Source: an uncultured Acidobacteriota bacterium (GTDB lineage: Bacteria; Acidobacteriota; Vicinamibacteria; Vicinamibacterales; 2-12-FULL-66-21). From it: 64,000 bases of DNA. The stretch's first letter is position 1. Each line of letters opens with the position of its first letter. This document shows positions 1-64,000 of this stretch, in pieces. Under the pieces are notes generated by a model. The model worked only from the letters and a program-made list of their open reading frames with translations, was not told the origin of the DNA and made no database searches. The DNA is taken from the NCBI GenBank assembly GCA_963810305.1, contig CAWEMY010000005.1, forward strand, positions 525,304 through 589,303, read 5' to 3'. Made by a program: the position numbers and the translations under genes.

Positions 1-2057
1 CTGGTGGGCTGGAACGGATGCTGCTCGACGGGCCGTCAGCGCATCCGCGCTACCAGCTGCTGCTGCGCGAGATGTCGCGGCTTCAACGGTTCGAGGATGC
101 CGCCCCGGCGGAGATCCGCGCCATGCTCGATCGGGTATCGCTCCACTTTCTGACCCAGGACGGCAAGGCGCGGCGTGGGGGCGCAATCCCGCCGTACAAC
201 GCGGGCCATTGCCGCACCCCCGACATCGCGCGGCGCCATCGCGAGGCGGTCTTTGCCCTCGCGCCGCAGGTCGAACGGGTGATCCGCCAGTTCTCACGCG
301 ACTTCAACGTCGTCCTCGCGCGTGGGATCCGCCGGATGTTTGCCGTCGCGCTCGAGCAGTATCGCCGGACACTTGCCGCGCGCGCGGTCCTGGATTTCTC
401 CGACGTCCTCGAGCGGGCGCTCCAGCTGTTGCGTCGGATGGATGAATTCTCCCAGAGCCGCTTCCGTCTCGAATCGAGATACCACCACGTCCTGGTCGAC
501 GAGTTCCAGGACACGAGCCGCGCGCAGTGGGAACTGGTGTCACTGCTCATCGAATCGTGGGGTGAAGGGCTCGGACTCGTCTCGAATCCGTCGATCTTCA
601 TCGTCGGCGATCGCAAACAGTCGATCTATCGATTCCGCGACGCGGAAGTCGCGGTGCTGCAGGATGCCGGGAGATACATCGACGGCCTCAGACCGAATGG
701 ACGTGCGCGGCAATCGATCTCGCGCAGCTTCAGAGCCGCGCCCGAGCTGCTGGATTTCGTCAACGAGATCTGCGCGGAGATGACGTTGCCGGCCCGGCGT
801 CCCGACGCCTTCGTGTACCGCGATACGGATCGCTTCCCCGATACCGGGGCTGCGCGCGATCCCCGCGGCCCGGCGCTCGGCATCGCGGCGGCGGATGATC
901 CGGACGCATGCGCGGCAGCCGTCGCGACGGAAGTCGCTCGGATCCTTCGCGACGATGACGTGCGCGATCGCAAGACGGGTGTGCCGCGGCGGGCGAGACC
1001 CGGCGACATTGCGATCCTGTTCCGGTCGCGCACCAGCCACCGCGAGTTCGAGCAGGCCCTCGCGGAACAGAACATCCCGGCCTATGTCTACAAGGGACTC
1101 GGGTTTTTCGACTCGGACGAGATCAAGGACGCATCCGCGCTTCTCAGGTACCTCGCCCAACCGGAATCGGACCTCCGCGCCGCAGCGTTTCTCCGATCGC
1201 GCTTCGTCCGGCTGTCCGACAGGGGCCTGGCGGCGCTGGCGCCGGATCTCGCCGACGCCATTACCGGCGAGGGTGACCTGTCTGCTCTTGACGCGGAGGA
1301 CCGACGGGTCCTCGAACTCGTTCGCCAGACCGTGTCCGGCTGGCTGTCGGCCGCCGACCGCATACCGCCAGCCGAACTCTTCGAGCAGGTGCTCACCGAG
1401 GGAGCGTACCCGTATGAACTGCGGGGAAGGCGTTCGCAGCAGGCGTGGGAAAACCTCAAGAAGATGCGCGGCCTCGTCCGTCGGGTCCAGAACCGGGGCT
1501 ACGCGACGCTTGCGCGCATTGCGGATCACATCGACTCGCTCAGCGCCGGCGATGAATCGAACGCGGTGCTCGAAGCCATCGATGCGGTGAACCTGATGAC
1601 GATACACGCGTCGAAAGGGCTCGAATTCCCGATCGTCTTTGTCGTGAACATGGCGCGCGGAGCGGGCGGCCTGCCGCGGCCGGTGCGGGTCATCGCCGAT
1701 GGCGAGAACGGCCAGCCGTCGGTGTCGGTCAGCCCGTTCATCTCCGAATCGGACGATGTGGAGCGGGAGCGAGAGCAGCACGAAACGCGGCGCCTGATCT
1801 ATGTCGCCTTCACCCGTGCCCGCGACCGCCTCTACCTGTCATCGCCGCTCAAGGACGGATCCCTCCAGGCTGGCCGCGGCGGCCTGGCGGATGTGCTGCC
1901 GATCTCCTTGAGGGCGCTCTTCGGCGCTGCGGCGGCGTCCGCGGAAGACACGATCCGCTGGACGGCGGCGTCGGGCCGCGAGTTCACGTGGCGGCTTTGT
2001 CGCGCGCCGATCACTAGCGAGGCTCCGCCAGACCGTCGAGAGGCTCCGCCTCGCTAG
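1..2057 (+). CDS. UvrD/PcrA/AddA-type superfamily 1 DNA helicase, C-terminal ~680 aa (5' end lies upstream of the window)
   Basis: The frame of track ORF 18..2057 stays open back to base 3. SF1 motifs are present: VDEFQDTS, FIVGDRKQSIYRFR, TIHASKGLEFPIVFV, YVAFTRARDRLYLS. Confidence 0.9.
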   Translation, partial: GGLERMLLDGPSAHPRYQLLLREMSRLQRFEDAAPAEIRAMLDRVSLHFLTQDGKARRGGAIPPYNAGHCRTPDIARRHREAVFALAPQVERVIRQFSRDFNVVLARGIRRMFAVALEQYRRTLAARAVLDFSDVLERALQLLRRMDEFSQSRFRLESRYHHVLVDEFQDTSRAQWELVSLLIESWGEGLGLVSNPSIFIVGDRKQSIYRFRDAEVAVLQDAGRYIDGLRPNGRARQSISRSFRAAPELLDFVNEICAEMTLPARRPDAFVYRDTDRFPDTGAARDPRGPALGIAAADDPDACAAAVATEVARILRDDDVRDRKTGVPRRARPGDIAILFRSRTSHREFEQALAEQNIPAYVYKGLGFFDSDEIKDASALLRYLAQPESDLRAAAFLRSRFVRLSDRGLAALAPDLADAITGEGDLSALDAEDRRVLELVRQTVSGWLSAADRIPPAELFEQVLTEGAYPYELRGRRSQQAWENLKKMRGLVRRVQNRGYATLARIADHIDSLSAGDESNAVLEAIDAVNLMTIHASKGLEFPIVFVVNMARGAGGLPRPVRVIADGENGQPSVSVSPFISESDDVEREREQHETRRLIYVAFTRARDRLYLSSPLKDGSLQAGRGGLADVLPISLRALFGAAAASAEDTIRWTAASGREFTWRLCRAPITSEAPPDRREAPPR

Positions 2058-2519
2058 GTGGCATTTTTGATAAACGCCCCGCTGACGCGGGGACGGTCTT
2101 GCCCCGCAGAAAGCTTGACTCATTTGTACAAGTTCTGAGGGGTCAAGACCTCTAGCGACGGCTCGTGACGATTCCGTTGGACGGTGTTTCACAATGTGCG
2201 GCAGCTCGTAACCGCGGTTGTCGAACATCTGCACGGGAGGTGACTGCCTCCAAAAGGCCGGATTCGGTCGAGACTCGAAGCTAAGCCTCACCAGCTGAGC
2301 AAGTTCCATCGAAAGTGATTTTCATCAGTCCCCGGCGAACCGGAGGTTGTCTCCTGTGGATAACAGGTCGCGAGCATGGCGCGCACTGCTGTGCACGAGT
2401 CGCAAATCACTTTTCCGCAAGGATTTCCAACCGTGAAGGAACCAAAAGGGGCAAATGCCGGTCTAACGATTTAACTGGCGTTCAGATTGCATGGACGGCA
2501 TGCGACGGGAGGTGCGGTA

Positions 2520-2771
2520 ATGGCAGTTCCTGCTAGTGCCCTTAGTTACGTAAGACCCACGGCGACTGTGTTCGAGCTCGAAGCGCTCGAGGGGCTGCCG
2601 TGCGGCTGCGTAGCGGCCGCGTATCGCGCCCGTCCCTGGGATGTTGCCGTCGTTTCGCTCGAAGCGAAGGGTCCTCATTGCATTCTGGCCGGTCATGCGA
2701 GTGGCCAGGTGCTGCGGCTGGGGGATCCGGCGGAATTCGACGACGACGAAGAAGAGGAGTCGGACGAGTAG
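2520..2771 (+). CDS. Small hypothetical protein with poly-acidic C-terminus (DDDEEEESDE)
   Basis: Internal ATG of track ORF 2487..2771, preceded by GGGAGGTG about 6 nt upstream. The stop codon lies in the loop of a hairpin followed by a T-run. No family recognised. Confidence 0.5.
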   Translation: MAVPASALSYVRPTATVFELEALEGLPCGCVAAAYRARPWDVAVVSLEAKGPHCILAGHASGQVLRLGDPAEFDDDEEEESDE

Positions 2772-2790
2772 CCCTCGTCCGCCCTTTTTC
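2761..2790 (+). terminator. Candidate intrinsic terminator
   Basis: CGGACGAG (2761-2768) and CTCGTCCG (2774-2781) form an 8-bp stem around loop TAGCC, followed by CCCTTTTTCC. Confidence 0.5.
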
Positions 2791-2920
2791 CTGGCGCCCC
2801 CCCGAATCCCAGTCCCTCATCCCCCCTGCTGCCGCTAAGATCTTGATTGCGTACGTGAAAGCCGTCCGCGTACAATTTGGAGTTTCGAGCGGCTTTCTGT
2901 CGGTCGACGAGGAGTGTGGA

Positions 2921-3142
2921 ATGGCATTGACCTGTCCGAGCTGCGGGAACGACCAGAATTTTCTGGTCAAAACCCTGCAGATGCACGTCGTTCAGCTGCG
3001 TGAGTCGCGCGTGGAAGCCAGCGAGGAAGGGCGCCCCGCGGTGATCGAGCTGCTGTGCGACGAATGCGAAACGGCGTTGAATTTCAGCGATTTCGACGAA
3101 GACGTCCGGAACGAAGTCCTTCTGACCCTCGGCGCCCGCTAA
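2921..3142 (+). CDS. Small zinc-ribbon protein (73 aa)
   Basis: ATG at 2921 inside track ORF 2600..3142, with GGAG a few nt upstream. Two CxxC pairs (CPSC ... CDEC). The upstream part of the track ORF is Arg/Gly-rich and looks non-coding. Confidence 0.6.
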   Translation: MALTCPSCGNDQNFLVKTLQMHVVQLRESRVEASEEGRPAVIELLCDECETALNFSDFDEDVRNEVLLTLGAR

Positions 3143-3194
3143 GCCGGGCCGCCTCCTTCAGAGCGCCTGCGGCGCGATTCCTCGCTCACGTTTC

Positions 3195-3223
3195 TTGACT
3201 TCCCCGATCCCGGCTCCTATCGT
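3195..3223 (+). promoter_or_regulatory. Candidate sigma70-type promoter (TTGACT-N17-TATCGT)
   Basis: TTGACT at 3195-3200, a 17-nt spacer, then TATCGT at 3218-3223. It lies about 115 nt upstream of the J-domain gene. Sequence match only. Confidence 0.35.
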
Positions 3224-3323
3224 ACCGTCAACAGCGGCACCTGTTCTGCAGGGACGGTCAGAGGTGACCGGGACCGGCAGTCCGGGCGGCCCGGCGGGAG
3301 TGTACGGCGGTGGAACCGCCTGA

Positions 3324-3935
<612 letters not shown>

Positions 3936-3945
3936 CTCCCGGTTC

Positions 3946-4335
3946 ATGCGCCCTCACATCCGGCTGCTCGGCGTGCTGCAAGTGACGTGGGGCGGCATCG
4001 GTTTGCTGCTGGGGGTCGCAACCCTGTTGCTGGCGATCGGCGCCCTGGCCATTGGCCTGTTCAATTCTGGCGACCGGGTTGGCGCCGGCGTCACCGCGCT
4101 CACCTTCGGTGTCTTTGCCGCCGCGCTGCTCGCCGGCGGGGCCGCCAATGCGTGGGCAGGGCGGTCGCTGCGCCGCCAGGAACCGGCCGGAAGATCCGCC
4201 GTCATGTGGCTCGCGGTCCCGAATCTGTTTCTGCTGCCGTTTGGTACGGCGCTCGGGATCTATGCCTGGTGGGTGCTGCTCCACAACGAGTCGCGCACCA
4301 TGTTTGTCGGACCGGCCCGCTCGCCGTCGGGCTGA
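3946..4335 (+). CDS. Hypothetical integral membrane protein
   Basis: 129-aa ORF with several hydrophobic helices (GGIGLLLGVATLLLAIGALAIGLF...). Begins 10 nt after the previous stop. Confidence 0.6.
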   Translation: MRPHIRLLGVLQVTWGGIGLLLGVATLLLAIGALAIGLFNSGDRVGAGVTALTFGVFAAALLAGGAANAWAGRSLRRQEPAGRSAVMWLAVPNLFLLPFGTALGIYAWWVLLHNESRTMFVGPARSPSG

Positions 4336-4340
4336 TTACG

Positions 4341-4670
4341 ATGAACAAAACCGTCGGCGGGCTGGACGAAAACGTCGGAGGCGCGCTTACCTACGCGTTC
4401 GGCTGGATCACCGGCGCCGTCTTTCTGCTGCTCGAGCCCACCAACAAGTTCGTCCGCTTTCACGCGTGGCAGTCGGTCATCGTTTTCGGCGGTCTCTCGA
4501 TTGCGTGGTTCGTGGCGCTGTCGCTGCTGTTCCCCCTCGGCTGGTTCGTGGCCTTTCCGATCATCCTTCCGCTTTCGGCTGTGCTCTGGCTGCTGCTGAT
4601 GTTCAAGGCCTACCGCGGCGAGCGCTACAAATTGCCGTTCGCCGGCGAAATGGCGGAACAGCGCGAGTAG
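4341..4670 (+). CDS. DUF4870-like small membrane protein
   Basis: ATG at 4341 inside track ORF 3987..4670. The pattern NKFVRFHAWQS ... KAYRGERYKLP resembles the DUF4870 family as I remember it. Three predicted TM helices. Confidence 0.65.
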   Translation: MNKTVGGLDENVGGALTYAFGWITGAVFLLLEPTNKFVRFHAWQSVIVFGGLSIAWFVALSLLFPLGWFVAFPIILPLSAVLWLLLMFKAYRGERYKLPFAGEMAEQRE

Positions 4671-4688
4671 TCGATACACTGTAAAGAA

Positions 4689-5780
4689 ATGGCAACTGTT
4701 TCCGAAGCGGCGGTCCTCGACGCGCTCCGCGGCGTGCAGGATCCTGACCTCAAACGCGACATCGTTTCGCTCAAGTTCATCAAGAACCTGCGGATCGAAG
4801 GGGACCGCGTTCGGTTCTCGATCGAGCTCACAACGCCTGCCTGTCCGGTGAAGGACCAGATGCGAGAACAGGCGCGGCAGCTGGTTGCGGCGCTGCCCGG
4901 CGTTTCAGCCGTCGACATCGAGATGACCTTTCAGGTGCGCGCGACGGTTTCTTCCGACGTGAATCGTCAGCCGGTTCCAGGGGTGAAGAACATCATCGCG
5001 GTGGGCGCGGGGAAGGGTGGCGTCGGCAAGACCACGGTCTCTGTCAACCTGGCCATCGCGCTCAGCCAGCGCGGAGCGCGTGTCGCGATGATCGACGGCG
5101 ACGTCTACGGGCCCAACGTGCCGATCATGCTCGGGATCAACACCCAGCTCCAGACCGACGGGCAGAAGATCGTCCCGGCGGAGCAGTACGGCCTGCAACT
5201 CGTATCGATGGCGTTTCTGACCAGTGATGATTCGCCGGTGATCTGGCGAGGCCCGATGCTGCACGGCGTGATCAATCAGTTCTTCCGCGAAGTGAAGTGG
5301 GACGCGGTGGACTACCTGATCGTTGATATGCCTCCCGGTACCGGTGACATCGCCCTCAGCCTCAGCCAATCGGTCCCCGTCTCCGGCGCGGTGGTGGTCA
5401 CGACCCCGCAGACCGTGTCAGTGGCCGATACGCGGCGGGCCGTGCGGATGTACCAGAAACTGAACGTGCCGACGCTGGGGCTGATCGAGAACATGAGCCA
5501 CTTCGTCTGCCCGTCGTGCTCGCACGAGAGCGACATCTTTGGCAAGGGAGGAGGCGAGGCGCTGGCAACCGAGCTCGCCGTTCCCTTCCTCGGCCGCGTG
5601 CCGCTCTACGAGCCGATTCGAGTCGGCGGCGATACCGGGGTCCCGATCACCGTCGGTGAGCCGGATTCGCCCGCCGCCCGCGCCCTGCGCTCGGCGGCGG
5701 AACAGCTGGCGGCGCAGCTTTCGATCGCCAATTACAACTCGAGCGCGAAGCGGGCGATTCCGTTGGTGCAGGTGAGATAG
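4689..5780 (+). CDS. apbC: Mrp/NBP35/ApbC-type Fe-S cluster carrier ATPase with N-terminal DUF59-like domain
   Basis: Deviant Walker A GKGGVGKTT and a CPSC pair (FVCPSCSHESDIFG). Typical length, 363 aa. Confidence 0.92.
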   Translation: MATVSEAAVLDALRGVQDPDLKRDIVSLKFIKNLRIEGDRVRFSIELTTPACPVKDQMREQARQLVAALPGVSAVDIEMTFQVRATVSSDVNRQPVPGVKNIIAVGAGKGGVGKTTVSVNLAIALSQRGARVAMIDGDVYGPNVPIMLGINTQLQTDGQKIVPAEQYGLQLVSMAFLTSDDSPVIWRGPMLHGVINQFFREVKWDAVDYLIVDMPPGTGDIALSLSQSVPVSGAVVVTTPQTVSVADTRRAVRMYQKLNVPTLGLIENMSHFVCPSCSHESDIFGKGGGEALATELAVPFLGRVPLYEPIRVGGDTGVPITVGEPDSPAARALRSAAEQLAAQLSIANYNSSAKRAIPLVQVR

Positions 5781-5917
5781 ACGCGGGGCGCGGGGCGCGG
5801 GTCGCAGTGCGGGATGCGCGGTGCGGGATGCGGGATGCGCCTTACACACAACCCGATTCGCGCCACGCCCGCGCCCTGCGAACCGCGCCCTGCGAACCGC
5901 GCACCGCGCCCCGCGCA
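5781..5917. repeat. Intergenic heptamer-repeat block arranged as an imperfect inverted repeat
   Basis: 5782-5837 holds about 8 units of CGCGGGG/CGGGATG type. 5870-5918 holds units CCGCGCC/CTGCGAA, whose complement is the same unit type. It fills the whole gap between convergent apbC and the MFS gene. Confidence 0.8.
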
Positions 5918-7090
5918 CTACGCGCCGCGTGACGGGCGAAGGCGACTCATCGCCATGGCGCCGAGGATCGGGCCGGGCACGAGCAGCAGGAACGCCCACC
6001 GCCATCCATAGCTGGCCGCGACGAGCGGCAGCAGTCTCATGCTCACCATTGTCAACAAGAAGCCGGCGCAGGTTTGGAGTGTCAGCGCGGTGCCGACGTG
6101 CGTGCGCGCGCTGTATTCGCTGACCAGCGCGGAGAACTGCGCGGAGTCGGCAACGACGGAAAAGCCCCAGATCACCGCAAGAACCAGTAACGCCTCGAGC
6201 GGCATGGCGTAGAGCAGCCCGGCGGCGGCCGAACAGGCGCCGCTGGTGATGAGGGCGAGGCGTGCGATTCGCGCTTTTCCCCAGCGATCCGCCCACAGCC
6301 CGGCGACAACGCAACCAGCCGCGCCGCTGGCAATCGCCACAAACGCGACGAGCGATCCGCTGCGGCTGTCCTCTGCCCCGGCTGCCGCCAGCGAGGCTGC
6401 GGCAAACGCAGCGATCCACGCCCACATCGCGTAGAGCTCCCACATGTGCCCGAGGTACCCGTAGGTGGCGAGCCGGGCGCCGCGGTTACGCACGACGGCG
6501 CCAAGCGCGTGCCGATCGAACGGCGCCGATGCCGCAACGTGCGGGCCGTCCTTGACGAAGAGATGGACGATGGCACCGCCAATGACGGCGAGCATCGAGG
6601 AACTCAGCATCAGCGTCCGCCACGACAGGTCGGCGGCACTCCACGACAGAAGGTGCGGAAACGCCGAGCCGAGGGTCAAAGCACCGACCACGACGCCAAG
6701 CGCGCTGCCTCGCCGCTCGAGAAACCAGCCGGCGGCGATTTTCATTCCCGGCGGATACACGCACGCGAGCGCCGCCCCGGTCAGCAGGCGCAGGGCAATG
6801 ATGGTCGATCCATCGGACGACCAGGCGATCGCCGCATTCGCCGCGGCGCCGGCGACACAGCCTGCGGCGAACAGCCGACGGGCGTTGAAAACATCCGCAA
6901 GGTTGAGCACGGCGCTGATCAGCGTTCCGGCAACGAACCCTCCCTGCACGGCGATGGTCAGCCACGCCGTCGCCGATTCCCCCAGAGCCAGCTCCGACGC
7001 AATGCGCGGCGCCGCTGCCGTTGCCGAAAACCACAGCGTCATTCCGAAAAACTGTCCGAGCGCAACGAGCGCCAGCATTCGCTGCGGCAT
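5918..7090 (-). CDS. MFS transporter (390 aa)
   Basis: C-terminal 390 aa of track ORF 5918..9088, starting MPQRMLALVALGQFFG. About 12 hydrophobic helices. The rest of that 1056-aa ORF is antisense to ggt. Confidence 0.85.
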   Translation of the reverse strand: MPQRMLALVALGQFFGMTLWFSATAAAPRIASELALGESATAWLTIAVQGGFVAGTLISAVLNLADVFNARRLFAAGCVAGAAANAAIAWSSDGSTIIALRLLTGAALACVYPPGMKIAAGWFLERRGSALGVVVGALTLGSAFPHLLSWSAADLSWRTLMLSSSMLAVIGGAIVHLFVKDGPHVAASAPFDRHALGAVVRNRGARLATYGYLGHMWELYAMWAWIAAFAAASLAAAGAEDSRSGSLVAFVAIASGAAGCVVAGLWADRWGKARIARLALITSGACSAAAGLLYAMPLEALLVLAVIWGFSVVADSAQFSALVSEYSARTHVGTALTLQTCAGFLLTMVSMRLLPLVAASYGWRWAFLLLVPGPILGAMAMSRLRPSRGA

Positions 7091-7132
7091 TTGGCGTTTT
7101 ACGATGGGCGAGAATGCCGGTAGGATGCAACT

Positions 7133-8980
7133 GTGAAATGGGGGACGCGGTGCGCGGGTCGCGGGGCGCGGGGCGCGGGGCGGGTTGTGGCGATCGTCGC
7201 CGCGTTGGGCATTCACGTTTCGGCGCAGCAGACCTTCAAGCCGATTCGCAGTGAAGTCCGCGCGGACCACGGCGTCGTGGCCGCCGGGCGGACGTTTGTG
7301 GCCGATGCCGGCGCACAGATGCTCGTGTCGGGGGGAAATGCGATCGACGCCGGCGTCGCGTCGATGTTCGCGTCCGCGGTGACCGAGATCTCGCATTTCG
7401 GCCTCGGGGGTGAAGCGCCGATCATCATCTACTCCGCGCGCGACCGGCGGGTCGTCGTGATCAACGGTCAAGGATCCGCGCCCAAGGGAGCGTCCCCGGC
7501 ACTGTTCGAGGGAAAGACCGCGATTCCGGGTAACGGGCCGCTGGGCGCCACCATTCCGGCAGCGGTCGACGCCGCGGCGCTCGCCCTGGAGAAGTACGGC
7601 ACCAAGTCGCTCGCGGAAGTCATGGCGCCGGCGATCGCGCTTGCCGACGGCTTCCCGATGTACGAGTTCCTGCGCGGCTACCTGCAATCCGAACGCAAGG
7701 CCTCGGAACCTTACGAGTGGTCGATCCGTACCTACTATCCCGACGGCAAGATCACCCCCGTCGGGGAGATGTTCCGACAGCCGAACCTCGCGGCCACGTT
7801 GCGGGCGCTGGTCGCCGCGGAGGCGCAGGCCAGAAGCGGCGGCGCGACGCGGGAGCAGGCGATCGTGGCTGGACGCGACGCCTTCTACAAGGGATCCATC
7901 GCCACGCGCATGACCGCGGCGGTCCGTGCGGCCGGCGGTGTGATGACCGACGACGATCTGGCGACCTACCGCGGCAAGGTCGAGGAACCCGCAACCGTGC
8001 CGTACCGGGGATTCACGGTCCACAAGGCCGGCTTCTGGAATCAGGGGCCGGCGCTGCTGCAGACGTTGCGTATCCTCGAGGGCTTCGATCTCGCGAAGAT
8101 GGGGCAGGGATCCGCCGACGCGACCCACACGATCGTCGAAGCGGTGAAGCTTGCGTACGCGGACCGGGACCGTTATTACGCGGATCCGGACTTTGCGCGG
8201 GTTCCGGGGCCGGCATTGCTGTCCGCGGAATACGCGACCGTGCGCCGCGCCTTGATCGATCCCGCGCACGCCAGTATCGAGCAGCGGCCGGGTGATCCAG
8301 AGCGCGGCGCGGCACGTATCGGTACAGATATTCCGGTAGAGGCCGGCTTTAGCCGGCCTGACAGGCCGGGCTCCAGCGTCCACCCAGAACCAGGTGACAC
8401 CACCTCGATCCAGGTTGCCGATGCGGCGGGAAATCTGTTTTCGGCCACGCCGAGTTCCGGATGGCTGCTCGGCGGCGCCTTTGTCGCGGGCGACACCGGT
8501 GTGCCGATGAGCAACCGGATGCAGGCCTTCCGGCTCGAGCCCTCCAGCCCGAACGTGCTCGCCGGCGGTAAACGTCCGCGGACGACGCTCACTCCGACCG
8601 TCGTGTTGAAGGACGGCAAGCCGTTTCTCGCAATCGGCACACCCGGCGGCGACAGCCAGGACCAGCAGATCCTGCTCGTCCTGTTGAACATCATCGACTT
8701 CGGTCTCGACGTGCAGGCCGCGATCGAGGCGCCGCGGGTCAACTCGCTGCATCCGCAGAGCTCGTTCGACGATCATCGCGCGCAGCCTGGCGTCCTCGAA
8801 GTCGAACGGACGCTTGCGCCCGACGTTCTCGAAGTACTGCGGTCCCGCGGGCACGTGCTGCGGCTCCGCACGCCGTACGGCATCTCGACGGGAGTGGTCG
8901 CCGCGGGCATCGATCCTGTCACCGGACGCCTGCGTGGCGGCGCCGATCCACGCCGCGAGCGCGCGCTGGTTGCCTACTAG
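7133..8980 (+). CDS. ggt: Gamma-glutamyltransferase family protein
   Basis: 615 aa with a signal-like N-terminus. The autoprocessing/nucleophile region is PGDTTSIQVADAAGN, and GTPGGDSQ is also present. GTG start at 7133. Confidence 0.9.
   Translation: MKWGTRCAGRGARGAGRVVAIVAALGIHVSAQQTFKPIRSEVRADHGVVAAGRTFVADAGAQMLVSGGNAIDAGVASMFASAVTEISHFGLGGEAPIIIYSARDRRVVVINGQGSAPKGASPALFEGKTAIPGNGPLGATIPAAVDAAALALEKYGTKSLAEVMAPAIALADGFPMYEFLRGYLQSERKASEPYEWSIRTYYPDGKITPVGEMFRQPNLAATLRALVAAEAQARSGGATREQAIVAGRDAFYKGSIATRMTAAVRAAGGVMTDDDLATYRGKVEEPATVPYRGFTVHKAGFWNQGPALLQTLRILEGFDLAKMGQGSADATHTIVEAVKLAYADRDRYYADPDFARVPGPALLSAEYATVRRALIDPAHASIEQRPGDPERGAARIGTDIPVEAGFSRPDRPGSSVHPEPGDTTSIQVADAAGNLFSATPSSGWLLGGAFVAGDTGVPMSNRMQAFRLEPSSPNVLAGGKRPRTTLTPTVVLKDGKPFLAIGTPGGDSQDQQILLVLLNIIDFGLDVQAAIEAPRVNSLHPQSSFDDHRAQPGVLEVERTLAPDVLEVLRSRGHVLRLRTPYGISTGVVAAGIDPVTGRLRGGADPRRERALVAY
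7146..7187 (+). repeat. Six tandem heptamers (CGCGGGG type) inside the first 18 codons of ggt
   Basis: The units are CGCGGTG CGCGGGT CGCGGGG CGCGGGG CGCGGGG CGGGTTG. This is the same unit family as 5782-5837. It encodes the GRGARGAGR n-region of the putative signal peptide. Confidence 0.8.
8336..8368 (+). repeat. Hairpin repeat element (GTAGAGGCCGGCTTTAGCCGGCCT + GACAGGCCGG) in frame within ggt
   Basis: The 9-bp arms AGGCCGGCT/AGCCGGCCT are identical to the copies at 49146-49241 and 59823-59870. Here it is translated as VEAGFSRPDRP. Confidence 0.8.
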
Positions 8981-8999
8981 GACGCCGGCGCCTGCTGCG

Positions 9000-10310
9000 A
9001 TGGAGATCTCTTTCAGCCACCGGACCCTCGATAATGGATTGGACGTCCTCGTCCACCAGGACCGCAATTGCCCGATCGTCGCGGTCAACGTCTGGTACCA
9101 CGTCGGATCGAAGAACGAGAAGCCGGGCCGGACCGGTTTCGCCCATCTCTTCGAACACCTGATGTTCGAAGGCTCGCAGCACTACGACCACGGATTCTTT
9201 CAGCCCCTGCAGCAGGCGGGAGCGTCTTTGAACGGATCGACCAACGCGGATCGGACGAACTACTGGGAGGTCGTCCCGCGCAACGCCCTCGAGCTCGCGT
9301 TGTGGATGGAATCAGATCGGATGGGTTATCTCCTGCCGGCGCTGACCGAAGCCAAGTTCAACAACCAGCGCGAGGTTGTGCTGAACGAGCGCCGCCAGAA
9401 CTATGAAAACCGGCCGTACGGGCTTGCCGGGATGGCGCTCGTCGCCGAGCTGTACGCGCCCGATCATCCGTATCACTGGCTCACCATTGGCGCCGCCGAG
9501 GATCTTCGCGCCGCGACATTGGACGATGTGCGTGCCTTCTTTCAGCGCTACTACCATCCGGCGAACGCGTCGCTCGCCCTCGCCGGGGACGTCGACATCG
9601 ACGAGGCGTTCGACCTGGCGGAGAAGTATTTCGGCGACCTTCCGTCGCCCGGGCTGCCTGGCCCCGTCGTAGCCGAGAATCCGGCTCCCCGGACGGCCGA
9701 CGTACGGCTGGTGCTCGAAGATCGAATCGAGTTGCCGCGCCTTTACCTCGCCTGGCATTCCCCGGCGCTGTTCGGAGAAGAAGATGCCGCGCTCGATCTC
9801 GTCGCTGACGTGCTGGCCGGGGGGAAGACGTCGCGGCTGTACCGCTCACTCGTGTACGAGCAGCGCATCGCCACCGAAGTCGCGGCGTCGCAGAATTCCC
9901 GCGAGCTTTCCGGCTACTTTCACGTCGTGGCCACCGCCGCACCGGGACACTCGCTCGAGGAGCTGGAGAAGGCGATCGCGGCGGAGCTCGCAAAAGTGAA
10001 TGCCGACGGGCCCACGGCCGCTGAGATGGAGCGGGGGATTGCCCAGGCGGAGGCGCATTTCATTTCGCGGCTGCAGACGGTCGGCGGATTCGGTGGCAAG
10101 TCGGACCAGCTGAATGCCTACAACGTGTTTCTCGGCGATCCCGCCTTTTTCGACCGTGATCTCGCACGCTATCGCAACGCCACGGCCGCCGATCTGACGC
10201 GCGCCGCCGTCGCGTGGCTTGGGCCGAGCTCGCGTGTGGCTCTCAGTGTCGTGCCGCGCGGCCGCCCGGAGCTGGCCCTGCCAGGGTCGGCGCCGGTGTC
10301 GGTGCACTGA
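9000..10310 (+). CDS. M16 (pitrilysin) family zinc peptidase, catalytic-type subunit
   Basis: ATG at 9000 inside track ORF 8814..10310. The inverted zinc motif HxxEH is present (HLFEH, followed by LMFEGS). Confidence 0.9.
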   Translation: MEISFSHRTLDNGLDVLVHQDRNCPIVAVNVWYHVGSKNEKPGRTGFAHLFEHLMFEGSQHYDHGFFQPLQQAGASLNGSTNADRTNYWEVVPRNALELALWMESDRMGYLLPALTEAKFNNQREVVLNERRQNYENRPYGLAGMALVAELYAPDHPYHWLTIGAAEDLRAATLDDVRAFFQRYYHPANASLALAGDVDIDEAFDLAEKYFGDLPSPGLPGPVVAENPAPRTADVRLVLEDRIELPRLYLAWHSPALFGEEDAALDLVADVLAGGKTSRLYRSLVYEQRIATEVAASQNSRELSGYFHVVATAAPGHSLEELEKAIAAELAKVNADGPTAAEMERGIAQAEAHFISRLQTVGGFGGKSDQLNAYNVFLGDPAFFDRDLARYRNATAADLTRAAVAWLGPSSRVALSVVPRGRPELALPGSAPVSVH

Positions 10311-11671
10311 TGCGCGCCGATCGCAGTCGTCTCCCGCCGAGCGGCGCTCTCGCGCCGTTCCAGTTCCCGGCCATTCAGCGAACGCCACTCGGCAACGGCC
10401 TCCAGGTGTGGACGATCGAGCAGCGCGCCGTCCCGCTGATCACCGTACTCCTCCTCCTCCGTCGCGGGTCGGCGGCCGATCCTGCCGGCCACGAAGGTCT
10501 CGCGGCGATCACCGGTGATCTGCTGGACGAGGGTGCCGGGGCGCTCGACGCGCTGGAGTTCCACGAGGCGCTGGGGCGCATCGGCGGACAGATCGACACT
10601 GAGGTCAGCGCCGACGCCACGCTGCTCGGCCTGACGGTGCTGTCCCGGTTCGCCGATCGCGGTTTCTCGCTACTCGGCGACATGATCCAGCGCCCGCGAC
10701 TCGAGCGCGCTGACTTCGACCGCGTCCGCGATCTTCGTCTGAACCGACTAATACAGATGCGCGACCTGCCACCGGCACTTGCGGACCGCGCGTTCACGGA
10801 ACTGCTTTATCAGAGCCATCCCTACGGGCACCTGGCGATCGGCAGTGAGGGCTCGCTCCGCGCGCTGACGCTTGCGGACGTGCAGCAGTTTCACGCGCAC
10901 ACCTACAGCCCGCAGGGTGCGACGGTGATCGCTGCCGGCGACGCCAGCCACGACGAGCTGCGGGCGCTGATCGCGGACGCTCTCAGGGACTGGAGTGGCA
11001 CGACCGCCGACCGGCAGGGAGATCGTGTGACATCGACACCGCCGCCTCCTGCCGGGCGCCTTGCCCTTCTCCACAGGGCGGGGGCCGCGCAGTCCGAATT
11101 GCGTCTCGGGCATGTGTCGATCGCCCGCAGCGATCCGGATTACACGCGCCTGCTCGTGCTGAACATGGTGCTTGGCGGCCAGTTCGTCAGCCGCATCAAC
11201 ATGAACCTCCGCGAAAAGCGCGGCTACACCTATGGCGCGCGCACCAGCTTCGACACGCGACGTGGCCCGGGTCCTTTCGTTCTCCAGGCGAGTGTCCAGT
11301 CCGAATCGACCGCCGACGCGATACGAGAGGCGGTTCGTGAGGTGGAGGAAATCCGCGGGCCGCGGCCGATCACCGGCGAGGAGCTCGACACCGGAAGGGC
11401 CGCATTGACGCGTGGCTATGCGCGCAACTTCGAGACCGCCGAACAGGTCGCGCGCGCCGCCACGCAGATGGCGCTTCACGATCTGCCGGACGACTACTAC
11501 AGCACCTTCGTGCAGCGCGTGCTGGCGATCGACGAGGCGTCCGCCACCACCGCCGCTGAACAGCACCTGCACCCCGAACGGATGCTCACCGTCGTCGTTG
11601 GTGATCGCGACCGCATCGGGGAGTCTCTCGAAACTCTGGGCCTTGGCCAGCCGATGGAATTGGGGCCCTAG
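10310..11671 (+). CDS. M16 family peptidase-like protein lacking HxxEH (non-catalytic partner)
   Basis: ATG at 10310 overlaps the upstream TGA (TGATG). M16 fold-like sequence with no HxxEH motif. Confidence 0.85.
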   Translation: MRADRSRLPPSGALAPFQFPAIQRTPLGNGLQVWTIEQRAVPLITVLLLLRRGSAADPAGHEGLAAITGDLLDEGAGALDALEFHEALGRIGGQIDTEVSADATLLGLTVLSRFADRGFSLLGDMIQRPRLERADFDRVRDLRLNRLIQMRDLPPALADRAFTELLYQSHPYGHLAIGSEGSLRALTLADVQQFHAHTYSPQGATVIAAGDASHDELRALIADALRDWSGTTADRQGDRVTSTPPPPAGRLALLHRAGAAQSELRLGHVSIARSDPDYTRLLVLNMVLGGQFVSRINMNLREKRGYTYGARTSFDTRRGPGPFVLQASVQSESTADAIREAVREVEEIRGPRPITGEELDTGRAALTRGYARNFETAEQVARAATQMALHDLPDDYYSTFVQRVLAIDEASATTAAEQHLHPERMLTVVVGDRDRIGESLETLGLGQPMELGP

Positions 11672-11844
11672 TGGAGCGTACACTCGAGATGTAAAGCATG
11701 GACGCGGGTGGACGCGAACGGGGCCGCCCCGCGTGGCGCGGAGTGCACTCCCGTTACAAGCGCTCTTGCACGAGCACCACGTGGGGCTGTTCGCGGACAG
11801 GACCCGCCTGCGGTGCTTTACATCTGTCCGGCACGCTCCACTAG
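11668..11844. repeat. 177-bp element bounded by ~31-bp imperfect terminal inverted repeats (MITE-like or structured RNA)
   Basis: CTAGTGGAGCGT (11668-11679) pairs with ACGCTCCACTAG (11833-11844). GATGTAAAGCA (11688-11698) pairs with TGCTTTACATC (11814-11824). The left end overlaps the TAG stop of the M16 gene. Confidence 0.6.
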
Positions 11845-11868
11845 AACTCGTGGACCCGGGCACCGGAC

Positions 11869-12888
11869 ATGAAAGCCGTACGATTTCATCACCATGGCGG
11901 TCCTGAGGTTCTGTGCTATGAAGACGCGCCGGATCCGGTCCCGTCGACGGGCCGCGCCATCGTCCGAGTACGCGCGTGCGCCCTGAACCACCTGGATCTC
12001 TGGCAACGCCGCGGGATCGAACGCGTACGGATCCCGTTGCCGCACATCTCCGGCGCCGATGTGGCTGGCGAGGTCGTCGATACGGGCGGCGGCACGATTG
12101 CCGCCGGGACGCGCGTACTTCTTCAGCCCGGATTGAGCTGCGGCACGTGTCGGATGTGCGCGGCCGGCCTCGACAATCTCTGTCCGGACTACGATGTCCT
12201 CGGCTACATGTCCGACGGCGGCTACGCCGAGTTCGTGTCCGTGCCTGTCGGGAACCTGGTCCCGATCCCGGATGCGATCGATTTCACAATAGCCTCGGCA
12301 TTTCCGCTGACTTTTCTCACGGCGTGGCACATGCTGATCACCCGCGCCGCTTTGACGCCAGGCGACACCGTCCTCGTCCTTGCGGCCGGGAGCGGCGTGG
12401 GCCAGGCCGCCATTCAGATCGCGAAACACCACGGCGCGCGCGTCTTCGCGACGGCGTCACCGGCGAAATTGCAGCAGGCGTGTGAGCTCGGCGCGGAAGA
12501 GGCGTTCGACCACCATTCCGGTGATTTCGCCAGGGAGCTGCGGGCTCGCACCGGCGGCCGCGGCGCCGACATCGTCGTCGAGCACGTCGGTGAGGCGACC
12601 TGGGAGCGCAGTGTCCGCGCATTGGCCCGCGGCGGCAGGCTGGTGACATGTGGGGCAACGACGGGGCACCAGGCCGGCATCGATCTGCGGCATCTTTTTG
12701 CAAGGCAACTGTCATTGCTCGGCTGCTACATGGGCAGGAAAGCTGAGCTCGTGGCCGCCGCGGCGCTCTTTTTCGCAGGCAGGCTGACGCCCGTCGTCGA
12801 CGAGGTCATGCCTCTGGAGAACGCCCGGGCCGCCCACGAACGCCTGGAGGCCGCCAGGCAGTTTGGAAAGATCGTTCTGGTGCCATAG
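11869..12888 (+). CDS. MDR-family zinc-binding alcohol dehydrogenase / quinone oxidoreductase-like protein
   Basis: 339 aa. GroES-like N-terminus and a Rossmann motif AAGSGVGQAAIQIAKHHGA. Confidence 0.85.
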   Translation: MKAVRFHHHGGPEVLCYEDAPDPVPSTGRAIVRVRACALNHLDLWQRRGIERVRIPLPHISGADVAGEVVDTGGGTIAAGTRVLLQPGLSCGTCRMCAAGLDNLCPDYDVLGYMSDGGYAEFVSVPVGNLVPIPDAIDFTIASAFPLTFLTAWHMLITRAALTPGDTVLVLAAGSGVGQAAIQIAKHHGARVFATASPAKLQQACELGAEEAFDHHSGDFARELRARTGGRGADIVVEHVGEATWERSVRALARGGRLVTCGATTGHQAGIDLRHLFARQLSLLGCYMGRKAELVAAAALFFAGRLTPVVDEVMPLENARAAHERLEAARQFGKIVLVP

Positions 12889-12968
12889 GAACCGTCGCGG
12901 CGCACCTTCCGTCAAACTGACAGTTAACCTGCGGCCGTGTTCGGCGTTATAGACTGTACGAACCTGCC

Positions 12969-13172
12969 ATGAGCTTCGCCAGGCTGAGCCTCAGTCTCGC
13001 GGCCGTGATCGGCCTTATTGCGACCGCGCTTGCCGGCGCGACCATCTGGCTGCTAATCACCAATCCGGTTGACGTCGCCGAAGCCGTCGCGACGGGCGAA
13101 GTCTCTCCGCTCATGCGCGCGCTTGCCGGCGCCCTCTACAACGCCCTCGAAGGAATCGTCAAATATCTGTAG
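12969..13172 (+). CDS. Small hypothetical membrane protein (67 aa)
   Basis: One clear TM helix (LSLAAVIGLIATALAGATIWLLI). The stop codon lies inside the 28-nt palindrome. No Shine-Dalgarno sequence seen. Confidence 0.45.
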   Translation: MSFARLSLSLAAVIGLIATALAGATIWLLITNPVDVAEAVATGEVSPLMRALAGALYNALEGIVKYL

Positions 13173-13196
13173 GGGCGGTTCGCGAACCGCCCCTAC
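13169..13196. terminator. 28-nt perfect palindrome GTAGGGGCGGTTCGCGAACCGCCCCTAC between convergent genes
   Basis: 14+14 nt perfect arms. It contains the TAG stop of 12969..13172 and lies 4 nt from the stop of the minus-strand hydrolase gene. Confidence 0.7.
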
Positions 13197-13200
13197 AACG

Positions 13201-14262
13201 TCACTCCAGCGCTCGGCGCAAGAACCTGCAGAGGGCGAGCCCGTCCATCCATTTGAACGGCGAGACGCCGGTGCTGTAGTGGCCGCATGGCAGCACTTTG
13301 GTTTGATGCGGCACGCCTCGGGCCTTGAAGTCGGACACCAGCAGGCGCGACAGGGCGAGGGGGAACGTCAGGTCGTACAGCGCATAGACAAGCAGCGTCT
13401 GGCGGTCCATGACTCGATCCAGATACGGCCGCGGCGAGATCGGCATCCAGATCCGCCTCAGGGTTTCGAGGTTGACGTTGCCGTCGAGTGATTGACGCAC
13501 GTGCTCGGTGGAGAGTCCCTCCCAGATGACGTCTGCGAAGTACGGCGAAATGTGATTGAGCGCCGCCGCCTTCACAAGTGGTTCGTGTGCCGTCGTCAAC
13601 ATCGCCAGGCACGAGCCGAGGCTGGTGCCGAGCACGCCGATTGATTCGAATCCCTCTTGGTGCAGCCAGGCGATGGAGCGGCGCGCATCCAGAACGGCCT
13701 GCCGGTTGATGGCAATGGTTCGCCCGACGTTGGCGCTCACGATGTAGTCGGCACGCTTCAGTTCCGGCGGCATGCGCGCCTCGTGATAGGGGAGGGTGAG
13801 CCGCAGCGCCGACAGCCCGAATCGATTCAGCAAGCGGCATAGACCGACATGCCCCTCCGAATCCGCGTTCCACTGTGGCATCACAAGGACCGCGCGTTTT
13901 TTGCCGTTCTGCGAGGCAGGGAAGAAGCGGGCGATCACCGTGTTGTTTTCGGGATGCGGCGTGACGACGGCGCTCTGGAACGTCAGCCGGTCGCCATCGA
14001 CCGAGTACTCGCCCGGGGTTACCGCGAAAAAGTCCTGGCTGCGGCGCAACGCCTCATCGGCCCAGGCCATGAGACGCACCGCAGGGTCGCCGGGAACGTC
14101 CGGTAAGTCCGGCACCCATTCGAGGCCCCAGGCAAACGGACGGACTGTCCTGTTTTCAGCAGCTGCGGCAAGCCTCCGCTCCCAGTTATGAAAGGCTCGC
14201 GTCAGCACAGCTGTTCCTCTGGAAGGGATGTTGCAGCGGACTCTGCATGCATGAACAGCCAC
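13201..14262 (-). CDS. Alpha/beta-hydrolase fold protein
   Basis: 353-aa ORF with the nucleophile-elbow motif GTSLG (IGVLGTSLGSCLA). The exact start is uncertain. Confidence 0.75.
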   Translation of the reverse strand: MAVHACRVRCNIPSRGTAVLTRAFHNWERRLAAAAENRTVRPFAWGLEWVPDLPDVPGDPAVRLMAWADEALRRSQDFFAVTPGEYSVDGDRLTFQSAVVTPHPENNTVIARFFPASQNGKKRAVLVMPQWNADSEGHVGLCRLLNRFGLSALRLTLPYHEARMPPELKRADYIVSANVGRTIAINRQAVLDARRSIAWLHQEGFESIGVLGTSLGSCLAMLTTAHEPLVKAAALNHISPYFADVIWEGLSTEHVRQSLDGNVNLETLRRIWMPISPRPYLDRVMDRQTLLVYALYDLTFPLALSRLLVSDFKARGVPHQTKVLPCGHYSTGVSPFKWMDGLALCRFLRRALE

Positions 14263-14365
14263 CGCAGCCCGATGTTCCGCAGCCGCCGGACGTCATCAAG
14301 CGTCCGCAGCCCGTCAACAAGCCGATACCGTCCGGTGAACCGGTCCCTGAAGATCGTCCTGACGT

Positions 14366-15710
14366 TCACCCGGTGCCGCCCCCAACCGATCCCGGGCCCG
14401 CCGTGATCTGAGTCTCCATGGTCGCGGCGGCACCGAGCAGTTGATCGGTCTCTCCTGTGCGGCCGACAAGCTGCATGGCGATCGGCAGACCCGTCGACGT
14501 GACGCCGGCCGGCAACGAGATCGCCGGGTGTCCAGTGAGATTGAAAAGCTGTGTCAATCGCAGCATCGCCGCCCGGACAGGTTCCGGGCGGCCGTCGATG
14601 TCAACCGATCCGACGCCGAGCGGCGGCGCGGCGATTGGCAACGTCGGAAGCAGAAGCGCATCGCATCCAGCAAGCGCACTGTCAACTTCCCGGGTGAGCC
14701 GTTTCCGCAACCGCATCCCCCGCACGTAATCTTCCGCCAGCACGTACCGGCCGGTTTCAAGCCTGTTTCTCACCTGGGGTGAATAGAGCGCCGCGTGCTG
14801 TTCGAGCAGCGGCGCGTGGTACGCGGCGGCTTCGGGCAGGACGATGTGCAGGTACACGTCAGGCGTTGACCGCGCGTGGCCAATTGCGGCGTTGACGATG
14901 CGATGGCCCCGCGACTCGAGTGCGGCCTGCACCCGGTCGAGGGCGCTACGGATTTCGGGATCGAGCCGCTCGAGCAGGTAACCATCTGGAATACCGAGAA
15001 TCAGAGCGACCGGCGCGGATCCTTCGACAACCCTCCTGCCGCGCAAGACACCGAACATCAGCGCCGCGTCTTTGACCGATAACGTCATGGGCCCGACGTG
15101 ATCGCAGGTAGTACTCAGCGGGACCACGCCGTCGCACGGCACCTCGCCCAGTGTGGGTTTGAGGCCGACAATGCCGCATGCCGCGGCGGGGATCCGGATC
15201 GATCCGCCCGTATCGGTGCCGATCGATCCCATGCACATGCCTTCGACGAGCGCAACGGCGGCGCCGCCGCTGGACCCGCCTGCCGAGCGCGACGGATCGA
15301 AAGGGTTTCTGTACCGGGCCGAACGCGGACTCATCGCTGGTCGTGCCGAAAGCGAACTCATGGAGATTGGTCTTCCCTATGATGATCGCGCCCGCCTGCC
15401 GCAACCGCTGGACGATAGGCGCGTCGGCGGTCGGGCGCGTCGGCGGCAGCGCCGATCCCGATGTCGTCGGCACACCGGCGACGTGGACGAGATCCTTGAT
15501 CGAAACGGGGATCCCATGCAGCGGGCCGCGATAGTCACCGCGCCGGAGCTCCTTCATCGCCGCTTCAGCGTCGGCCAGAGCGCTGTCGGCCAGGACGGTG
15601 ATGAATGCGTTCAGCTCCGAGCGTGCTTCGATCCGCTTCAGGCAGGTCCGAACGAGATCCACGGGAGAGATTTCTCCACTCGCGATGCGCGGGGCAGTTT
15701 CGGCGATCAT
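14366..15710 (-). pseudogene. Amidase-signature family amidase, split by one frame change near 15311
   Basis: Track ORF 14946..15710 carries the N-terminus up to ...TSDESAFGPV. Track ORF 14366..15361 continues with RNPFDPSRSAGGSSGGAAV and the rest of the domain. Removing one base restores GPVRNPFD. Confidence 0.85.
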
Positions 15711-15856
15711 TCCTTTTGATCGGCGGGACCCGCCGCGTCGGCTTCGCGCAGGGCTTCAGTCGATTTCGCGATCGCTTCGAGCAGCGGTTTGAGCGCCGGC
15801 AGTCCGCGGCGTTCCGCGTCGGCGATGGCGCTCTTCAGCCAGTCCTGGACGGTCAT
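15707..15856 (-). CDS. Small hypothetical protein (49 aa) translationally coupled to the amidase
   Basis: ATG at 15856 overlaps the upstream stop (TGATG), and its own stop overlaps the amidase ATG (ATGA). Sequence MTVQDWLKSAIADAERRGLPALKPLLEAIAKS... No family recognised with confidence. Confidence 0.4.
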   Translation of the reverse strand: MTVQDWLKSAIADAERRGLPALKPLLEAIAKSTEALREADAAGPADQKE

Positions 15857-16536
15857 CAGAAGCTGACTGTACCGCGGAGCGTGATCGGGATTGTCAGAAC
15901 GCGGTGCTCGACCGGGTCGTCCAGCTTGTTCCACGCGAATTTGGCCGCGAGCTGCACGCCGAACGGACCGACCATGAGTCCGCCACCTCCTTCAGCGAAG
16001 GTCCGCGTACCGTCGTGGCCGCCATCAGCGGTGATACGGCCGATGCCGCCGACGATAAAGGCCATCGCACCGAGGCCCCAGCCCGGCGCTCTATCGGCGA
16101 CGTAGAGGCCGACACCCACGTCGTACGCCTTCGCGCCGGTCAGCGAATATGGTGCCGGAGCCTGTTCGCCGGCGAAGTTGATTCTCATCGTCGGCACTGT
16201 CTCGACGCTGGCGCGGATACCGAGGGTCGTGCCGATGCTCAGCCCGAACGGATAGATCGCCGCGCTGAATCCGCGGTTGCGTTTCTTGAACTCCACCACG
16301 TCGATCTGGATGCCGCCGTCGCGGGTCTCGTATTCGAATTCCCCGACCTGCGTCGCGCCGACCTCACGTCCGACGAGATCCTCCAGGGGATGGCTGGCAA
16401 AGTGCAGCGGCTCAGTGTGCATCCAGTCGATGCTCACAGTGACGAACTGGCGCCGCGGCTTCTGAACGGAATAATCCTGAGCGGCAGCAGGTGAGGCAAT
16501 GCCCAGCGCGATGACTGCTGTGATGAGTAGACGCAT
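15856..16536 (-). CDS. Putative outer-membrane beta-barrel protein with signal peptide
   Basis: Internal ATG at 16536 gives MRLLITAVIALGIASPAAAQD. The rest shows an alternating beta-strand pattern and ends in a C-terminal Phe. Confidence 0.6.
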   Translation of the reverse strand: MRLLITAVIALGIASPAAAQDYSVQKPRRQFVTVSIDWMHTEPLHFASHPLEDLVGREVGATQVGEFEYETRDGGIQIDVVEFKKRNRGFSAAIYPFGLSIGTTLGIRASVETVPTMRINFAGEQAPAPYSLTGAKAYDVGVGLYVADRAPGWGLGAMAFIVGGIGRITADGGHDGTRTFAEGGGGLMVGPFGVQLAAKFAWNKLDDPVEHRVLTIPITLRGTVSF

Positions 16537-16570
16537 GATGGGACCCGGTAATGTAGGGTAACGTACGACC

Positions 16571-17680
16571 GTGAACGATCGTATCCTCGCCGCCGTCATG
16601 ACTGCGCCGCGCGCACCGGTCGAGGTCCGAGAGTTCGCACGGCCTGACTTGCCACCCGGTTCCGCGCTGCTGCGCACCGAGCGATCCGAGGTGTGCGGCA
16701 CGGACGTTCATCTCTGGCACGGCCGGCTCTCCGGCGTCCCGTACCCGATCATTCCCGGGCACGTCTCCGCGGGGACGCTGGAGCGGATTCGCGGACCGCT
16801 GCACGCTCTTGACGGGTCGGTTCTGCACGAGGGAGACCGGGTCGCATTCTTCGACGTCCATCGCACCTGTGGCCGCTGTCGCGCGTGTACGGTGCACCGC
16901 ACGCCGACGCGATGTAGCGCGCGGCGGGTGTACGGCATCACCGATCCGGCAAGCGAGGGGCTGTACGGCGGCTGGTCGCAGGGGATCTATCTCGAACCTG
17001 GCGTCGGCATCGCGCGGCTTCCCGATTCGGTGACTTTCGACGACTACATCGGCGGCGGTTGCGGGTTGCTGACGGCGGTCCATATTCTCGAGCGGGCCGC
17101 TGTGCGTCCTGGCGATACGGTGCTCGTCCAGGGCACCGGAGCAGTCGGCCTGAGCGCGATCGCGCTGTCACGCACCGGCGGTGCCGCAACGGTGATCGCG
17201 GTCGGAGCGCCGGCAGACCGGCTCGATCTTGCGCGCCGCATGGGGGCGGATCACGTGTTCGATGTGACAGCGACCACCAGGGAGCAGCGGCTCGAAGGCA
17301 TCCACGCGCTGACCCACGGCGAGGGGGCGGACGTCGTTCTCGAGGCAGCGGGCGCTGCGGCGGCGGTCCCGGAAGGCATGGACCTGGCCCGGGACGGCGG
17401 CCGCTACGTAATCGCCGGCCACTATACCGATGCCGGCGACGTCCTGATCAACGCGCACCGCCAGATCAATCGCAAGCACCTGGAGATCCGGGGATGCTGG
17501 GGGAGCGAGCCAGGTCACTTCGTCCGCGCGCTGTCACTCCTCGAGCGTTACGCGTCGCGTTTTCCGTGGCGCGAAGTTGGCGGGCGCACCTACTCGCTCC
17601 GGCGCCTGAACGAAGCGCTCGCCGACGCGGAAGCCATGCGGATCACGAAGGCACTCGTGGACCCCTGGCTCGACTCATGA
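16571..17680 (+). CDS. Zinc-dependent MDR alcohol dehydrogenase family protein
   Basis: GTG start. Catalytic-site region EVCGTDVH, structural-zinc cluster CGRCRACTVHRTPTRC, Rossmann motif GTGAVGLSAIAL. Confidence 0.85.
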   Translation: MNDRILAAVMTAPRAPVEVREFARPDLPPGSALLRTERSEVCGTDVHLWHGRLSGVPYPIIPGHVSAGTLERIRGPLHALDGSVLHEGDRVAFFDVHRTCGRCRACTVHRTPTRCSARRVYGITDPASEGLYGGWSQGIYLEPGVGIARLPDSVTFDDYIGGGCGLLTAVHILERAAVRPGDTVLVQGTGAVGLSAIALSRTGGAATVIAVGAPADRLDLARRMGADHVFDVTATTREQRLEGIHALTHGEGADVVLEAAGAAAAVPEGMDLARDGGRYVIAGHYTDAGDVLINAHRQINRKHLEIRGCWGSEPGHFVRALSLLERYASRFPWREVGGRTYSLRRLNEALADAEAMRITKALVDPWLDS

Positions 17681-19075
17681 GACAGACCAAGATCATTGCC
17701 ACGCTGGGTCCGGCGAGCAGCCCGCCAGAAGTCATCGACGCGCTGCTTGGGGCTGGCGTGGATATCTTCCGGCTGAACTTCTCGCACGGTTCCCACGAGA
17801 GTCACGCCGAGGTCTACCAGCGGGTCCGCGACGCGGCTGCTCGACGCGGCTGTGTTGTCGCGATCATGCAGGACCTGAGCGGGCCGAAGATCCGCACCGG
17901 ACCGCTGGCAGCCGGCGCAACGCTCACGCTGCGCGAAGGCGAGGAGCTGCGGATTGCCGAAGGCGACGAACCAGGGCGACGAGGGACTCATCTTCACGCC
18001 GTACGGCGAGCTCGTTCGATCGGCGAAGCCTGGCGATCGACTGTTGCTCGACGATGGACGGATTGAACTGCGGGTCATCGATTCCGGTGAGCAGTTGACG
18101 ACGGTGGTGGTCAACGGCGGCGCGCTCGGCGGAAAGAAGGGCATCAACGCCCCGGGCGTGCTGCTGCCTTCATCCGCGCTGACCGCGAAGGACGAAGCGG
18201 ACCTGCGGTTCGGCCTGCAGCTCGGTGTCGACTATGTCGCCCTCAGTTTCGTTCAGACCGCAGCCGACGTGTTGCGGGCGCGCGAAGTCATGGAAGCGGC
18301 CGGCACGCGCGTGCCGATCATCGCCAAGATCGAGCGCCCGGCGGCGGTCCAGGAACTTGGCGCGATCCTGGAGGTCGCGCAGGCAGTCATGGTCGCGCGT
18401 GGTGATCTCGGTCTGGAGATGCCGCTCGAGCAGGTGCCGCGCGTCCAGAAGGAGATCGTCCGGCGCGCGCGTGCCGCAGGGCGCCCGGTCATCGTCGCGA
18501 CGCAGGTGCTCGAGTCCATGCGCGAGGAGCCCCGGCCGACCCGCGCCGAGGTGAGCGACGCCGCGAATGCCGTCGGAGAGGGCGTGGACGCCATCATGCT
18601 GGCCGGGGAGACGGCGGTCGGAGCGTTTCCGGTCAAGACCGTGCAGACGCTGGCCACGATCATCGCCGAAGCCGAGCAGACACCGTCCGGCGAGCGCATC
18701 GATCCGCTCGTCGACGCAACCGGAACTGCGCACGGCCGGGCGCTGTGTGAGGCGGGGGTGTTGCTGGCCGCCGTCGCTTGCGCCGACGCGATCATCGCGG
18801 TCACACGCGAGGGGAAGACCGCACGGATGCTGGCGGCGCTTCGCCCCCGCACGTCGATCATTGCGGCCACCGGTCAGGTTCGGGTCGCAGGCACCCTTGC
18901 ACTGCTTCGGGGAGTGACTCCGGTCATCACCCCCGAGCGCGACGTCGAAAGGCTGGAGCGGTTCCTCCTGGAACGGCGCCTGGTCGCCGCCGGTGCCATG
19001 ACCGTCTTCATCAGCGTCAGCCCGGATCTGACCCGAGTCGACGCGAACTTCCTGAACGTTCAGCGAGTGACATGA
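17677..19075 (+). pseudogene. pyk: Pyruvate kinase, split by one frame change near 17975
   Basis: MRQTKIIATLGPAS...FRLNFSHG...LRIAEGDEPG lies in the frame of track ORF 17059..18066. The sequence continues as DEGLIFTPYGEL...MVARGDLG... in track ORF 17954..19075. Confidence 0.9.
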
Positions 19076-20220
19076 AGGCGTGGGCCTTCATCATCGACAA
19101 CTCGCTGCTCCTGGTCGCGGGAGCCGTATCCGCCCTGGTGTGGGCCAATCTCGATCCGGCGTCGTACGAGCACTTCGCTCACGGGCCGATCCATTTCGCC
19201 ACCAACGACGTCGGTATGGCGTTCTTCTTCGCGCTTGCCGCGAAGCAGATCATCGAGGCCCGCCTTCCCGGGGGCGCGCTGGCCTCGCCGCGAGAAGCCG
19301 CAGTACCCCTGATCGCTGCGGTCGGCGGCATGGCGGGGCCCGCGCTTATCTACGTCGCGCTGGCTTCGGCGCTAGACCGTCCTGAGCTGTATCGGGGCTG
19401 GGCTGTCCCGTGCGCGACCGACATCGCGTTCTCGTACATGGCAGCGCGCCTGATCTTCCCTCCGAGGCACCCGGGCATTCCATTTCTCCTGCTGCTGGCG
19501 ATCGCCGACGATGCGCTCGGCTTGATCCTGCTGGCGGTCTTCTATCCGACCGGGCCGCTCTCGCTCGCTCACCTTCGTCGCCCTGATGGTTCCTGCGATC
19601 GCCGTGTCCTACGCGCTGAAGAAGTTCCGGACGATCAGCTTCTGGCCGTACCTCGCCGTCGGCGGGGGACTGTCCTGGTGCGCCATGTATTTTGGCGGCA
19701 TCCATCCGGCGCTCGCTCTTGTGCCGATCATGCCGCTGATGCCGCACGCCAAGCCGCGATCCTGGGTCTCTTCGACGCCGCGCGAAGGACAGCCTTCCCG
19801 ACACCATGAATCGCTTCGAGCATTTCTTCAAGATGCCGGTCCAATTCATCCTCTTCTTCTTCGGTCTGGTGAATGTCGGAGTGCCGCTCGGTGGCATCGG
19901 CACCGGCACCTGGATCGTGGCTGCTCGCGCTGCTGGTCGGAAAGCCGGTCGGCATCGTTCTGTCGACCGTTCTGTCGATCAACGCGGGCCTCCGCGCGCC
20001 CGGAGGCCTGACCACGGTGCACACCGTGGTGGTCGGCGTCGCCGCCGGCATCGGCTTCACGGTTGCCCTGTTCTTCGCGACCGCCGCCTTCCTGCCAGGT
20101 CCGGTCCTCGACGAAGTCAAGATGGGATCGCTTCTCAGCTTTCTCGCAGCCCCTGGCGCCATCCTGCTCGGCCGCGCCGTCGGGCTTCGCCCGAGCGGAT
20201 CCCGGATCGCTGATCGCTGA
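19072..20220 (+). pseudogene. nhaA: Na+/H+ antiporter NhaA, spread over three frames with about four frame changes
   Basis: NhaA-like segments appear successively in track ORFs 18778..19809, 19586..20011, 18778 frame again, 19806..20213 and 19873..20220. Junctions are near 19565, 19745, 19800 and 19915. Confidence 0.85.
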
Positions 20221-20267
20221 TCGCTTATCCCCAAGAACAGATCCCGCATCCCGGATCCCGGCTCCGC
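20198..20267. repeat. Heptamer tandem repeats (GATCGCT / GATCCCG type)
   Basis: The first array is GATCCCG GATCGCT GATCGCT GATCGCT TATCCCC (20198-20232). The second is GATCCCG CATCCCG GATCCCG GCTCCGC (20240-20267). Looser copies run on to about 20335. The block overlaps the nhaA 3' end. Confidence 0.65.
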
Positions 20268-20340
20268 CAGGCTCGCGCGATCCGCGGATCGTTCCGAAGA
20301 TCAGGGCATCACGCATCCGGATCCGGCATTCCGTTATGCT

Positions 20341-21465
20341 GTGCCGATGGAGGCAACCGACCGTCCGGTCGCGGATGCATCGTGGGACGAGCACTACCGC
20401 GACGAGCGTGACGCCGCGTTTCTCTATCGTGCGCTGGCGAGTGTCGAGCCGACGGTCGAACGCCGGGAGCTGTTCGAGAAGCTCGCGGCGGTCGAGGATC
20501 GTCACGCGCTTCGCTGGGAGGAACTGTTCAGGGACGCCGAACGACCGCTGCCCGCGCACGCTCCGGCGTTCAGAACCCGCGTCCTCGCGTGGATGGCGCG
20601 GACGTTCGGGTCCTCGCTGATCCTGCCGATGATGCTCGCTGAAGAAGGGCGCGAAGTGCAGGCGTATCTCGGGCTGGCGCGCGGGTCCTCGAATCGGCTC
20701 ACGCACAAGGCCGCCGTCGATATCGCAGCCGACTCCGCCGTCCACGCGCGCGAGCTGTCGGAGGCAATGGGCCGCGAAGGTGAACCGTGGCACACCGGCG
20801 GCGCCGGCGGCGTGCTGCGCAGCGTCGTTTACGGGTTCAATGACGGGCTGACGGCGAACTTCGGCCTCGTCGCCGGCGTGATCGGGGCGGACGTCGCCCC
20901 CCACATCGTGATCATCAGCGGCGTCGCCGGAGCGATTGCCGACGCACTGTCGATGGGATCGAGCGGCTACCTCGCGGCAAAAAGCGAGGCGGAGGTCCAC
21001 GCGCATCAGATCGAGATGGAGCGTCACGAGATGCGGCTGATGCCGGATCTCGAGGAGGAGGAGCTGGCGCTCATTTACGAAGCGAAGGGGCTGCCGGTCG
21101 ATCGTGCACGCGAAACGGCGCACGCGATGATGCAGGATCCCGCTCGCGCCCTGGACGCGATGGTCCGGGAGGAGCTGAACATCCATCCGGCGGAGCTCGC
21201 GCCACTGAAGGACGGCGTGATCACCGGCACCGCGACCGCCGTCGGCGCGTTCATCCCGATCCTGCCGTTCATGATGATGGCCCACGGCAGCGCGATCTGG
21301 GTGTCGCTGGCGATCAGCATGCTCGCGCATTTCGCCATCGGTGGCGCGCGCAGCCTGTTCACCGGCCGCGGCGTGTGGGCCAGCGGCCGCGACATGTTCC
21401 TGGTGGGATTCGGGGTCGCCGCAGTCGGCTACGCGATCGGCGAGCTGATCACGCGGATGCTGTAG
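20341..21465 (+). CDS. mbfA: Erythrin-VIT1/CCC1 fusion (membrane-bound ferritin-like iron transporter, MbfA type)
   Basis: The N-terminus is a ferritin/rubrerythrin-like domain (ERDAAFLYRALA...EDRHA). The C-terminus is a VIT1 domain (VYGFNDGLTANFGLVAGV). The ATG at 20347 is an alternative start. Confidence 0.85.
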   Translation: MPMEATDRPVADASWDEHYRDERDAAFLYRALASVEPTVERRELFEKLAAVEDRHALRWEELFRDAERPLPAHAPAFRTRVLAWMARTFGSSLILPMMLAEEGREVQAYLGLARGSSNRLTHKAAVDIAADSAVHARELSEAMGREGEPWHTGGAGGVLRSVVYGFNDGLTANFGLVAGVIGADVAPHIVIISGVAGAIADALSMGSSGYLAAKSEAEVHAHQIEMERHEMRLMPDLEEEELALIYEAKGLPVDRARETAHAMMQDPARALDAMVREELNIHPAELAPLKDGVITGTATAVGAFIPILPFMMMAHGSAIWVSLAISMLAHFAIGGARSLFTGRGVWASGRDMFLVGFGVAAVGYAIGELITRML

Positions 21466-21489
21466 GGGCCGTTCGCGAACGGCCCCTAC
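21462..21489. terminator. 28-nt perfect palindrome GTAGGGGCCGTTCGCGAACGGCCCCTAC carrying both convergent stop codons
   Basis: TAG of mbfA (21463-21465) and TAG of the minus-strand cytochrome c (complement of 21486-21488) sit symmetrically in the two arms. It differs from 13169-13196 only by a compensatory G:C to C:G swap. Confidence 0.7.
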
Positions 21490-21884
21490 GTCTTCTTCCT
21501 CAACGACTGGACGTAGGTCACGACCGTCCAGATCTGCTGCTCGTTCAACTCCTCCTTGAACGCCGGCATCTTCGGCTTCTTCCGGCCGTTCGACACTTTG
21601 TAGAAGACCGTTCCGTCATCATTGCGGTCGGCGCGCTTCGGGTTGGTGAGGTCGTTATCTGTCGCGTCGGGATCGGCGTCCGGTCCGTCGCCGAGTCCGC
21701 CGGGGCCGTGGCAGCGCTGGCATTTGTCCTTGAAGATGGCTTTGCCGGCGGCGAGGGTCTTTGCGTCCACCGTCAGCGGATTCTTTTTCGTCGGCGCATC
21801 CTCGCCGAGAGTCCACCCGCCACTTTGCGGTACCGATAGCGCAATCACGGTCACTGCCGCGACGCAGAGAAGATGAATGCTCAT
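21486..21884 (-). CDS. Small secreted c-type cytochrome
   Basis: Internal ATG at 21884 gives MSIHLLCVAAVTVIALS (signal peptide). One CxxCH motif (CQRCH) and a distal Met (KMPAF). Confidence 0.8.
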   Translation of the reverse strand: MSIHLLCVAAVTVIALSVPQSGGWTLGEDAPTKKNPLTVDAKTLAAGKAIFKDKCQRCHGPGGLGDGPDADPDATDNDLTNPKRADRNDDGTVFYKVSNGRKKPKMPAFKEELNEQQIWTVVTYVQSLRKKT

Positions 21885-21907
21885 GTTGAAATGATACAGT
21901 TTTTTCA

Positions 21908-22798
21908 ATGAGCGACCGCCGCCAGCCAACCGAGAAGCCTGTCGAACAACCTCTGGCGTATCACGACGTGGGCTTCCTCGAAAGCACGGACGCGAGGCCA
22001 CTTCGGATTCTTGCCGAATACCTCGAGCCGCTGCAGCGGTTTCGCCTGCACAACATCCAGGACACCGTGGTGTTCTTCGGCTCGGCGCGTACACTCAGCC
22101 GCGAGCTCGCGCAGGAAGCGCTCGACAAGCTCAATACCGACGACGCCAGGAAAGCCGCCGATTACGATGCGGCGCTCAAGCGCAGCAGGAAAGCACTCGA
22201 GTGGTCGAAGTACTACGAGGAGGCCCGCGAGCTGGCGCACATGTTGACCGAGTGGAGCCTCTCGCTCGAGGAGCCGCGGCGGCGTTTCGTCGTGTGTTCC
22301 GGCGGAGGGCCCGGCATCATGGAGGCGGCCAATCGCGGCGCGCACGAGGCGGGCGGCAAGACTGTGGGCTTGAACATCCGGCTGCCATTCGAGCAGGGGC
22401 CGAACCGCTATATCAGCGAAGGCCTGCATCTCGAGTTCCACTACTTCTTCATGAGGAAGTTCTGGTTCGCCTATCTGGCCAAGGCGCTGGTCATCTTCCC
22501 CGGCGGATTCGGCACGCTCGACGAGATGTTCGAGATTCTGACGCTGGCGCAGACGCGGAAGCTGTCGAAGAAGCTGTGCGTGATCCTGTACGGCAGCGAC
22601 TACTGGCGCGACGTCTTCGATCTCAAACCGCTGGTCGAATGGGGCGCGGTCAGCGAGATCGATCTCCAGTTGTTGTGTCACGTCGACACCCCGGCGGCCG
22701 CGTTCGAGCGGCTGCGGGACCATCTGATGACGCATCACATGGTGCCGGAGACCGCGCAGGAGAACAAGGCACCGGGGATTGCCAAGACACGCGGATAG
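21908..22798 (+). CDS. LOG / TIGR00730-type Rossmann-fold nucleotide phosphoribohydrolase family protein
   Basis: Motifs GGGPGIMEAANRGA and PGGFGTLDEMFE. Confidence 0.85.
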   Translation: MSDRRQPTEKPVEQPLAYHDVGFLESTDARPLRILAEYLEPLQRFRLHNIQDTVVFFGSARTLSRELAQEALDKLNTDDARKAADYDAALKRSRKALEWSKYYEEARELAHMLTEWSLSLEEPRRRFVVCSGGGPGIMEAANRGAHEAGGKTVGLNIRLPFEQGPNRYISEGLHLEFHYFFMRKFWFAYLAKALVIFPGGFGTLDEMFEILTLAQTRKLSKKLCVILYGSDYWRDVFDLKPLVEWGAVSEIDLQLLCHVDTPAAAFERLRDHLMTHHMVPETAQENKAPGIAKTRG

Positions 22799-22811
22799 AG
22801 GAGGGACCGAC

Positions 22812-23291
22812 ATGGAACGCAAGGAGCGGGATCGGATGGTCGCGCTGTATCGCGACGGCTACCGGGCGGTGGCCGAGGCGCTCCACAACGCGACCGAGGA
22901 GGAACTCGGTGCGAGCCCCGCGCCGGGCAAGTGGTGCGCGCGTGAAATCGTCCACCATCTCGCCGACAGCGAGATGACGGCGGCCATCAGGCTGCGGCGG
23001 CTGCTCACCGAGGATCGCCCGACCATCCACGGCTACGATCAGGAGGAGTTTGCGCGTCGTCTGCACTACGACCGGCCGCATCAAACGTCCCTCGAGGCAT
23101 TTCGCTACGCACGCGAGTGCACCGCCCAGATTCTCGAACGGTTGACCGAAGCGGACTGGCTGCGCGAAGGCACGCACAGCGAAGCGGGAAGCTACGGTGT
23201 CGAGAAGTGGCTGGAGATCTACTCGCAGCACGCACATCGCCACGCGAGGCAGATTGTTGCCGCCCGCGAGGCGGCGGTGTCGAAGACCTGA
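22812..23291 (+). CDS. DinB-family (four-helix bundle, metal-binding) protein
   Basis: ATG at 22812 with GGAGGA about 9 nt upstream. His-rich DinB-like pattern (EIVHHLADSE ... QHAHRHARQI). Confidence 0.8.
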   Translation: MERKERDRMVALYRDGYRAVAEALHNATEEELGASPAPGKWCAREIVHHLADSEMTAAIRLRRLLTEDRPTIHGYDQEEFARRLHYDRPHQTSLEAFRYARECTAQILERLTEADWLREGTHSEAGSYGVEKWLEIYSQHAHRHARQIVAAREAAVSKT

Positions 23292-23307
23292 CGCCCGACC
23301 GGCGCGA

Positions 23308-24499
23308 CTAATACATCAAAAACGCTTCCCGCAATTCGCGGAAGCGTTCTTCGTCACCCTTCATCGACTCGAGCAGAGACGTAATGTCCCCGGATTCGAT
23401 CGACTCACGCAGGCGGCTCGATCCATAGAGGATGTCGATCGGCATCTTGTCGTGCTCGTATTCGTACGGGGGATCGCGCCAGGCGAACTGCTTCGGGTCC
23501 TGCAGCCGGAACTCATGGATCATCTCGACCGCCGTGCGCACCGGTTGGAAGCTCTGGCGATCGAGGACGTGCACCTGGCAGCCGCCGCACGGACGCCTCG
23601 CGTGCTTCTGGAAGGTCGGCTCGAAGATAACCGGACGGAAGTAGACACCGGGCAAGCCGCGTCCGTTCATCGCTTCCGAAAATCGATCGCCATCGATCCA
23701 TGGCGCACCGATCAACTCGAACGGCCTGGTCGTGCCGCGTCCCTCTGACAACTGCGTCCCTTCGAAAAGGACCGCACCCGGATAGACCGTAGCGCTGTCG
23801 AGTGTCGGGATGTTGGGCGACGGCATGATCCAGGGCAGCCCGGTTTCGTCGTAGAACATCGTCCGGCGCCACCCCTCCATTGGCACCACTTCGAGGTCCG
23901 CGTTGATCCCGAACTCGGTGTTGAACAGCCGTGCGAGCTCGCCGATGGTCAGCCCGTGTCGAAGGGCAATCGGGAACTGTCCGACGAAAGAGGTAAAGGA
24001 CTCGATCGAGCAGGTGTCCCTCGACGTCCACGCCGTTCACAGGGTTCGGCCGGTCGCAGACAACGACCTTCAGGCGGTGCCGTGCCGCGGCCCGCATGCA
24101 GTTGGCCATCGTGTAGGCGTAGGTATAGACGCGCGTGCCCACGTCCTGCAGATCGATCACCAGCGCGTCGAGGCCAAGCAGCATGTCCTCGGTGGGCTCG
24201 CGGACTTCGCTGTACAGCGAGAACACCGGCACGGCGCGGCGCGAGTCCCTGCCGTGTGGCGTTTCGATCATGTTGTCCTGCAGGTCGGCGCGGAATCCGT
24301 GCTGCGGGCCGAAGATCGCTGCCAGCCGGATCTCAGGATCCTCGAAGATCGAGTCGGCGCTATGGCGGAGACTGCCGCTCACCGACGCCGGGTTGCAGAC
24401 GAGACCAACCCGTTGCCCGGCGAGAAGGGCACGGTGCGATCCGAGGAGTCGATCGATCCCGAGCGACACGGTTGCGGCGGTTGGTGCGGTTGCTGGCAT
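23308..24499 (-). pseudogene. DUF1343 / NamZ-like exo-beta-N-acetylmuramidase family protein, one frame change near 24000
   Basis: The N-terminal half lies in track ORF 23513..24499 and runs as far as ...NPVNGVDVEGHLLD. The sequence SFTSFVGQFPIALRHGLTIGELARLFN... continues in the frame of track ORF 23308..23889. Confidence 0.8.
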
Positions 24500-24508
24500 C
24501 AGCGGAGA

Positions 24509-25072
24509 TTATAGAACGGGCGTTATCCGCGCGGCCTTCAGCCGGCGTGCGAGAAACGCGGCGACCACCGCGTCGGCGTAGCTGTTGAATCGGAAATGTG
24601 CCCCGTCGGCGCCGCCCGCACGCGCAAGAAGCAGATCCCGGTCCTGACGGACGATGTGCTGCACCGCGTGCCAGGGCAGCGAGGCCGTTTTCCCGCCGCC
24701 GATGAAGAGCGACCGGGATGGGGTGAACAGGACGCGCCCCGACGGTTGGGCAGCATCGGTCGGCAGTGATGCCGGCGCGGTGAAGTGGCACGCCTCGGCG
24801 CCGATCACTCGATGGTGTGTCTCGATCGCCGGCATCCCGCCGTTCGCTGTCGAGTGATGGATTTTGGCGAGCTCCGCCAGCGCCTCGAGCATCTCGATCT
24901 CGATCTCGATATCCTCGCCATCCGCTTCCAATGCAGGGAGACCGGCGCGGAGCTCGTCGAGACGCCCCTCTGCCTCCGATTCGATCGAGGCTTCCCACGC
25001 AGTGCGCCACTCGCGCCGTCGCTTCCGAGTGTCAGGTTCCTTTCGTTTCAACCAGCCAATCAAACCCATCAA
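24509..25072 (-). CDS. Hypothetical protein (187 aa)
   Basis: ORF with an AGGGGG Shine-Dalgarno sequence upstream. Basic N-terminus, acidic coiled segment, then a globular C-terminus. No family recognised. Confidence 0.5.
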   Translation of the reverse strand: MMGLIGWLKRKEPDTRKRRREWRTAWEASIESEAEGRLDELRAGLPALEADGEDIEIEIEMLEALAELAKIHHSTANGGMPAIETHHRVIGAEACHFTAPASLPTDAAQPSGRVLFTPSRSLFIGGGKTASLPWHAVQHIVRQDRDLLLARAGGADGAHFRFNSYADAVVAAFLARRLKAARITPVL

Positions 25073-25135
25073 CCCCCTGTTTCCGACTTGACTTCAGGAA
25101 TTATCCTGCCACGAACATCCCAGGCGACACCGCAG

Positions 25136-26975
25136 TCAATTCGTACGCAAACCGAGAACGAGCAGGGCATGGGGGCTCGACGACAAAGTGAGCGATTGCG
25201 TGCGCGATCCGACTCCGCTGGCAGCAACAACGGGCAGGCTGACGCCCGTCTCGCCGTCGATGATCACTCCTTCCACTCGTCGCGCCGCGCGAACGTCGAG
25301 ACGCGCGTCAGGCTCGGCGCCGGAAAGAACCACTACGTATTGTCGATCACCGGCGAAGACGTAATCGACACGCACACCCTGAGCGCCAGCGATCAATCCG
25401 CCTGGCGCGTCAGGCGGCACCCGCCGAAGCGTCCACCAGTCGAACTGCTTCATCACAGTCGCGACAGCGGTCTCGCCGCCGCGCGGCCAGACCGAAGACG
25501 GATCGTACTGCAGCCCGTCGATCGGTTCCGGCGCCGGACGAAAGCTGTAGGTCCGACCCGAGCGATTGGCGTAACACCGGACTGCCGGTTCCCTGCATTG
25601 GTCGGGTACTGGCTCGGGCGGACAAGGACGCGGCCACATGCCTTGATTTTCGCCGCGACCGACCAGCAGGACCTTGTCGCATCCCGGGGTGAAGACGGGC
25701 AGCGTTCCTCCTCTCTGTTCGAGACTTCGGGCAAATACCTCCGGCAATGGATGGCTCAATGACGGCGCATGCCGCCAGACCCAGAGGGAAAGCGTGGTCG
25801 GACGATGACCGAACTCCGGCACCGATGGAGAGTAGTGGACGAGCGAGAATGCCGACGATACGAGGGCGATAACGACGATGGTGCGGTGCGCCGCCGCGTG
25901 TGTCGCGGCCGCAAGCACTGGAATGGCGAGAGGCGTCAGCCAGACCGCGTATCTGATGATGCCGGGTGTCGCACCGTGCATGAGATTTCCGACTTGCGGA
26001 AAAGACAGCATCAGCACGACCCCTCCGGCGACAGCCATCAGGATGTCTGGTTGCAGGAGTCGGCGTCGACCGGCGGCAATAGCGGACGCGACTGCGACGA
26101 TGACCGCGAGCGCCAGCAGCGGCCAATTGGGAACGAGCCCGAGGTTCAAGTCCCAGAGCACCGCTCCCAGCTCGGTGGCGGACGGCCAGTGCGGTTGTGC
26201 GACGTCCGCAAGCAGTGACGGCGTGCGGAAGCGAGCGAAGTAATAGAAGACCGGGAGGCATGCGAGCAACACACCGGCGCCGAGCCCCGCCAGGAAGGAT
26301 GGCGCCCGCCAGGCGTCCCGCTTGCGCATCAACGTCGCAATCGCGAGCATCGGCACGAACACGGCAAACGATGGCACCTGCGCCGCAACCAGACCCGAGC
26401 AGATCATCGCGAGGCCCGGGCGATCCCGCCACAGCGCGAACGCGATCATCATGAGTGAAACGATGAACGCCTCGATGTGCACCTTGTTGCTCCACCAGAC
26501 GATCGGCCCGCCGAGCAGAAGGATGGCCGCGCCCCACCCGACCCACCGGCACACGACGTAAGAAGCGGCCATCAGCAGAGCGATGTTGATGAGCGTGAAA
26601 CTCCAGCGCGGATCCGCACCGAGCGTGCGCAGAACGGCGACTCCCGGCGCGCTCAGCGCAGGAAAGAGCCAGAAGTGAACGAAGTCCTGCCGGCCATCAG
26701 GTGATCGCCGGCCGGTTTGCCTCGATCGGCCACCGTGACAGCTCGGGGTCGAAGGGAAAAATGTCGGCGCGGATTTTCGCGATGCTCGTGTCGGTCAGCG
26801 CTGGCGCGTGACCATGAGAGAGGTTCAGGGCGTAAGCCAGGTACTCGCCGCCGTCTCCCATCATGCGAATCGGGGCCCGGGCGGCCAGCACAGCGAGCAC
26901 GAGGCCGTAAAGCAGGGTAAACAGCCACGGCCGAGCGAGAAGCGCGGGCACACTCCGCGGAACGGGTCGGTTCAC
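25136..26975 (-). pseudogene. Large polytopic membrane protein of the glycan locus (GT-C/ArnT-like or polymerase-like; function not assignable), probable frame change near 26700
   Basis: Track ORF 26697..27146 gives a TM helix plus MMGDGGEYLAYALNL. Its stop is bypassed in the neighbouring frame, which reads on as DGRQDFVHFWLFPALSAPG... into track ORF 25136..26572 (about 9 TM helices plus a 180-aa soluble tail). The GTG start at 26975 lies 15 nt after a TATAGT box. Confidence 0.5.
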
Positions 26976-27240
26976 CGGAACACCGGCTCGACTATATCGA
27001 ACCACGTGCCGTGTGGCCCCGAACGTGCTGCATGGCAGGTGAACTCGTCTCCATCTGACCAGAAGGGCTACACGAAACGTGAAGGAAGACCGCTCGGAAC
27101 AGGCAATCAATACACGTCTGCGCGAGCTGGCGGAAGAAGCGCGCAACGTCCGGCGCGACCTCGAGCAGGGCAGGTCGCCACGCGTCCCGCATCCGCGCCC
27201 GTCGGCGGACGATCGGCCGCCGCGGGGCCAGAAGAAAAGA

Positions 27241-27246
27241 TAGAAT
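27241..27246 (+). promoter_or_regulatory. Candidate -10 box TAGAAT upstream of the GT4 gene
   Basis: AAAGATAGAAT in the only AT-rich patch of the divergent intergenic region, about 35 nt upstream of the TTG start at 27281. Confidence 0.3.
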
Positions 27247-27280
27247 CCGGCGTTACGGCACTCAAATCACACAGCGTCCG

Positions 27281-28609
27281 TTGAGCGTTCTGGCGGAGGT
27301 GGCGCCCTCCCGGCGCTCCCGGCGCCTCAAGATCGTACATGTCTCGACGACGGCGTCGGGCGCACCGTGGATGGTCGCGCTCATGCGTGAGCAGAAGCGA
27401 CTCGGGCATGACGTGTCCGCCATCGTAACCGGCCTGACCCCGGACGTCATTCCGGTGCTCGACGATCCGACGATCCAGTTCCATCGTTGTCAGGCAGCGC
27501 TCCTCTCCCTTAGCGGCATCGGCGCGCGGATGAGGGCGCTGCTGGCGCTGGCGCGGCTGCTGCGGCGGTTGCGTCCGGACGTGGTGCACAGCCACGTCCT
27601 CGAGGCCGTCGTCGCCAGCCGGCTCGCGTCCTGGATTGCCGACGTCCCTCGCCATTTCGGCGGGAACGTTGCCCCGATCTCCGTCGAGTCTCCTCTGTTG
27701 CGTCCCCTGGAACTGGGCACAGCTTTCTGCGACGCCGTCACCATCGCGTCGTGCTCGCACACGCGCGATCTTTTCCTTCAGCATGGCATCCCAGCGCAGA
27801 AGGTGGCGCTGATCCATTACGCGGTCGATCAAAGCCGGCACGACCCGGCCTCCGCTGACGGCGACCGCGTTCGACGCGAGCTGGGGATCCCACTCGACGC
27901 GCCCGTCGTCGGCAAGATGGCGTACTTCTATCCTCCCGCGACCGCTGCCATGTTTCCGCAGTGGGCGGGGAGGGGTTTGAAGGGGCACGACGTCCTGATT
28001 CGTGCGGTGCCGCATGTGCTCCGCTCGATCCCGCAGGCCAGGTTCGTGATCGTCGGTTCTGGCCGCGGCGCAAAGGGAGAAGGCTACTGGGAAGAGATGC
28101 GGCAGCTTGCCCGCAACACGGGAGTGGCGGATGCGGTGATTTTCACCGGTGAACGCGCCGACGTCCCCGACACGCTGGCGATGTTCGATGTATCCGTTCA
28201 GTGTTCGCTGACTGACAATCTCGGGGGAACCGTCGAGTCGCTGCTGATGGCGCGGCCGATGGTGGTGTCGGACATCCCGGGATTCGCCGATGCGGTGCGG
28301 CACGACGAGACCGGGCTGGTGGTCCCTGCGGACGACCCGGAGGCGCTCGCCGCATCGATCGTTCGATTGCTTCGCGATCGCGCGCTGGGCCGACGGCTGG
28401 GCGAGCGGGGCAGGCAACTGATGCTGCAACGGTTCTCACTGGCGCAGGCTGTCGCGCACACGGAACAGCTGTTCGAGCGTACGGATGTGCCGAGCGACGG
28501 TTTCTTCCGGCGCGGCCGTTTTGTCGCGCGAGCGCTCATCGCGCCCTTCCGGCTCATGCCGATTCTGTGGGCGGTCAAGCGCCAACAGCTTGCCGCGCTG
28601 CGCCGCTGA
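27281..28609 (+). CDS. GT4-family (GT-B fold) glycosyltransferase
   Basis: 442 aa. The C-terminal half shows the typical pattern GERADVPDTLAMFDVSVQCSL...ESLLMARPMVVSDIPGFADAVRHDETGLVV. The start codon (TTG 27281 or GTG 27299) is uncertain. Confidence 0.85.
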   Translation: MSVLAEVAPSRRSRRLKIVHVSTTASGAPWMVALMREQKRLGHDVSAIVTGLTPDVIPVLDDPTIQFHRCQAALLSLSGIGARMRALLALARLLRRLRPDVVHSHVLEAVVASRLASWIADVPRHFGGNVAPISVESPLLRPLELGTAFCDAVTIASCSHTRDLFLQHGIPAQKVALIHYAVDQSRHDPASADGDRVRRELGIPLDAPVVGKMAYFYPPATAAMFPQWAGRGLKGHDVLIRAVPHVLRSIPQARFVIVGSGRGAKGEGYWEEMRQLARNTGVADAVIFTGERADVPDTLAMFDVSVQCSLTDNLGGTVESLLMARPMVVSDIPGFADAVRHDETGLVVPADDPEALAASIVRLLRDRALGRRLGERGRQLMLQRFSLAQAVAHTEQLFERTDVPSDGFFRRGRFVARALIAPFRLMPILWAVKRQQLAALRR

Positions 28610-28650
28610 AAACCGCCGGCAATCCGTACGGTATCGTAGCTCCCTCATCG

Positions 28651-29838
28651 ATGCAGCAGACGCGAACGGTGGCACTCTCGTCACCGCACATTGACGACAG
28701 CGACGTTGAACTCGTGCGCCAGGCGATCGAGTCCCGCTGGCTTGCGTCCGGTCCGCTGGCCGAAGCGTTCGAGCGGGAGGTCGCCTCATGGATGGGCGCG
28801 CGGTTCGCGATCGCCACAGCCAGCGGTACCGCGTCGCTGCACATGGGCGTTATTGCCGCGGGCGTGACAGAGGGGGATCTGGTGATCACCTCCCCCTTCT
28901 CGTTCGTTGCATCAGCGAACGTGATCCTCTACGAACGCGCCATCCCCCTCTTCGTCGACATCGATCCCGAGACGCTCACCATCGACCCGGCGAAAGTCGT
29001 CGAGGCGGTCGACGCCGTGGTCCATCGCCGTAAGGGATGGCGGGGGAAATTGCCCCGGCGCGGGGTCGGGGCAGAGCCCGTGCTGCGCGCCGTGCTCCCG
29101 GTTCACGTCTTCGGGCGTCCGGCAGAGATGCTCGAGATCGCGGCGGCCTGCCGTGCGTCGGGTGTGGCGGTACTCGAGGATGCGTGCGAAGCGCTCGGTG
29201 CCAGCCTCGATGGCCGGCCGGTGGGGCGGTTCGGGGACGCGGCGGCGTTCGCTTTCTATCCGAACAAGCAGGTGACGGCCGGCGAAGGCGGAATGCTCGT
29301 CACCGACAACGAAAGCTGGGATGCGCTGTTCAGGAGCCTGCGCAATCAAGGACGCTCCGCGGACGCGCAGTGGCTGCGGCACGACCGCCTCGGTTTCAAT
29401 TACCGGATGGACGAGATGAGTGCCGCGCTTGGACTGTCACAATTCCGCCGGATCGACGATCTGCTCTGCCGCCGCGAGGCGCTCGCCGAACGTTACGCGG
29501 CGCGGCTGTCGGGGTGCGCGGATGTGGAGGCCCTGGCACCACCACGGGCCGGCATGACACGCAGCTGGTTCCTCTATGTCATCCGCCTCGCCGGGCACGT
29601 CGATCGCGACCGTCTGATGATTCGGCTGGCCGCGCGCGGGATCACGTCGCGCCCGTACTTCTGGCCGATCCACCTGCAGACCTTCTACATGGACCGCTTC
29701 GGGTTTGCGCCGGGAGACTTCCCCTGCGCCGAAGCGGCGGGCCAGTCGATGCTCGCACTCCCCATGCCGCTCGCCACTGGACTGGACGATGTCGACTACG
29801 TCTGCGATGTTCTGCTCGACGAGCTCGCAAGACCATGA
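28651..29838 (+). CDS. DegT/DnrJ/EryC1/StrS-family PLP-dependent sugar aminotransferase
   Basis: ATG at 28651 inside track ORF 28567..29838. Motifs ATASGTASLHMG and FYPNKQVTAGEGGMLVT (Schiff-base Lys retained). Confidence 0.9.
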   Translation: MQQTRTVALSSPHIDDSDVELVRQAIESRWLASGPLAEAFEREVASWMGARFAIATASGTASLHMGVIAAGVTEGDLVITSPFSFVASANVILYERAIPLFVDIDPETLTIDPAKVVEAVDAVVHRRKGWRGKLPRRGVGAEPVLRAVLPVHVFGRPAEMLEIAAACRASGVAVLEDACEALGASLDGRPVGRFGDAAAFAFYPNKQVTAGEGGMLVTDNESWDALFRSLRNQGRSADAQWLRHDRLGFNYRMDEMSAALGLSQFRRIDDLLCRREALAERYAARLSGCADVEALAPPRAGMTRSWFLYVIRLAGHVDRDRLMIRLAARGITSRPYFWPIHLQTFYMDRFGFAPGDFPCAEAAGQSMLALPMPLATGLDDVDYVCDVLLDELARP

Positions 29839-31139
29839 GCGCGACCGGTGTTTCACTCGCGGTCGTGATCCCAACGCGCAATCGCGCGACGCTGGCCATC
29901 GCCGCCTGTGAATCGCTGCTGGCGCAGGCGGACGGCACATTTCACCTGTTCGTCTCCGACAATTCAACCGAGCCAGCCGAAGTTCGTCAGCTCGCCGACT
30001 ACTGCGCGGCCGCCGATCCGACCCATCTCTCGTATCTACGCGTGGCTGAGCCGATGCCCCTGCCGACACACTGGGACTGGGCGCTGCGATCGGCACTGGA
30101 GAGAACCAACGCTTCGCACGTCACAGTCCATTACGACCGGCGGATTACGAAGCCTGGTCACATGCGCCTGCTCGGTGACGCGCTGGCGGCCTTCCCGGCG
30201 GACCTCGTGACATGGACGCTCGACATGGTTCTGAATGAAGCGCCGCGCTTCTGGGTGGGCCAGCTGCCGTGGACGAACCGTTTCTACGCAATTCGTACCG
30301 CGCGTGTGGTCGAGATGACGTCCAGAGGGCTGGTCCTGGAGATGGGGCAGGCCATGCCCCTTCTGTCGAACTGCGCAGTGCCGCGGCCAGTGGTCGACCG
30401 CGTTCGCCGGCGCTTCGGTGACATCTGTAATTCGACGGGGCCAGACACCTGTTTCGCATTCCGCTTTTGTGCGACCCACGAGCGCTTCATTCATTACGAC
30501 CGGGCCCTCGGAGTGGTGTATGCGTCCGACCGAAGCACCGGCCTGGGTTATCTGCGCGGCGGCGGCGGCGACTTCGACGACTTCATGACGACGTGGCAAT
30601 CCCGCCCGTGGCTCGAGTCAGCGCCCATCCCTGGACTGAATCTCGGGCTCAATCTCCTGTTCCATGAATACGAGTTGGTACGCAAGGCGACAGCGGATGC
30701 CGGGTTCCCCCCGATCGACAAGGCCGGGTACCTGCGCGATCTGGCGAGGGGACTGCAGTTCATCGACGATCCACAACGCGCAGCAGAGCTGCGGGACCTT
30801 CTGAGGCAGCACGGATGGACGCGCGCTGTCGAAGTCGAGGCCGCGGCGCTCGGCTGGAAACGCCGCGTTCGAAAGACGGTGTTCTTCCGCGGCGTGCGGA
30901 AAGCGCGGCAATCCGCGCTGCAGTTCGCCGCCAGACGCCTGAATCGCGCCCCGGCGGATCTGAGCGGGTTCGCGTTTCGAAGCGAGCGCGAGGCGCTCGA
31001 CCACGCGCTCGCATGCACGCGGCGACGCGCTGACACGAACCCGACCCTGAGCCCGATGCAACCGGTCGAGATCGTCCCGAGCGGCGGCTCTATTCAGACT
31101 GCGGCACTCGCCCGGCTGGATGGCGGGGTGATCCTGTGA
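29835..31139 (+). CDS. GT-A-like protein, paralogue A of a four-member tandem family
   Basis: ATG overlaps the DegT stop (ATGA). The N-terminus VVIPTRNRATLAIAACESLL...FVSDNST resembles GT2. Family motifs HWDWALR, VHYDRRITKPGH, SNCAVPR and FHEYELVR are shared with 33826, 35142 and 36501. Confidence 0.75.
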   Translation: MSATGVSLAVVIPTRNRATLAIAACESLLAQADGTFHLFVSDNSTEPAEVRQLADYCAAADPTHLSYLRVAEPMPLPTHWDWALRSALERTNASHVTVHYDRRITKPGHMRLLGDALAAFPADLVTWTLDMVLNEAPRFWVGQLPWTNRFYAIRTARVVEMTSRGLVLEMGQAMPLLSNCAVPRPVVDRVRRRFGDICNSTGPDTCFAFRFCATHERFIHYDRALGVVYASDRSTGLGYLRGGGGDFDDFMTTWQSRPWLESAPIPGLNLGLNLLFHEYELVRKATADAGFPPIDKAGYLRDLARGLQFIDDPQRAAELRDLLRQHGWTRAVEVEAAALGWKRRVRKTVFFRGVRKARQSALQFAARRLNRAPADLSGFAFRSEREALDHALACTRRRADTNPTLSPMQPVEIVPSGGSIQTAALARLDGGVIL

Positions 31140-32053
31140 CTGACGGACGAGGCGCGCACGGCGCGCCTGCGAGGGGGCGCGGGGATGGGGCCCGGGAGCG
31201 ACGAGCCGGGTCCGGGGAGCTCCAGTCAGCGATGATCACGGCCGAGGAATACGATTCCGCCGCGCGGAAGCCGCGGCCGCTTGAAGAACTGCACGACATT
31301 CTCCACAGCGGTCCCCTGATCCGCGCGCTCGTCTCGCGCGATCTCAAGATCCGCTACAAACGATCGGTGTTCGGCGTCCTGTGGACGCTGGTCAACCCGC
31401 TGGCGATGCTGGTCGTGCTCTCGCTGGCGTTCACGCGCGTGCTCCGTGCCGACGCACCCGACTATCCGTTTTTCGTGATTCCCGGTCTTCTGCTGTGGAA
31501 CTTCGTGTCACAGGTGACGATGACCGTCGCCCGCGAAATTTCGATGGGCGTCGACATGTGGCGTCGCCTTCGGGTGCCCAAGAGCGCGCTGATCGTGGCG
31601 ACCACGCTCACCGGACTGTTGAACATCCTGTTCGCGCTGGTCCCGGTCCTCGCAGTGATCGTGCTGACCGGGCGTCCCGTCGGCCTCGGGATCCTGTCCC
31701 TGCCGGTGACGTTGTTCCTGACGGCGGTCTTCGTGCTCGGCATCTCGCTCGTGCTCGCGGCCATCGCGGTGTACTTCCCCGACATCGCCGACATCTACAG
31801 CATTCTGCTCCCGGCCCTCATGTTCACCGCGCCCATCGCCTACCCGATCAGCGTGGCGATGCCGCCACTCTCGGATCTGGTGCGCTTCAACCCGCTGACT
31901 CTGTACGTCGAGGCGTTCCGGGCGCCGCTGTACGGCGCCAGGACGCCATCGATCGAGGCCTTCGCCGCGATGGCGGTGACTGCGCTCGGCACGCTGCTGG
32001 TTGGCTGGCTGATGTTCACACGTTCGGCGGATGACGTCCCCTATCAGATCTGA
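31136..32053 (+). CDS. wzm: ABC-2 type polysaccharide export permease (Wzm-like)
   Basis: Motif SRDLKIRYKRSVFGVLWTLVNP and six TM helices. The GTG at 31136 overlaps the upstream stop. The ATG at 31232 (MITAEEY) is an equally plausible start. Confidence 0.85.
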   Translation: MTDGRGAHGAPARGRGDGARERRAGSGELQSAMITAEEYDSAARKPRPLEELHDILHSGPLIRALVSRDLKIRYKRSVFGVLWTLVNPLAMLVVLSLAFTRVLRADAPDYPFFVIPGLLLWNFVSQVTMTVAREISMGVDMWRRLRVPKSALIVATTLTGLLNILFALVPVLAVIVLTGRPVGLGILSLPVTLFLTAVFVLGISLVLAAIAVYFPDIADIYSILLPALMFTAPIAYPISVAMPPLSDLVRFNPLTLYVEAFRAPLYGARTPSIEAFAAMAVTALGTLLVGWLMFTRSADDVPYQI

Positions 32054-32795
32054 GGTTCCGGCCGGCGACGACGACGCCGTCATCCGGCTGGATGGAGTGT
32101 CGGTCAAATACCGCGTTGCTCTCGATCCGCGTCTGACGCTCAAGGAATCGTTCATCTGGCGCCGCCGCCGGCGCGTCGTCGACCATCTCGCGATCGATGG
32201 CCTGACCCTCGCGGTACGGCGCGCGGAGACCTTCGGGATCATCGGCGGCAACGGCGCCGGGAAGACGACGCTGCTCAGCGTGATCGCACGCATCCTCCCC
32301 CCCTCTTCGGGGCGTCTCCGCATCCGCGGATCGGTTGTGCCTTTGATCGACTTGATCAGCGGGTTTCATTTCGAGCTGACCGGCCGGGAGAACGCTTACC
32401 TTCGCGGCGCTTTTCTTGGTATCAGCCGCAGCCGCATGCGCGCCAGGATGGATGCGGTCCAGGAGTTTGCGGATCTGGGTCAGTTCTTCGACGCGTCGAT
32501 GAGGACCTACTCCGCCGGCATGATCGTCAGGCTGGCGTTCGCGGCGGTCACGAGCATCGACGCCGACATCTTCGTCATCGACGAAGCGCTCGGCGTCGGC
32601 GATGCCGAGTTTCAGCTGAAATGCGCGGCGCGAATCGGGGAGATGCGCGCGCGCGGCGCCACGTTCGTCGTGGTGTCGCACGATCTGCAGCGGCTGGCAG
32701 CGATCAGCGACCGGATTCTGTGGCTGGACCACGGACACCCGCGGATGGTCGATGCGCCGCAGGCGGTGATTCAGGAGTATCTGACCAACCGCTGA
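32031..32795 (+). CDS. wzt: ABC transporter ATP-binding protein (Wzt-like, short form without C-terminal glycan-binding domain)
   Basis: Walker A GGNGAGKTT, signature YSAGM, Walker B IFVIDEAL. Confidence 0.9.
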   Translation: MTSPIRSEVPAGDDDAVIRLDGVSVKYRVALDPRLTLKESFIWRRRRRVVDHLAIDGLTLAVRRAETFGIIGGNGAGKTTLLSVIARILPPSSGRLRIRGSVVPLIDLISGFHFELTGRENAYLRGAFLGISRSRMRARMDAVQEFADLGQFFDASMRTYSAGMIVRLAFAAVTSIDADIFVIDEALGVGDAEFQLKCAARIGEMRARGATFVVVSHDLQRLAAISDRILWLDHGHPRMVDAPQAVIQEYLTNR

Positions 32796-32937
32796 CAGCC
32801 CCGGACTAGGCGCGCCGCAGGCGCGCCCGCCGGAAGCGGAGCGGGGCACGGGGTCCCCGCGCCCGCCTACGCCAAGGCTCCGGCGAGGTCTCGCCGAAGC
32901 TCGCGTGAAGTTCTGGCGAGCGGAGGCGGAAGCGACG

Positions 32938-32966
32938 GCGACCGGGGTCCCCGGCGCGCGTTTTTT
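32938..32966 (+). terminator. Candidate intrinsic terminator of the wzm-wzt unit
   Basis: GC-rich hairpin GCG(A)CCGGG GTC CCCGGCGC, followed 3 nt later by TTTTTT (32961-32966). Confidence 0.4.
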
Positions 32967-32973
32967 GCGCGCT

Positions 32974-33000
32974 GGGGTGGGGGTGGGGGGTCCGGCGGGG
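32974..33000 (+). other. G-quadruplex-forming motif GGGGTGGGGGTGGGGGGTCCGGCGGGG
   Basis: Four G-tracts of 4 to 6 nt with loops T, T and TCCGGC, in the gap between convergent wzt and the acetyltransferase gene. Confidence 0.6.
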
Positions 33001-33013
33001 CGAAGCCCCCGGG

Positions 33014-33658
33014 TTAGGAGGACCGTGCGGTCTGAATGCGTGCCGGGTTGCCGAAGACGACGACATCGTCAGGGATGTCACGTACTACGACGGCACCGGC
33101 CCCGATCACTGACCGTGCGCCGACCCGGCGCCCGGCAACGATCGAGGCGCCGAGTGCGATCAGCGCCTCGTCGCCGATCGCCACATAGGCGCCGACCGTG
33201 GCGCCAGGCGAGAGATGCGCGAAGTCGCCAATAGTGCTGTCGTGGTCTGCTGATGCCCGCGTGTTGATGATCACACCGCGGCCGAGCCTGGCACCTGGCT
33301 GAACGACGGCGCCGGCGCAGATCACAGTCCCGTCGGTTACCTGCACGGAGGCGGCGACTGTGGCGCGCGGGTGGATGGCGCAGCGGAGCTGCTCGCCGTT
33401 CGAGACCAGTCGGTCGGTGAGGCCGCGGCGGAGATGGTTGTCGCCAAGGGCGATCACGATCGCGTCATGCACCAGCGAGCCCAACGCCGAAACGGATCCC
33501 AGCACCGGCAGGCCCGATACGGTTGCGCTGATCAGCGAGGGGGTGTCGTCGACGAAACCGATCGGCAGTGCGTCAGCACCGGCCAGCCGCGCCGCGGCGA
33601 GAATATCGGCCACGACGCGGCCGTGGCCACCCGCGCACACCACTATGATTCGCTGCAT
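33014..33658 (-). CDS. NeuD/PglD-type hexapeptide-repeat sugar N-acetyltransferase
   Basis: Internal ATG at 33658 gives MQRIIVVCAGGHGRVVADIL, a Rossmann-like N-domain. The C-terminus is a left-handed beta-helix repeat region (IGDFAHLSPGATVGAYVAIGDEALIALGASI). Confidence 0.85.
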   Translation of the reverse strand: MQRIIVVCAGGHGRVVADILAAARLAGADALPIGFVDDTPSLISATVSGLPVLGSVSALGSLVHDAIVIALGDNHLRRGLTDRLVSNGEQLRCAIHPRATVAASVQVTDGTVICAGAVVQPGARLGRGVIINTRASADHDSTIGDFAHLSPGATVGAYVAIGDEALIALGASIVAGRRVGARSVIGAGAVVVRDIPDDVVVFGNPARIQTARSS

Positions 33659-33686
33659 CGCTGGGTCCGCTGAGTGTGGTTTCGTA

Positions 33687-33770
<84 letters not shown>

Positions 33771-33825
33771 GTACGGTATCGTAGCGGACATCGTTGAAGC
33801 ACAACAACATAGCCGTCAGCACTCG

Positions 33826-35137
33826 ATGAGCGAACGAGAACTGTTGCTGGCTGTCGTGATACCGACGCGGAACCGCGCCGCCCTCGCGATCACCGCGTGC
33901 GAGTCGCTGGTCAATCAGAACGGATGCCGCTACCGGGTGTTCCTCTCGGACAACTCGACGAGCGAGGATGACAGCGCACGCCTGGCGGAGGACCTGTGCG
34001 GGCGCGGCCGGCCAGGTGACGTATCTCAAGCCGGAGGCGCCGCTCCCGATGGCGACACACTGGGACTGGGCGCTCCGCACGGTAATGGCGACGAGCGACG
34101 CCACGCACTTCAATGTGCATTACGACCGGCGTATGACGAAGCCCGGTCATCTCACATTCGTGCAGGACGTGATGACCGCGTTTCCCGATGAACTGATCAC
34201 CTGGCCGTACGATGTCGTGGACGTTCGGCGAGAGCGCTCGGTTGTCTGGCAGACTCCGTGGGACGGTCGACTGTATCGGGTGCCTACCGCGCGGGTTGTG
34301 GCAATGACGGTCACCGGCAAGATCACTGAAATGGCCCAGGCCTTCCCGATCCTGTCAAACTGCGCCGTGCCGCGCGCGGTGCTGTCTGCGCTGGCCGACC
34401 GGTTCGGCAGCATCTGCGATTCGACCGCACCGGATTCGTCGTTCACGTATCGATTCTGCGCGACCTTCGAGAGCTACCTCCACCTCGATCGGGCGATCGG
34501 CGTCATTCATGCGTTCGACCGCAGCACGGGCAGCGGGTTCATGCGGGGCGCCGGCGGAGATTTTCCTGATTTCATGCAGTGGTGGGGCACGCGCCCCTGG
34601 CTCGACGCTGCGCCGATCCCGGGACTGAATCTCGGCCAGAACGTCCTGTTCCACGAGTACGAAGTCGTCCGCCGCGCCACCAACCATCCCGCGTTTCAGC
34701 CGGTCGAACGTTCCGGGTACCTCCGCGAACTGGCATCCTCGCTCTGGTACGTCGAGGATCCAGTGCGGAGGGAGGAGCTGCGGAAGACACTCGAGCAGCA
34801 TGGGTGGCGGAGCTCCGGCGAACACGAAGAGCGCAAGACCATCGGGCAACGGCCAACGTGGCTGCGACAGGCCGCGCTGAAGACGCTCGACAACACGTCC
34901 GCATGGATCTTTGGAGATCGGATGAAGGCGCGGAAGGCCCGGACGTCATTGCGGAAGTGTCTGGTGAATCGTCTCCACCTGGCGCCCGCTGACATTTCCG
35001 GGTTCGACTATGCGACCGACGCCGAGGCGGTGTCGCAGGCATTGAGACTTCCGCGCCGGCGTTCGCTGACGAATCCGTTCTTGACGTGGCTGAAAGGGGT
35101 TGAGGTCCTCTCGACCGCCACCCCCGATCCGATCTGA
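33826..35137 (+). pseudogene. GT-A-like protein, paralogue B, one frame change near 34000
   Basis: Track ORF 33826..34191 gives MSERELLLAVVIPTRNRAALAITACESL...SDNSTSEDDSARLAEDLCG. Track ORF 33968..35137 continues AAGQVTYLKPEAPLPMATHWDWALR... Confidence 0.75.
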
Positions 35138-35141
35138 CACG

Positions 35142-36488
35142 ATGACTGCACCGAAGGTGTCGCTGGCGATCATCGTCCCCACTGCCAACCGCGCCGGATT
35201 GGCCATCAAGGCCTGCGAATCGATCCTGGGGCAGCCAGATTGGGCGCAACACATCCTCGTGTCGAACAATTCGACCGATCCGGCGGAGGTCGAACACCTC
35301 GCCGACTACTGCGACGGCGTGGCTCCACGCGTCACACATCTCCGGCCACAGGAACCGCTGCGCATGGCGACCCACTGGGACTGGGCGCTGCGTCAGGCAA
35401 TGGAACGGACTGACGCGACCCACTTCTGCATCCATTACGACCGCAAGATCACCAAGCCTAATGAGCTCAGCCTGCTGCGCGACCTCGCCGCCGAGTTTCC
35501 CGACGACCTGATCACGACGATGATCGATGCGGTCGTCAACTTGAGCGGTCGATCGCGCCTCGGGCACACGGCATGGGACGGCCGGGTCTACGCCGTTCCG
35601 ACGTCGCACGTTGTCACGATGACTTCCGAAGGGAAGATTACCGAGCTTGGCCAGGCGCTTCCGCTGCTGTCCAACTGCACGGTTCCCCGGTCGGTGTTGC
35701 TGCGAATCATCGATCGGTTTGGCAGCATCTGCGATTCGACGACCCCTGATTCCTGTTTCGCCTACCGGTTCTGCGCGACCCACGACCGCTATCTCCATTT
35801 CGATCGTGCGATCGGCGTGCTCTACGGCTATCACCGGAGCGTTGGGGTCGGGTACCTGAGGGGGCAGGGAGGAGACTTCCAGCAATTCATGCATCTGTGG
35901 GGAGACCGTCCGTGGCTCGACGCGGCCCCCATCCCTGGACTGACGCTTGGGCAGAACATCCTGTTCCACGAATACGAGCTCGTCCGGCGCGCCATCGGCG
36001 GCGCCCCGTTCAAACCGATTCAGATGGACGGCTACCTGCGTGAGCTGGGGCAGGCGTTGATGTGGGTGAATGATCCGGTGCGCGCAGCCGAGATCGTCAA
36101 CCTGCTGACCAAGCATGGCTGGAACGCTCCGGTTGCCGCGCTCTCGTCCGGCGCCCCTCGAGCGCTGCGAGTGCGTGACGGCCTGCCGTGGGCCCGCACG
36201 CTGGTCCATGACCTGTGGAACAGGGGCAACGGCGTTATCAATGAAGCCAGGCGTCGCGGCGGGGTCTCGTTTCGGAGAATGCGAGCCAGGGTCCAGCGGC
36301 TCCTCGCCGATCATCTGCAGGTCCGTCCCCGCAACATCACTGATTTCGAGTTCACGACCGACGAGGAAGCGCTCCGCTATGCACTCGCCTGGCCCCGTCC
36401 ACGATCCGAGACGAACTTCCTCGACTGGATGCGGCACGTGGGCGTGGACGTGACGCCCTCCTCGATCGGCGACCGGGCGTCGGTCTAG
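35142..36488 (+). CDS. GT-A-like protein, paralogue C
   Basis: ATG at 35142 inside track ORF 35100..36488. Carries the same family motifs (IIVPTANRAGLAIKACESIL, SNNST, THWDWALR, IHYDRKITKP, SNCTVPR, FHEYELVRRA). Confidence 0.75.
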   Translation: MTAPKVSLAIIVPTANRAGLAIKACESILGQPDWAQHILVSNNSTDPAEVEHLADYCDGVAPRVTHLRPQEPLRMATHWDWALRQAMERTDATHFCIHYDRKITKPNELSLLRDLAAEFPDDLITTMIDAVVNLSGRSRLGHTAWDGRVYAVPTSHVVTMTSEGKITELGQALPLLSNCTVPRSVLLRIIDRFGSICDSTTPDSCFAYRFCATHDRYLHFDRAIGVLYGYHRSVGVGYLRGQGGDFQQFMHLWGDRPWLDAAPIPGLTLGQNILFHEYELVRRAIGGAPFKPIQMDGYLRELGQALMWVNDPVRAAEIVNLLTKHGWNAPVAALSSGAPRALRVRDGLPWARTLVHDLWNRGNGVINEARRRGGVSFRRMRARVQRLLADHLQVRPRNITDFEFTTDEEALRYALAWPRPRSETNFLDWMRHVGVDVTPSSIGDRASV

Positions 36489-36500
36489 CGTTTCCACGCG

Positions 36501-37976
36501 ATGGATCAACGAGGGTCATCCGCAGTCGAACCGGGCACTCCCGTGGACCTGGCCGCGCGCGCCACCGCAGACCGCGTGTCACTCGGTGTCGTCATCCCGA
36601 CACGCAACCGCGCGAGCCTTGCGATCGCGGCGTGCGATTCGCTCTTGCAGCAGACAGGATGCCGTTATCAGGTGTTCGTCTCCGACAATTCCACGAAAGT
36701 GGAAGAGCGGCAGCGGCTGTCGGACTACTGCTCCGCCGCGAACAGCCCGCGGTTGACCTACTTGAAGCCGAACGAGCCGCTGGCGATGTCGGCGCACTGG
36801 GATTGGGCGCTGCGGACGGCGATGGACCGCAGCGACGCAACGCACTTCACCGTCCACTACGATCGCCGAATCACCAAGCCCGGGCATCTGGCCCCGATCT
36901 GCCGCGCCGTCGGGCTGTTCCCTGACGACGTGATGACGTTCATATTCGACCTGGTCATCAGCGGCGGGGGGAAATCGGTGGTGTGGCAGCCGCCATGGGA
37001 CGGCCGGTTGCACACGGTGCCGACTTCACGCGTAGTCGAGATGACCGTCAAGGGGCGGATTACCGAGATGGGACAGGCGTTTCCGGTCCTGTCGAATTGC
37101 GCGGTCCCGCGCGCGGTCTTCCAGCGCATCCTGGAGCGTTTCGGGACGATCTGCGAGTCGACCGCACCCGATTCCTCGTTCGCGTATCGCTTCTGTGCCA
37201 CCCACGATCGCTACGTTCACTATGATCGCTGCGTCGGCGTCGCCTACGGTTTCGATCGCAGCACCGGGCTTGGCTTCGTCCGAGGCTCCGGCGGCGACTT
37301 CGGCGATTTCATGCAGTGGTGGGGGGATCGGCCCTGGCTCGACGCGGCGCCGATCGCCGGGCTGAACATGGGCCAGAATGTGTTGTTCCACGAGTACGAG
37401 CTCGTTCGGCGAGTCACCGACGACCCGGGATTCAAATCGATCGAAATGCGCGGATACCTGCGCGAGCTGGGGCATTCCCTGCCCTGGGTTACCGATCGCG
37501 CCCGGTACGCTGAGTTGGCGGCGCTCCTTTCCAAACATGGCTGGCACCCCTCGCACGCGTTTGACGGCCTGCCGCAGCGTCATCGGGCGACGCGCGTCAG
37601 GGAAGGGCTGCCATGGGTCCGGACGCTGCTGCAGGATCTATGGGAAACGACCGCGCTCGGAGTTCCCCCGGACTTGGATGGGGACAGCAGCGGCGCGCCC
37701 AGGCTGGTTCGCGTGGCGTTGTGGAGACTCAGACAGGCAATCAAGAGAGGGCGGGCGCGGACGAAACTCCTACTCGCCGATCATCTGAATATCTCGCCCA
37801 GGAACCTGTCCGGCTTCGAATTCGACACTGATCTCCAGGCGATCCGGCGCGTGGTCGACTGGCCGCGCGAACGCACTGTCAGCAACGACCGCCTCGACTG
37901 GTTGGGGCCTGTGGAGGTGACCTCTCTCGCCGGCGATGACGAGGTGCGGGAGCCGTCCGGTCGGGAGACGAGATGA
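36501..37976 (+). CDS. GT-A-like protein, paralogue D
   Basis: 491 aa. Motifs VVIPTRNRASLAIAACDSLL, SDNST, AHWDWALR, VHYDRRITKPGH, SNCAVPR, FHEYELVRRV. Confidence 0.75.
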   Translation: MDQRGSSAVEPGTPVDLAARATADRVSLGVVIPTRNRASLAIAACDSLLQQTGCRYQVFVSDNSTKVEERQRLSDYCSAANSPRLTYLKPNEPLAMSAHWDWALRTAMDRSDATHFTVHYDRRITKPGHLAPICRAVGLFPDDVMTFIFDLVISGGGKSVVWQPPWDGRLHTVPTSRVVEMTVKGRITEMGQAFPVLSNCAVPRAVFQRILERFGTICESTAPDSSFAYRFCATHDRYVHYDRCVGVAYGFDRSTGLGFVRGSGGDFGDFMQWWGDRPWLDAAPIAGLNMGQNVLFHEYELVRRVTDDPGFKSIEMRGYLRELGHSLPWVTDRARYAELAALLSKHGWHPSHAFDGLPQRHRATRVREGLPWVRTLLQDLWETTALGVPPDLDGDSSGAPRLVRVALWRLRQAIKRGRARTKLLLADHLNISPRNLSGFEFDTDLQAIRRVVDWPRERTVSNDRLDWLGPVEVTSLAGDDEVREPSGRETR

Positions 37977-39121
37977 ACTGCCCGCTGTGCGCCTCGGTCC
38001 GCGTCGAAGCGTTTCTGGTGCGCGACGACGTTCCGGTGCATCAGAACCTGTTGTTCGACAGCGCCGAGGAGGCAACAGGCAGCGCGCGCGGGCAGCTGTG
38101 CATGTCGGTCTGCATCGTCTGTGGGTTCGTGTTCAACGCCGCGTTCGACGCCGGCCGGATCACCTACGGACGCGGGTACGACAACGACCAGACCTTCTCG
38201 GCCTATTTCGACCGATACGTCGAATCTCTCGTCGCCGAACTGGCGGCGCACGTCGGCATCGACGGAAAGATGATCGCGGAGATCGGCTGCGGGACCGGCT
38301 ACTTCCTGCGCAGGGTCGTCGGGTCGGCGAAAGGCAGCCGCGGCATCGGATACGATCCGAGCTACACCGGCGCGGCGGCGAGCGAGGACGGGACGATCGA
38401 ATTCGTGCCGACGACTTTTACCGGGGAGTCGGGCGGGCGCGCCGCCGACGTCGTGATCTGCCGGCACGTGATCGAGCATCTGCCCGATCCGTCGGCGCTG
38501 ATGTCGGATCTCCGCGGCCGCCTCAGCCCCCACGCGGTCGTCGTGTTCGAAACGCCATCCGTCGAGTGGATCCTGCGCCACGGCGTGGTGTGGGACTTTT
38601 TCTATGAGCACTGCTCTCTGTTTTCCGCGTCGTCGCTCGCGATGCTGTTCGAGCGGTGCGGCTTCGAGGTGCAGCGTGTGAGCCACGTCTTCAACGAACA
38701 GTATTTGTGGCTCGCCGCGCGACCGGGTGTCGCTCCGGCTCGACCAGCCCTCGCCGATCAACGGGTCCTCGGCGAATGCCGGCGGTTCGGAGATCTCGAA
38801 CGTCGGACCGTCTCGCAGTGGCGCGAATCGGTCGAGACGGCCGCCGCACGGGGAGGGGTGGCTGTCTGGGGCGCCGGTGCGAAGGGCACAACCTTTGTGA
38901 ACCTCGTCGATCCGGGCGGCGGGCTGGTGACATGCCTCGTGGACGTCAATCCGCGCAAGCAGGGACGCTTCGTCGCGGGCACCGGGCATGCGGTCGTCGC
39001 CCCCGATCAGCTGGCGGCCCTGGGGGTCGCGACGGTCATCATCATGAACCCGAACTACGAGACGGAGATCCGATCGATTGCACGCCGGACCGCTCCGCGC
39101 CTGGAGTTCGTCGCGCCATGA
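37973..39121 (+). CDS. Class I SAM-dependent methyltransferase of the NDP-hexose C-methyltransferase type (N-terminal Cys4 zinc module)
   Basis: CPLC...CIVCGFVFN zinc-ribbon-like N-terminus, SAM motif IAEIGCGTGYFL, and a long C-terminal domain as in TylCIII-like enzymes (assignment from memory of the family). Confidence 0.75.
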   Translation: MNCPLCASVRVEAFLVRDDVPVHQNLLFDSAEEATGSARGQLCMSVCIVCGFVFNAAFDAGRITYGRGYDNDQTFSAYFDRYVESLVAELAAHVGIDGKMIAEIGCGTGYFLRRVVGSAKGSRGIGYDPSYTGAAASEDGTIEFVPTTFTGESGGRAADVVICRHVIEHLPDPSALMSDLRGRLSPHAVVVFETPSVEWILRHGVVWDFFYEHCSLFSASSLAMLFERCGFEVQRVSHVFNEQYLWLAARPGVAPARPALADQRVLGECRRFGDLERRTVSQWRESVETAAARGGVAVWGAGAKGTTFVNLVDPGGGLVTCLVDVNPRKQGRFVAGTGHAVVAPDQLAALGVATVIIMNPNYETEIRSIARRTAPRLEFVAP

Positions 39122-39897
39122 CCGACCGGAGCGTCAAGGCGGTCATCCTGGCAGGCGGTGTCGGGTCGCGGCTCAGCGAGGAGACGGGCGTCCGTCCGAA
39201 GCCGATGCTCGAGGTCGGGGGGAAACCCCTCCTCTGGCACATCATGAAGATCTATTCCCACTACGGCGTCAACGATTTCATCGTGTGCCTGGGTTACAAG
39301 GGCTACGTCATCAAGGAATACTTCGCGAATTACTTCCTCCACATGTCCGACGTGACCATCAACCTGCGGAACAACGCCGTCACCGTGCACCAGAACCTGT
39401 CCGAACCGTGGACGGTGACACTGGTCGATACCGGCGATGACACGCAGACTGGAGGCCGGCTCAGGCGCGTCCGTCAGCACATCGACGGCACTTTCTGCTT
39501 TACCTACGGTGACGGGCTCGGCGACGTGAACATCGGCGAGCTCCTGACGTTCCATCGGCAGCAGGGGCGCCATGCCACCGTCACCGCGGTGCAGCCCGGC
39601 GGACGCTTCGGCGTCCTCGACTTCGATGAAGAGAAGATCACAGGCTTTCAGGAGAAACCGTCCGGTGACGGGAGCTGGATCAACGGCGGGTTCTTCGTGC
39701 TCGAGCCTGCGGTCTTCGATCTGATCCAGGCGGATTCGACCGTCTGGGAGCGCGAGCCGCTGGAACAGCTCGCGCGCTCGGCGCAGCTCTCCGCTTTCAA
39801 GCACACCGGCTTCTGGCACCCGATGGACACGCTGCGCGACAAGCTCCATCTCGAGGCGCTCTGGGCCTCAGGCCGCGCCCCCTGGTGCGTGTGGTAG
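39118..39897 (+). CDS. rfbF: Glucose-1-phosphate cytidylyltransferase
   Basis: ATG overlaps the upstream stop (ATGA). Sequence KAVILAGGVGSRLSEETGVRPKPMLEVGGKPLLWHIMKIYSHYGVNDFIVCLGYKGY is the characteristic RfbF N-terminus. Confidence 0.9.
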   Translation: MTDRSVKAVILAGGVGSRLSEETGVRPKPMLEVGGKPLLWHIMKIYSHYGVNDFIVCLGYKGYVIKEYFANYFLHMSDVTINLRNNAVTVHQNLSEPWTVTLVDTGDDTQTGGRLRRVRQHIDGTFCFTYGDGLGDVNIGELLTFHRQQGRHATVTAVQPGGRFGVLDFDEEKITGFQEKPSGDGSWINGGFFVLEPAVFDLIQADSTVWEREPLEQLARSAQLSAFKHTGFWHPMDTLRDKLHLEALWASGRAPWCVW

Positions 39898-39901
39898 TGC
39901 G

Positions 39902-40972
39902 ATGACGATCCAGGCGGACTTCTGGCGCGGACGTCGCGTCTTTCTCACCGGTCACACCGGATTCAAAGGCGCATGGCTGGCGCTCTGGCTGAGCGAGCTC
40001 GGCGCCGACGTGACCGGATTCGCTCTGGCTCCACCCACGACCCCGAATCTCTATACGGCGGCTCGCATCGATCGCGATCTCCGATCCATCATTGCCGACG
40101 TCCGCGACGCCGGCGCGGTGCGAACCGCACTCCACGAAAGCCGCGCCGAGATCGTATTCCACTGCGCCGCGCAGTCGCTGGTGCGTGCGTCTTACGAGAC
40201 GCCGGTCGAAACGTTCGCGACCAACGTCATGGGCACCGTCCATCTGCTCGACGCGATCCGTGCGTGCCCCGACGTCCAGGCAGCGGTGATCGTCACGAGC
40301 GACAAATGCTACGACCCGGTGGCTCTCAATCGCGCGTACGTCGAAGGAGATCCGATGGGGGGGCGCGACCCTTATTCGAGCAGCAAGGGATGCGCCGAGC
40401 TGGTGACGACCGCCTTTCGTGCATCGTTCTTCGCCGGCTCGCCCGGCACGGCGAGAATAGCGACGAGCCGGGCCGGCAACGTGATCGGCGGGGGAGACTG
40501 GGCCGCGGACCGTCTCGTGCCCGACGTCATCCGCGCGTGCGCGGCGGGTCGGCCGGCCCTGATCCGCCATCCCCACGCGGTCCGCCCGTGGCAGCACGTT
40601 CTGGAGCCGCTTCACGGCTACCTGTGTCTGGCCGAGGCCCTCCACCAGGGCCGTGCGGACCACGACAGCTGGAATTTCGGCCCAGCCGACGACGACATGA
40701 AGCCGGTCGCGGACGTCGTGGAGATCCTCACCCGCAAGTGGGGCACGGGCGCGGGCTGGACCGTGGACGCGGCACCACATCCGGTCGAGACGGAGGCGCT
40801 GCGGCTCGACAGCGCCCGAGCCCGGGCCGCGCTGGGGTGGCGTCCGCGCCTATCGCTCGATACAGCCCTGGACTGGACGGTCGAGTGGTATAAGGCGTTC
40901 GTCGACGCGCCGGAAAGCGCGCGGAGGATGACGACGGGACAGATCGGTCGGTATACTTCGCTTCCTGAATGA
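39902..40972 (+). CDS. rfbG: CDP-glucose 4,6-dehydratase
   Basis: 356 aa extended SDR. Motifs GHTGFKGAWLALWL and YSSSKGCAELV, with a typical RfbG-like C-terminus. Confidence 0.9.
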   Translation: MTIQADFWRGRRVFLTGHTGFKGAWLALWLSELGADVTGFALAPPTTPNLYTAARIDRDLRSIIADVRDAGAVRTALHESRAEIVFHCAAQSLVRASYETPVETFATNVMGTVHLLDAIRACPDVQAAVIVTSDKCYDPVALNRAYVEGDPMGGRDPYSSSKGCAELVTTAFRASFFAGSPGTARIATSRAGNVIGGGDWAADRLVPDVIRACAAGRPALIRHPHAVRPWQHVLEPLHGYLCLAEALHQGRADHDSWNFGPADDDMKPVADVVEILTRKWGTGAGWTVDAAPHPVETEALRLDSARARAALGWRPRLSLDTALDWTVEWYKAFVDAPESARRMTTGQIGRYTSLPE

Positions 40973-41003
40973 CAATTCAATCCGGCCCGTCCCGGAGCGC
41001 GTC

Positions 41004-41531
41004 GTGATCCTCACACCGACTGCGCTCGATGGCGCATTTGTGCTCGACGTCGAGCGTCGCATCGACGAGCGCGGATTTTTTGCCCGGACGTTTTGCGTGG
41101 AGGAGCTGGCCGCCCATGGACTCGAGACATCCGTAGCGCAGGCGAACCTCGCGTGGAACGAGCGAAGGGGGACCCTCCGCGGGCTGCATTATCAGGCGGC
41201 GCCTCACCAGGAGACCAAGATCGTGCGGTGCACGCGCGGCGCGATCTGGGACGTCATGCTCGACATCCGTGCCGGATCTGCAAGTTTCGGACGGTGGCAC
41301 GGCGAGACACTGACGGCAGACAACTATCGGATGCTCTATGTCCCGCGCGGTTTCGCGCACGGCTACGTCACACTGGAGGACGACACCGAAGTCGCCTATC
41401 TGGTCGGTCACACCTGGGTGCCGGAAGCCGGCCGCGGTGTCCGTTGGGACGACCCCGCGTTCAGCATTGCGTGGCCCGTGGCCCCCACAGTGATTTCCCC
41501 AGCGGACCGCTCGCATGCACCCTGGGCATGA
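41004..41531 (+). CDS. RmlC-like cupin, NDP-4-keto-6-deoxyhexose 3,5-epimerase family
   Basis: 175 aa. Motifs RGLHYQ, KIVRCTRGAIWDVMLDIR and YVPRGFAHGY. Confidence 0.85.
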   Translation: MILTPTALDGAFVLDVERRIDERGFFARTFCVEELAAHGLETSVAQANLAWNERRGTLRGLHYQAAPHQETKIVRCTRGAIWDVMLDIRAGSASFGRWHGETLTADNYRMLYVPRGFAHGYVTLEDDTEVAYLVGHTWVPEAGRGVRWDDPAFSIAWPVAPTVISPADRSHAPWA

Positions 41532-42714
41532 TGTGACGCCTTCCGCGTCTCCACCCGAGGCCTTTACCCTCGGGTACCGCCCGTCGTTCGACGGCATTCG
41601 TGGCGTCGGCGTCCTGATCATCATGGGGGCGCACTCCTTCATCGCCGGCCTGACAGGCGTCGGGATCCTCGCGCTGCAATCGTTCTTCGTCCTCAGTGGT
41701 TTTCTGATCACCGTTCTTCTCGTGCGCGAGTGGGAACGGTATGGGCGCATCGATCTGAAGAAGTTCTACATGCGGCGCGCGTTGCGGCTGCTGCCGGCAC
41801 TTCTGCTCTTTCTCGGGATCTCCACCGTGATCGTGACGTTGACATTCCCCGAGATCCTCCGGGCACAGCACAATCGCGCGGCGCTGGCGGCGCTCTTCTA
41901 CTTTCATAACTGGGCGTTCATTTACGGGTGGATCAACCAGGCGACCGTGATCGGCCATTGCTGGTCGCTCTCGGTCGAAGAGCAGTTCTATCTGATCTGG
42001 CCGGTCGCGCTGATTCTTCTCCTCCGCCTGCCGGTGAGTCGCGTCACGATGATCGGCATCGTTGGTCTGGGAAGCGCCGCCTCGATGGTCGAGCGGATGG
42101 TCCTGCTGAGACTGCCGCGTCCGCTCTGGCGGGTGGCGCTCGGTTCAGATATGCACGCCGACGCGCTTCTGCTCGGCTGTGCTCTCGGCCTCGCCGCCTG
42201 CTGGGGCCTCCTGCCGCAGCGACGTGGATCTCTGCGGCTCATCAAGTCCTGTGCATTCGTGTCCCTGGTTTTTCTGACGTGGCAGAGCGCCCGCATGCTG
42301 GGTTGGGACCCGGCGTGGTTCGGCTCTTTCGAGCTGTCCGGCGGGCAGGGGCTGCGGGTCATGGCACTCGGCATCATGTTCCTGACGCTGCTGATCTCAC
42401 CGCCGACACTCGCGTTGCGGATCCTGGAAGCGCCCCTGATCGTCTGGTTCGGACGCCGGAGCTACAGCATCTATCTCTGGCACCTTGGTATCAACGCCTA
42501 CTTGATGATCAAGTTTCCGCAACTCGGCCAGCTGGGGATCGCAGTGGTCGGCGCGATCCTCAGCGTGAGTGTCGCGGCAGCTTCTTTTCGGTGGGTCGAG
42601 TCGCCGTTCCTGCGCATGAAGACCCGGTTCGCCGCCGAGCCGTCCTCGGTGGTCACCGTCCAAGCTCAGACAGCCACAGACGACGCGCCTGTGCCGGTGA
42701 AAACGAGTGCCTGA
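41515..42714 (+). CDS. Acyltransferase-3 family membrane O-acyltransferase, paralogue 1
   Basis: 399 aa with about 10 TM helices. Motifs YRPSFDGIRGVG, CWSLSVEEQFY and RRSYSIYLWH. Confidence 0.85.
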   Translation: MHPGHDVTPSASPPEAFTLGYRPSFDGIRGVGVLIIMGAHSFIAGLTGVGILALQSFFVLSGFLITVLLVREWERYGRIDLKKFYMRRALRLLPALLLFLGISTVIVTLTFPEILRAQHNRAALAALFYFHNWAFIYGWINQATVIGHCWSLSVEEQFYLIWPVALILLLRLPVSRVTMIGIVGLGSAASMVERMVLLRLPRPLWRVALGSDMHADALLLGCALGLAACWGLLPQRRGSLRLIKSCAFVSLVFLTWQSARMLGWDPAWFGSFELSGGQGLRVMALGIMFLTLLISPPTLALRILEAPLIVWFGRRSYSIYLWHLGINAYLMIKFPQLGQLGIAVVGAILSVSVAAASFRWVESPFLRMKTRFAAEPSSVVTVQAQTATDDAPVPVKTSA

Positions 42715-43889
42715 CGGCGAGGGTGCGGCGCGGTTCACGCTCGGATACCGTCCGTCGTTCGACGGCATCCGCGGGGTCGGCCTGCTCATGGTCATGGCCG
42801 CGCACTCCTTCATCGCGAGCATGGTGGCTGCCGGCACACTTGCCCTTCAGAGTTTTTTCCTCCTCAGCGGCTTTCTCATCACGGTTCTGCTCGTTCAGGA
42901 ATGGGAGAGAGGCGGCCGCATCGACCTGAAGCGGTTTTACGTGCGGCGCGCCCTGCGCCTGCTGCCAGCGCTGGTCGTGTTCCTGGGCGTTTCCACGGTG
43001 ATCGTCGCTGTGACCTTACCGGAGGTCCTCCGGACAGCGCACAATCGCGCCGCGTTCTCGACCTTGTTCTATTTCTTCAATTGGGCATTCATTTACCAGT
43101 GGGTGAATCAGGTGACCGTCCTGGCCCACTGCTGGTCGCTCTCAGTTGAAGAACAGTTCTACGCCGTCTGGCCGATCCTCCTCATCCTCCTTCTGCGACT
43201 TCGTGTGAGCCACGTGACGAAGGTCGGCCTGGTCGCGTTCGGCAGCGTCGCCTTCATGGCGGAGCGTGCCATCCTCCTGAGGATCCCGCAGCCGAGCCCG
43301 TACCGGGTTCTCATTGGTTCCGACATGCACGCCGACTCAGTGTTGCTCGGCTGCGCGCTCGGCCTGGCGGCCTGCTGGGGGTTTCTCCCGGAACGACGTC
43401 TGATGATCCGGGCCACAAAGGTGCTGGCATTCGCGTCGCTGGTGTTTCTCATCTGCCATAGCGTGCCGCGGCTACGATCGGAGGCCGCCTGGTTAGGCCC
43501 ACTCGAGCTCGCCGGCGGTCAGGGCGTCAGGGTCATCGCGCTCGGACTCATGTTTCTGACGCTGCTGGTGTCGCCGCCGAGGGTGGCGCTCCGTGGTGCT
43601 CGAGGCGCCGCTGATTGTCTGGTTAGGGCGCCGCAGTTACGCGATCTATCTGTGGCACCTGGGCATCAATGCGTATCTGGTGATCAGACTGGCCTGGCTG
43701 GGTGAGGCAACCATTGCGGTCATTGGCGCGATCCTCAGCCTGAGCATCGCAGCAGCGTCCTTTCGGTGGCTCGAGTCGCCGTTTCTGCGGATGAAGACGA
43801 GGTTCAGCGCCGAGCCGTCGTCGAAAGCGACAGTCCGCGCGCAAACGGGAACCGACGATGTCGCGGTGCCGGCGAAGACCAGTGCGTGA
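42707..43889 (+). pseudogene. Acyltransferase-3 family O-acyltransferase, paralogue 2, one frame change near 43595
   Basis: Track ORF 42707..43705 is colinear with paralogue 1 up to ...SPPRVALR. Track ORF 43593..43889 continues VLEAPLIVWLGRRSYAIYLWH... The GTG start overlaps the upstream stop. Confidence 0.8.
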
Positions 43890-45061
43890 GACCGCCGCGC
43901 CCGCAGTGGGATTCACCCTGGGCTATCGGCCATCCTTCGATGGCATTCGCGGGATTGCTGTTCTGATCGTCGTCTTCTCACACTCTTTCATCTCGAGCCT
44001 TCATCCAGCGGCGACGCTCGCCATACAGACGTTCTTCGTCCTCAGTGGGTTTCTCATCACGGTGCTGCTGGTGCAGGAGCGCGAGTGGTACGGTGCGGTC
44101 CGTTTAGGACGGTTCTATGCGCGCCGCGCTTTGCGGCTGCTCCCGGCGCTGGTCGTATTCCTGGCGATCTCCACGCTGTTCGTGATCGTCGGTTTTCCCG
44201 ATCACCTTCGGCGGCCGCACTACGAAGCCTCACTGGCCACGTTGCTCTATGTGTACAACTGGGCCCTGATTTACGGGTGGATCGACCGGGGCAACATCCT
44301 GGGTCACTGCTGGAGTCTGGCGGTCGAGGAGCAGTTCTACGTCGTTTGGCCGCTGCTGCTGGTCGGCCTGCTCCGATTGCCCGTCCGTCGGTTCTGGAAG
44401 CTTGCGCTCGTCGCCGCCGGTATCGTCGCGTCACTCTTCCAACGTGCCGGCGCCGCCAATGATCTCGACGACCTGGCGCGTGTTCATTGGCACCGACGTC
44501 CACGCCGATGTGTTGCTGCTCGGTTGCCTGCTTGGACTCGCGGCCTGCTGGGGCATGCTGCCCCGGCGTCACACCGCGATCCGTGTTGCGAAGGGTGTTG
44601 GTTTTGGAGCACTCGTTCTGCTTCTCTGGCACCTGTTTTATTGGGGGGACAGCTGGGCCTCGATGATGGTGTCCGCCAGATGGCAGGTCTTTAGAGTTGG
44701 CGCACTCGGTGGGATTTTTCTGGCCCTCGTGGCAACCTGGCCGAAATCGGCGACCCGAATCCTCGAGACTCCACTGCTCCTCTGGGTCGGACGTCGGAGC
44801 TACGGACTCTACATCTGGCATTCGGCGATTGTTGCGTACCTCGCCACGGTGAACACCGCATCCGGCGGCCGATGGGGCCCCCAATCGATCGCGATCGCCG
44901 CCGCCATCCTCAGCGTTGTCATCGCGGCTGCTTCGTTTCGGTGGGTCGAGTCGCCGTTTCTCCGGATGAAGACGCGGTTCAGCGCCGAGCCGTCGTCGAA
45001 AGCGACCGTCCGCGCGCAAACGGGAGCGGACCCACTACCCGCCGCCCGGGTCGATGCGTAG
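43882..45061 (+). pseudogene. Acyltransferase-3 family O-acyltransferase, paralogue 3, one frame change near 44440-44475
   Basis: The frame of track ORF 43858..44694 gives the N-terminal half. Track ORF 44402..45061 gives WRVFIGTDVHADVLLLGC... to the end. The C-terminal 30 aa are nearly identical to paralogue 2. Confidence 0.8.
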
Positions 45062-46037
45062 AGGCGAGCGCCGTCTGCTGCTCACTGGCGCCACCGGCTT
45101 CATCGGCTGCGCCGCGGTCGAGGCGGCGCTCGCGCGGGGGTTCGAGGTTCATGCGGTAGGCAGTCGGACAACTGCGAACCCGAGCCCTCAGGTCACCTAT
45201 CACGCGCTGGATCTCCTCGAGCCGGTGGGACTGGCGCGTCGGGTTGGCGAGATCGGCGCGACGCACTTGCTGCACCTCGCCTGGTCTGTCACGCCGGGAC
45301 AGTTCTGGACCTCTCGCGACAACTTCCGCTGGGTCGGTGCGACGCTGGATCTCGCCTCGGCATTCGCCGATGCGGGGGGCACAAGGATCGTCGGCGTCGG
45401 CACCGGATTCGAATACGCGGCAACCGACGACTTGTGCAGGGAAGGTGTTACTCCGATTGAACCCGCTTCCCCGTACGCGGTTGCGAAGGATGCCACCCGG
45501 CGCCTCTTGAGCAGCTTCGCCGGCACCGCCGGCATCAGCTTCGCCTGGGGACGTGTGTTTCTTCTCTATGGACCAGGCGAGAATCCCGGCCGGCTCGTCG
45601 CCTCGGTCGCGCGGTCGCTGCTGCGCGAGCAACGCGCGCTCTGTTCGGAGGGAACCTACGTGAGGGACTTTCTCCACGTCCGTGACACCGCCGACGCGCT
45701 CGTCGCCCTGACCGCCAGTGACGTCCAGGGCGCGGTGAACATCGCGTCCGGCGAGCCACTTCAGGTGCGTCAAGTCGTCGCGCGGCTTGCCGGTGAGATC
45801 GGCCGCGCGGATCTGGTGACATTCGGCGCGCTGCCAACGCGTCCCGAACCGCCGCGCCAGGTTGCCGATGTCATGCGTTTGCGCAACGACGTGGGCTGGT
45901 CTCCGTCGTTCGACCTGTCAACAGGTCTCCGCGACACAATCGCGTGGCATCGGCGTCAGATCAAGAGACGGATAACAGGAGATAAGGAGGTCAGGAGTAA
46001 TCAAGGCCAAGACAGAGATCAGACAGAGTCAGGTTGA
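45054..46037 (+). CDS. NAD-dependent epimerase/dehydratase (extended SDR)
   Basis: LLLTGATGFIGCAAVEAAL Rossmann motif and YAVAK catalytic motif. Overlaps the 3' end of the preceding gene by 8 nt. Confidence 0.85.
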   Translation: MRRGERRLLLTGATGFIGCAAVEAALARGFEVHAVGSRTTANPSPQVTYHALDLLEPVGLARRVGEIGATHLLHLAWSVTPGQFWTSRDNFRWVGATLDLASAFADAGGTRIVGVGTGFEYAATDDLCREGVTPIEPASPYAVAKDATRRLLSSFAGTAGISFAWGRVFLLYGPGENPGRLVASVARSLLREQRALCSEGTYVRDFLHVRDTADALVALTASDVQGAVNIASGEPLQVRQVVARLAGEIGRADLVTFGALPTRPEPPRQVADVMRLRNDVGWSPSFDLSTGLRDTIAWHRRQIKRRITGDKEVRSNQGQDRDQTESG

Positions 46038-46403
46038 TTGCCGCGGGCCTTCGTCGGAATCCGTCTCGGTGCGTCGTTGCCTGGACTCCGCGAGCCGCTT
46101 CTGCATCTTGTCAACGGTGTCCATCATCGCGTGACAGCATCCCTCTTGCGCCGATAGCTGTTCTTCGAGGACCCCGACCTCGTCGGCTAAGCCGGTGAGC
46201 ACCGTCCCGCGTTCGCCATTGGACAGCTCCGGTCCGACATGATGTTCCCCACCCCTGAGTTTCTCGATCGCGCGCATCGTGCGATGCACGCTACGGAGCT
46301 GCGCTTCCACTTGCGCCAGGAGATCCAGTTGCTCGAGCGCCAGCCACTCCGCCATGAGTTCCAGATCGCGCTTGCGCGAAACGTGGGATGACCTTTCAGC
46401 CAT
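46029..46403 (-). CDS. Hypothetical coiled-coil protein (124 aa)
   Basis: Internal ATG at 46403 of track ORF 46029..46487, with a TACGAT -10-like box about 8 nt upstream. Heptad-like sequence. No family recognised. Confidence 0.45.
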   Translation of the reverse strand: MAERSSHVSRKRDLELMAEWLALEQLDLLAQVEAQLRSVHRTMRAIEKLRGGEHHVGPELSNGERGTVLTGLADEVGVLEEQLSAQEGCCHAMMDTVDKMQKRLAESRQRRTETDSDEGPRQST

Positions 46404-46474
46404 ACAGAAATATCGTAGCAAAAGATTTCTGCTGTCCGGAAGAGGTCGGCCGGTTGAGGATGGGCTGGACGCTT

Positions 46475-46996
46475 TTACCATCGCCAAAAGCCGTGTGGGA
46501 TCTGCAAACCGACACTCCAGGTCAGCGTTGTGTCACGTCGCTCCGACGGCCCGTCGACTTGCCGCGCGAAACCAATGCTCACTCGTCCCATCAATTGGTA
46601 GCCAGCCTCCAGACCAACGTACGTGGACTGTCCGATGGCACGCCGTGGTGATGAAAAGGTGCGAGTCACCGTCAGCATGGCCTCGGGTCCGAACGGGCCG
46701 TAGAGCAACCAACGCGGGCCGATGCCGACACCGTAGCCTTCAAGGCCGACGCGCGCGCGGATCTCCAGAGCCATTACGGTTCCGGGCCCCCGCTTCGGCG
46801 CTCCCCAGGGAAAGACGCCGGAAATGCTGCCAGACAGTCGCTCGGGCGCGCCATAGTGCACCCCGAACAACAGCAGATTGGGTAATGAGTCACTGGAGGT
46901 CTGAGCCTGTGCGGACGCGGCGTGGCAGGTGACGATCCCGAGCGCCATCGCGGCGGCGATCAGCACCCGTTTCGAAAAGATGATTGGCGGTGCCAT
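46475..46996 (-). CDS. Putative small outer-membrane beta-barrel protein
   Basis: Signal peptide (KRVLIAAAMALGIVTCHAASAQA). The rest is Gly/aromatic-rich with alternating strands and ends in a C-terminal aromatic (FWRW). Confidence 0.55.
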   Translation of the reverse strand: MAPPIIFSKRVLIAAAMALGIVTCHAASAQAQTSSDSLPNLLLFGVHYGAPERLSGSISGVFPWGAPKRGPGTVMALEIRARVGLEGYGVGIGPRWLLYGPFGPEAMLTVTRTFSSPRRAIGQSTYVGLEAGYQLMGRVSIGFARQVDGPSERRDTTLTWSVGLQIPHGFWRW

Positions 46997-47163
46997 GAGC
47001 GCGAGAATAGGCACTCATCGGCGCACAAGTCGTGAGCAAACCGTGAAGAAGGGTGACATTCGCGTGTCGTCGGTTCGCTCTCCTGGTCCTGCCACGAGCG
47101 AGCCCAGTTAAGCCTCAAAGGCTCAGACGGCATCACCCACACCGTCGAAGCCGAAGGCACTGG

Positions 47164-48414
47164 TCACCGCACGAGTATGGTGGTCCGCAGAAAGCTGGCC
47201 GGGCCGGCGTTGCCCGCGAGCGACGAGCGCTGAGCGGGGTAATTCATGAGGCGCCCGACAACGACCTCTTTGGGATGCGAACCGCACCACGTGGGGGTGT
47301 TCCCCCCGAACACGTCATCGCACATGCCTTCGATAAAGAAGCCGAGCAGGTTGACCACCTTCGCCATGCAATTGTTGCCGCTGCAACCTGACGCGGCGAA
47401 CGCCGCGGTATCGAAGACGGCAATCGGCGCGATCCGGGGGCTGACATTCGTTCCAGTCGGATTGCTGCAGGTGTGAGTCGCCATGCAGCCGCCCTGCACC
47501 TCGTTGGTCACCCAGGTGGCACTTGGATCGAGCGCAATTAGCGCACGCACGCCTTGCTCAGTCGGACCCTGCCGAACGCCCTGGCGCACGTTGAGGCACC
47601 CTCCGGGCAGGTTCATGTCGTCACGTGAATCACAGGGATTAGCCGGGTTGTATATGCCGACCGTCGGCACCCACGTTGGACAGCCCGCGATCTCGTGGCG
47701 ATAGGTATTGGATCCGTTCCCTCCGCCAAGTTCGATTTCGAGCGACCAGCCGCCGCTCCACTGGTTCCGATCCCCTTTGAGTCCGAGCTGGAGGCCGTAG
47801 TCGTTCCCGGGCCCGGTCGCGCTGAATCCTGGTGCGGCGTAGGTGTCGACGCCCGGAGTGAAGATGTCGTCCCGATCCCACCCGGTGGGATCCGAGCCGC
47901 CTGGATTCGAGTTATCGGTCCACTTGTCGGCGACGATCCACGGCTTGATGCACTGAATCGAGTTGCCTGCGCCGGCCATCGCGGTCGCGGTTGCTCTCAC
48001 CCCTTGAGTGTTGATGTTCACCAGCTTTGCAAAGAAGGTCGGAAGATCCTGCTTCGTAATGTCCACCTTGACGCAGCCCGACGGCGTGTTCCACGGCGGT
48101 GGGCAGGCTAACGGGACGGTCACGGTGATATTCCCTGGCGCGACGTAGTCCGCAAGAACCAGGTGCCCCTGGGTCACTTTGGACGCGACTTCCCGTGCGT
48201 GGTTGTCCCCCTGCAATAAGACAAGAGACTGGGCGCCAGCCAGGGCACCGGCGTCGGCGCCGTTCTGCGCCTGTGCCCGCGCCGTCATCATGACGCCGTG
48301 ATCGATGACGAAAGACGATAGGGCCAGGAGTGCGAGGAGGCTGACCGCGACCTGCACCACTACGGCGCCGCGATCAGATTTCAAAGCCATTTGTACATCC
48401 AAACGTCCGATCAT
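47164..48414 (-). CDS. TadG-like protein (N-terminal TadE/G-like pseudopilin-type segment)
   Basis: N-terminus RGAVVVQVAVSLLALLALSSFVIDHGVMMTARAQAQNGADAGALAGA is typical of TadE/TadG-like proteins. No other tad genes are in the window. Confidence 0.7.
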   Translation of the reverse strand: MIGRLDVQMALKSDRGAVVVQVAVSLLALLALSSFVIDHGVMMTARAQAQNGADAGALAGAQSLVLLQGDNHAREVASKVTQGHLVLADYVAPGNITVTVPLACPPPWNTPSGCVKVDITKQDLPTFFAKLVNINTQGVRATATAMAGAGNSIQCIKPWIVADKWTDNSNPGGSDPTGWDRDDIFTPGVDTYAAPGFSATGPGNDYGLQLGLKGDRNQWSGGWSLEIELGGGNGSNTYRHEIAGCPTWVPTVGIYNPANPCDSRDDMNLPGGCLNVRQGVRQGPTEQGVRALIALDPSATWVTNEVQGGCMATHTCSNPTGTNVSPRIAPIAVFDTAAFAASGCSGNNCMAKVVNLLGFFIEGMCDDVFGGNTPTWCGSHPKEVVVGRLMNYPAQRSSLAGNAGPASFLRTTILVR

Positions 48415-48445
48415 TTACGCGAACAGGGGAAACAAGAGGTGACTG

Positions 48446-48608
48446 TCAGGTTGTCCGGCGTCTCCGCGCGGCAACCACACCGGCGAGGCCGCTGGCGAGC
48501 AACAGCATTGAAGCAGGCTCAGGCATCGGTTGAAGATTGGGGTCCTGTTGAACCGCGGTCAGGTCCAAGCGTTGCGGCTAAGACCCCGATCGCTGACACG
48601 TATCTCAT
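48446..48608 (-). pseudogene. Very small PEP-CTERM-tailed protein (~54 aa) with an apparent frame change near 48570
   Basis: The ATG at 48608 gives the signal-like sequence MRYVSAIGVLAATLG. The adjacent frame reads ...DLTAVQQDPNLQPMPEPASMLLLASGLAGVVAARRRRTT*, which is a PEP motif plus TM helix plus Arg cluster. Too short to appear in the ORF track. Confidence 0.45.
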
Positions 48609-49050
48609 TTCTATATCTTTCTTAAAATAACGATGACTGCTGAAGCGCAATCGGAAGGCCAAGCGATCGCGGAGGGCTTTTGCTCGGCAAACGCGAACTG
48701 TCTGTTGAGCAGCGCGAGAAATTCCGCTGCAGGCGCGACTAAACTCGGCGCCGAGTGCGATGGGCCGCTGAGTGCGTCAGGGGAAGAGGACTAGACTGTT
48801 TTTCTGAAAGGAATATACCGTTCTGCGGGAAAAGGCATAGATCCCATTCGAGCCGCTAGCGATGGAAAACGGAAGACGCGAAACGGCGCGGGTGGTTCCG
48901 CTCTGCATGCGGTTACTCGCTACCTTGGAGATGCGGCAGATCGAAAAGGAGGGGATTGGCCCTTCGACTCGCGCCTTCGGCGCTCGCTCAGGGCACTCTC
49001 CGTGTAAGGGACACGGCTGCCACGAGCGAGCCGCGCAGCGGCGAGTCGAG

Positions 49051-49137
49051 TGGTGCGAAAGGGGGGATTCGAACCCCCACGTTCTTGCGAACGCCAGCCC
49101 CTCAAGCTGGTGCGTCTGCCAGTTCCGCCACTTTCGC
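49051..49137 (-). tRNA. tRNA-Leu (anticodon GAG), CCA encoded
   Basis: Reverse complement: GCGAAAG acceptor stem pairing with CTTTCGC, anticodon stem CCAGC/GCTGG with loop TTGAGGG, a long variable arm, T-arm GGGGGTTCGAATCCCCC, and 3' ACCA. Confidence 0.95.
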
Positions 49138-49145
49138 GATGAGGG

Positions 49146-49241
49146 CAGGCCGGCTAAAGCCGGCCTCTACCTGTCGAAGACCAGGCCGGCTAACCCGGCC
49201 TCTACCTGTCGAAGACCAGGCCGGCTAAAGCCGGCCTCTAC
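49146..49241. repeat. 2.7 tandem copies of a 35-nt unit containing the AGGCCGGCTAAAGCCGGCCT hairpin
   Basis: The unit CAGGCCGGCTAAAGCCGGCCTCTACCTGTCGAAGAC starts at 49146, 49181 and 49216. The last copy supplies the secG stop codon. The hairpin is the same as at 8336 and 59823. Confidence 0.85.
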
Positions 49242-49537
49242 TTTGGCTGCTGCTGTTGCTGCGGCGCCGCCGGACTGCCGACTCCCTGGATCAACGAACC
49301 CGGGCCGCGCTGGCCGAGGATCCCGAGCACGATCGCGCCGATCATGAACAGCGCCCCGAGGATCGAGCTGGCACGAGTAAGGACGGTTGCTCCGGCGCGC
49401 GCGCCGAACGCCGTCTGGCTCCCGCCGCCGCCGAACGCGCTTGCCATGTCCCCCCCTTTGCCCTGCTGCAGCAACACCACGAGCAGGAGCAGGAAGCACG
49501 AGAGGACGTACAAGGTCGCGATCAAGTAGTAAAGCAT
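49238..49537 (-). CDS. secG: Preprotein translocase subunit SecG
   Basis: Internal ATG at 49537 gives MLYYLIATLYVLSCFLLLLVVLLQQGKGGDMASAFGGGGSQTAFGARAG..., the hallmark SecG pattern. Confidence 0.85.
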   Translation of the reverse strand: MLYYLIATLYVLSCFLLLLVVLLQQGKGGDMASAFGGGGSQTAFGARAGATVLTRASSILGALFMIGAIVLGILGQRGPGSLIQGVGSPAAPQQQQQPK

Positions 49538-49586
49538 AAGTGCCGATTTTACAGGATCAGCCTCGTTCTTGCACGTTTCCTCACGT

Positions 49587-50192
49587 TCACCCCTGCCAAT
49601 ACGCGTCGGGATCATCCATCGGCAGGACCGCGGCTTCGACCTGAATATGGCCGTTCTTCTTCACGTCGATGGTTCTTTCAGGCACCTCGTACCCAGGTTT
49701 CGAAACGAACAGTCTGTGCTCGGCCCCTGCTACGGCAAACCTGGCCAGGCCGGTTGCGTCGGTCGATCCTCGATAAACACCCAGGCGCACGTGTGCATCA
49801 TGGATCGGGGCTTCCGTGTCCCTTTCCACGACTTTGACGGCCACGAGGTGTTCTGGCGGCGGGACGACCACGAACGTAAACGAGCAGGACGACGCGTGGT
49901 GCGGCAACGGCCGATCGGCTGCGGCAAAGTGAAGGGACCAGGAAAAGACCCCCGGCTCGACCGGCGCGACCACTCCGATGTCAGTCCAATACAATGCCGT
50001 CGTGCCCGGCAGAGGTGCGTCTCCCAGCACCGAGCCGGCTACTATCTCGCCGGCTTCATCGCGGATCTCGATCGGTTGCCCCGCGAGTACACAGCCTGCC
50101 GTGCATCTCGCGGCCACCTTGAGTCCATACCTTTCGCCAATCACGACCGGCGACGGATTGTCCCAGACGGCCAAACTCGTCTCGTGAGGCAT
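49587..50192 (-). CDS. Hypothetical protein with C-terminal carboxypeptidase-regulatory-like (beta-sandwich) domain
   Basis: Internal ATG at 50192, 10 nt after the upstream stop. The C-terminal VRLGVYRGSTDATGLARFAVAGAEHRLFVSKPGYE resembles CarboxypepD_reg-type domains. Confidence 0.55.
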   Translation of the reverse strand: MPHETSLAVWDNPSPVVIGERYGLKVAARCTAGCVLAGQPIEIRDEAGEIVAGSVLGDAPLPGTTALYWTDIGVVAPVEPGVFSWSLHFAAADRPLPHHASSCSFTFVVVPPPEHLVAVKVVERDTEAPIHDAHVRLGVYRGSTDATGLARFAVAGAEHRLFVSKPGYEVPERTIDVKKNGHIQVEAAVLPMDDPDAYWQG

Positions 50193-50202
50193 CGGACCGC
50201 TC

Positions 50203-51936
50203 TTATCCAAGGGGCTTGGCCGCTGCCATTCCCGCCAGCCGTCCGAAGACGGCGCACCTTCCGAGGCCGTGTAGCGCGAATCCGCCCTGGACCTCACCGG
50301 CAGCATACAGTCCCGGGATCACCTCGCCACGAGTATCCATGACCTGGCAGCTGGTGTTCGTTCTGAGACCGGTGACTGAATCGTGGAGACACGGGGTCGC
50401 CCAGGCTGCGTAAAAGGGCGGCCTCGCGATCTTATGTGGCGGGCTGGGCCTCTTGAAGTCCACGTCTACGCCGGTATCCACGAAGGAGTTGAAGCGTTCG
50501 ACCGTTTCCCGAAGGACTGTGGGGGGCATCGGCCTCCGCTGGAATGGGTTTCGGATCTGCCTCGCCAGTTCCTCCAATGTCTCACCGCTGAAGAAATAGC
50601 CGCCCTCCCGATCGACCACCGGCGGCTCGGTCGACCAGCGCTCTCTCTCTACAGCGGCTCGATCGAAGATCGCCCAGATTGGCCCGCCGCCGTTCAGCTT
50701 GTCGGGATCGTCCGTGCCAGCCAGCGCATGGGCAAAGTATCCATCGTGGCTGCCGTCCAGCTCATTGTAGAATCGCCGGCCATTTTCCTTCACGAGGATC
50801 AGATTCTGCCAGTTCGTTACCGACATGCCGCTGGCGCGGGCCCTGAAAAAGACGGGACTCTCAGGAGTGATCAGCGCGCGTGCGTAGTTGTCCTGCGTGG
50901 CGAGGCGTCCCTTGTTCAACACCCGGTGCTGGTGCGCCTGGTTGACGGTGCCCCAGAGGGAGGCGCCGACGGCCATGGCGGCAAGCTCTCCATCACCGTT
51001 GTGGGGCGCCAGCGTATGGCCATGCCACTGATACTCCGACGTCAGGCGCGGGTCGAACAGGCGGCGGAACTGAACATTGTTCCCGTGGCCGCCGGTGCAC
51101 AGGACTACGCCCCTGCGGGCCCGGATATTGATGGTCCGCTCCATGGGCCGGAAATGACGGTCCACCTGCCCGACGGTGACACCTGTCACCCTGCCGGCGG
51201 TGCGCCCTTCCCTGAAGACGCTCAGCATTCTGTGCGACAGGAGAATCTCTACCCCTTTGCGCCGCGCGCTTCGCTCGAGCGCCCTGACGATACCCGACCC
51301 GTTTCTTCGCTGATCGTGGGCCACGAGCTGGCTGCGGATCGGCCATTCACGCGGCCGGATCTCTCTCGGTACCGTCGAAGCGTCCTCGGGCCCGCCGAGG
51401 TAGTCTTCCTCCCAATCGAGTCCGTTCTCGGTCAGAAACTCGAACGTCGCTACAGTCTCGTCGGCAAACATGCGAACGAGCTCTCGATCGTTGAATCTGG
51501 CTGCCACGTGGTCGGGCCGGGTCCAGTCTCTGAAGACCATGTCGGGCGAATCCTCGATGCCCTTCTGCTTCTGGAGCCTGTTGCCGCCACCAAGGTGCAT
51601 GCTGCCGCCGCTCATGATCGCGATTCCGCCGATGTCAAAATGCTGCTCGACCAGCAGCACAGAGGCGCCTCCGTCGCGCGCCGCAATGGCCGCCGGGAGG
51701 CCGGCTGCGCCTGCTCCGAGGACCACGACATCGACTTCGCGGTGCCACTGAATCTCGCCGGCTTGGGCGGCTGGCGCCGCCTGGGTGGCTGACGCAGCTG
51801 TCGGGCCAAGTCCTGCAAGAGTCGCGGCCCCGCCGACGCCGGCGATCGCACCCGACCTGAGGAACTTCCTTCGACTGCCACTACGTGGGTTCCCGCTGTC
51901 ACCGTGCTTTCGACGATCTCGATCTTCGTTGGCCAC
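50203..51936 (-). CDS. Tat-exported FAD-dependent oxidoreductase (fumarate reductase / KstD-like flavoprotein family)
   Basis: Twin-arginine signal SRRKFLRSGAIAGVGGAATLA and dinucleotide motif VDVVVLGAGAAGLPAAIAARDGG. The proposed GTG start near 51936 is approximate. Confidence 0.8.
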   Translation of the reverse strand: MANEDRDRRKHGDSGNPRSGSRRKFLRSGAIAGVGGAATLAGLGPTAASATQAAPAAQAGEIQWHREVDVVVLGAGAAGLPAAIAARDGGASVLLVEQHFDIGGIAIMSGGSMHLGGGNRLQKQKGIEDSPDMVFRDWTRPDHVAARFNDRELVRMFADETVATFEFLTENGLDWEEDYLGGPEDASTVPREIRPREWPIRSQLVAHDQRRNGSGIVRALERSARRKGVEILLSHRMLSVFREGRTAGRVTGVTVGQVDRHFRPMERTINIRARRGVVLCTGGHGNNVQFRRLFDPRLTSEYQWHGHTLAPHNGDGELAAMAVGASLWGTVNQAHQHRVLNKGRLATQDNYARALITPESPVFFRARASGMSVTNWQNLILVKENGRRFYNELDGSHDGYFAHALAGTDDPDKLNGGGPIWAIFDRAAVERERWSTEPPVVDREGGYFFSGETLEELARQIRNPFQRRPMPPTVLRETVERFNSFVDTGVDVDFKRPSPPHKIARPPFYAAWATPCLHDSVTGLRTNTSCQVMDTRGEVIPGLYAAGEVQGGFALHGLGRCAVFGRLAGMAAAKPLG

Positions 51937-52009
51937 TCTGGCGCCTCCGCGTCCGGCGATCTGCCGATGGGTCAAAAGGGAGTACTCGTGGTTGGACCCG
52001 AGTGGTACG

Positions 52010-53589
52010 TCAAAAGCGGTCGATGCCGCTGGTCGTCCCGGCAGGAAGTTTCGCGCCCAACTTGAGGAGCAGGGCCATGGTACTCTCGTACCTGCTGGCC
52101 CCCGCACGCTGACCCACGCCAGCTGCAATCTGGTACGGCGTCAACCCCCGGCGGTCCGCCGCGTTCAGATTCGCGCCCTTGTCGGCCAGGAATTGAACGA
52201 TGCTGTCCCCCTGGATGCTGGCGGCGTGGTGCAGTGCGGTTTGGCCACCCGGACCCGGCGCATCGAGGTCGGCACCAAGGGACGCGATCAGTTGCACGGC
52301 CTCCAGAGCTTTCGCCGCCTCCTCCTTGCTGCGTTCCTGACCCGCCCCGTCAATAATCCGCTTTGCTCCTGCAGCGAGCATCAACGCCGTCGTCCCATCC
52401 TCCAACGCCAGATCCGGATCGGCGCCTGCAGCCAGCATCATGCGCATGATGCGAACGTCACCGGCGGCAGCGGCCAGAGCAAACGGTGTCCCTCCTTCGG
52501 GGTTATTCTCCCGAAACGTAAACATCGCCAGCCGCGAGAAGCGCCGCGTGACCCGAGCGTTCGGATTCGCGCCCCGCGAGAGAAGCGCCTCGACCAGCTG
52601 CGGCATGTTGGGGCGCCGTACGGGATCATGAAAAGGTCTGAAGAGGAAGCCGCTGATTGCGGCCCATCCTTCGGGCACCGCATGATGCAACGCCGTCCAG
52701 CCATAGGCATCCGCCGCATTTGGGTCTGCTCCATGCTCCAGCAGGAACCGGGAGAGCGCCTCATGGCCGCTGGCGGTCGCCATCACCAATGGGCTGGGGT
52801 TCTGTGCCGGCACAAAACAGAGGGGGTCGTCCGGGCCGGTGCGGTCTCGGTCGGTTGTGCCAATGCAGGCCCCACCGGTCAGGTCACGACGGGCTCCGGG
52901 CGCCCGGGAGGTGACCTCGTTCACGTTCGCGCCCGCCGCGACCAGAATCCGGGCTGACTCGAGGTCTCCCTCCTGTGCGGCAAAGAGCAACGCCGTGAAT
53001 CCACCCGTGGAGCGTGCACGCCAATCCGCTCCTGCCTCGATCAGCGCCCGTACGACTTCCGGGTGTTTCGCCGCAACGGCCCGCATCAAGGCCGTATGCC
53101 CCCCTTGCCGTGTCTCCTTCGCATTCACGTCCGCTTGGCGAGACAGCAGGGACTTGACCGCTTCCACGTGGCCCGTGCGGGCGCATGTCATGAGCGCCGT
53201 CTCTCCGGTCCACTGGGTCAGGTTCGGATCAGCGCCAGCCCTCAAGAGGGTCTCGACCATGGCGCGCTCCGATTGACGCAGGCGAGTGTCAGAGGCGTAA
53301 CGCCGTAGGTGTTGGCCAAATTTGGATCGGCGCCAGCGCGAACCAGAAGATCTGCCGTCTCCAGGTTGTCCCGGTGGGCTGCCCACGCCAACGCGGTCGC
53401 TCCATCAGGTTCGGTCGCATCGACCTTTGCGCCCTGTTTTATGAGAGCACGCACGACCGCAGGCGAGCTGCCGTTCTTGACCGCCGCCAGCAGCCGCAGA
53501 TCGTCGGCGGCGACGGGAATACTGGCGGCTGAGAGCATCCACGCCAACGCCCAGCCGGCGCGAACGCTGGTTCCATCCATCGTGAACAC
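52010..53589 (-). pseudogene. Secreted ankyrin-repeat protein (~12 repeats), one frame change near 53265
   Basis: Track ORF 53242..53589 gives a signal peptide and the first repeats, ending at ...GVTPLTLACVNRS. Track ORF 52010..53386 continues ERAMVETLLRAGADPN..., with repeated G.TALH.A motifs. Confidence 0.8.
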
Positions 53590-53592
53590 GCG

Positions 53593-54939
53593 CTACACGG
53601 ACAGCAGGTCGAGCTTCCCGGTGCTGTCGCCAAACTGCTCCACCGGAAGCCCGAGCCTGTCCAGCAAAGCGAGATACATATTCGTCATCGGCGTATCTTT
53701 TGGGTACTGGAGGTGCCGACCGCCTTTGATCCGGCCGTCGCCGTCGCCGAATATCAAGAGCGGCAGATTCCGGAAGTCGTGCGAATTGCCATCGGAGATG
53801 GCGCTGCCGAAGGTGACGATCGAGTGGTCCAGCAGGGAGCCATCGCCGTCGGCAGTCGACCGCAGCTTCTCCACGTAATAGGCGAACAATTCGGATTGCA
53901 GGGTTTCGATCCGGATCACCTTCTCGATCTTCGCGCGATCGCCGCCGTGATGCGTCAAGGGATGATGCGCGTCGGCAATCCCGATTTCGGGGAATGGTCG
54001 ATTCGTCTTCTCACGGCCCATCATGAAAGTGATGACGCGGGTGATATCAGCCTGGAAGGCGAGAACCTGCAAGTCAAACATCAACCTGGCATGTTCCTGG
54101 TAGGTGGCGGGGATCCCGACCGGCCGCTCCACCACAGGCAGCTCCCTGGGACTCTGCTTCTCGGCCACTTCGATGCGACGTTCAATGTCGCGAATGGAAT
54201 GGGCGTACTCGGACAGCTTCGCCTGGTCGCCGGGACCGAGCTCCCGCACAAGATCAGCCATGGCGTGGCTCATCGAGTCGAGGATGCTGCGATTGCGTCG
54301 GAAGCTGGCACGCTGCTCTCGCGCGTCCGTGCTCTGGAGGTCGCCGAACAGCCGCTCGAATACTCGACGCGGATTGTGCTCCATGGGGAGCGGCGTCGTG
54401 GGACCTTGCCAGCAGAGCGTGTTGATATAGGCGCAGTTCCAGCCTCGTTCACATGCGCCGGAGATCCCGGCGGAATCGAGACTGACTTCGAGTGACGTCA
54501 ATTGGGTGTGCTTGCCGATTTCTCTCGCGATGATTTGATCGAACGAAATTCCGTTGCGGAAGTCGCTGCCATCGGTCCACTTCGGCTGAACTCCTGTCAG
54601 ATACGCACCGGCGGGGCGCTCGTGCACGCCGATCTGCTGCCCGGGCAACGCTCGCGCCTGTTCCTGGGAGAGTCCGGTCAGAACGGCGAATCGATCGCGA
54701 TGCGGGGCGAGCGGTTTGAGAAGGCGAGGCAGCTCGAAGTCGTTGCCCGCCGTCGCGGGTGTCCAGTCGTCCATGATCCGGCCATTCGGAACATACACAA
54801 CGCACAATCGCTTCACCGGTTCAAGCGAGCTCGCGCTGGCGAACGCCGGGATCATGGCGTCCAGCGCGGGAAGGGCCACCGCTGCACCGATGCCCCGCAG
54901 AAACGTGCGCCGAGGGATTGCCTTCTTGAAGATCATCAT
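53593..54939 (-). CDS. DUF1501 family protein (sulfatase/alkaline-phosphatase-like fold) with Tat signal
   Basis: N-terminus MMIFKKAIPRRTFLRGIGAAVALPAL, 448 aa. The start overlaps the stop of the upstream DUF1592-type gene (ATGA). Confidence 0.85.
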   Translation of the reverse strand: MMIFKKAIPRRTFLRGIGAAVALPALDAMIPAFASASSLEPVKRLCVVYVPNGRIMDDWTPATAGNDFELPRLLKPLAPHRDRFAVLTGLSQEQARALPGQQIGVHERPAGAYLTGVQPKWTDGSDFRNGISFDQIIAREIGKHTQLTSLEVSLDSAGISGACERGWNCAYINTLCWQGPTTPLPMEHNPRRVFERLFGDLQSTDAREQRASFRRNRSILDSMSHAMADLVRELGPGDQAKLSEYAHSIRDIERRIEVAEKQSPRELPVVERPVGIPATYQEHARLMFDLQVLAFQADITRVITFMMGREKTNRPFPEIGIADAHHPLTHHGGDRAKIEKVIRIETLQSELFAYYVEKLRSTADGDGSLLDHSIVTFGSAISDGNSHDFRNLPLLIFGDGDGRIKGGRHLQYPKDTPMTNMYLALLDRLGLPVEQFGDSTGKLDLLSV

Positions 54940-57486
54940 CGTCTTCTCTCCCTCGCGGTATTTTCCGCAGTCCTCACCTGATCCACCTGATCCGCCGTTC
55001 TCATCTGAAAAGGCACGCTCTTGACGGTAGCCAGGACCAGGGACGACCAGCGATAGTCTGCTCGTGCGGCCTGCCGCACAATGTGCCGAACGGCCGGACC
55101 GTCGTAGTACTCCAGTCCACGCCCAAGAGCGTAGGTCAGTAGCCTCTCTGCGACGGCAGAGGCCAGCCGTTCCGGTGAGCGCAGCAACACTTCTCGAAGT
55201 CCTGCGGGACCCTCAAAGGCGGTCCCATCGGGAAGTACCGCAGAGGCGTCGATGGTGGCGCCCGCGTCTCTGCTTCGCCACCGCCCGATGGCATCGAAAT
55301 TCTCGAGCGCAAAACCCAGCGGGTCCATTGGTGCGTGACACACACTGCAGGCGCGATTCGTACGATGCTTCTCGAGCAGTTGGCGCAACGGCATTTCGCC
55401 GATTGCGCCGGCACTCTCCAGGGCTGGAACGTCAGGGGGAGGTGGCGGAGGGGGCGCGTTCAGGAAGTTCTGCAGGACCCAGTGGCCGCGCAAGACCACG
55501 GACGTCCGATTGGCATACGACGTCACGGTCAGAAGGCTGCCCTGACCAAGGAGGCCGCGGCGCGCATCGAATTCCGGGCCGAGTTTCACCCGCCGAAAGT
55601 GACTCCCGTAAATGTGCGGAATGCCATAATGCCGGGCCAGCCGTTCATTGAGAAACGTATAATCCGCATCCACCAGTCTCAGGACGCTCCGGTCCTCGCG
55701 CACCATGCTCTCGAGGAACAGCTCCGTCTCCTGCCTGAATGCCTCCCGCACCTTCTCATCGAACTCCGGAAACAGCTCTCGATCCGGCTCGGATGCGCCG
55801 AGATTGCGGAGCTGCAACCATTGCGCGGCGAAATTGCGGGCAAACGCGGTTGCAAAGCGCGGATCGGCGAGCATACGCCGCACCTGCCGGTCCATTGTCA
55901 CTGGATCCTTGAGGTTGCCGCTCTCGGCCACCTTCAACAGTTCGTCATCCGGGATACTGCTCCACAGGAAAAACGACAGACGAGAGGCTAGTTGCAGGTC
56001 ACTGATCCGGTAGGGCGGCCCGGCCTTTACGGTCGCCGGCCCAGGTTCGATCCGGAACAGAAACTCGGGTCCGACCAGGATTCGGATCAGCGCCGCCCGA
56101 ATCCCTGCTTCGAAGCCCCCTTCGCTTCGAGCGGACTTGTAGACACCGAGCAGCGCTCGAACGTCCCCGTCCGTGACCGGTCGACGATACGCGCGACGAG
56201 CAAGCGTGGAAAGGATCCTCGTGGCGCAGGGTTCTTCGTCGGCGATGCCCTTGGGGCGGCAGACGAAGACCTTCGCGCGGCTCGGTGTGTCGCCCACGGC
56301 TTCGACGCGGTGAGGTCCCGTGATTTCCACGGTATTGATGGCAGGGCTGCCCCCCTTCCACTGCACCCTGTCGGGCTCGGTCTCGATGCGCGGTCGGACC
56401 ACCGGGTATTCAGGCGTGAGGTTCTCGTGCAGGAACGTGACGCCGACGATCCGCGGGCCCGCCTTGGCGAAAAAGCGTGCCTCCAGGTTGCGATCCACGT
56501 CGACGAGCTGATACGCCTCGCTCGCCTGATCGCCGATGGCGCTCGCCCGCGAAAACGGTGGTCCCGGCGTCTCCATCCTGTCGCCGCCCCCGACCGTGAA
56601 CAACTCGATTCGGCGGCCGTCCAGGCGGATATCCAGGTGATGCGGCTCGAAGAGGCCGATTACATACCCACGCGAATTCCTTTGGAGGGTGATCTTGACC
56701 GTATATTCACCGTCGGCCGGAAAGTACTGGCGAATCGCCACGCCGCCGCGGGAGCCGAACGGGAGATCCTCGCTCATCCGCTCCTCTTGCAGCAGGAGTG
56801 GGTTGACCTTTATCGAAAACGAAGACGGCTGGACGTCACGCTCTCCGACTGCAAGCCCACTGATCCGACGGGCCACGGACAGATACTGCTCGAGCAGTCC
56901 AGACGTGACCGAAAGGGCGGATCCGATATTGTCGAAGCCGTGCTGCGTCTCGTCGATCGGCAGGAGCCCGTCGCCATCGATCTCGATTGCCAGCAGGTCG
57001 CGGATGGCGTTGGTGTACCAGGTACGATTGAGACGGCGGAGAACAACCTTGCCAGGACGCGGATCCGCGAGGGCCGCGCGATCCAGTTCAGTCTCGAGAT
57101 AGGCGACGAATGCGTCCAATGCGGGTTTGTCCGGTCGCCGCATCCCCACCGGTGGCATCTGGCCTGCCCTCAGCTTTGCGACGACTTTCTCCCACGTCTC
57201 CGGAGTGTTCACCGACCTGCTCGATGGAAAGCTGATCGAGTACCAGTCCTCCCGTGGCGAGGCGGGCGTTGTGGCAGGTGACGCAGTAGTCTTTGACGAG
57301 CGCGCCGTAATCCGAAGCGGTAAGTGGGGGCAGCGATGGGACAGATGCGGCCCGGCTCGTCATCGGCCGAAATGCTTCGGCCCTGAAGGGCGCGGTGTCT
57401 GGGCTGGCGGGCCGAAGGTACCCGGCTGCACCAAGCGCGATTGTGCCGGCTAGAACGCCGACGCAACCCCAGAACACTCTTCTCAC
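54936..57486 (-). pseudogene. DUF1592/DUF1588/DUF1595-type protein with N-terminal heme-binding CxxCH module, one frame change near 57215
   Basis: Track ORF 57088..57486 gives a signal anchor and CVTCHN...GGLVLDQLSIEQ. Track ORF 54936..57212 continues NTPETWEKVVAKLRAGQMPP... and contains a second CSVCH. This architecture is typical of the partner of DUF1501. Confidence 0.8.
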
Positions 57487-57641
57487 TGACTCCCCCTTGC
57501 AGAGCCGATGGCGCGTGCGACACTTCGGGTCGGGGCGATTATAGCAACTACCTTCGTGGCTCCAACCTCAGAGCGGCAGGGACGTTCGTCGGCAGCGCCT
57601 GCCGACGTAGAATGTGTCGCGTGAGGCCAACTCGCCCGGAG

Positions 57642-58262
57642 ATGCCCCCAGGACGCGGCAAGATACATACATCGATTGCGGCCGTTGCCTGCCTCTTGCT
57701 GACGTTGGGATATGGGGCCTCCGCCACAATCAGCCAGGTCGCGCCTCGTTCGCCATCGATCTGGGATGGGGTCTTCTCTGAAGCGCAAGTCCGACGGGGG
57801 AAACAGGCTTATCAGGCTAGCTGCGCCGCGTGCCATGGCGACGACCTGGTTGCTGTGGATCCCGAATCGCCTTCCCTGACGGGCCCGCGGTTCAAAGTGG
57901 CGTGGATTGGCAAGACGATCGCCGAGCCGTTTGAGTTGACGCGAAAGACGATGCCGCCCACCAGCCCCGGCAGCCTTGACAACCAGACGAATGTCGACAT
58001 TCTGGCGTTTGTTCTCGAGTTCAACGGTTACCCCACTGGAGCGAAGGAGCTGGGAGTCGATCTCGCTGTTCTGAAGAGCATCCTGATCGAGCGGGCGGAG
58101 AACCGGCCGCGGCGCTTCGATCCGTTCAGGTCCTCTATACCGCGCTTTGGCGGCTTCGCGACAGGATCTCCGAGAACGCGCGGATCTCGAGGCTGGCGCC
58201 GCCGACAAGCGCGCCATCGACCTCCGGCAACACCATCAGCTCGTGAATGTTGTCGGGTTTGA
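57642..58262 (+). CDS. Secreted c-type cytochrome
   Basis: MPPGRGKIHTSIAAVACLLLTLGYGASA signal peptide and one CxxCH motif (CAACH). The last ~40 codons overlap the tpiA 3' end on the other strand and look non-native, so the true 3' end is uncertain. Confidence 0.6.
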   Translation: MPPGRGKIHTSIAAVACLLLTLGYGASATISQVAPRSPSIWDGVFSEAQVRRGKQAYQASCAACHGDDLVAVDPESPSLTGPRFKVAWIGKTIAEPFELTRKTMPPTSPGSLDNQTNVDILAFVLEFNGYPTGAKELGVDLAVLKSILIERAENRPRRFDPFRSSIPRFGGFATGSPRTRGSRGWRRRQARHRPPATPSARECCRV

Positions 58263-58902
58263 CGCTGCCGCCGTAGATCACGTGACAATGATCCGCGGCC
58301 GCGCCGCCGAACCCCTGGCGGATGCGGTTGCGGATGTGACGATGCGCCTCGTCCACCTGCTGCGCAGTCGCGTTGCGGCCGGTGCCAATGGCCCACACCG
58401 GCTCGTACGCCAGGACGAGGGATCCGATCTGCTCGCCGGTCAGCCCGTCGAGCCCCTGTTTGATCTGCCGGTCGAGCACGACCAGCGTGACACCACGGTC
58501 GCGCTCTTCCAGCGTCTCTCCGATGCACACGATCGGTGTCAGTTGCGCCCCGAGTGCGGCAAGCAACTTTCTGTTCACCGTCTCGTCAGTCTCCTGAAAC
58601 AGCCGGCGGCGCTCGCTGTGGCCGATGATCACGAACTCCGCTCCGGCCCCCTTGATCATTGGCGCGCTGACTTCCCCGGTGAACGCCCCCTCGCGTTCCC
58701 AGTACAGGTCCTGCGCGGCAATGCCGATCGCACTGCCGCGCGCTGCTTCCGCCGCCGCATGCAGCGCCGTGAACGGCGGGGCGACGACGACCTCGATATC
58801 AGAGATGTCCTTGATGATCCGCCGGAACTCCTTGATGAAGACGACCGCCTCGTGGACGGTCTTGTGCATCTTCCAGTTCGCCGCGATGAAAGGAGTTCGC
58901 AT
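58135..58902 (-). CDS. tpiA: Triose-phosphate isomerase
   Basis: Internal ATG at 58902 gives MRTPFIAANWKMHKT. Motifs IIGHSERR and AYEPVWAIGTG. Confidence 0.9.
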   Translation of the reverse strand: MRTPFIAANWKMHKTVHEAVVFIKEFRRIIKDISDIEVVVAPPFTALHAAAEAARGSAIGIAAQDLYWEREGAFTGEVSAPMIKGAGAEFVIIGHSERRRLFQETDETVNRKLLAALGAQLTPIVCIGETLEERDRGVTLVVLDRQIKQGLDGLTGEQIGSLVLAYEPVWAIGTGRNATAQQVDEAHRHIRNRIRQGFGGAAADHCHVIYGGSVKPDNIHELMVLPEVDGALVGGASLEIRAFSEILSRSRQSAV

Positions 58903-58920
58903 AAGAGGGTGCCATGCCAA

Positions 58921-58976
58921 GTGCGACGTGCGACGTGCGACGTGCGACGTGCGACGTGCTACGTGCTAGGTGCCAA
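58921..58976. repeat. Eight tandem heptamers GTGCGAC (5 perfect, 3 degenerate) between pgk and tpiA
   Basis: GTGCGAC x5, then GTGCTAC, GTGCTAG, GTGCCAA. The last units encode the final pgk codons and its TAG stop. Confidence 0.85.
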
Positions 58977-60149
58977 TGCCTCCACGCCCGGTAGTTTACG
59001 TCCGCCGAGGAATTCGAGCGAGGCCCCACCGCCGGTCGAGATGTGGGTGATCCGGTCGGTCACTCCCGCCTTTGCCACGGCGGCGATCGAGTCGCCGCCG
59101 CCGATGACGGTCGTGCCCTTCACTTCGGCCACCGCCTTGGCGATCTCGATGGTGCCGGTCGCGAAGGCGTCGATTTCGAACACGCCCATCGGCCCGTTCC
59201 ACGTCACAGTCTGTGCTGTCCTCAGGACCCGATGATAGCGCTCGATGGTCTTTGGTCCGATATCGAGACCCTTGCGGTCACCGATGCGTGGATCGCCGAT
59301 ATCGAGCATCTCGGTCGGCGCGCCGGCCTCGATTTTCGATGCGACGACGTGATCGACCGGAAGCTCCAGGCGCAGATTTCGCGCGCGCGCTTTCTCTTCG
59401 ACGTCACGGGCAGCATCGAGCAGGTCCTCCTCGACAAGGGAGGTGCCTACCGGAACACCGCGCGCCTTGAGAAACGTGTATGCCATCGCGCCGCCGACCA
59501 ACAGGGCATCCAGCCGCGGGACCAGATTCTGAATCACCTCGAGCTTGTCCGAAACCTTGGCCCCTCCGAGGATCGCGACGAACGGCCGGGAAGGGTTTTC
59601 GAGCACACGCCCGAGGTACTCGACTTCCGCCGCCATCAACAGTCCCGCCGCCGACTCTTTGACGTGCCGGACGATCCCTTCGGTTGACGCATGCGCGCGA
59701 TGCGCGGATCCGAAGGCATCGTTGATATAGACGTCCGCCATGGAACCAAGTTGGGCGGCGTAGGCGGGATCGTTCTTTTCCTCGCCGGCGTTGAAGCGCA
59801 GGTTTTCGAGGAGGACGATTCCAGGCCGGCTGTCAGGCCGGCTGTCAGGCCGGCTAAAGCCGGCCTCTACAGCGGAATCGAACTTCACCGGCTGGCCGAG
59901 GAGCTCGCTCAGCCTGGTCGCCACCGGCTGGAGCGAGTATTGAGGGTCGGGCTTCCCTTTGGGACGTCCGAGGTGCGAGGCGAGGATGATGACCTTCGCG
60001 CCGTTCTCGAGCGCGTACTTGATGGTCGGCAGCGACGCCCGGATGCGCGTATCGTCGGTGATCCTGCCGTCCTTCAGCGGAACGTTGAAATCGACCCGGA
60101 TGAAGACACGCTTGCCGCGGAGATCCAGGTCCTTGACGGTCCTCAGCAC
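58959..60149 (-). CDS. pgk: Phosphoglycerate kinase (intact ORF carrying an in-frame repeat element)
   Basis: Motifs FIRVDFNVP, ASHLGRPKG, LLENLRFNAGEEKND and ISTGGGASLEFL. The start abuts the gap stop with no spacer. Confidence 0.92.
   Translation of the reverse strand: MLRTVKDLDLRGKRVFIRVDFNVPLKDGRITDDTRIRASLPTIKYALENGAKVIILASHLGRPKGKPDPQYSLQPVATRLSELLGQPVKFDSAVEAGFSRPDSRPDSRPGIVLLENLRFNAGEEKNDPAYAAQLGSMADVYINDAFGSAHRAHASTEGIVRHVKESAAGLLMAAEVEYLGRVLENPSRPFVAILGGAKVSDKLEVIQNLVPRLDALLVGGAMAYTFLKARGVPVGTSLVEEDLLDAARDVEEKARARNLRLELPVDHVVASKIEAGAPTEMLDIGDPRIGDRKGLDIGPKTIERYHRVLRTAQTVTWNGPMGVFEIDAFATGTIEIAKAVAEVKGTTVIGGGDSIAAVAKAGVTDRITHISTGGGASLEFLGGRKLPGVEALAPST
59823..59870 (-). repeat. Hairpin repeat element in frame within pgk (codons 94-109: VEAGFSRPDSRPDSRP)
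   Basis: On the coding strand it reads GTAGAGGCCGGCTTTAGCCGGCCT followed by 2 x GACAGCCGGCCT. The core is identical to 8336-8359 and the 49146-49241 units. Confidence 0.8.
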
Positions 60150-61187
<1,038 letters not shown>

Positions 61188-61241
61188 CTAATACGGCTTG
61201 CGCCGCGGTCAAACAGGCGGCTACAGTTAGCCAAACCTCTC

Positions 61242-62579
61242 ATGTACGCGGTTTACAGCGTTCTCATCGTCCTGTTCTTTGCGGTGACATCGCCGTATCT
61301 GCTGTACCAGGCGATCCGGTATCGCAAGTACGTGCGGAGCCTGAGACAACGTCTCGGCTATCTGCCGCTTTCGTTCAATCTGGACGGCGACGACTCGATC
61401 TGGATCCACGCCGTCTCGGTCGGCGAGGTATTGACCGCGCGCGCGCTGCTGCCGGAGTTGCGGGAGCGCTATCCGCGTCTCCGGATCTTTCTTTCGACGA
61501 CGACGATGACCGGGCAGCAGGTGGCGCGAAACAACCTGCAATACGTCGACGAAGTCTTCTACTTTCCGTTCGATCTTCGCCTCGTCGTTCGCCGCACGCT
61601 GCGGCTGGTCCGGCCAAAGCTGTTCATCGTCATGGAGACGGAGATCTGGCCGAACCTTCTTCGCGCGTGTCGCGAGGCGGGGGTGAAAACCGTCCTGGTC
61701 AACGGACGGATTTCGTCGCGCTCCTATCCAAGGTACCGGATGGCGCGCGGCTTCTTCCGCGTCGTGCTCTCGGATATCGACCGGTTCTGCATGCAGAGCG
61801 CCGAGTCGGCGCGCCGGATCGTCGAGATCGGCGCCGATCCGGCGCGCGTGCTGGTGACCGGGTCGCTGAAGTTCGATTCGCTGGACATCCCCGGCGCCGC
61901 GGGAGCGGCCGCGGACCGCGGCCGCAACCGCGTCCTGCGCTACTTCCGGATCGCGCCTGAGCGGCCGGTCGTGATGGCGGCGAGCACGCTCAAAGGTGAA
62001 GAAGAGCCGGTGTTCGAAGCCTTTCAGCGCATTCGAGCGAATCGCAGCAACGCGCTGCTCATCATCGCGCCGCGCAAGCCGGAACGATTCGACGAAGTCG
62101 AGCGGATCGCCCGGCGCGGCGGTTGGAACGTCGCCAGGCGAAGCGAGCTGCGAGTGGACGCTGAGCCGCGCAACGACGTCATCGTTCTCGACACGATCGG
62201 AGAGCTGGCGCAGCTGTATCAAATCGGCACCGTGGTGTTCGTTGGCGGCAGCCTGGTGGATGCCGGCGGCCACAATATCCTCGAACCCGCCGTCTTCGGA
62301 AAGCCAATCGTCTTTGGTCCGCACATGGAGAACTTCGCCGAGATCGCCCAGGCGTTTCTCGAGCAGGGGGCCGCGGTCCAGGTGAAGAGCGGCCGTGAAC
62401 TCGAGACCGCGCTGCTCGAGCTGCTCGGCGACCCGGTCCGGCGGGCCAGCCTCGGCGCCGCCGCACGCGCGCTGGTCGAAGCCAACCGCGGCGCGCGCGC
62501 GAAGAGCCTCGGCGCAATCGCGCAGCTGATGCCGTCTGAGAACCAGGGGAACGTCCGGCCATTCCGGCTGGTGCAGTAG
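61242..62579 (+). CDS. waaA: 3-deoxy-D-manno-octulosonic acid (Kdo) transferase
   Basis: ATG at 61242 inside track ORF 61029..62579. Motifs IWIHAVSVGEV and FVGGSLVDAGGHNILEPA. Confidence 0.88.
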   Translation: MYAVYSVLIVLFFAVTSPYLLYQAIRYRKYVRSLRQRLGYLPLSFNLDGDDSIWIHAVSVGEVLTARALLPELRERYPRLRIFLSTTTMTGQQVARNNLQYVDEVFYFPFDLRLVVRRTLRLVRPKLFIVMETEIWPNLLRACREAGVKTVLVNGRISSRSYPRYRMARGFFRVVLSDIDRFCMQSAESARRIVEIGADPARVLVTGSLKFDSLDIPGAAGAAADRGRNRVLRYFRIAPERPVVMAASTLKGEEEPVFEAFQRIRANRSNALLIIAPRKPERFDEVERIARRGGWNVARRSELRVDAEPRNDVIVLDTIGELAQLYQIGTVVFVGGSLVDAGGHNILEPAVFGKPIVFGPHMENFAEIAQAFLEQGAAVQVKSGRELETALLELLGDPVRRASLGAAARALVEANRGARAKSLGAIAQLMPSENQGNVRPFRLVQ

Positions 62580-62584
62580 GAAGC

Positions 62585-62664
62585 GTGCGACGTGCGACGT
62601 GCGACGTGCGACGTGCGACGTGCGACGTGCGATGTGCGACGTGCTGACGTGCTGACGTGCGCAC
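62585..62664. repeat. Tandem GTGCGAC heptamers (8 copies) followed by 3 octamer variants, between waaA and lpxK
   Basis: GTGCGAC x6, GTGCGAT, GTGCGAC, then GTGCTGAC x2 and GTGCGCAC. This is the same unit as at 58921-58976. Confidence 0.85.
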
Positions 62665-62694
62665 GTGCCGGGTTGCAACGTGCTCATGTAATTA

Positions 62695-63687
62695 ATGCTG
62701 TCCACTCTTTACGCGGCGATCGCGCGACGGCGGCGCGAGTGGTACGCGGCGCGGCCGGAGGCGCGGCGGCGGCTTCGGCATCCGGTGATCAGCATCGGCA
62801 ACATCGCTGCCGGCGGGCGGGGCAAGACGCCGTTCACGGCGACTATCGCGCGGCTGCTTCTCGACATGGGGGAGAGGCCGGCGATTCTGAGCCGCGGCTA
62901 CGGCAGGACGGATCCGGTGGAGGGCGCGGTAGTGGTCCGCGACGCTCAGGGGATTCGCGCGGACCTCGCTCGATCGGGTGACGAACCATTGATGCTCGCG
63001 CGGCAGCTCGAGGGAGCGATCGTGATGTCGGGCGCGGACCGGTATCTAAGCGGCCGCCTCGCCGAACATCACCTCGGCGCGACGGTGCACCTGCTCGACG
63101 ATGGGTTCCAGCACTTCGCACTCGATCGCGACCTCGACATCGTCCTCGTATCGGCCGCGGATCTCAATGGCGCGAAGACGCTGCCGGCCGGGCGGCTCCG
63201 CGAACCGTCGGACGTCTTGATTGCCGCCGACGCGATTGTCTGCACCGACGTCGACACGACGATCAGCGTTCCCGACATCCCGGTCTTTCGAGCCGTCCGG
63301 ACGATCGGCGATGTGGTATTCGACGAGACCGGACCGCCGCCGCCTCCTGCCGGCGCCACCGTGCTCGCCATCGCCGGTATCGCGAACCCCGCGCCCTTCT
63401 TCGCGGCGCTGGCCCAGGCCGGATGGCAGGCAGGCGCGACGATGACGTTCCGGGATCACCACCCGTACACGGCTGAAGACGTTGCGCGATTCGCGAGTGC
63501 CACCGCGGCGGCGGGTGGAGCAGCGGTTATCACCACGGAAAAGGATTACGTCCGCCTGCTGCCGTACCGGCCGTTCCCGCTCGCGATCGGGTGGCTGCCG
63601 CTTACAATCACTGCCGAGCCCGACGGCGACTTCCGCCGATGGCTCGCGGTCGAAGTCGGGGCCGCACGCGATACCGTCATTGGCTGA
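62695..63687 (+). CDS. lpxK: Tetraacyldisaccharide 4'-kinase
   Basis: 330 aa. P-loop ISIGNIAAGGRGKTPF and motif TTEKD. Confidence 0.9.
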   Translation: MLSTLYAAIARRRREWYAARPEARRRLRHPVISIGNIAAGGRGKTPFTATIARLLLDMGERPAILSRGYGRTDPVEGAVVVRDAQGIRADLARSGDEPLMLARQLEGAIVMSGADRYLSGRLAEHHLGATVHLLDDGFQHFALDRDLDIVLVSAADLNGAKTLPAGRLREPSDVLIAADAIVCTDVDTTISVPDIPVFRAVRTIGDVVFDETGPPPPPAGATVLAIAGIANPAPFFAALAQAGWQAGATMTFRDHHPYTAEDVARFASATAAAGGAAVITTEKDYVRLLPYRPFPLAIGWLPLTITAEPDGDFRRWLAVEVGAARDTVIG

Positions 63688-64000
63688 ACAGCACGTTTCC
63701 CTGCGTCATCGTTTTGAACACCTCGCCGTCGCCGCCGTGATCGGCGTCGTTCGGCGGCTGCCGATGCGCGGCGTTCTGGCCGCGGGGACGGTGCTCGGCC
63801 GCGCATTCCACGCGCTCGACGGCGGCCATCGTCGCCTGGCGATCGACAACCTGCAGGCGGCCTTCCCGTTGCAATCGAGGCGGCAGAGCGGCGTCATCGC
63901 GCGGCGGATGTTCGAGCACTTCGGCCAGCTGCTGATGGTGCTGTTGAAGTTCAGCACGCTGGCGCCGCGCGAGATGCTCGCGCACGTTGAATTCGAGGGG
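63680..64000 (+). CDS. Lipid A biosynthesis (LpxL/HtrB-type) lysophospholipid acyltransferase, N-terminal fragment (runs off the window)
   Basis: An open frame runs from the TTG at 63680 (which overlaps the lpxK stop) to the window end. It reads RFEHLAVAAVIGVVRRLPMRGVLAAGTVLGRAFHALDGGHRRLAIDNLQAAFP, as in LpxL-family N-termini. It is absent from the ORF track because no stop falls in the window. The start is uncertain. Confidence 0.55.
   Translation, partial: MAEQHVSLRHRFEHLAVAAVIGVVRRLPMRGVLAAGTVLGRAFHALDGGHRRLAIDNLQAAFPLQSRRQSGVIARRMFEHFGQLLMVLLKFSTLAPREMLAHVEFEG

Follow-up and report, generated by a model that had tools for sequence, protein, structure and literature searches.

The REP copies of the window

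The DNA analyzed here, a 64-kb window, carries five units of a GTAG-tagged hairpin repeat (REP) at three loci, namely within pgk, within ggt, and in the spacer between secG and tRNA-Leu (Table 1). In pgk, codons 94 to 109 (codon 94 starting at position 59870 and codon 109 ending at 59823; peptide VEAGFSRPDSRPDSRP) consist of GTAGAGGCCGGCTTTAGCCGGCCT followed by two units of GACAGCCGGCCT, as an earlier note on this DNA had proposed; the GACAGCCGGCCT stretch has a period of 12 nt with 2.8 copies at 100% match. The core has the layout of a GTAG-type REP, a short GC-rich palindrome with GTAG at one end (GTAG + AGGCCGGCT-TT-AGCCGGCCT). Its arms AGGCCGGCT and AGCCGGCCT complement each other exactly in reverse and are separated by a 2-nt loop, which agrees with the 9-bp-arm hairpin described before; alternatively, the 24-mer can be counted as a hairpin of effectively 8 bp with a TTTA loop. 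The two further claims that the core is identical in pgk, ggt, and the secG/tRNA-Leu spacer and that it has the same orientation relative to transcription at all three places were both borne out, the former by exact matches. The chance expectation for the 24-mer was zero matches (100 shuffles), even with three mismatches allowed, and lone AGCCGGCCT 9-mers at 8025, 39453, and 51698, which have no partner arm, were treated as chance occurrences.

Table 1. Genes and repeat features of the 64-kb window
Feature	Coordinates	Strand	Remarks
ggt, host of a REP core	7133..8980	+	
REP core in ggt (exact 24-mer)	8336..8359	+	residues 402-409, VEAGFSRP
GAC + imperfect additional 5′-arm copy (AGGCCGGGCT) after the ggt REP	8360..8372	+	read from sequence
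tRNA-Leu(GAG)	49051..49137	-	9 nt downstream of the REP array
Three tandem REP units, secG/tRNA-Leu spacer	49146..49241	-	period 35-36 nt
Exact 24-mer within the array	49147..49170	-	
Exact 24-mer within the array	49218..49241	-	
pgk, phosphoglycerate kinase, insert host	58959..60149	-	396 aa; PF00162 on all hits; 1VPE match
Two extra 12-nt units GACAGCCGGCCT (GAC spacer + hairpin 3′ arm)	59823..59846	-	codons 102-109, DSRPDSRP
REP core in pgk, GTAG + hairpin (AGGCCGGCT TT AGCCGGCCT) (exact 24-mer)	59847..59870	-	codons 94-101, VEAGFSRP

The spacer array comprises two exact units and a middle unit (about 49183-49205) with a 1-nt deletion. The TAG of its first GTAG (49240-49238) is the stop codon of secG, and the same arrangement was found at the orthologous locus of contig L007 (secG end at 12292, REP start at 12289). 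When the window was searched against Rfam at gathering thresholds, the tRNA alone was matched and no Rfam family fell on the REP region. An intrinsic terminator was rejected because the T run expected directly after such a hairpin is missing; the sequences at that place are GACAGCC, GGTCTTCG, and GCCCTCAT. A MITE was likewise rejected. Such an element would measure 70-300 bp and have terminal inverted repeats of 15-30 bp along with target-site duplications, whereas the unit here is one 24-nt hairpin, and neither terminal inverted repeats nor a target-site duplication was seen in the flanks.

Both host proteins retain their domain architecture around the insert. The ggt product matched G_glu_transpept (Pfam, E = 7e-123), with the REP-encoded residues sitting in an unaligned linker just ahead of the autoprocessing Thr423; the large-subunit alignment stops at residues 399-400 and the small-subunit chains begin at 423. 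The AGGCCGGGCT arm that follows this REP is able to pair with the preceding 3′ arm. Pgk was otherwise intact, in line with the earlier note, and its alignment with PGKs of known structure runs from one end of the protein to the other (1VPE, E = 4.7e-135, residues 4-392). Its AlphaFold model has a mean pLDDT of 85.6, with residues 95-106 below 50 and located between strands 89-91 and 110-114; in this model the insert is a disordered surface loop. The tryptic peptides expected from the insert segment are FDSAVEAGFSR and PDSRPDSRPGIVLLENLR.

Distribution of the REP family and association with RAYT genes

The pgk core is an exact copy of the master sequence of a repeat family, with the exact 24-mer (loop T or C) being detected in at least 120 soil-metagenome contigs. 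It was also present in six contigs of four MAGs, of which three are labeled Vicinamibacterales or Acidobacteria and one Acidimicrobiia. Every family variant found keeps the GTAG and the complementarity of the arms, including arm variants that still pair (GGGCCGCC/GGCGGCCC, GGGCCGAC/GTCGGCCC, and CGTCCGGC/GCCGGAC). The 139 unique REP sites sampled were mostly intergenic, and about one sampled copy in six was intragenic. Where full flanks were available (136 sites), a same-orientation neighbor copy lay within 40 nt at 34 sites and an inverted REP tail just upstream at 21; frequent flanks were GTAC on the 5′ side (38/136) and GAC on the 3′ side (23/136), and an arm duplication like that of pgk followed 9 of 136 unique family copies. 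The inverted dimers and tandem clusters of REP/REPIN systems were both observed, the former as doublets of the form GGGCCGCCTAAAGGCGGCCCCTAC-GTAC-GTAGAGGCCGGC... in contigs L002, L003, L034, and L131 and the latter as arrays in the window spacer, L030, and L044.

REPs are non-autonomous hairpins. From studies of TnpA-REP in E. coli and of REPINs in Pseudomonas, their spread in trans is attributed to the RAYT, a HUH/Y1 transposase present in single copy, which would act on the single-stranded hairpin beside the GTAG. RAYT genes flanked by inverted REPs were found in two related contigs: (i) in L115, an ORF at 379-885 (Pfam Y1_Tnp, E = 8e-9) has three REPs in forward orientation on one side (228-373) and three in reverse orientation on the other (892-985), with the exact 24-mer in two of the reverse ones; and (ii) in L043, an ORF at 62-571 (Y1_Tnp, E = 4e-6) is likewise flanked by inverted REPs. 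Both Y1_Tnp matches exceeded the curated cut-off, and the RAYTs of the related contigs retain the HUH motif as well as the Tyr of Y..NP. For a related RAYT flanked by another REP type (L127), the best solved relative was E. coli TnpA-REP (4ER8, E = 3e-7), with the RAYTs found here sharing about 27% identity with the protein from E. coli. No RAYT gene was found in the 64-kb window by tblastn with an E. coli RAYT query, and the RAYT association therefore rests on the related metagenome contigs.

In-frame copies, reading frame, and stop codons

In-frame REP copies were identified in at least 12 protein families: Pgk, Ggt, GlgE, amidase_3, POT transporter, ThiF-rhodanese, peptidase M28, MutL, GrpE, GT9 heptosyltransferase, PriA, and ClpB. 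Eleven of these were checked by Pfam on REP-spanning ORFs and GT9 by the precomputed Pfam annotation of the gene call. The Pfam domains were intact around the insert in Pgk, Ggt, and the 10 further families. All in-frame insertions are in linkers or loops, each of them either falling between domains or lengthening the match to a domain. Candidates lacking Pfam support were not counted (L015/L054, L065, L092, L021, L084, L078, L018, and L023), nor were L036 and L128, in which the insert is N-terminal of the sole domain. Two coding tests were dropped, one based on a GC3 threshold that missed even pgk and ggt, and one based on codon log-likelihood that under-called intragenic copies. The validated intragenic copies were in forward orientation in 10 families versus 2 in reverse (binomial P = 0.02 against 1:1).

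The earlier note had also remarked that the core is read in the same frame, as VEAGFSRP, in both pgk and ggt. The shared frame was indeed observed, but it is uninformative, since a TAG interrupts each of the two remaining forward frames (G|TAG and CTT|TAG) and a single stop-free forward frame is left. At 11 of the 139 unique sites, secG included, the upstream ORF terminates on the TAG of the GTAG, a use of the repeat as stop codon that has already been described (PMC3733652).

Variation of the insert among Pgk orthologs

The number of hairpin arms was found to vary among near-identical Pgk orthologs, with three in P0001 (whose Pgk is 100% identical to that of the window) and P0007 and two in P0003 and P0004. 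Across the orthologs, between one and three arms were seen. The pgk gene of L030 has 3.5 full tandem REP units, those of L134 and L136 have decayed copies, L010 retains a 12-nt remnant (GTCGAGGCCGGC), and the nearest insert-free orthologs have a turn of 6-7 residues (GEGDSG, DDPKADG). The ortholog series displays all states, intact, expanded, decayed, and deleted. The earlier note had reasoned that its proposal would fail if orthologs from genomes lacking the DNA repeat carried the same peptide; every DNA-checked ortholog with the peptide carries REP DNA or a recognizable decayed copy, and among these orthologs the proposal was not refuted. Its suggestion that the insert replaces native residues rather than adds to them depends on the reference: in canonical PGKs such as that of T. 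maritima (1VPE), a helix segment of the same length is found where the 20-residue segment lies, whereas compared with the nearest insert-free orthologs it adds about 13-14 residues.

Comparison with known palindromic repeats

Intragenic GTAG REPs have been published before (Di Nocera, De Gregorio, and Rocco 2013, BMC Genomics 14:522; PMC3733652), and the pgk case is therefore a real, largely ordinary example and not a new kind of system. Like the copies described here, the published elements place GTAG beside a GC-rich palindrome of 20-40 bp; occur as singletons, tandem clusters, and inverted dimers, mostly downstream of ORFs, as the copies here appear to do; lie in a minority of cases wholly within ORFs, where they encode short peptides, often in replication and repair genes (here MutL and PriA); and share the repeat-flanked RAYT genes and the use of the TAG of GTAG as a stop. 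The comparison was made at the level of these features; that study distinguishes 24 GTAG families. Differences were noted in (i) the host clade, Vicinamibacterales of the Acidobacteriota being new; (ii) the host gene, with no phosphoglycerate kinase in the published list of decorated ORFs; (iii) the gain, arm slippage, decay, and deletion at one site; and (iv) the unusual nucleotide conservation of an intragenic copy. The E. coli REP/BIME elements with TnpA-REP (4ER8) and the REPIN-RAYT systems of Pseudomonas fluorescens (Bertels and Rainey 2011, PMC3116915) have in common with the present family a hairpin with 5′ GTAG and a cognate Y1/HUH transposase, in which the HUH motif and the catalytic Tyr are conserved and whose gene lies between inverted repeats. 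The inverted doublets found here, with CTAC-GTAC-GTAG junctions, resemble REPINs. Unlike the family described here, in which about one sixth of sampled copies are intragenic, E. coli REP/BIMEs and P. fluorescens REPINs have been described as essentially extragenic.

The earlier note took the repeat for a selfish family of hairpins that has entered protein genes in frame, analogous to the Rickettsia palindromic elements (RPEs); this central idea is supported by our results, with the GTAG REPs as the closer parallel. Like the pgk repeat, RPEs are palindromes found in frame in functional, often essential proteins, ending in surface-exposed segments. Reportedly described by Ogata and colleagues in 2000, they include RPE-1 of Rickettsia, which measures about 100-150 bp and codes for 30-50 residues. 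To our knowledge, RPE-1 lacks a GTAG tag, has no transposase known to be dedicated to it, and is confined to Rickettsia. The pgk repeat shares with them the in-frame insertion and differs in consensus, length, and lineage, being a 24-nt, GTAG-tagged acidobacterial unit with no sequence similarity to RPEs. The short RPE-4 and RPE-6 are tagged by CGTC and not by GTAG (PMC3733652).

Origin and persistence of the pgk insert

With a probability of roughly 0.85, we interpret the 48 nt in pgk as a GTAG-tagged REP copy of Vicinamibacterales-type soil Acidobacteria, the 3′ arm of which was extended by slippage. By analogy with the established systems, a RAYT would have dispersed the copies of this family in trans. 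One copy may have landed in a short turn on the surface of the Pgk N-domain, or copies may have been accepted there repeatedly. Its survival may have been favored by a length of 24 nt, exactly eight codons, by the sole stop-free forward frame, and by a site tolerant of disorder; because of this combination of frame, length, and tolerant site, the enzyme would have stayed functional and the insertion would not have been purged. Afterwards, hairpin-promoted replication slippage could have changed the number of arms and units in multiples of three, which would result in the (SRPD)n length variation among close relatives. Most likely, the insert encodes a neutral passenger loop and not a functional motif. 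Besides the lack of a RAYT gene in the window, two observations run against this explanation: a neutral passenger should drift, yet the pgk REP copy stays near-identical; and simple tolerance does not predict the forward-orientation bias of the intragenic copies.

That near identity is the main argument for an alternative which we consider unlikely overall, namely that the pgk hairpin is maintained, either by selection on DNA or RNA structure or by homogenization, or that the loop is a hot spot of repeated insertion. Selection might act through ribosome pausing or through protecting or processing the gap-pgk-tpiA-secG transcript, while homogenization might proceed by gene conversion or by RAYT-mediated recopying from master copies. 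The pgk REP of the window is identical to that of L013 at 24 of 24 positions and to those of L008 and L135 at 23 of 24, although the 4-fold sites of pgk are only 46-48% identical in the same comparisons and synonymous sites are saturated; at 75% nucleotide identity, P(24/24) is about 0.001 and P(≥23/24) about 0.009. Intact copies retain the rare codons GTA, TTT, and CCT, of which GTA and CCT are preserved in the conserved pgk REP; where the hairpin is lost (L134 and L010), these codons have drifted to GTC, CGC, and CCC. In L011, three copies of a variant have a compensated G:C to T:A pair that changes Ala to Ser and Pro to Thr. REP-bearing Pgk proteins are scattered in the tree among conserved DDPKADG short-loop clades, and the L135 copy is near-perfect with neighbors that are without it; however, the NJ tree is rough and its lineages lack independence. 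A folding energy of -44.5 kcal/mol (z = -4.0) was obtained for the 96-nt region, but a strong fold is inherent to any REP. Moreover, the hairpin of L136 has decayed with a similar peptide kept (AGYSRP from GCC GGC TAC TCG CGT CCA) and some lineages have deleted the hairpin, so any constraint is not general.

The same L136 copy offers a point in favor of a native or adaptive Pgk peptide, in which VEAGFSRP(DSRP)n would serve as a linear motif or flexible tether and the DNA identity would be secondary, since AG[FY]SRP persists in several Pgk clades even without the hairpin DNA. We regard this as very improbable. The same 24 nt occur in intergenic regions, around a transposase gene, and within 11 protein families that are unrelated, close orthologs are without the segment or vary freely in its length, and the segment is predicted to be disordered; a native Pgk motif was rejected on the intergenic and RAYT-flanking occurrences of the 24-mer. 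An assembly or binning artifact, in the form of a repeat-induced chimera, is hardly credible. The source is apparently a metagenome-assembled genome and assemblers can be misled by short repeats, but the insert (24-48 nt) is shorter than one sequencing read, the pgk reading frame is kept, and more than 10 assemblies made independently (ENA, JGI, and NCBI) have the insert at this very site with slight in-frame differences, which led to the rejection of a chimera.

Implications

If the pgk copy is a slippage-extended REP, a 24-nt hairpin has passed filters of frame, stop codons, and structural tolerance and then generated in-frame indels in an essential enzyme. For annotation, peptides such as VEAGFSRP, GRLKPAST, and (SRPD)n in acidobacterial proteins are to be read as repeat-derived loops and not as motifs, and several gene ends are set by REP-supplied TAG codons. 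It is doubtful, though worth considering, that the intragenic REP is no passive fossil and instead marks a recurrent landing site or is held at the master sequence by homogenization or hairpin selection. If this were true, the selfish hairpin would have persisted alongside an essential enzyme across a divergence that saturates synonymous sites, and REPs in coding regions would provide a clock-free marker for REP turnover and RAYT activity. Together with complete genomes, the Pgk ortholog series could be used to address whether REPs are homogenized or re-inserted, a question that bears on the persistence of REPIN-RAYT systems.

REP identity and copies in the window

The element consists of GTAG followed by a hairpin with 9-bp arms, which is the signature of GTAG-tagged REPs, and it is a member of that family. 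The 24-mer, GTAGAGGCCGGCTTTAGCCGGCCT, has four exact copies in the window (Table); the expectation from shuffled sequence is zero, even at 3 mismatches. In pgk, codons 94-109 read GTA GAG GCC GGC TTT AGC CGG CCT, then GAC AGC CGG CCT twice, each of these supplying an extra 3' arm. Between the two spacer copies sits a fifth unit that lacks 1 nt, and every window copy is oriented as local transcription. The earlier note had mapped these codons, exact copies and orientations accurately, and the repeat it saw in pgk is real.

Across all fetched loci, the arms of family variants co-vary (GGGCCGCC/GGCGGCCC and GGGCCGAC/GTCGGCCC), and both tandem arrays and inverted doublets (junction ...CCCCTAC-GTAC-GTAGAGG...) were found. 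Unique copies are flanked by GTAC on the 5' side in 38/136 cases and by GAC on the 3' side in 23/136. A scan with one genome per species detected the exact 24-mer on 6 contigs from 4 MAGs, labeled Vicinamibacterales (two), Acidobacteria (one) and Acidimicrobiia (one), while a metagenome scan yielded at least 120 contigs; Vicinamibacterales also provide the closest named Pgk homologues. The five doublets of L003, a contig that may be mis-binned in its Acidimicrobiia-labeled MAG, resemble a unit of REP plus gene start that was amplified in tandem.

Positions and forms of REP copies and associated features (L, fetched loci; P, Pgk orthologues)
Feature	Locus	Position	Strand or frame	Form or evidence
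pgk	window	58959..60149	-	396-aa product
pgk codons 94-109	window	59870-59823	-	VEAGFSRPDSRPDSRP
Exact REP, pgk	window	59847	-	
Exact REPs, spacer	window	49147; 49218	-	
Exact REP, ggt	window	8336	+	VEAGFSRP
ggt	window	7133..8980	+	Pfam G_glu_transpept, E = 7e-123
pgk site	L007 (P0003)			REP + one extra arm
pgk site	L009 (P0006)			partial 5' duplication, REP, one extra arm
pgk site	L013 (P0026)			REP + 9-nt duplication
pgk site	L008 (P0021)			REP by itself
pgk site	L030			3.5 full tandem units, 33 nt each
pgk site	L011 (P0036)			GTAGCGTCCGGCTTTAGCCGGAC x3, compensated G:C to T:A pair
pgk site	L135 (P0029)			GCAGAGGCCGGCTTCAGCCGGCCT + decayed arm
pgk site	L134 (P0016)			decayed, GTC GAG GCC GGC AGC CGC CCC
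pgk site	L136 (P0025)			AGYSRP via GCC GGC TAC TCG CGT CCA; hairpin absent
pgk site	L010 (P0009)			12-nt remnant, GTCGAGGCCGGC
pgk site	L012 (P0013)			no trace of REP
Pgk	several loci		VEAGFSRP	Pfam
Ggt	window		VEAGFSRP	Pfam
GlgE	L017, L024		VEAGFSRP	Pfam
Amidase_3	L027		VEAGFSRP	Pfam
POT transporter	L049, L068		VEAGFSRP	Pfam
ThiF-rhodanese linker	L069		VEAGFSRP	Pfam
Peptidase M28	L073, L129		VEAGFSRP	Pfam
MutL linker	L070, L082, L086, L127		VEAGFSRP	Pfam
GrpE N-terminal region	L051		VEAGFSRP	Pfam; four arms
GT9 heptosyltransferase linker	L011	5036-5059	VEAGFSRP	precomputed Pfam; single in-frame REP
GT9 gene	L007	5057-5132		in-frame doublet VEADFSRP-VE-GRLKPAST
GT9 gene	L010	about 5100		remnant VEPAST
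PriA	L006		GRLKPAST	Pfam
ClpB	L025		GRLKPAST	Pfam
RAYT gene	L115	379-885	+	3 forward REPs upstream (228-373), 3 reverse downstream (892-985)
RAYT gene	L043	62-571	-	bracketed by REPs as in L115
Second RAYT gene	L127; L086	1051-1699; 7111-8845		directly 3' of mutL; other REP type, GTAGGCCGGGTCCTTTCGGACCCGGC
Second REP type	window	13169-13196; 21462-21489		perfect 28-nt palindromes
Second REP type	L136	7176-7199		just 3' of pgk
Heptamer arrays	window	58921-58973; 62584-62668; 33687-33768; 5782-5929; 7142-7182		e.g., (GTGCGAC)n, (CGTGCGA)n
REP doublet array	L003	1054-1546		5 doublets, spacing ~110 nt, each then same ribosome-binding site + start ATGGCAACTGTTCTG
Phage-like genes	L011	13000-21293		AAA_25, TerL_ATPase, Phage_integrase

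Reading frame and stop codons

Frame and stop-codon usage follow from the REP sequence. On the forward strand, frame 2 begins G TAG and frame 3 reads AGA GGC CGG CTT TAG, leaving frame 1 alone open, although frame 3 becomes open in the loop variant TTC. The reverse strand has two open frames (RPAKAGLY and GRLKPAST), and the third meets TAA. The earlier note had pointed out that pgk and ggt read the REP in the same frame, as VEAGFSRP; they do, but this agreement is forced, since the other forward frames hit TAG. The forward frames being limited in this way, secG draws its stop codon from the REP: its final codons are CCA AAG TAG, this TAG being part of the spacer array's first GTAG, and secG of the orthologous locus L007 ends likewise. 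A coding-like upstream ORF terminates on this TAG at 11/139 unique family sites.

The REP in the Pgk loop

An AlphaFold model of the window Pgk (mean pLDDT 85.6, pTM 0.83) has pLDDT <50 at residues 95-106 alone, which are predicted to be an unstructured loop flanked by strands 89-91 (VKF) and 110-114 (IVLLE). Among 120 orthologues, this loop occurs as a canonical helix (EDCIGPAA.AAIERA..GGK), a short turn (DDPKADG or GEGDSG) or REP-derived segments of widely differing lengths. Because of these three states, the proposal that the REP replaced native residues holds only against distant PGKs with the helix, such as that of T. maritima (1VPE), where 20 residues (VPAVVGDEVKKAVEELKEGE, helix included) face 20 in the window Pgk; against the closest relatives that lack the insert, the REP adds residues.

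DNA of eleven orthologues revealed variation in REP copy number, decay and deletion at the site (Table), with length changes in multiples of three in all cases. The 96-nt region has a folding energy of -44.5 kcal/mol (z = -4.0), and slippage, with one 5' arm pairing alternately with several 3' arms, would yield the extra arms. The close orthologues P0007 and P0008 have short unrelated stretches where other Pgks are conserved (alignment A1 columns 130-160 and 345-365), that of P0008 starting immediately after the REP ('EGLTAGLKSSSSKTCASTPARKRTIPRTPPNL'); these resemble local frameshifts, which repeat-induced indels or assembly errors may have caused. The phage-like genes of L011 follow the gap-pgk-tpiA-secG cluster and may represent an element integrated near tRNA-Leu downstream of secG.

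Other proteins carrying the REP and the associated transposase

ORFs that read across a REP and extend 60 codons or more to either side of it were taken as intragenic candidates, and candidates were then checked by Pfam (the GT9 assignment comes from Pfam results precomputed for its gene call). Of 156 copies sampled, about 26 were intragenic, but retrieval by exact match and the deliberate choice of pgk loci bias this sample. The REP always occupies a linker between domains or expands a domain match. In Ggt, the inserted residues 402-409 lie in an unaligned stretch: the large-subunit match ends at 399-400, and solved small subunits start at Thr423. Several proteins carry doublets (e.g., GRLKPAPT-V-VEAGFSRP in the ThiF-rhodanese linker). 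Ten families use the forward frame versus two the reverse (p = 0.02 under 1:1; p = 5e-4 against the open-frame ratio of 1:2), and none of those listed uses RPAKAGLY; peptide tolerance, strand-biased insertion or an RNA effect may account for this bias. The GT9 gene lies ~5 kb from pgk; the L007 and L011 REPs share its linker, and a frameshift ~20 nt after the L007 doublet splits the gene call.

A tblastn search with E. coli RAYT, a Y1/HUH transposase thought to spread REPs, detected no RAYT gene in the 64-kb window and matched ORFs adjoining REP copies in several metagenome loci. Three REP-adjacent ORFs exceeded the Pfam cut-off for Y1_Tnp, and the candidates conserve the HUH motif and the Tyr of Y..NP. 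A RAYT gene bracketed by inverted REPs is the defining REP-RAYT arrangement, and it is present in L115, where two of the three downstream REPs are exactly GTAGAGGCCGGCTTCAGCCGGCCT, and in L043. The family is therefore RAYT-associated in related contigs, and RAYT-driven insertion would have placed its copies. The best solved relative of the L127 RAYT ORF is E. coli TnpA-REP (4ER8, E = 3e-7), and its flanking REPs are of a different type. The genomes of L127 and L086 therefore have at least two REP-RAYT systems. The adjoining mutL linker holds a VEAGFSRP-type REP.

Other repeats were also observed. The second REP type in the window (GTAGGGGCGGTTCGCGAACCGCCCCTAC and GTAGGGGCCGTTCGCGAACGGCCCCTAC) is bounded by GTAG on one side and CTAC on the opposite side, and at both sites the TAG ends an upstream plus-strand ORF ('ctg tag'). 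One heptamer array (58921-58973) spans the pgk stop codon, and another (7142-7182) is located in the ggt 5' end. In P0010-P0012 and P0036, translation continues through the array at the pgk end and yields a C-terminal tail (...SHVARRT); thus, a second repeat class also enters Pgk.

Conservation of the pgk copy and relation to known repeats

The window Pgk shares 79-80% protein identity with those of L008 and L013, and pgk 75% nucleotide identity; 4-fold sites are just 46-48% identical and effectively saturated. Despite this saturation, the REP is identical at 23/24 positions in L008 (P ~0.009) and 24/24 in L013 (P ~0.001), and conserved copies retain the rare codons GTA and CCT. Possible explanations are that the loop was hit repeatedly, that the copy was homogenized against the genome's master sequence, or that the hairpin is selected in some lineages. 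An NJ tree that omits the loop places REP-bearing Pgks at scattered positions among clades that conserve the short turn. Given the decayed copies among the orthologues, any conserving force is not universal.

The pgk REP belongs to an already described kind of repeat. The earlier note had likened it to Rickettsia palindromic elements; the likeness holds for the outcome, in-frame insertion, but the pgk REP is not one of them, as it differs in length, tag and lineage. Most of its features were described for GTAG REPs, which were grouped into 24 families, form head-head, tail-tail and tandem dimers, flank RAYT genes and provide TAG as a stop codon (Di Nocera et al. 2013, PMC3733652). In several species, REPs lie wholly within ORFs, many of them replication/repair genes; the decorated ORFs listed include a Thioalkalivibrio gamma-glutamyltransferase with an N-terminal dimer, whereas phosphoglycerate kinase is not among them (PMC3733652). 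Intragenic REPs were judged probably neutral in modular proteins (PMC3733652), and the REP peptide of Pgk is probably neutral as well.
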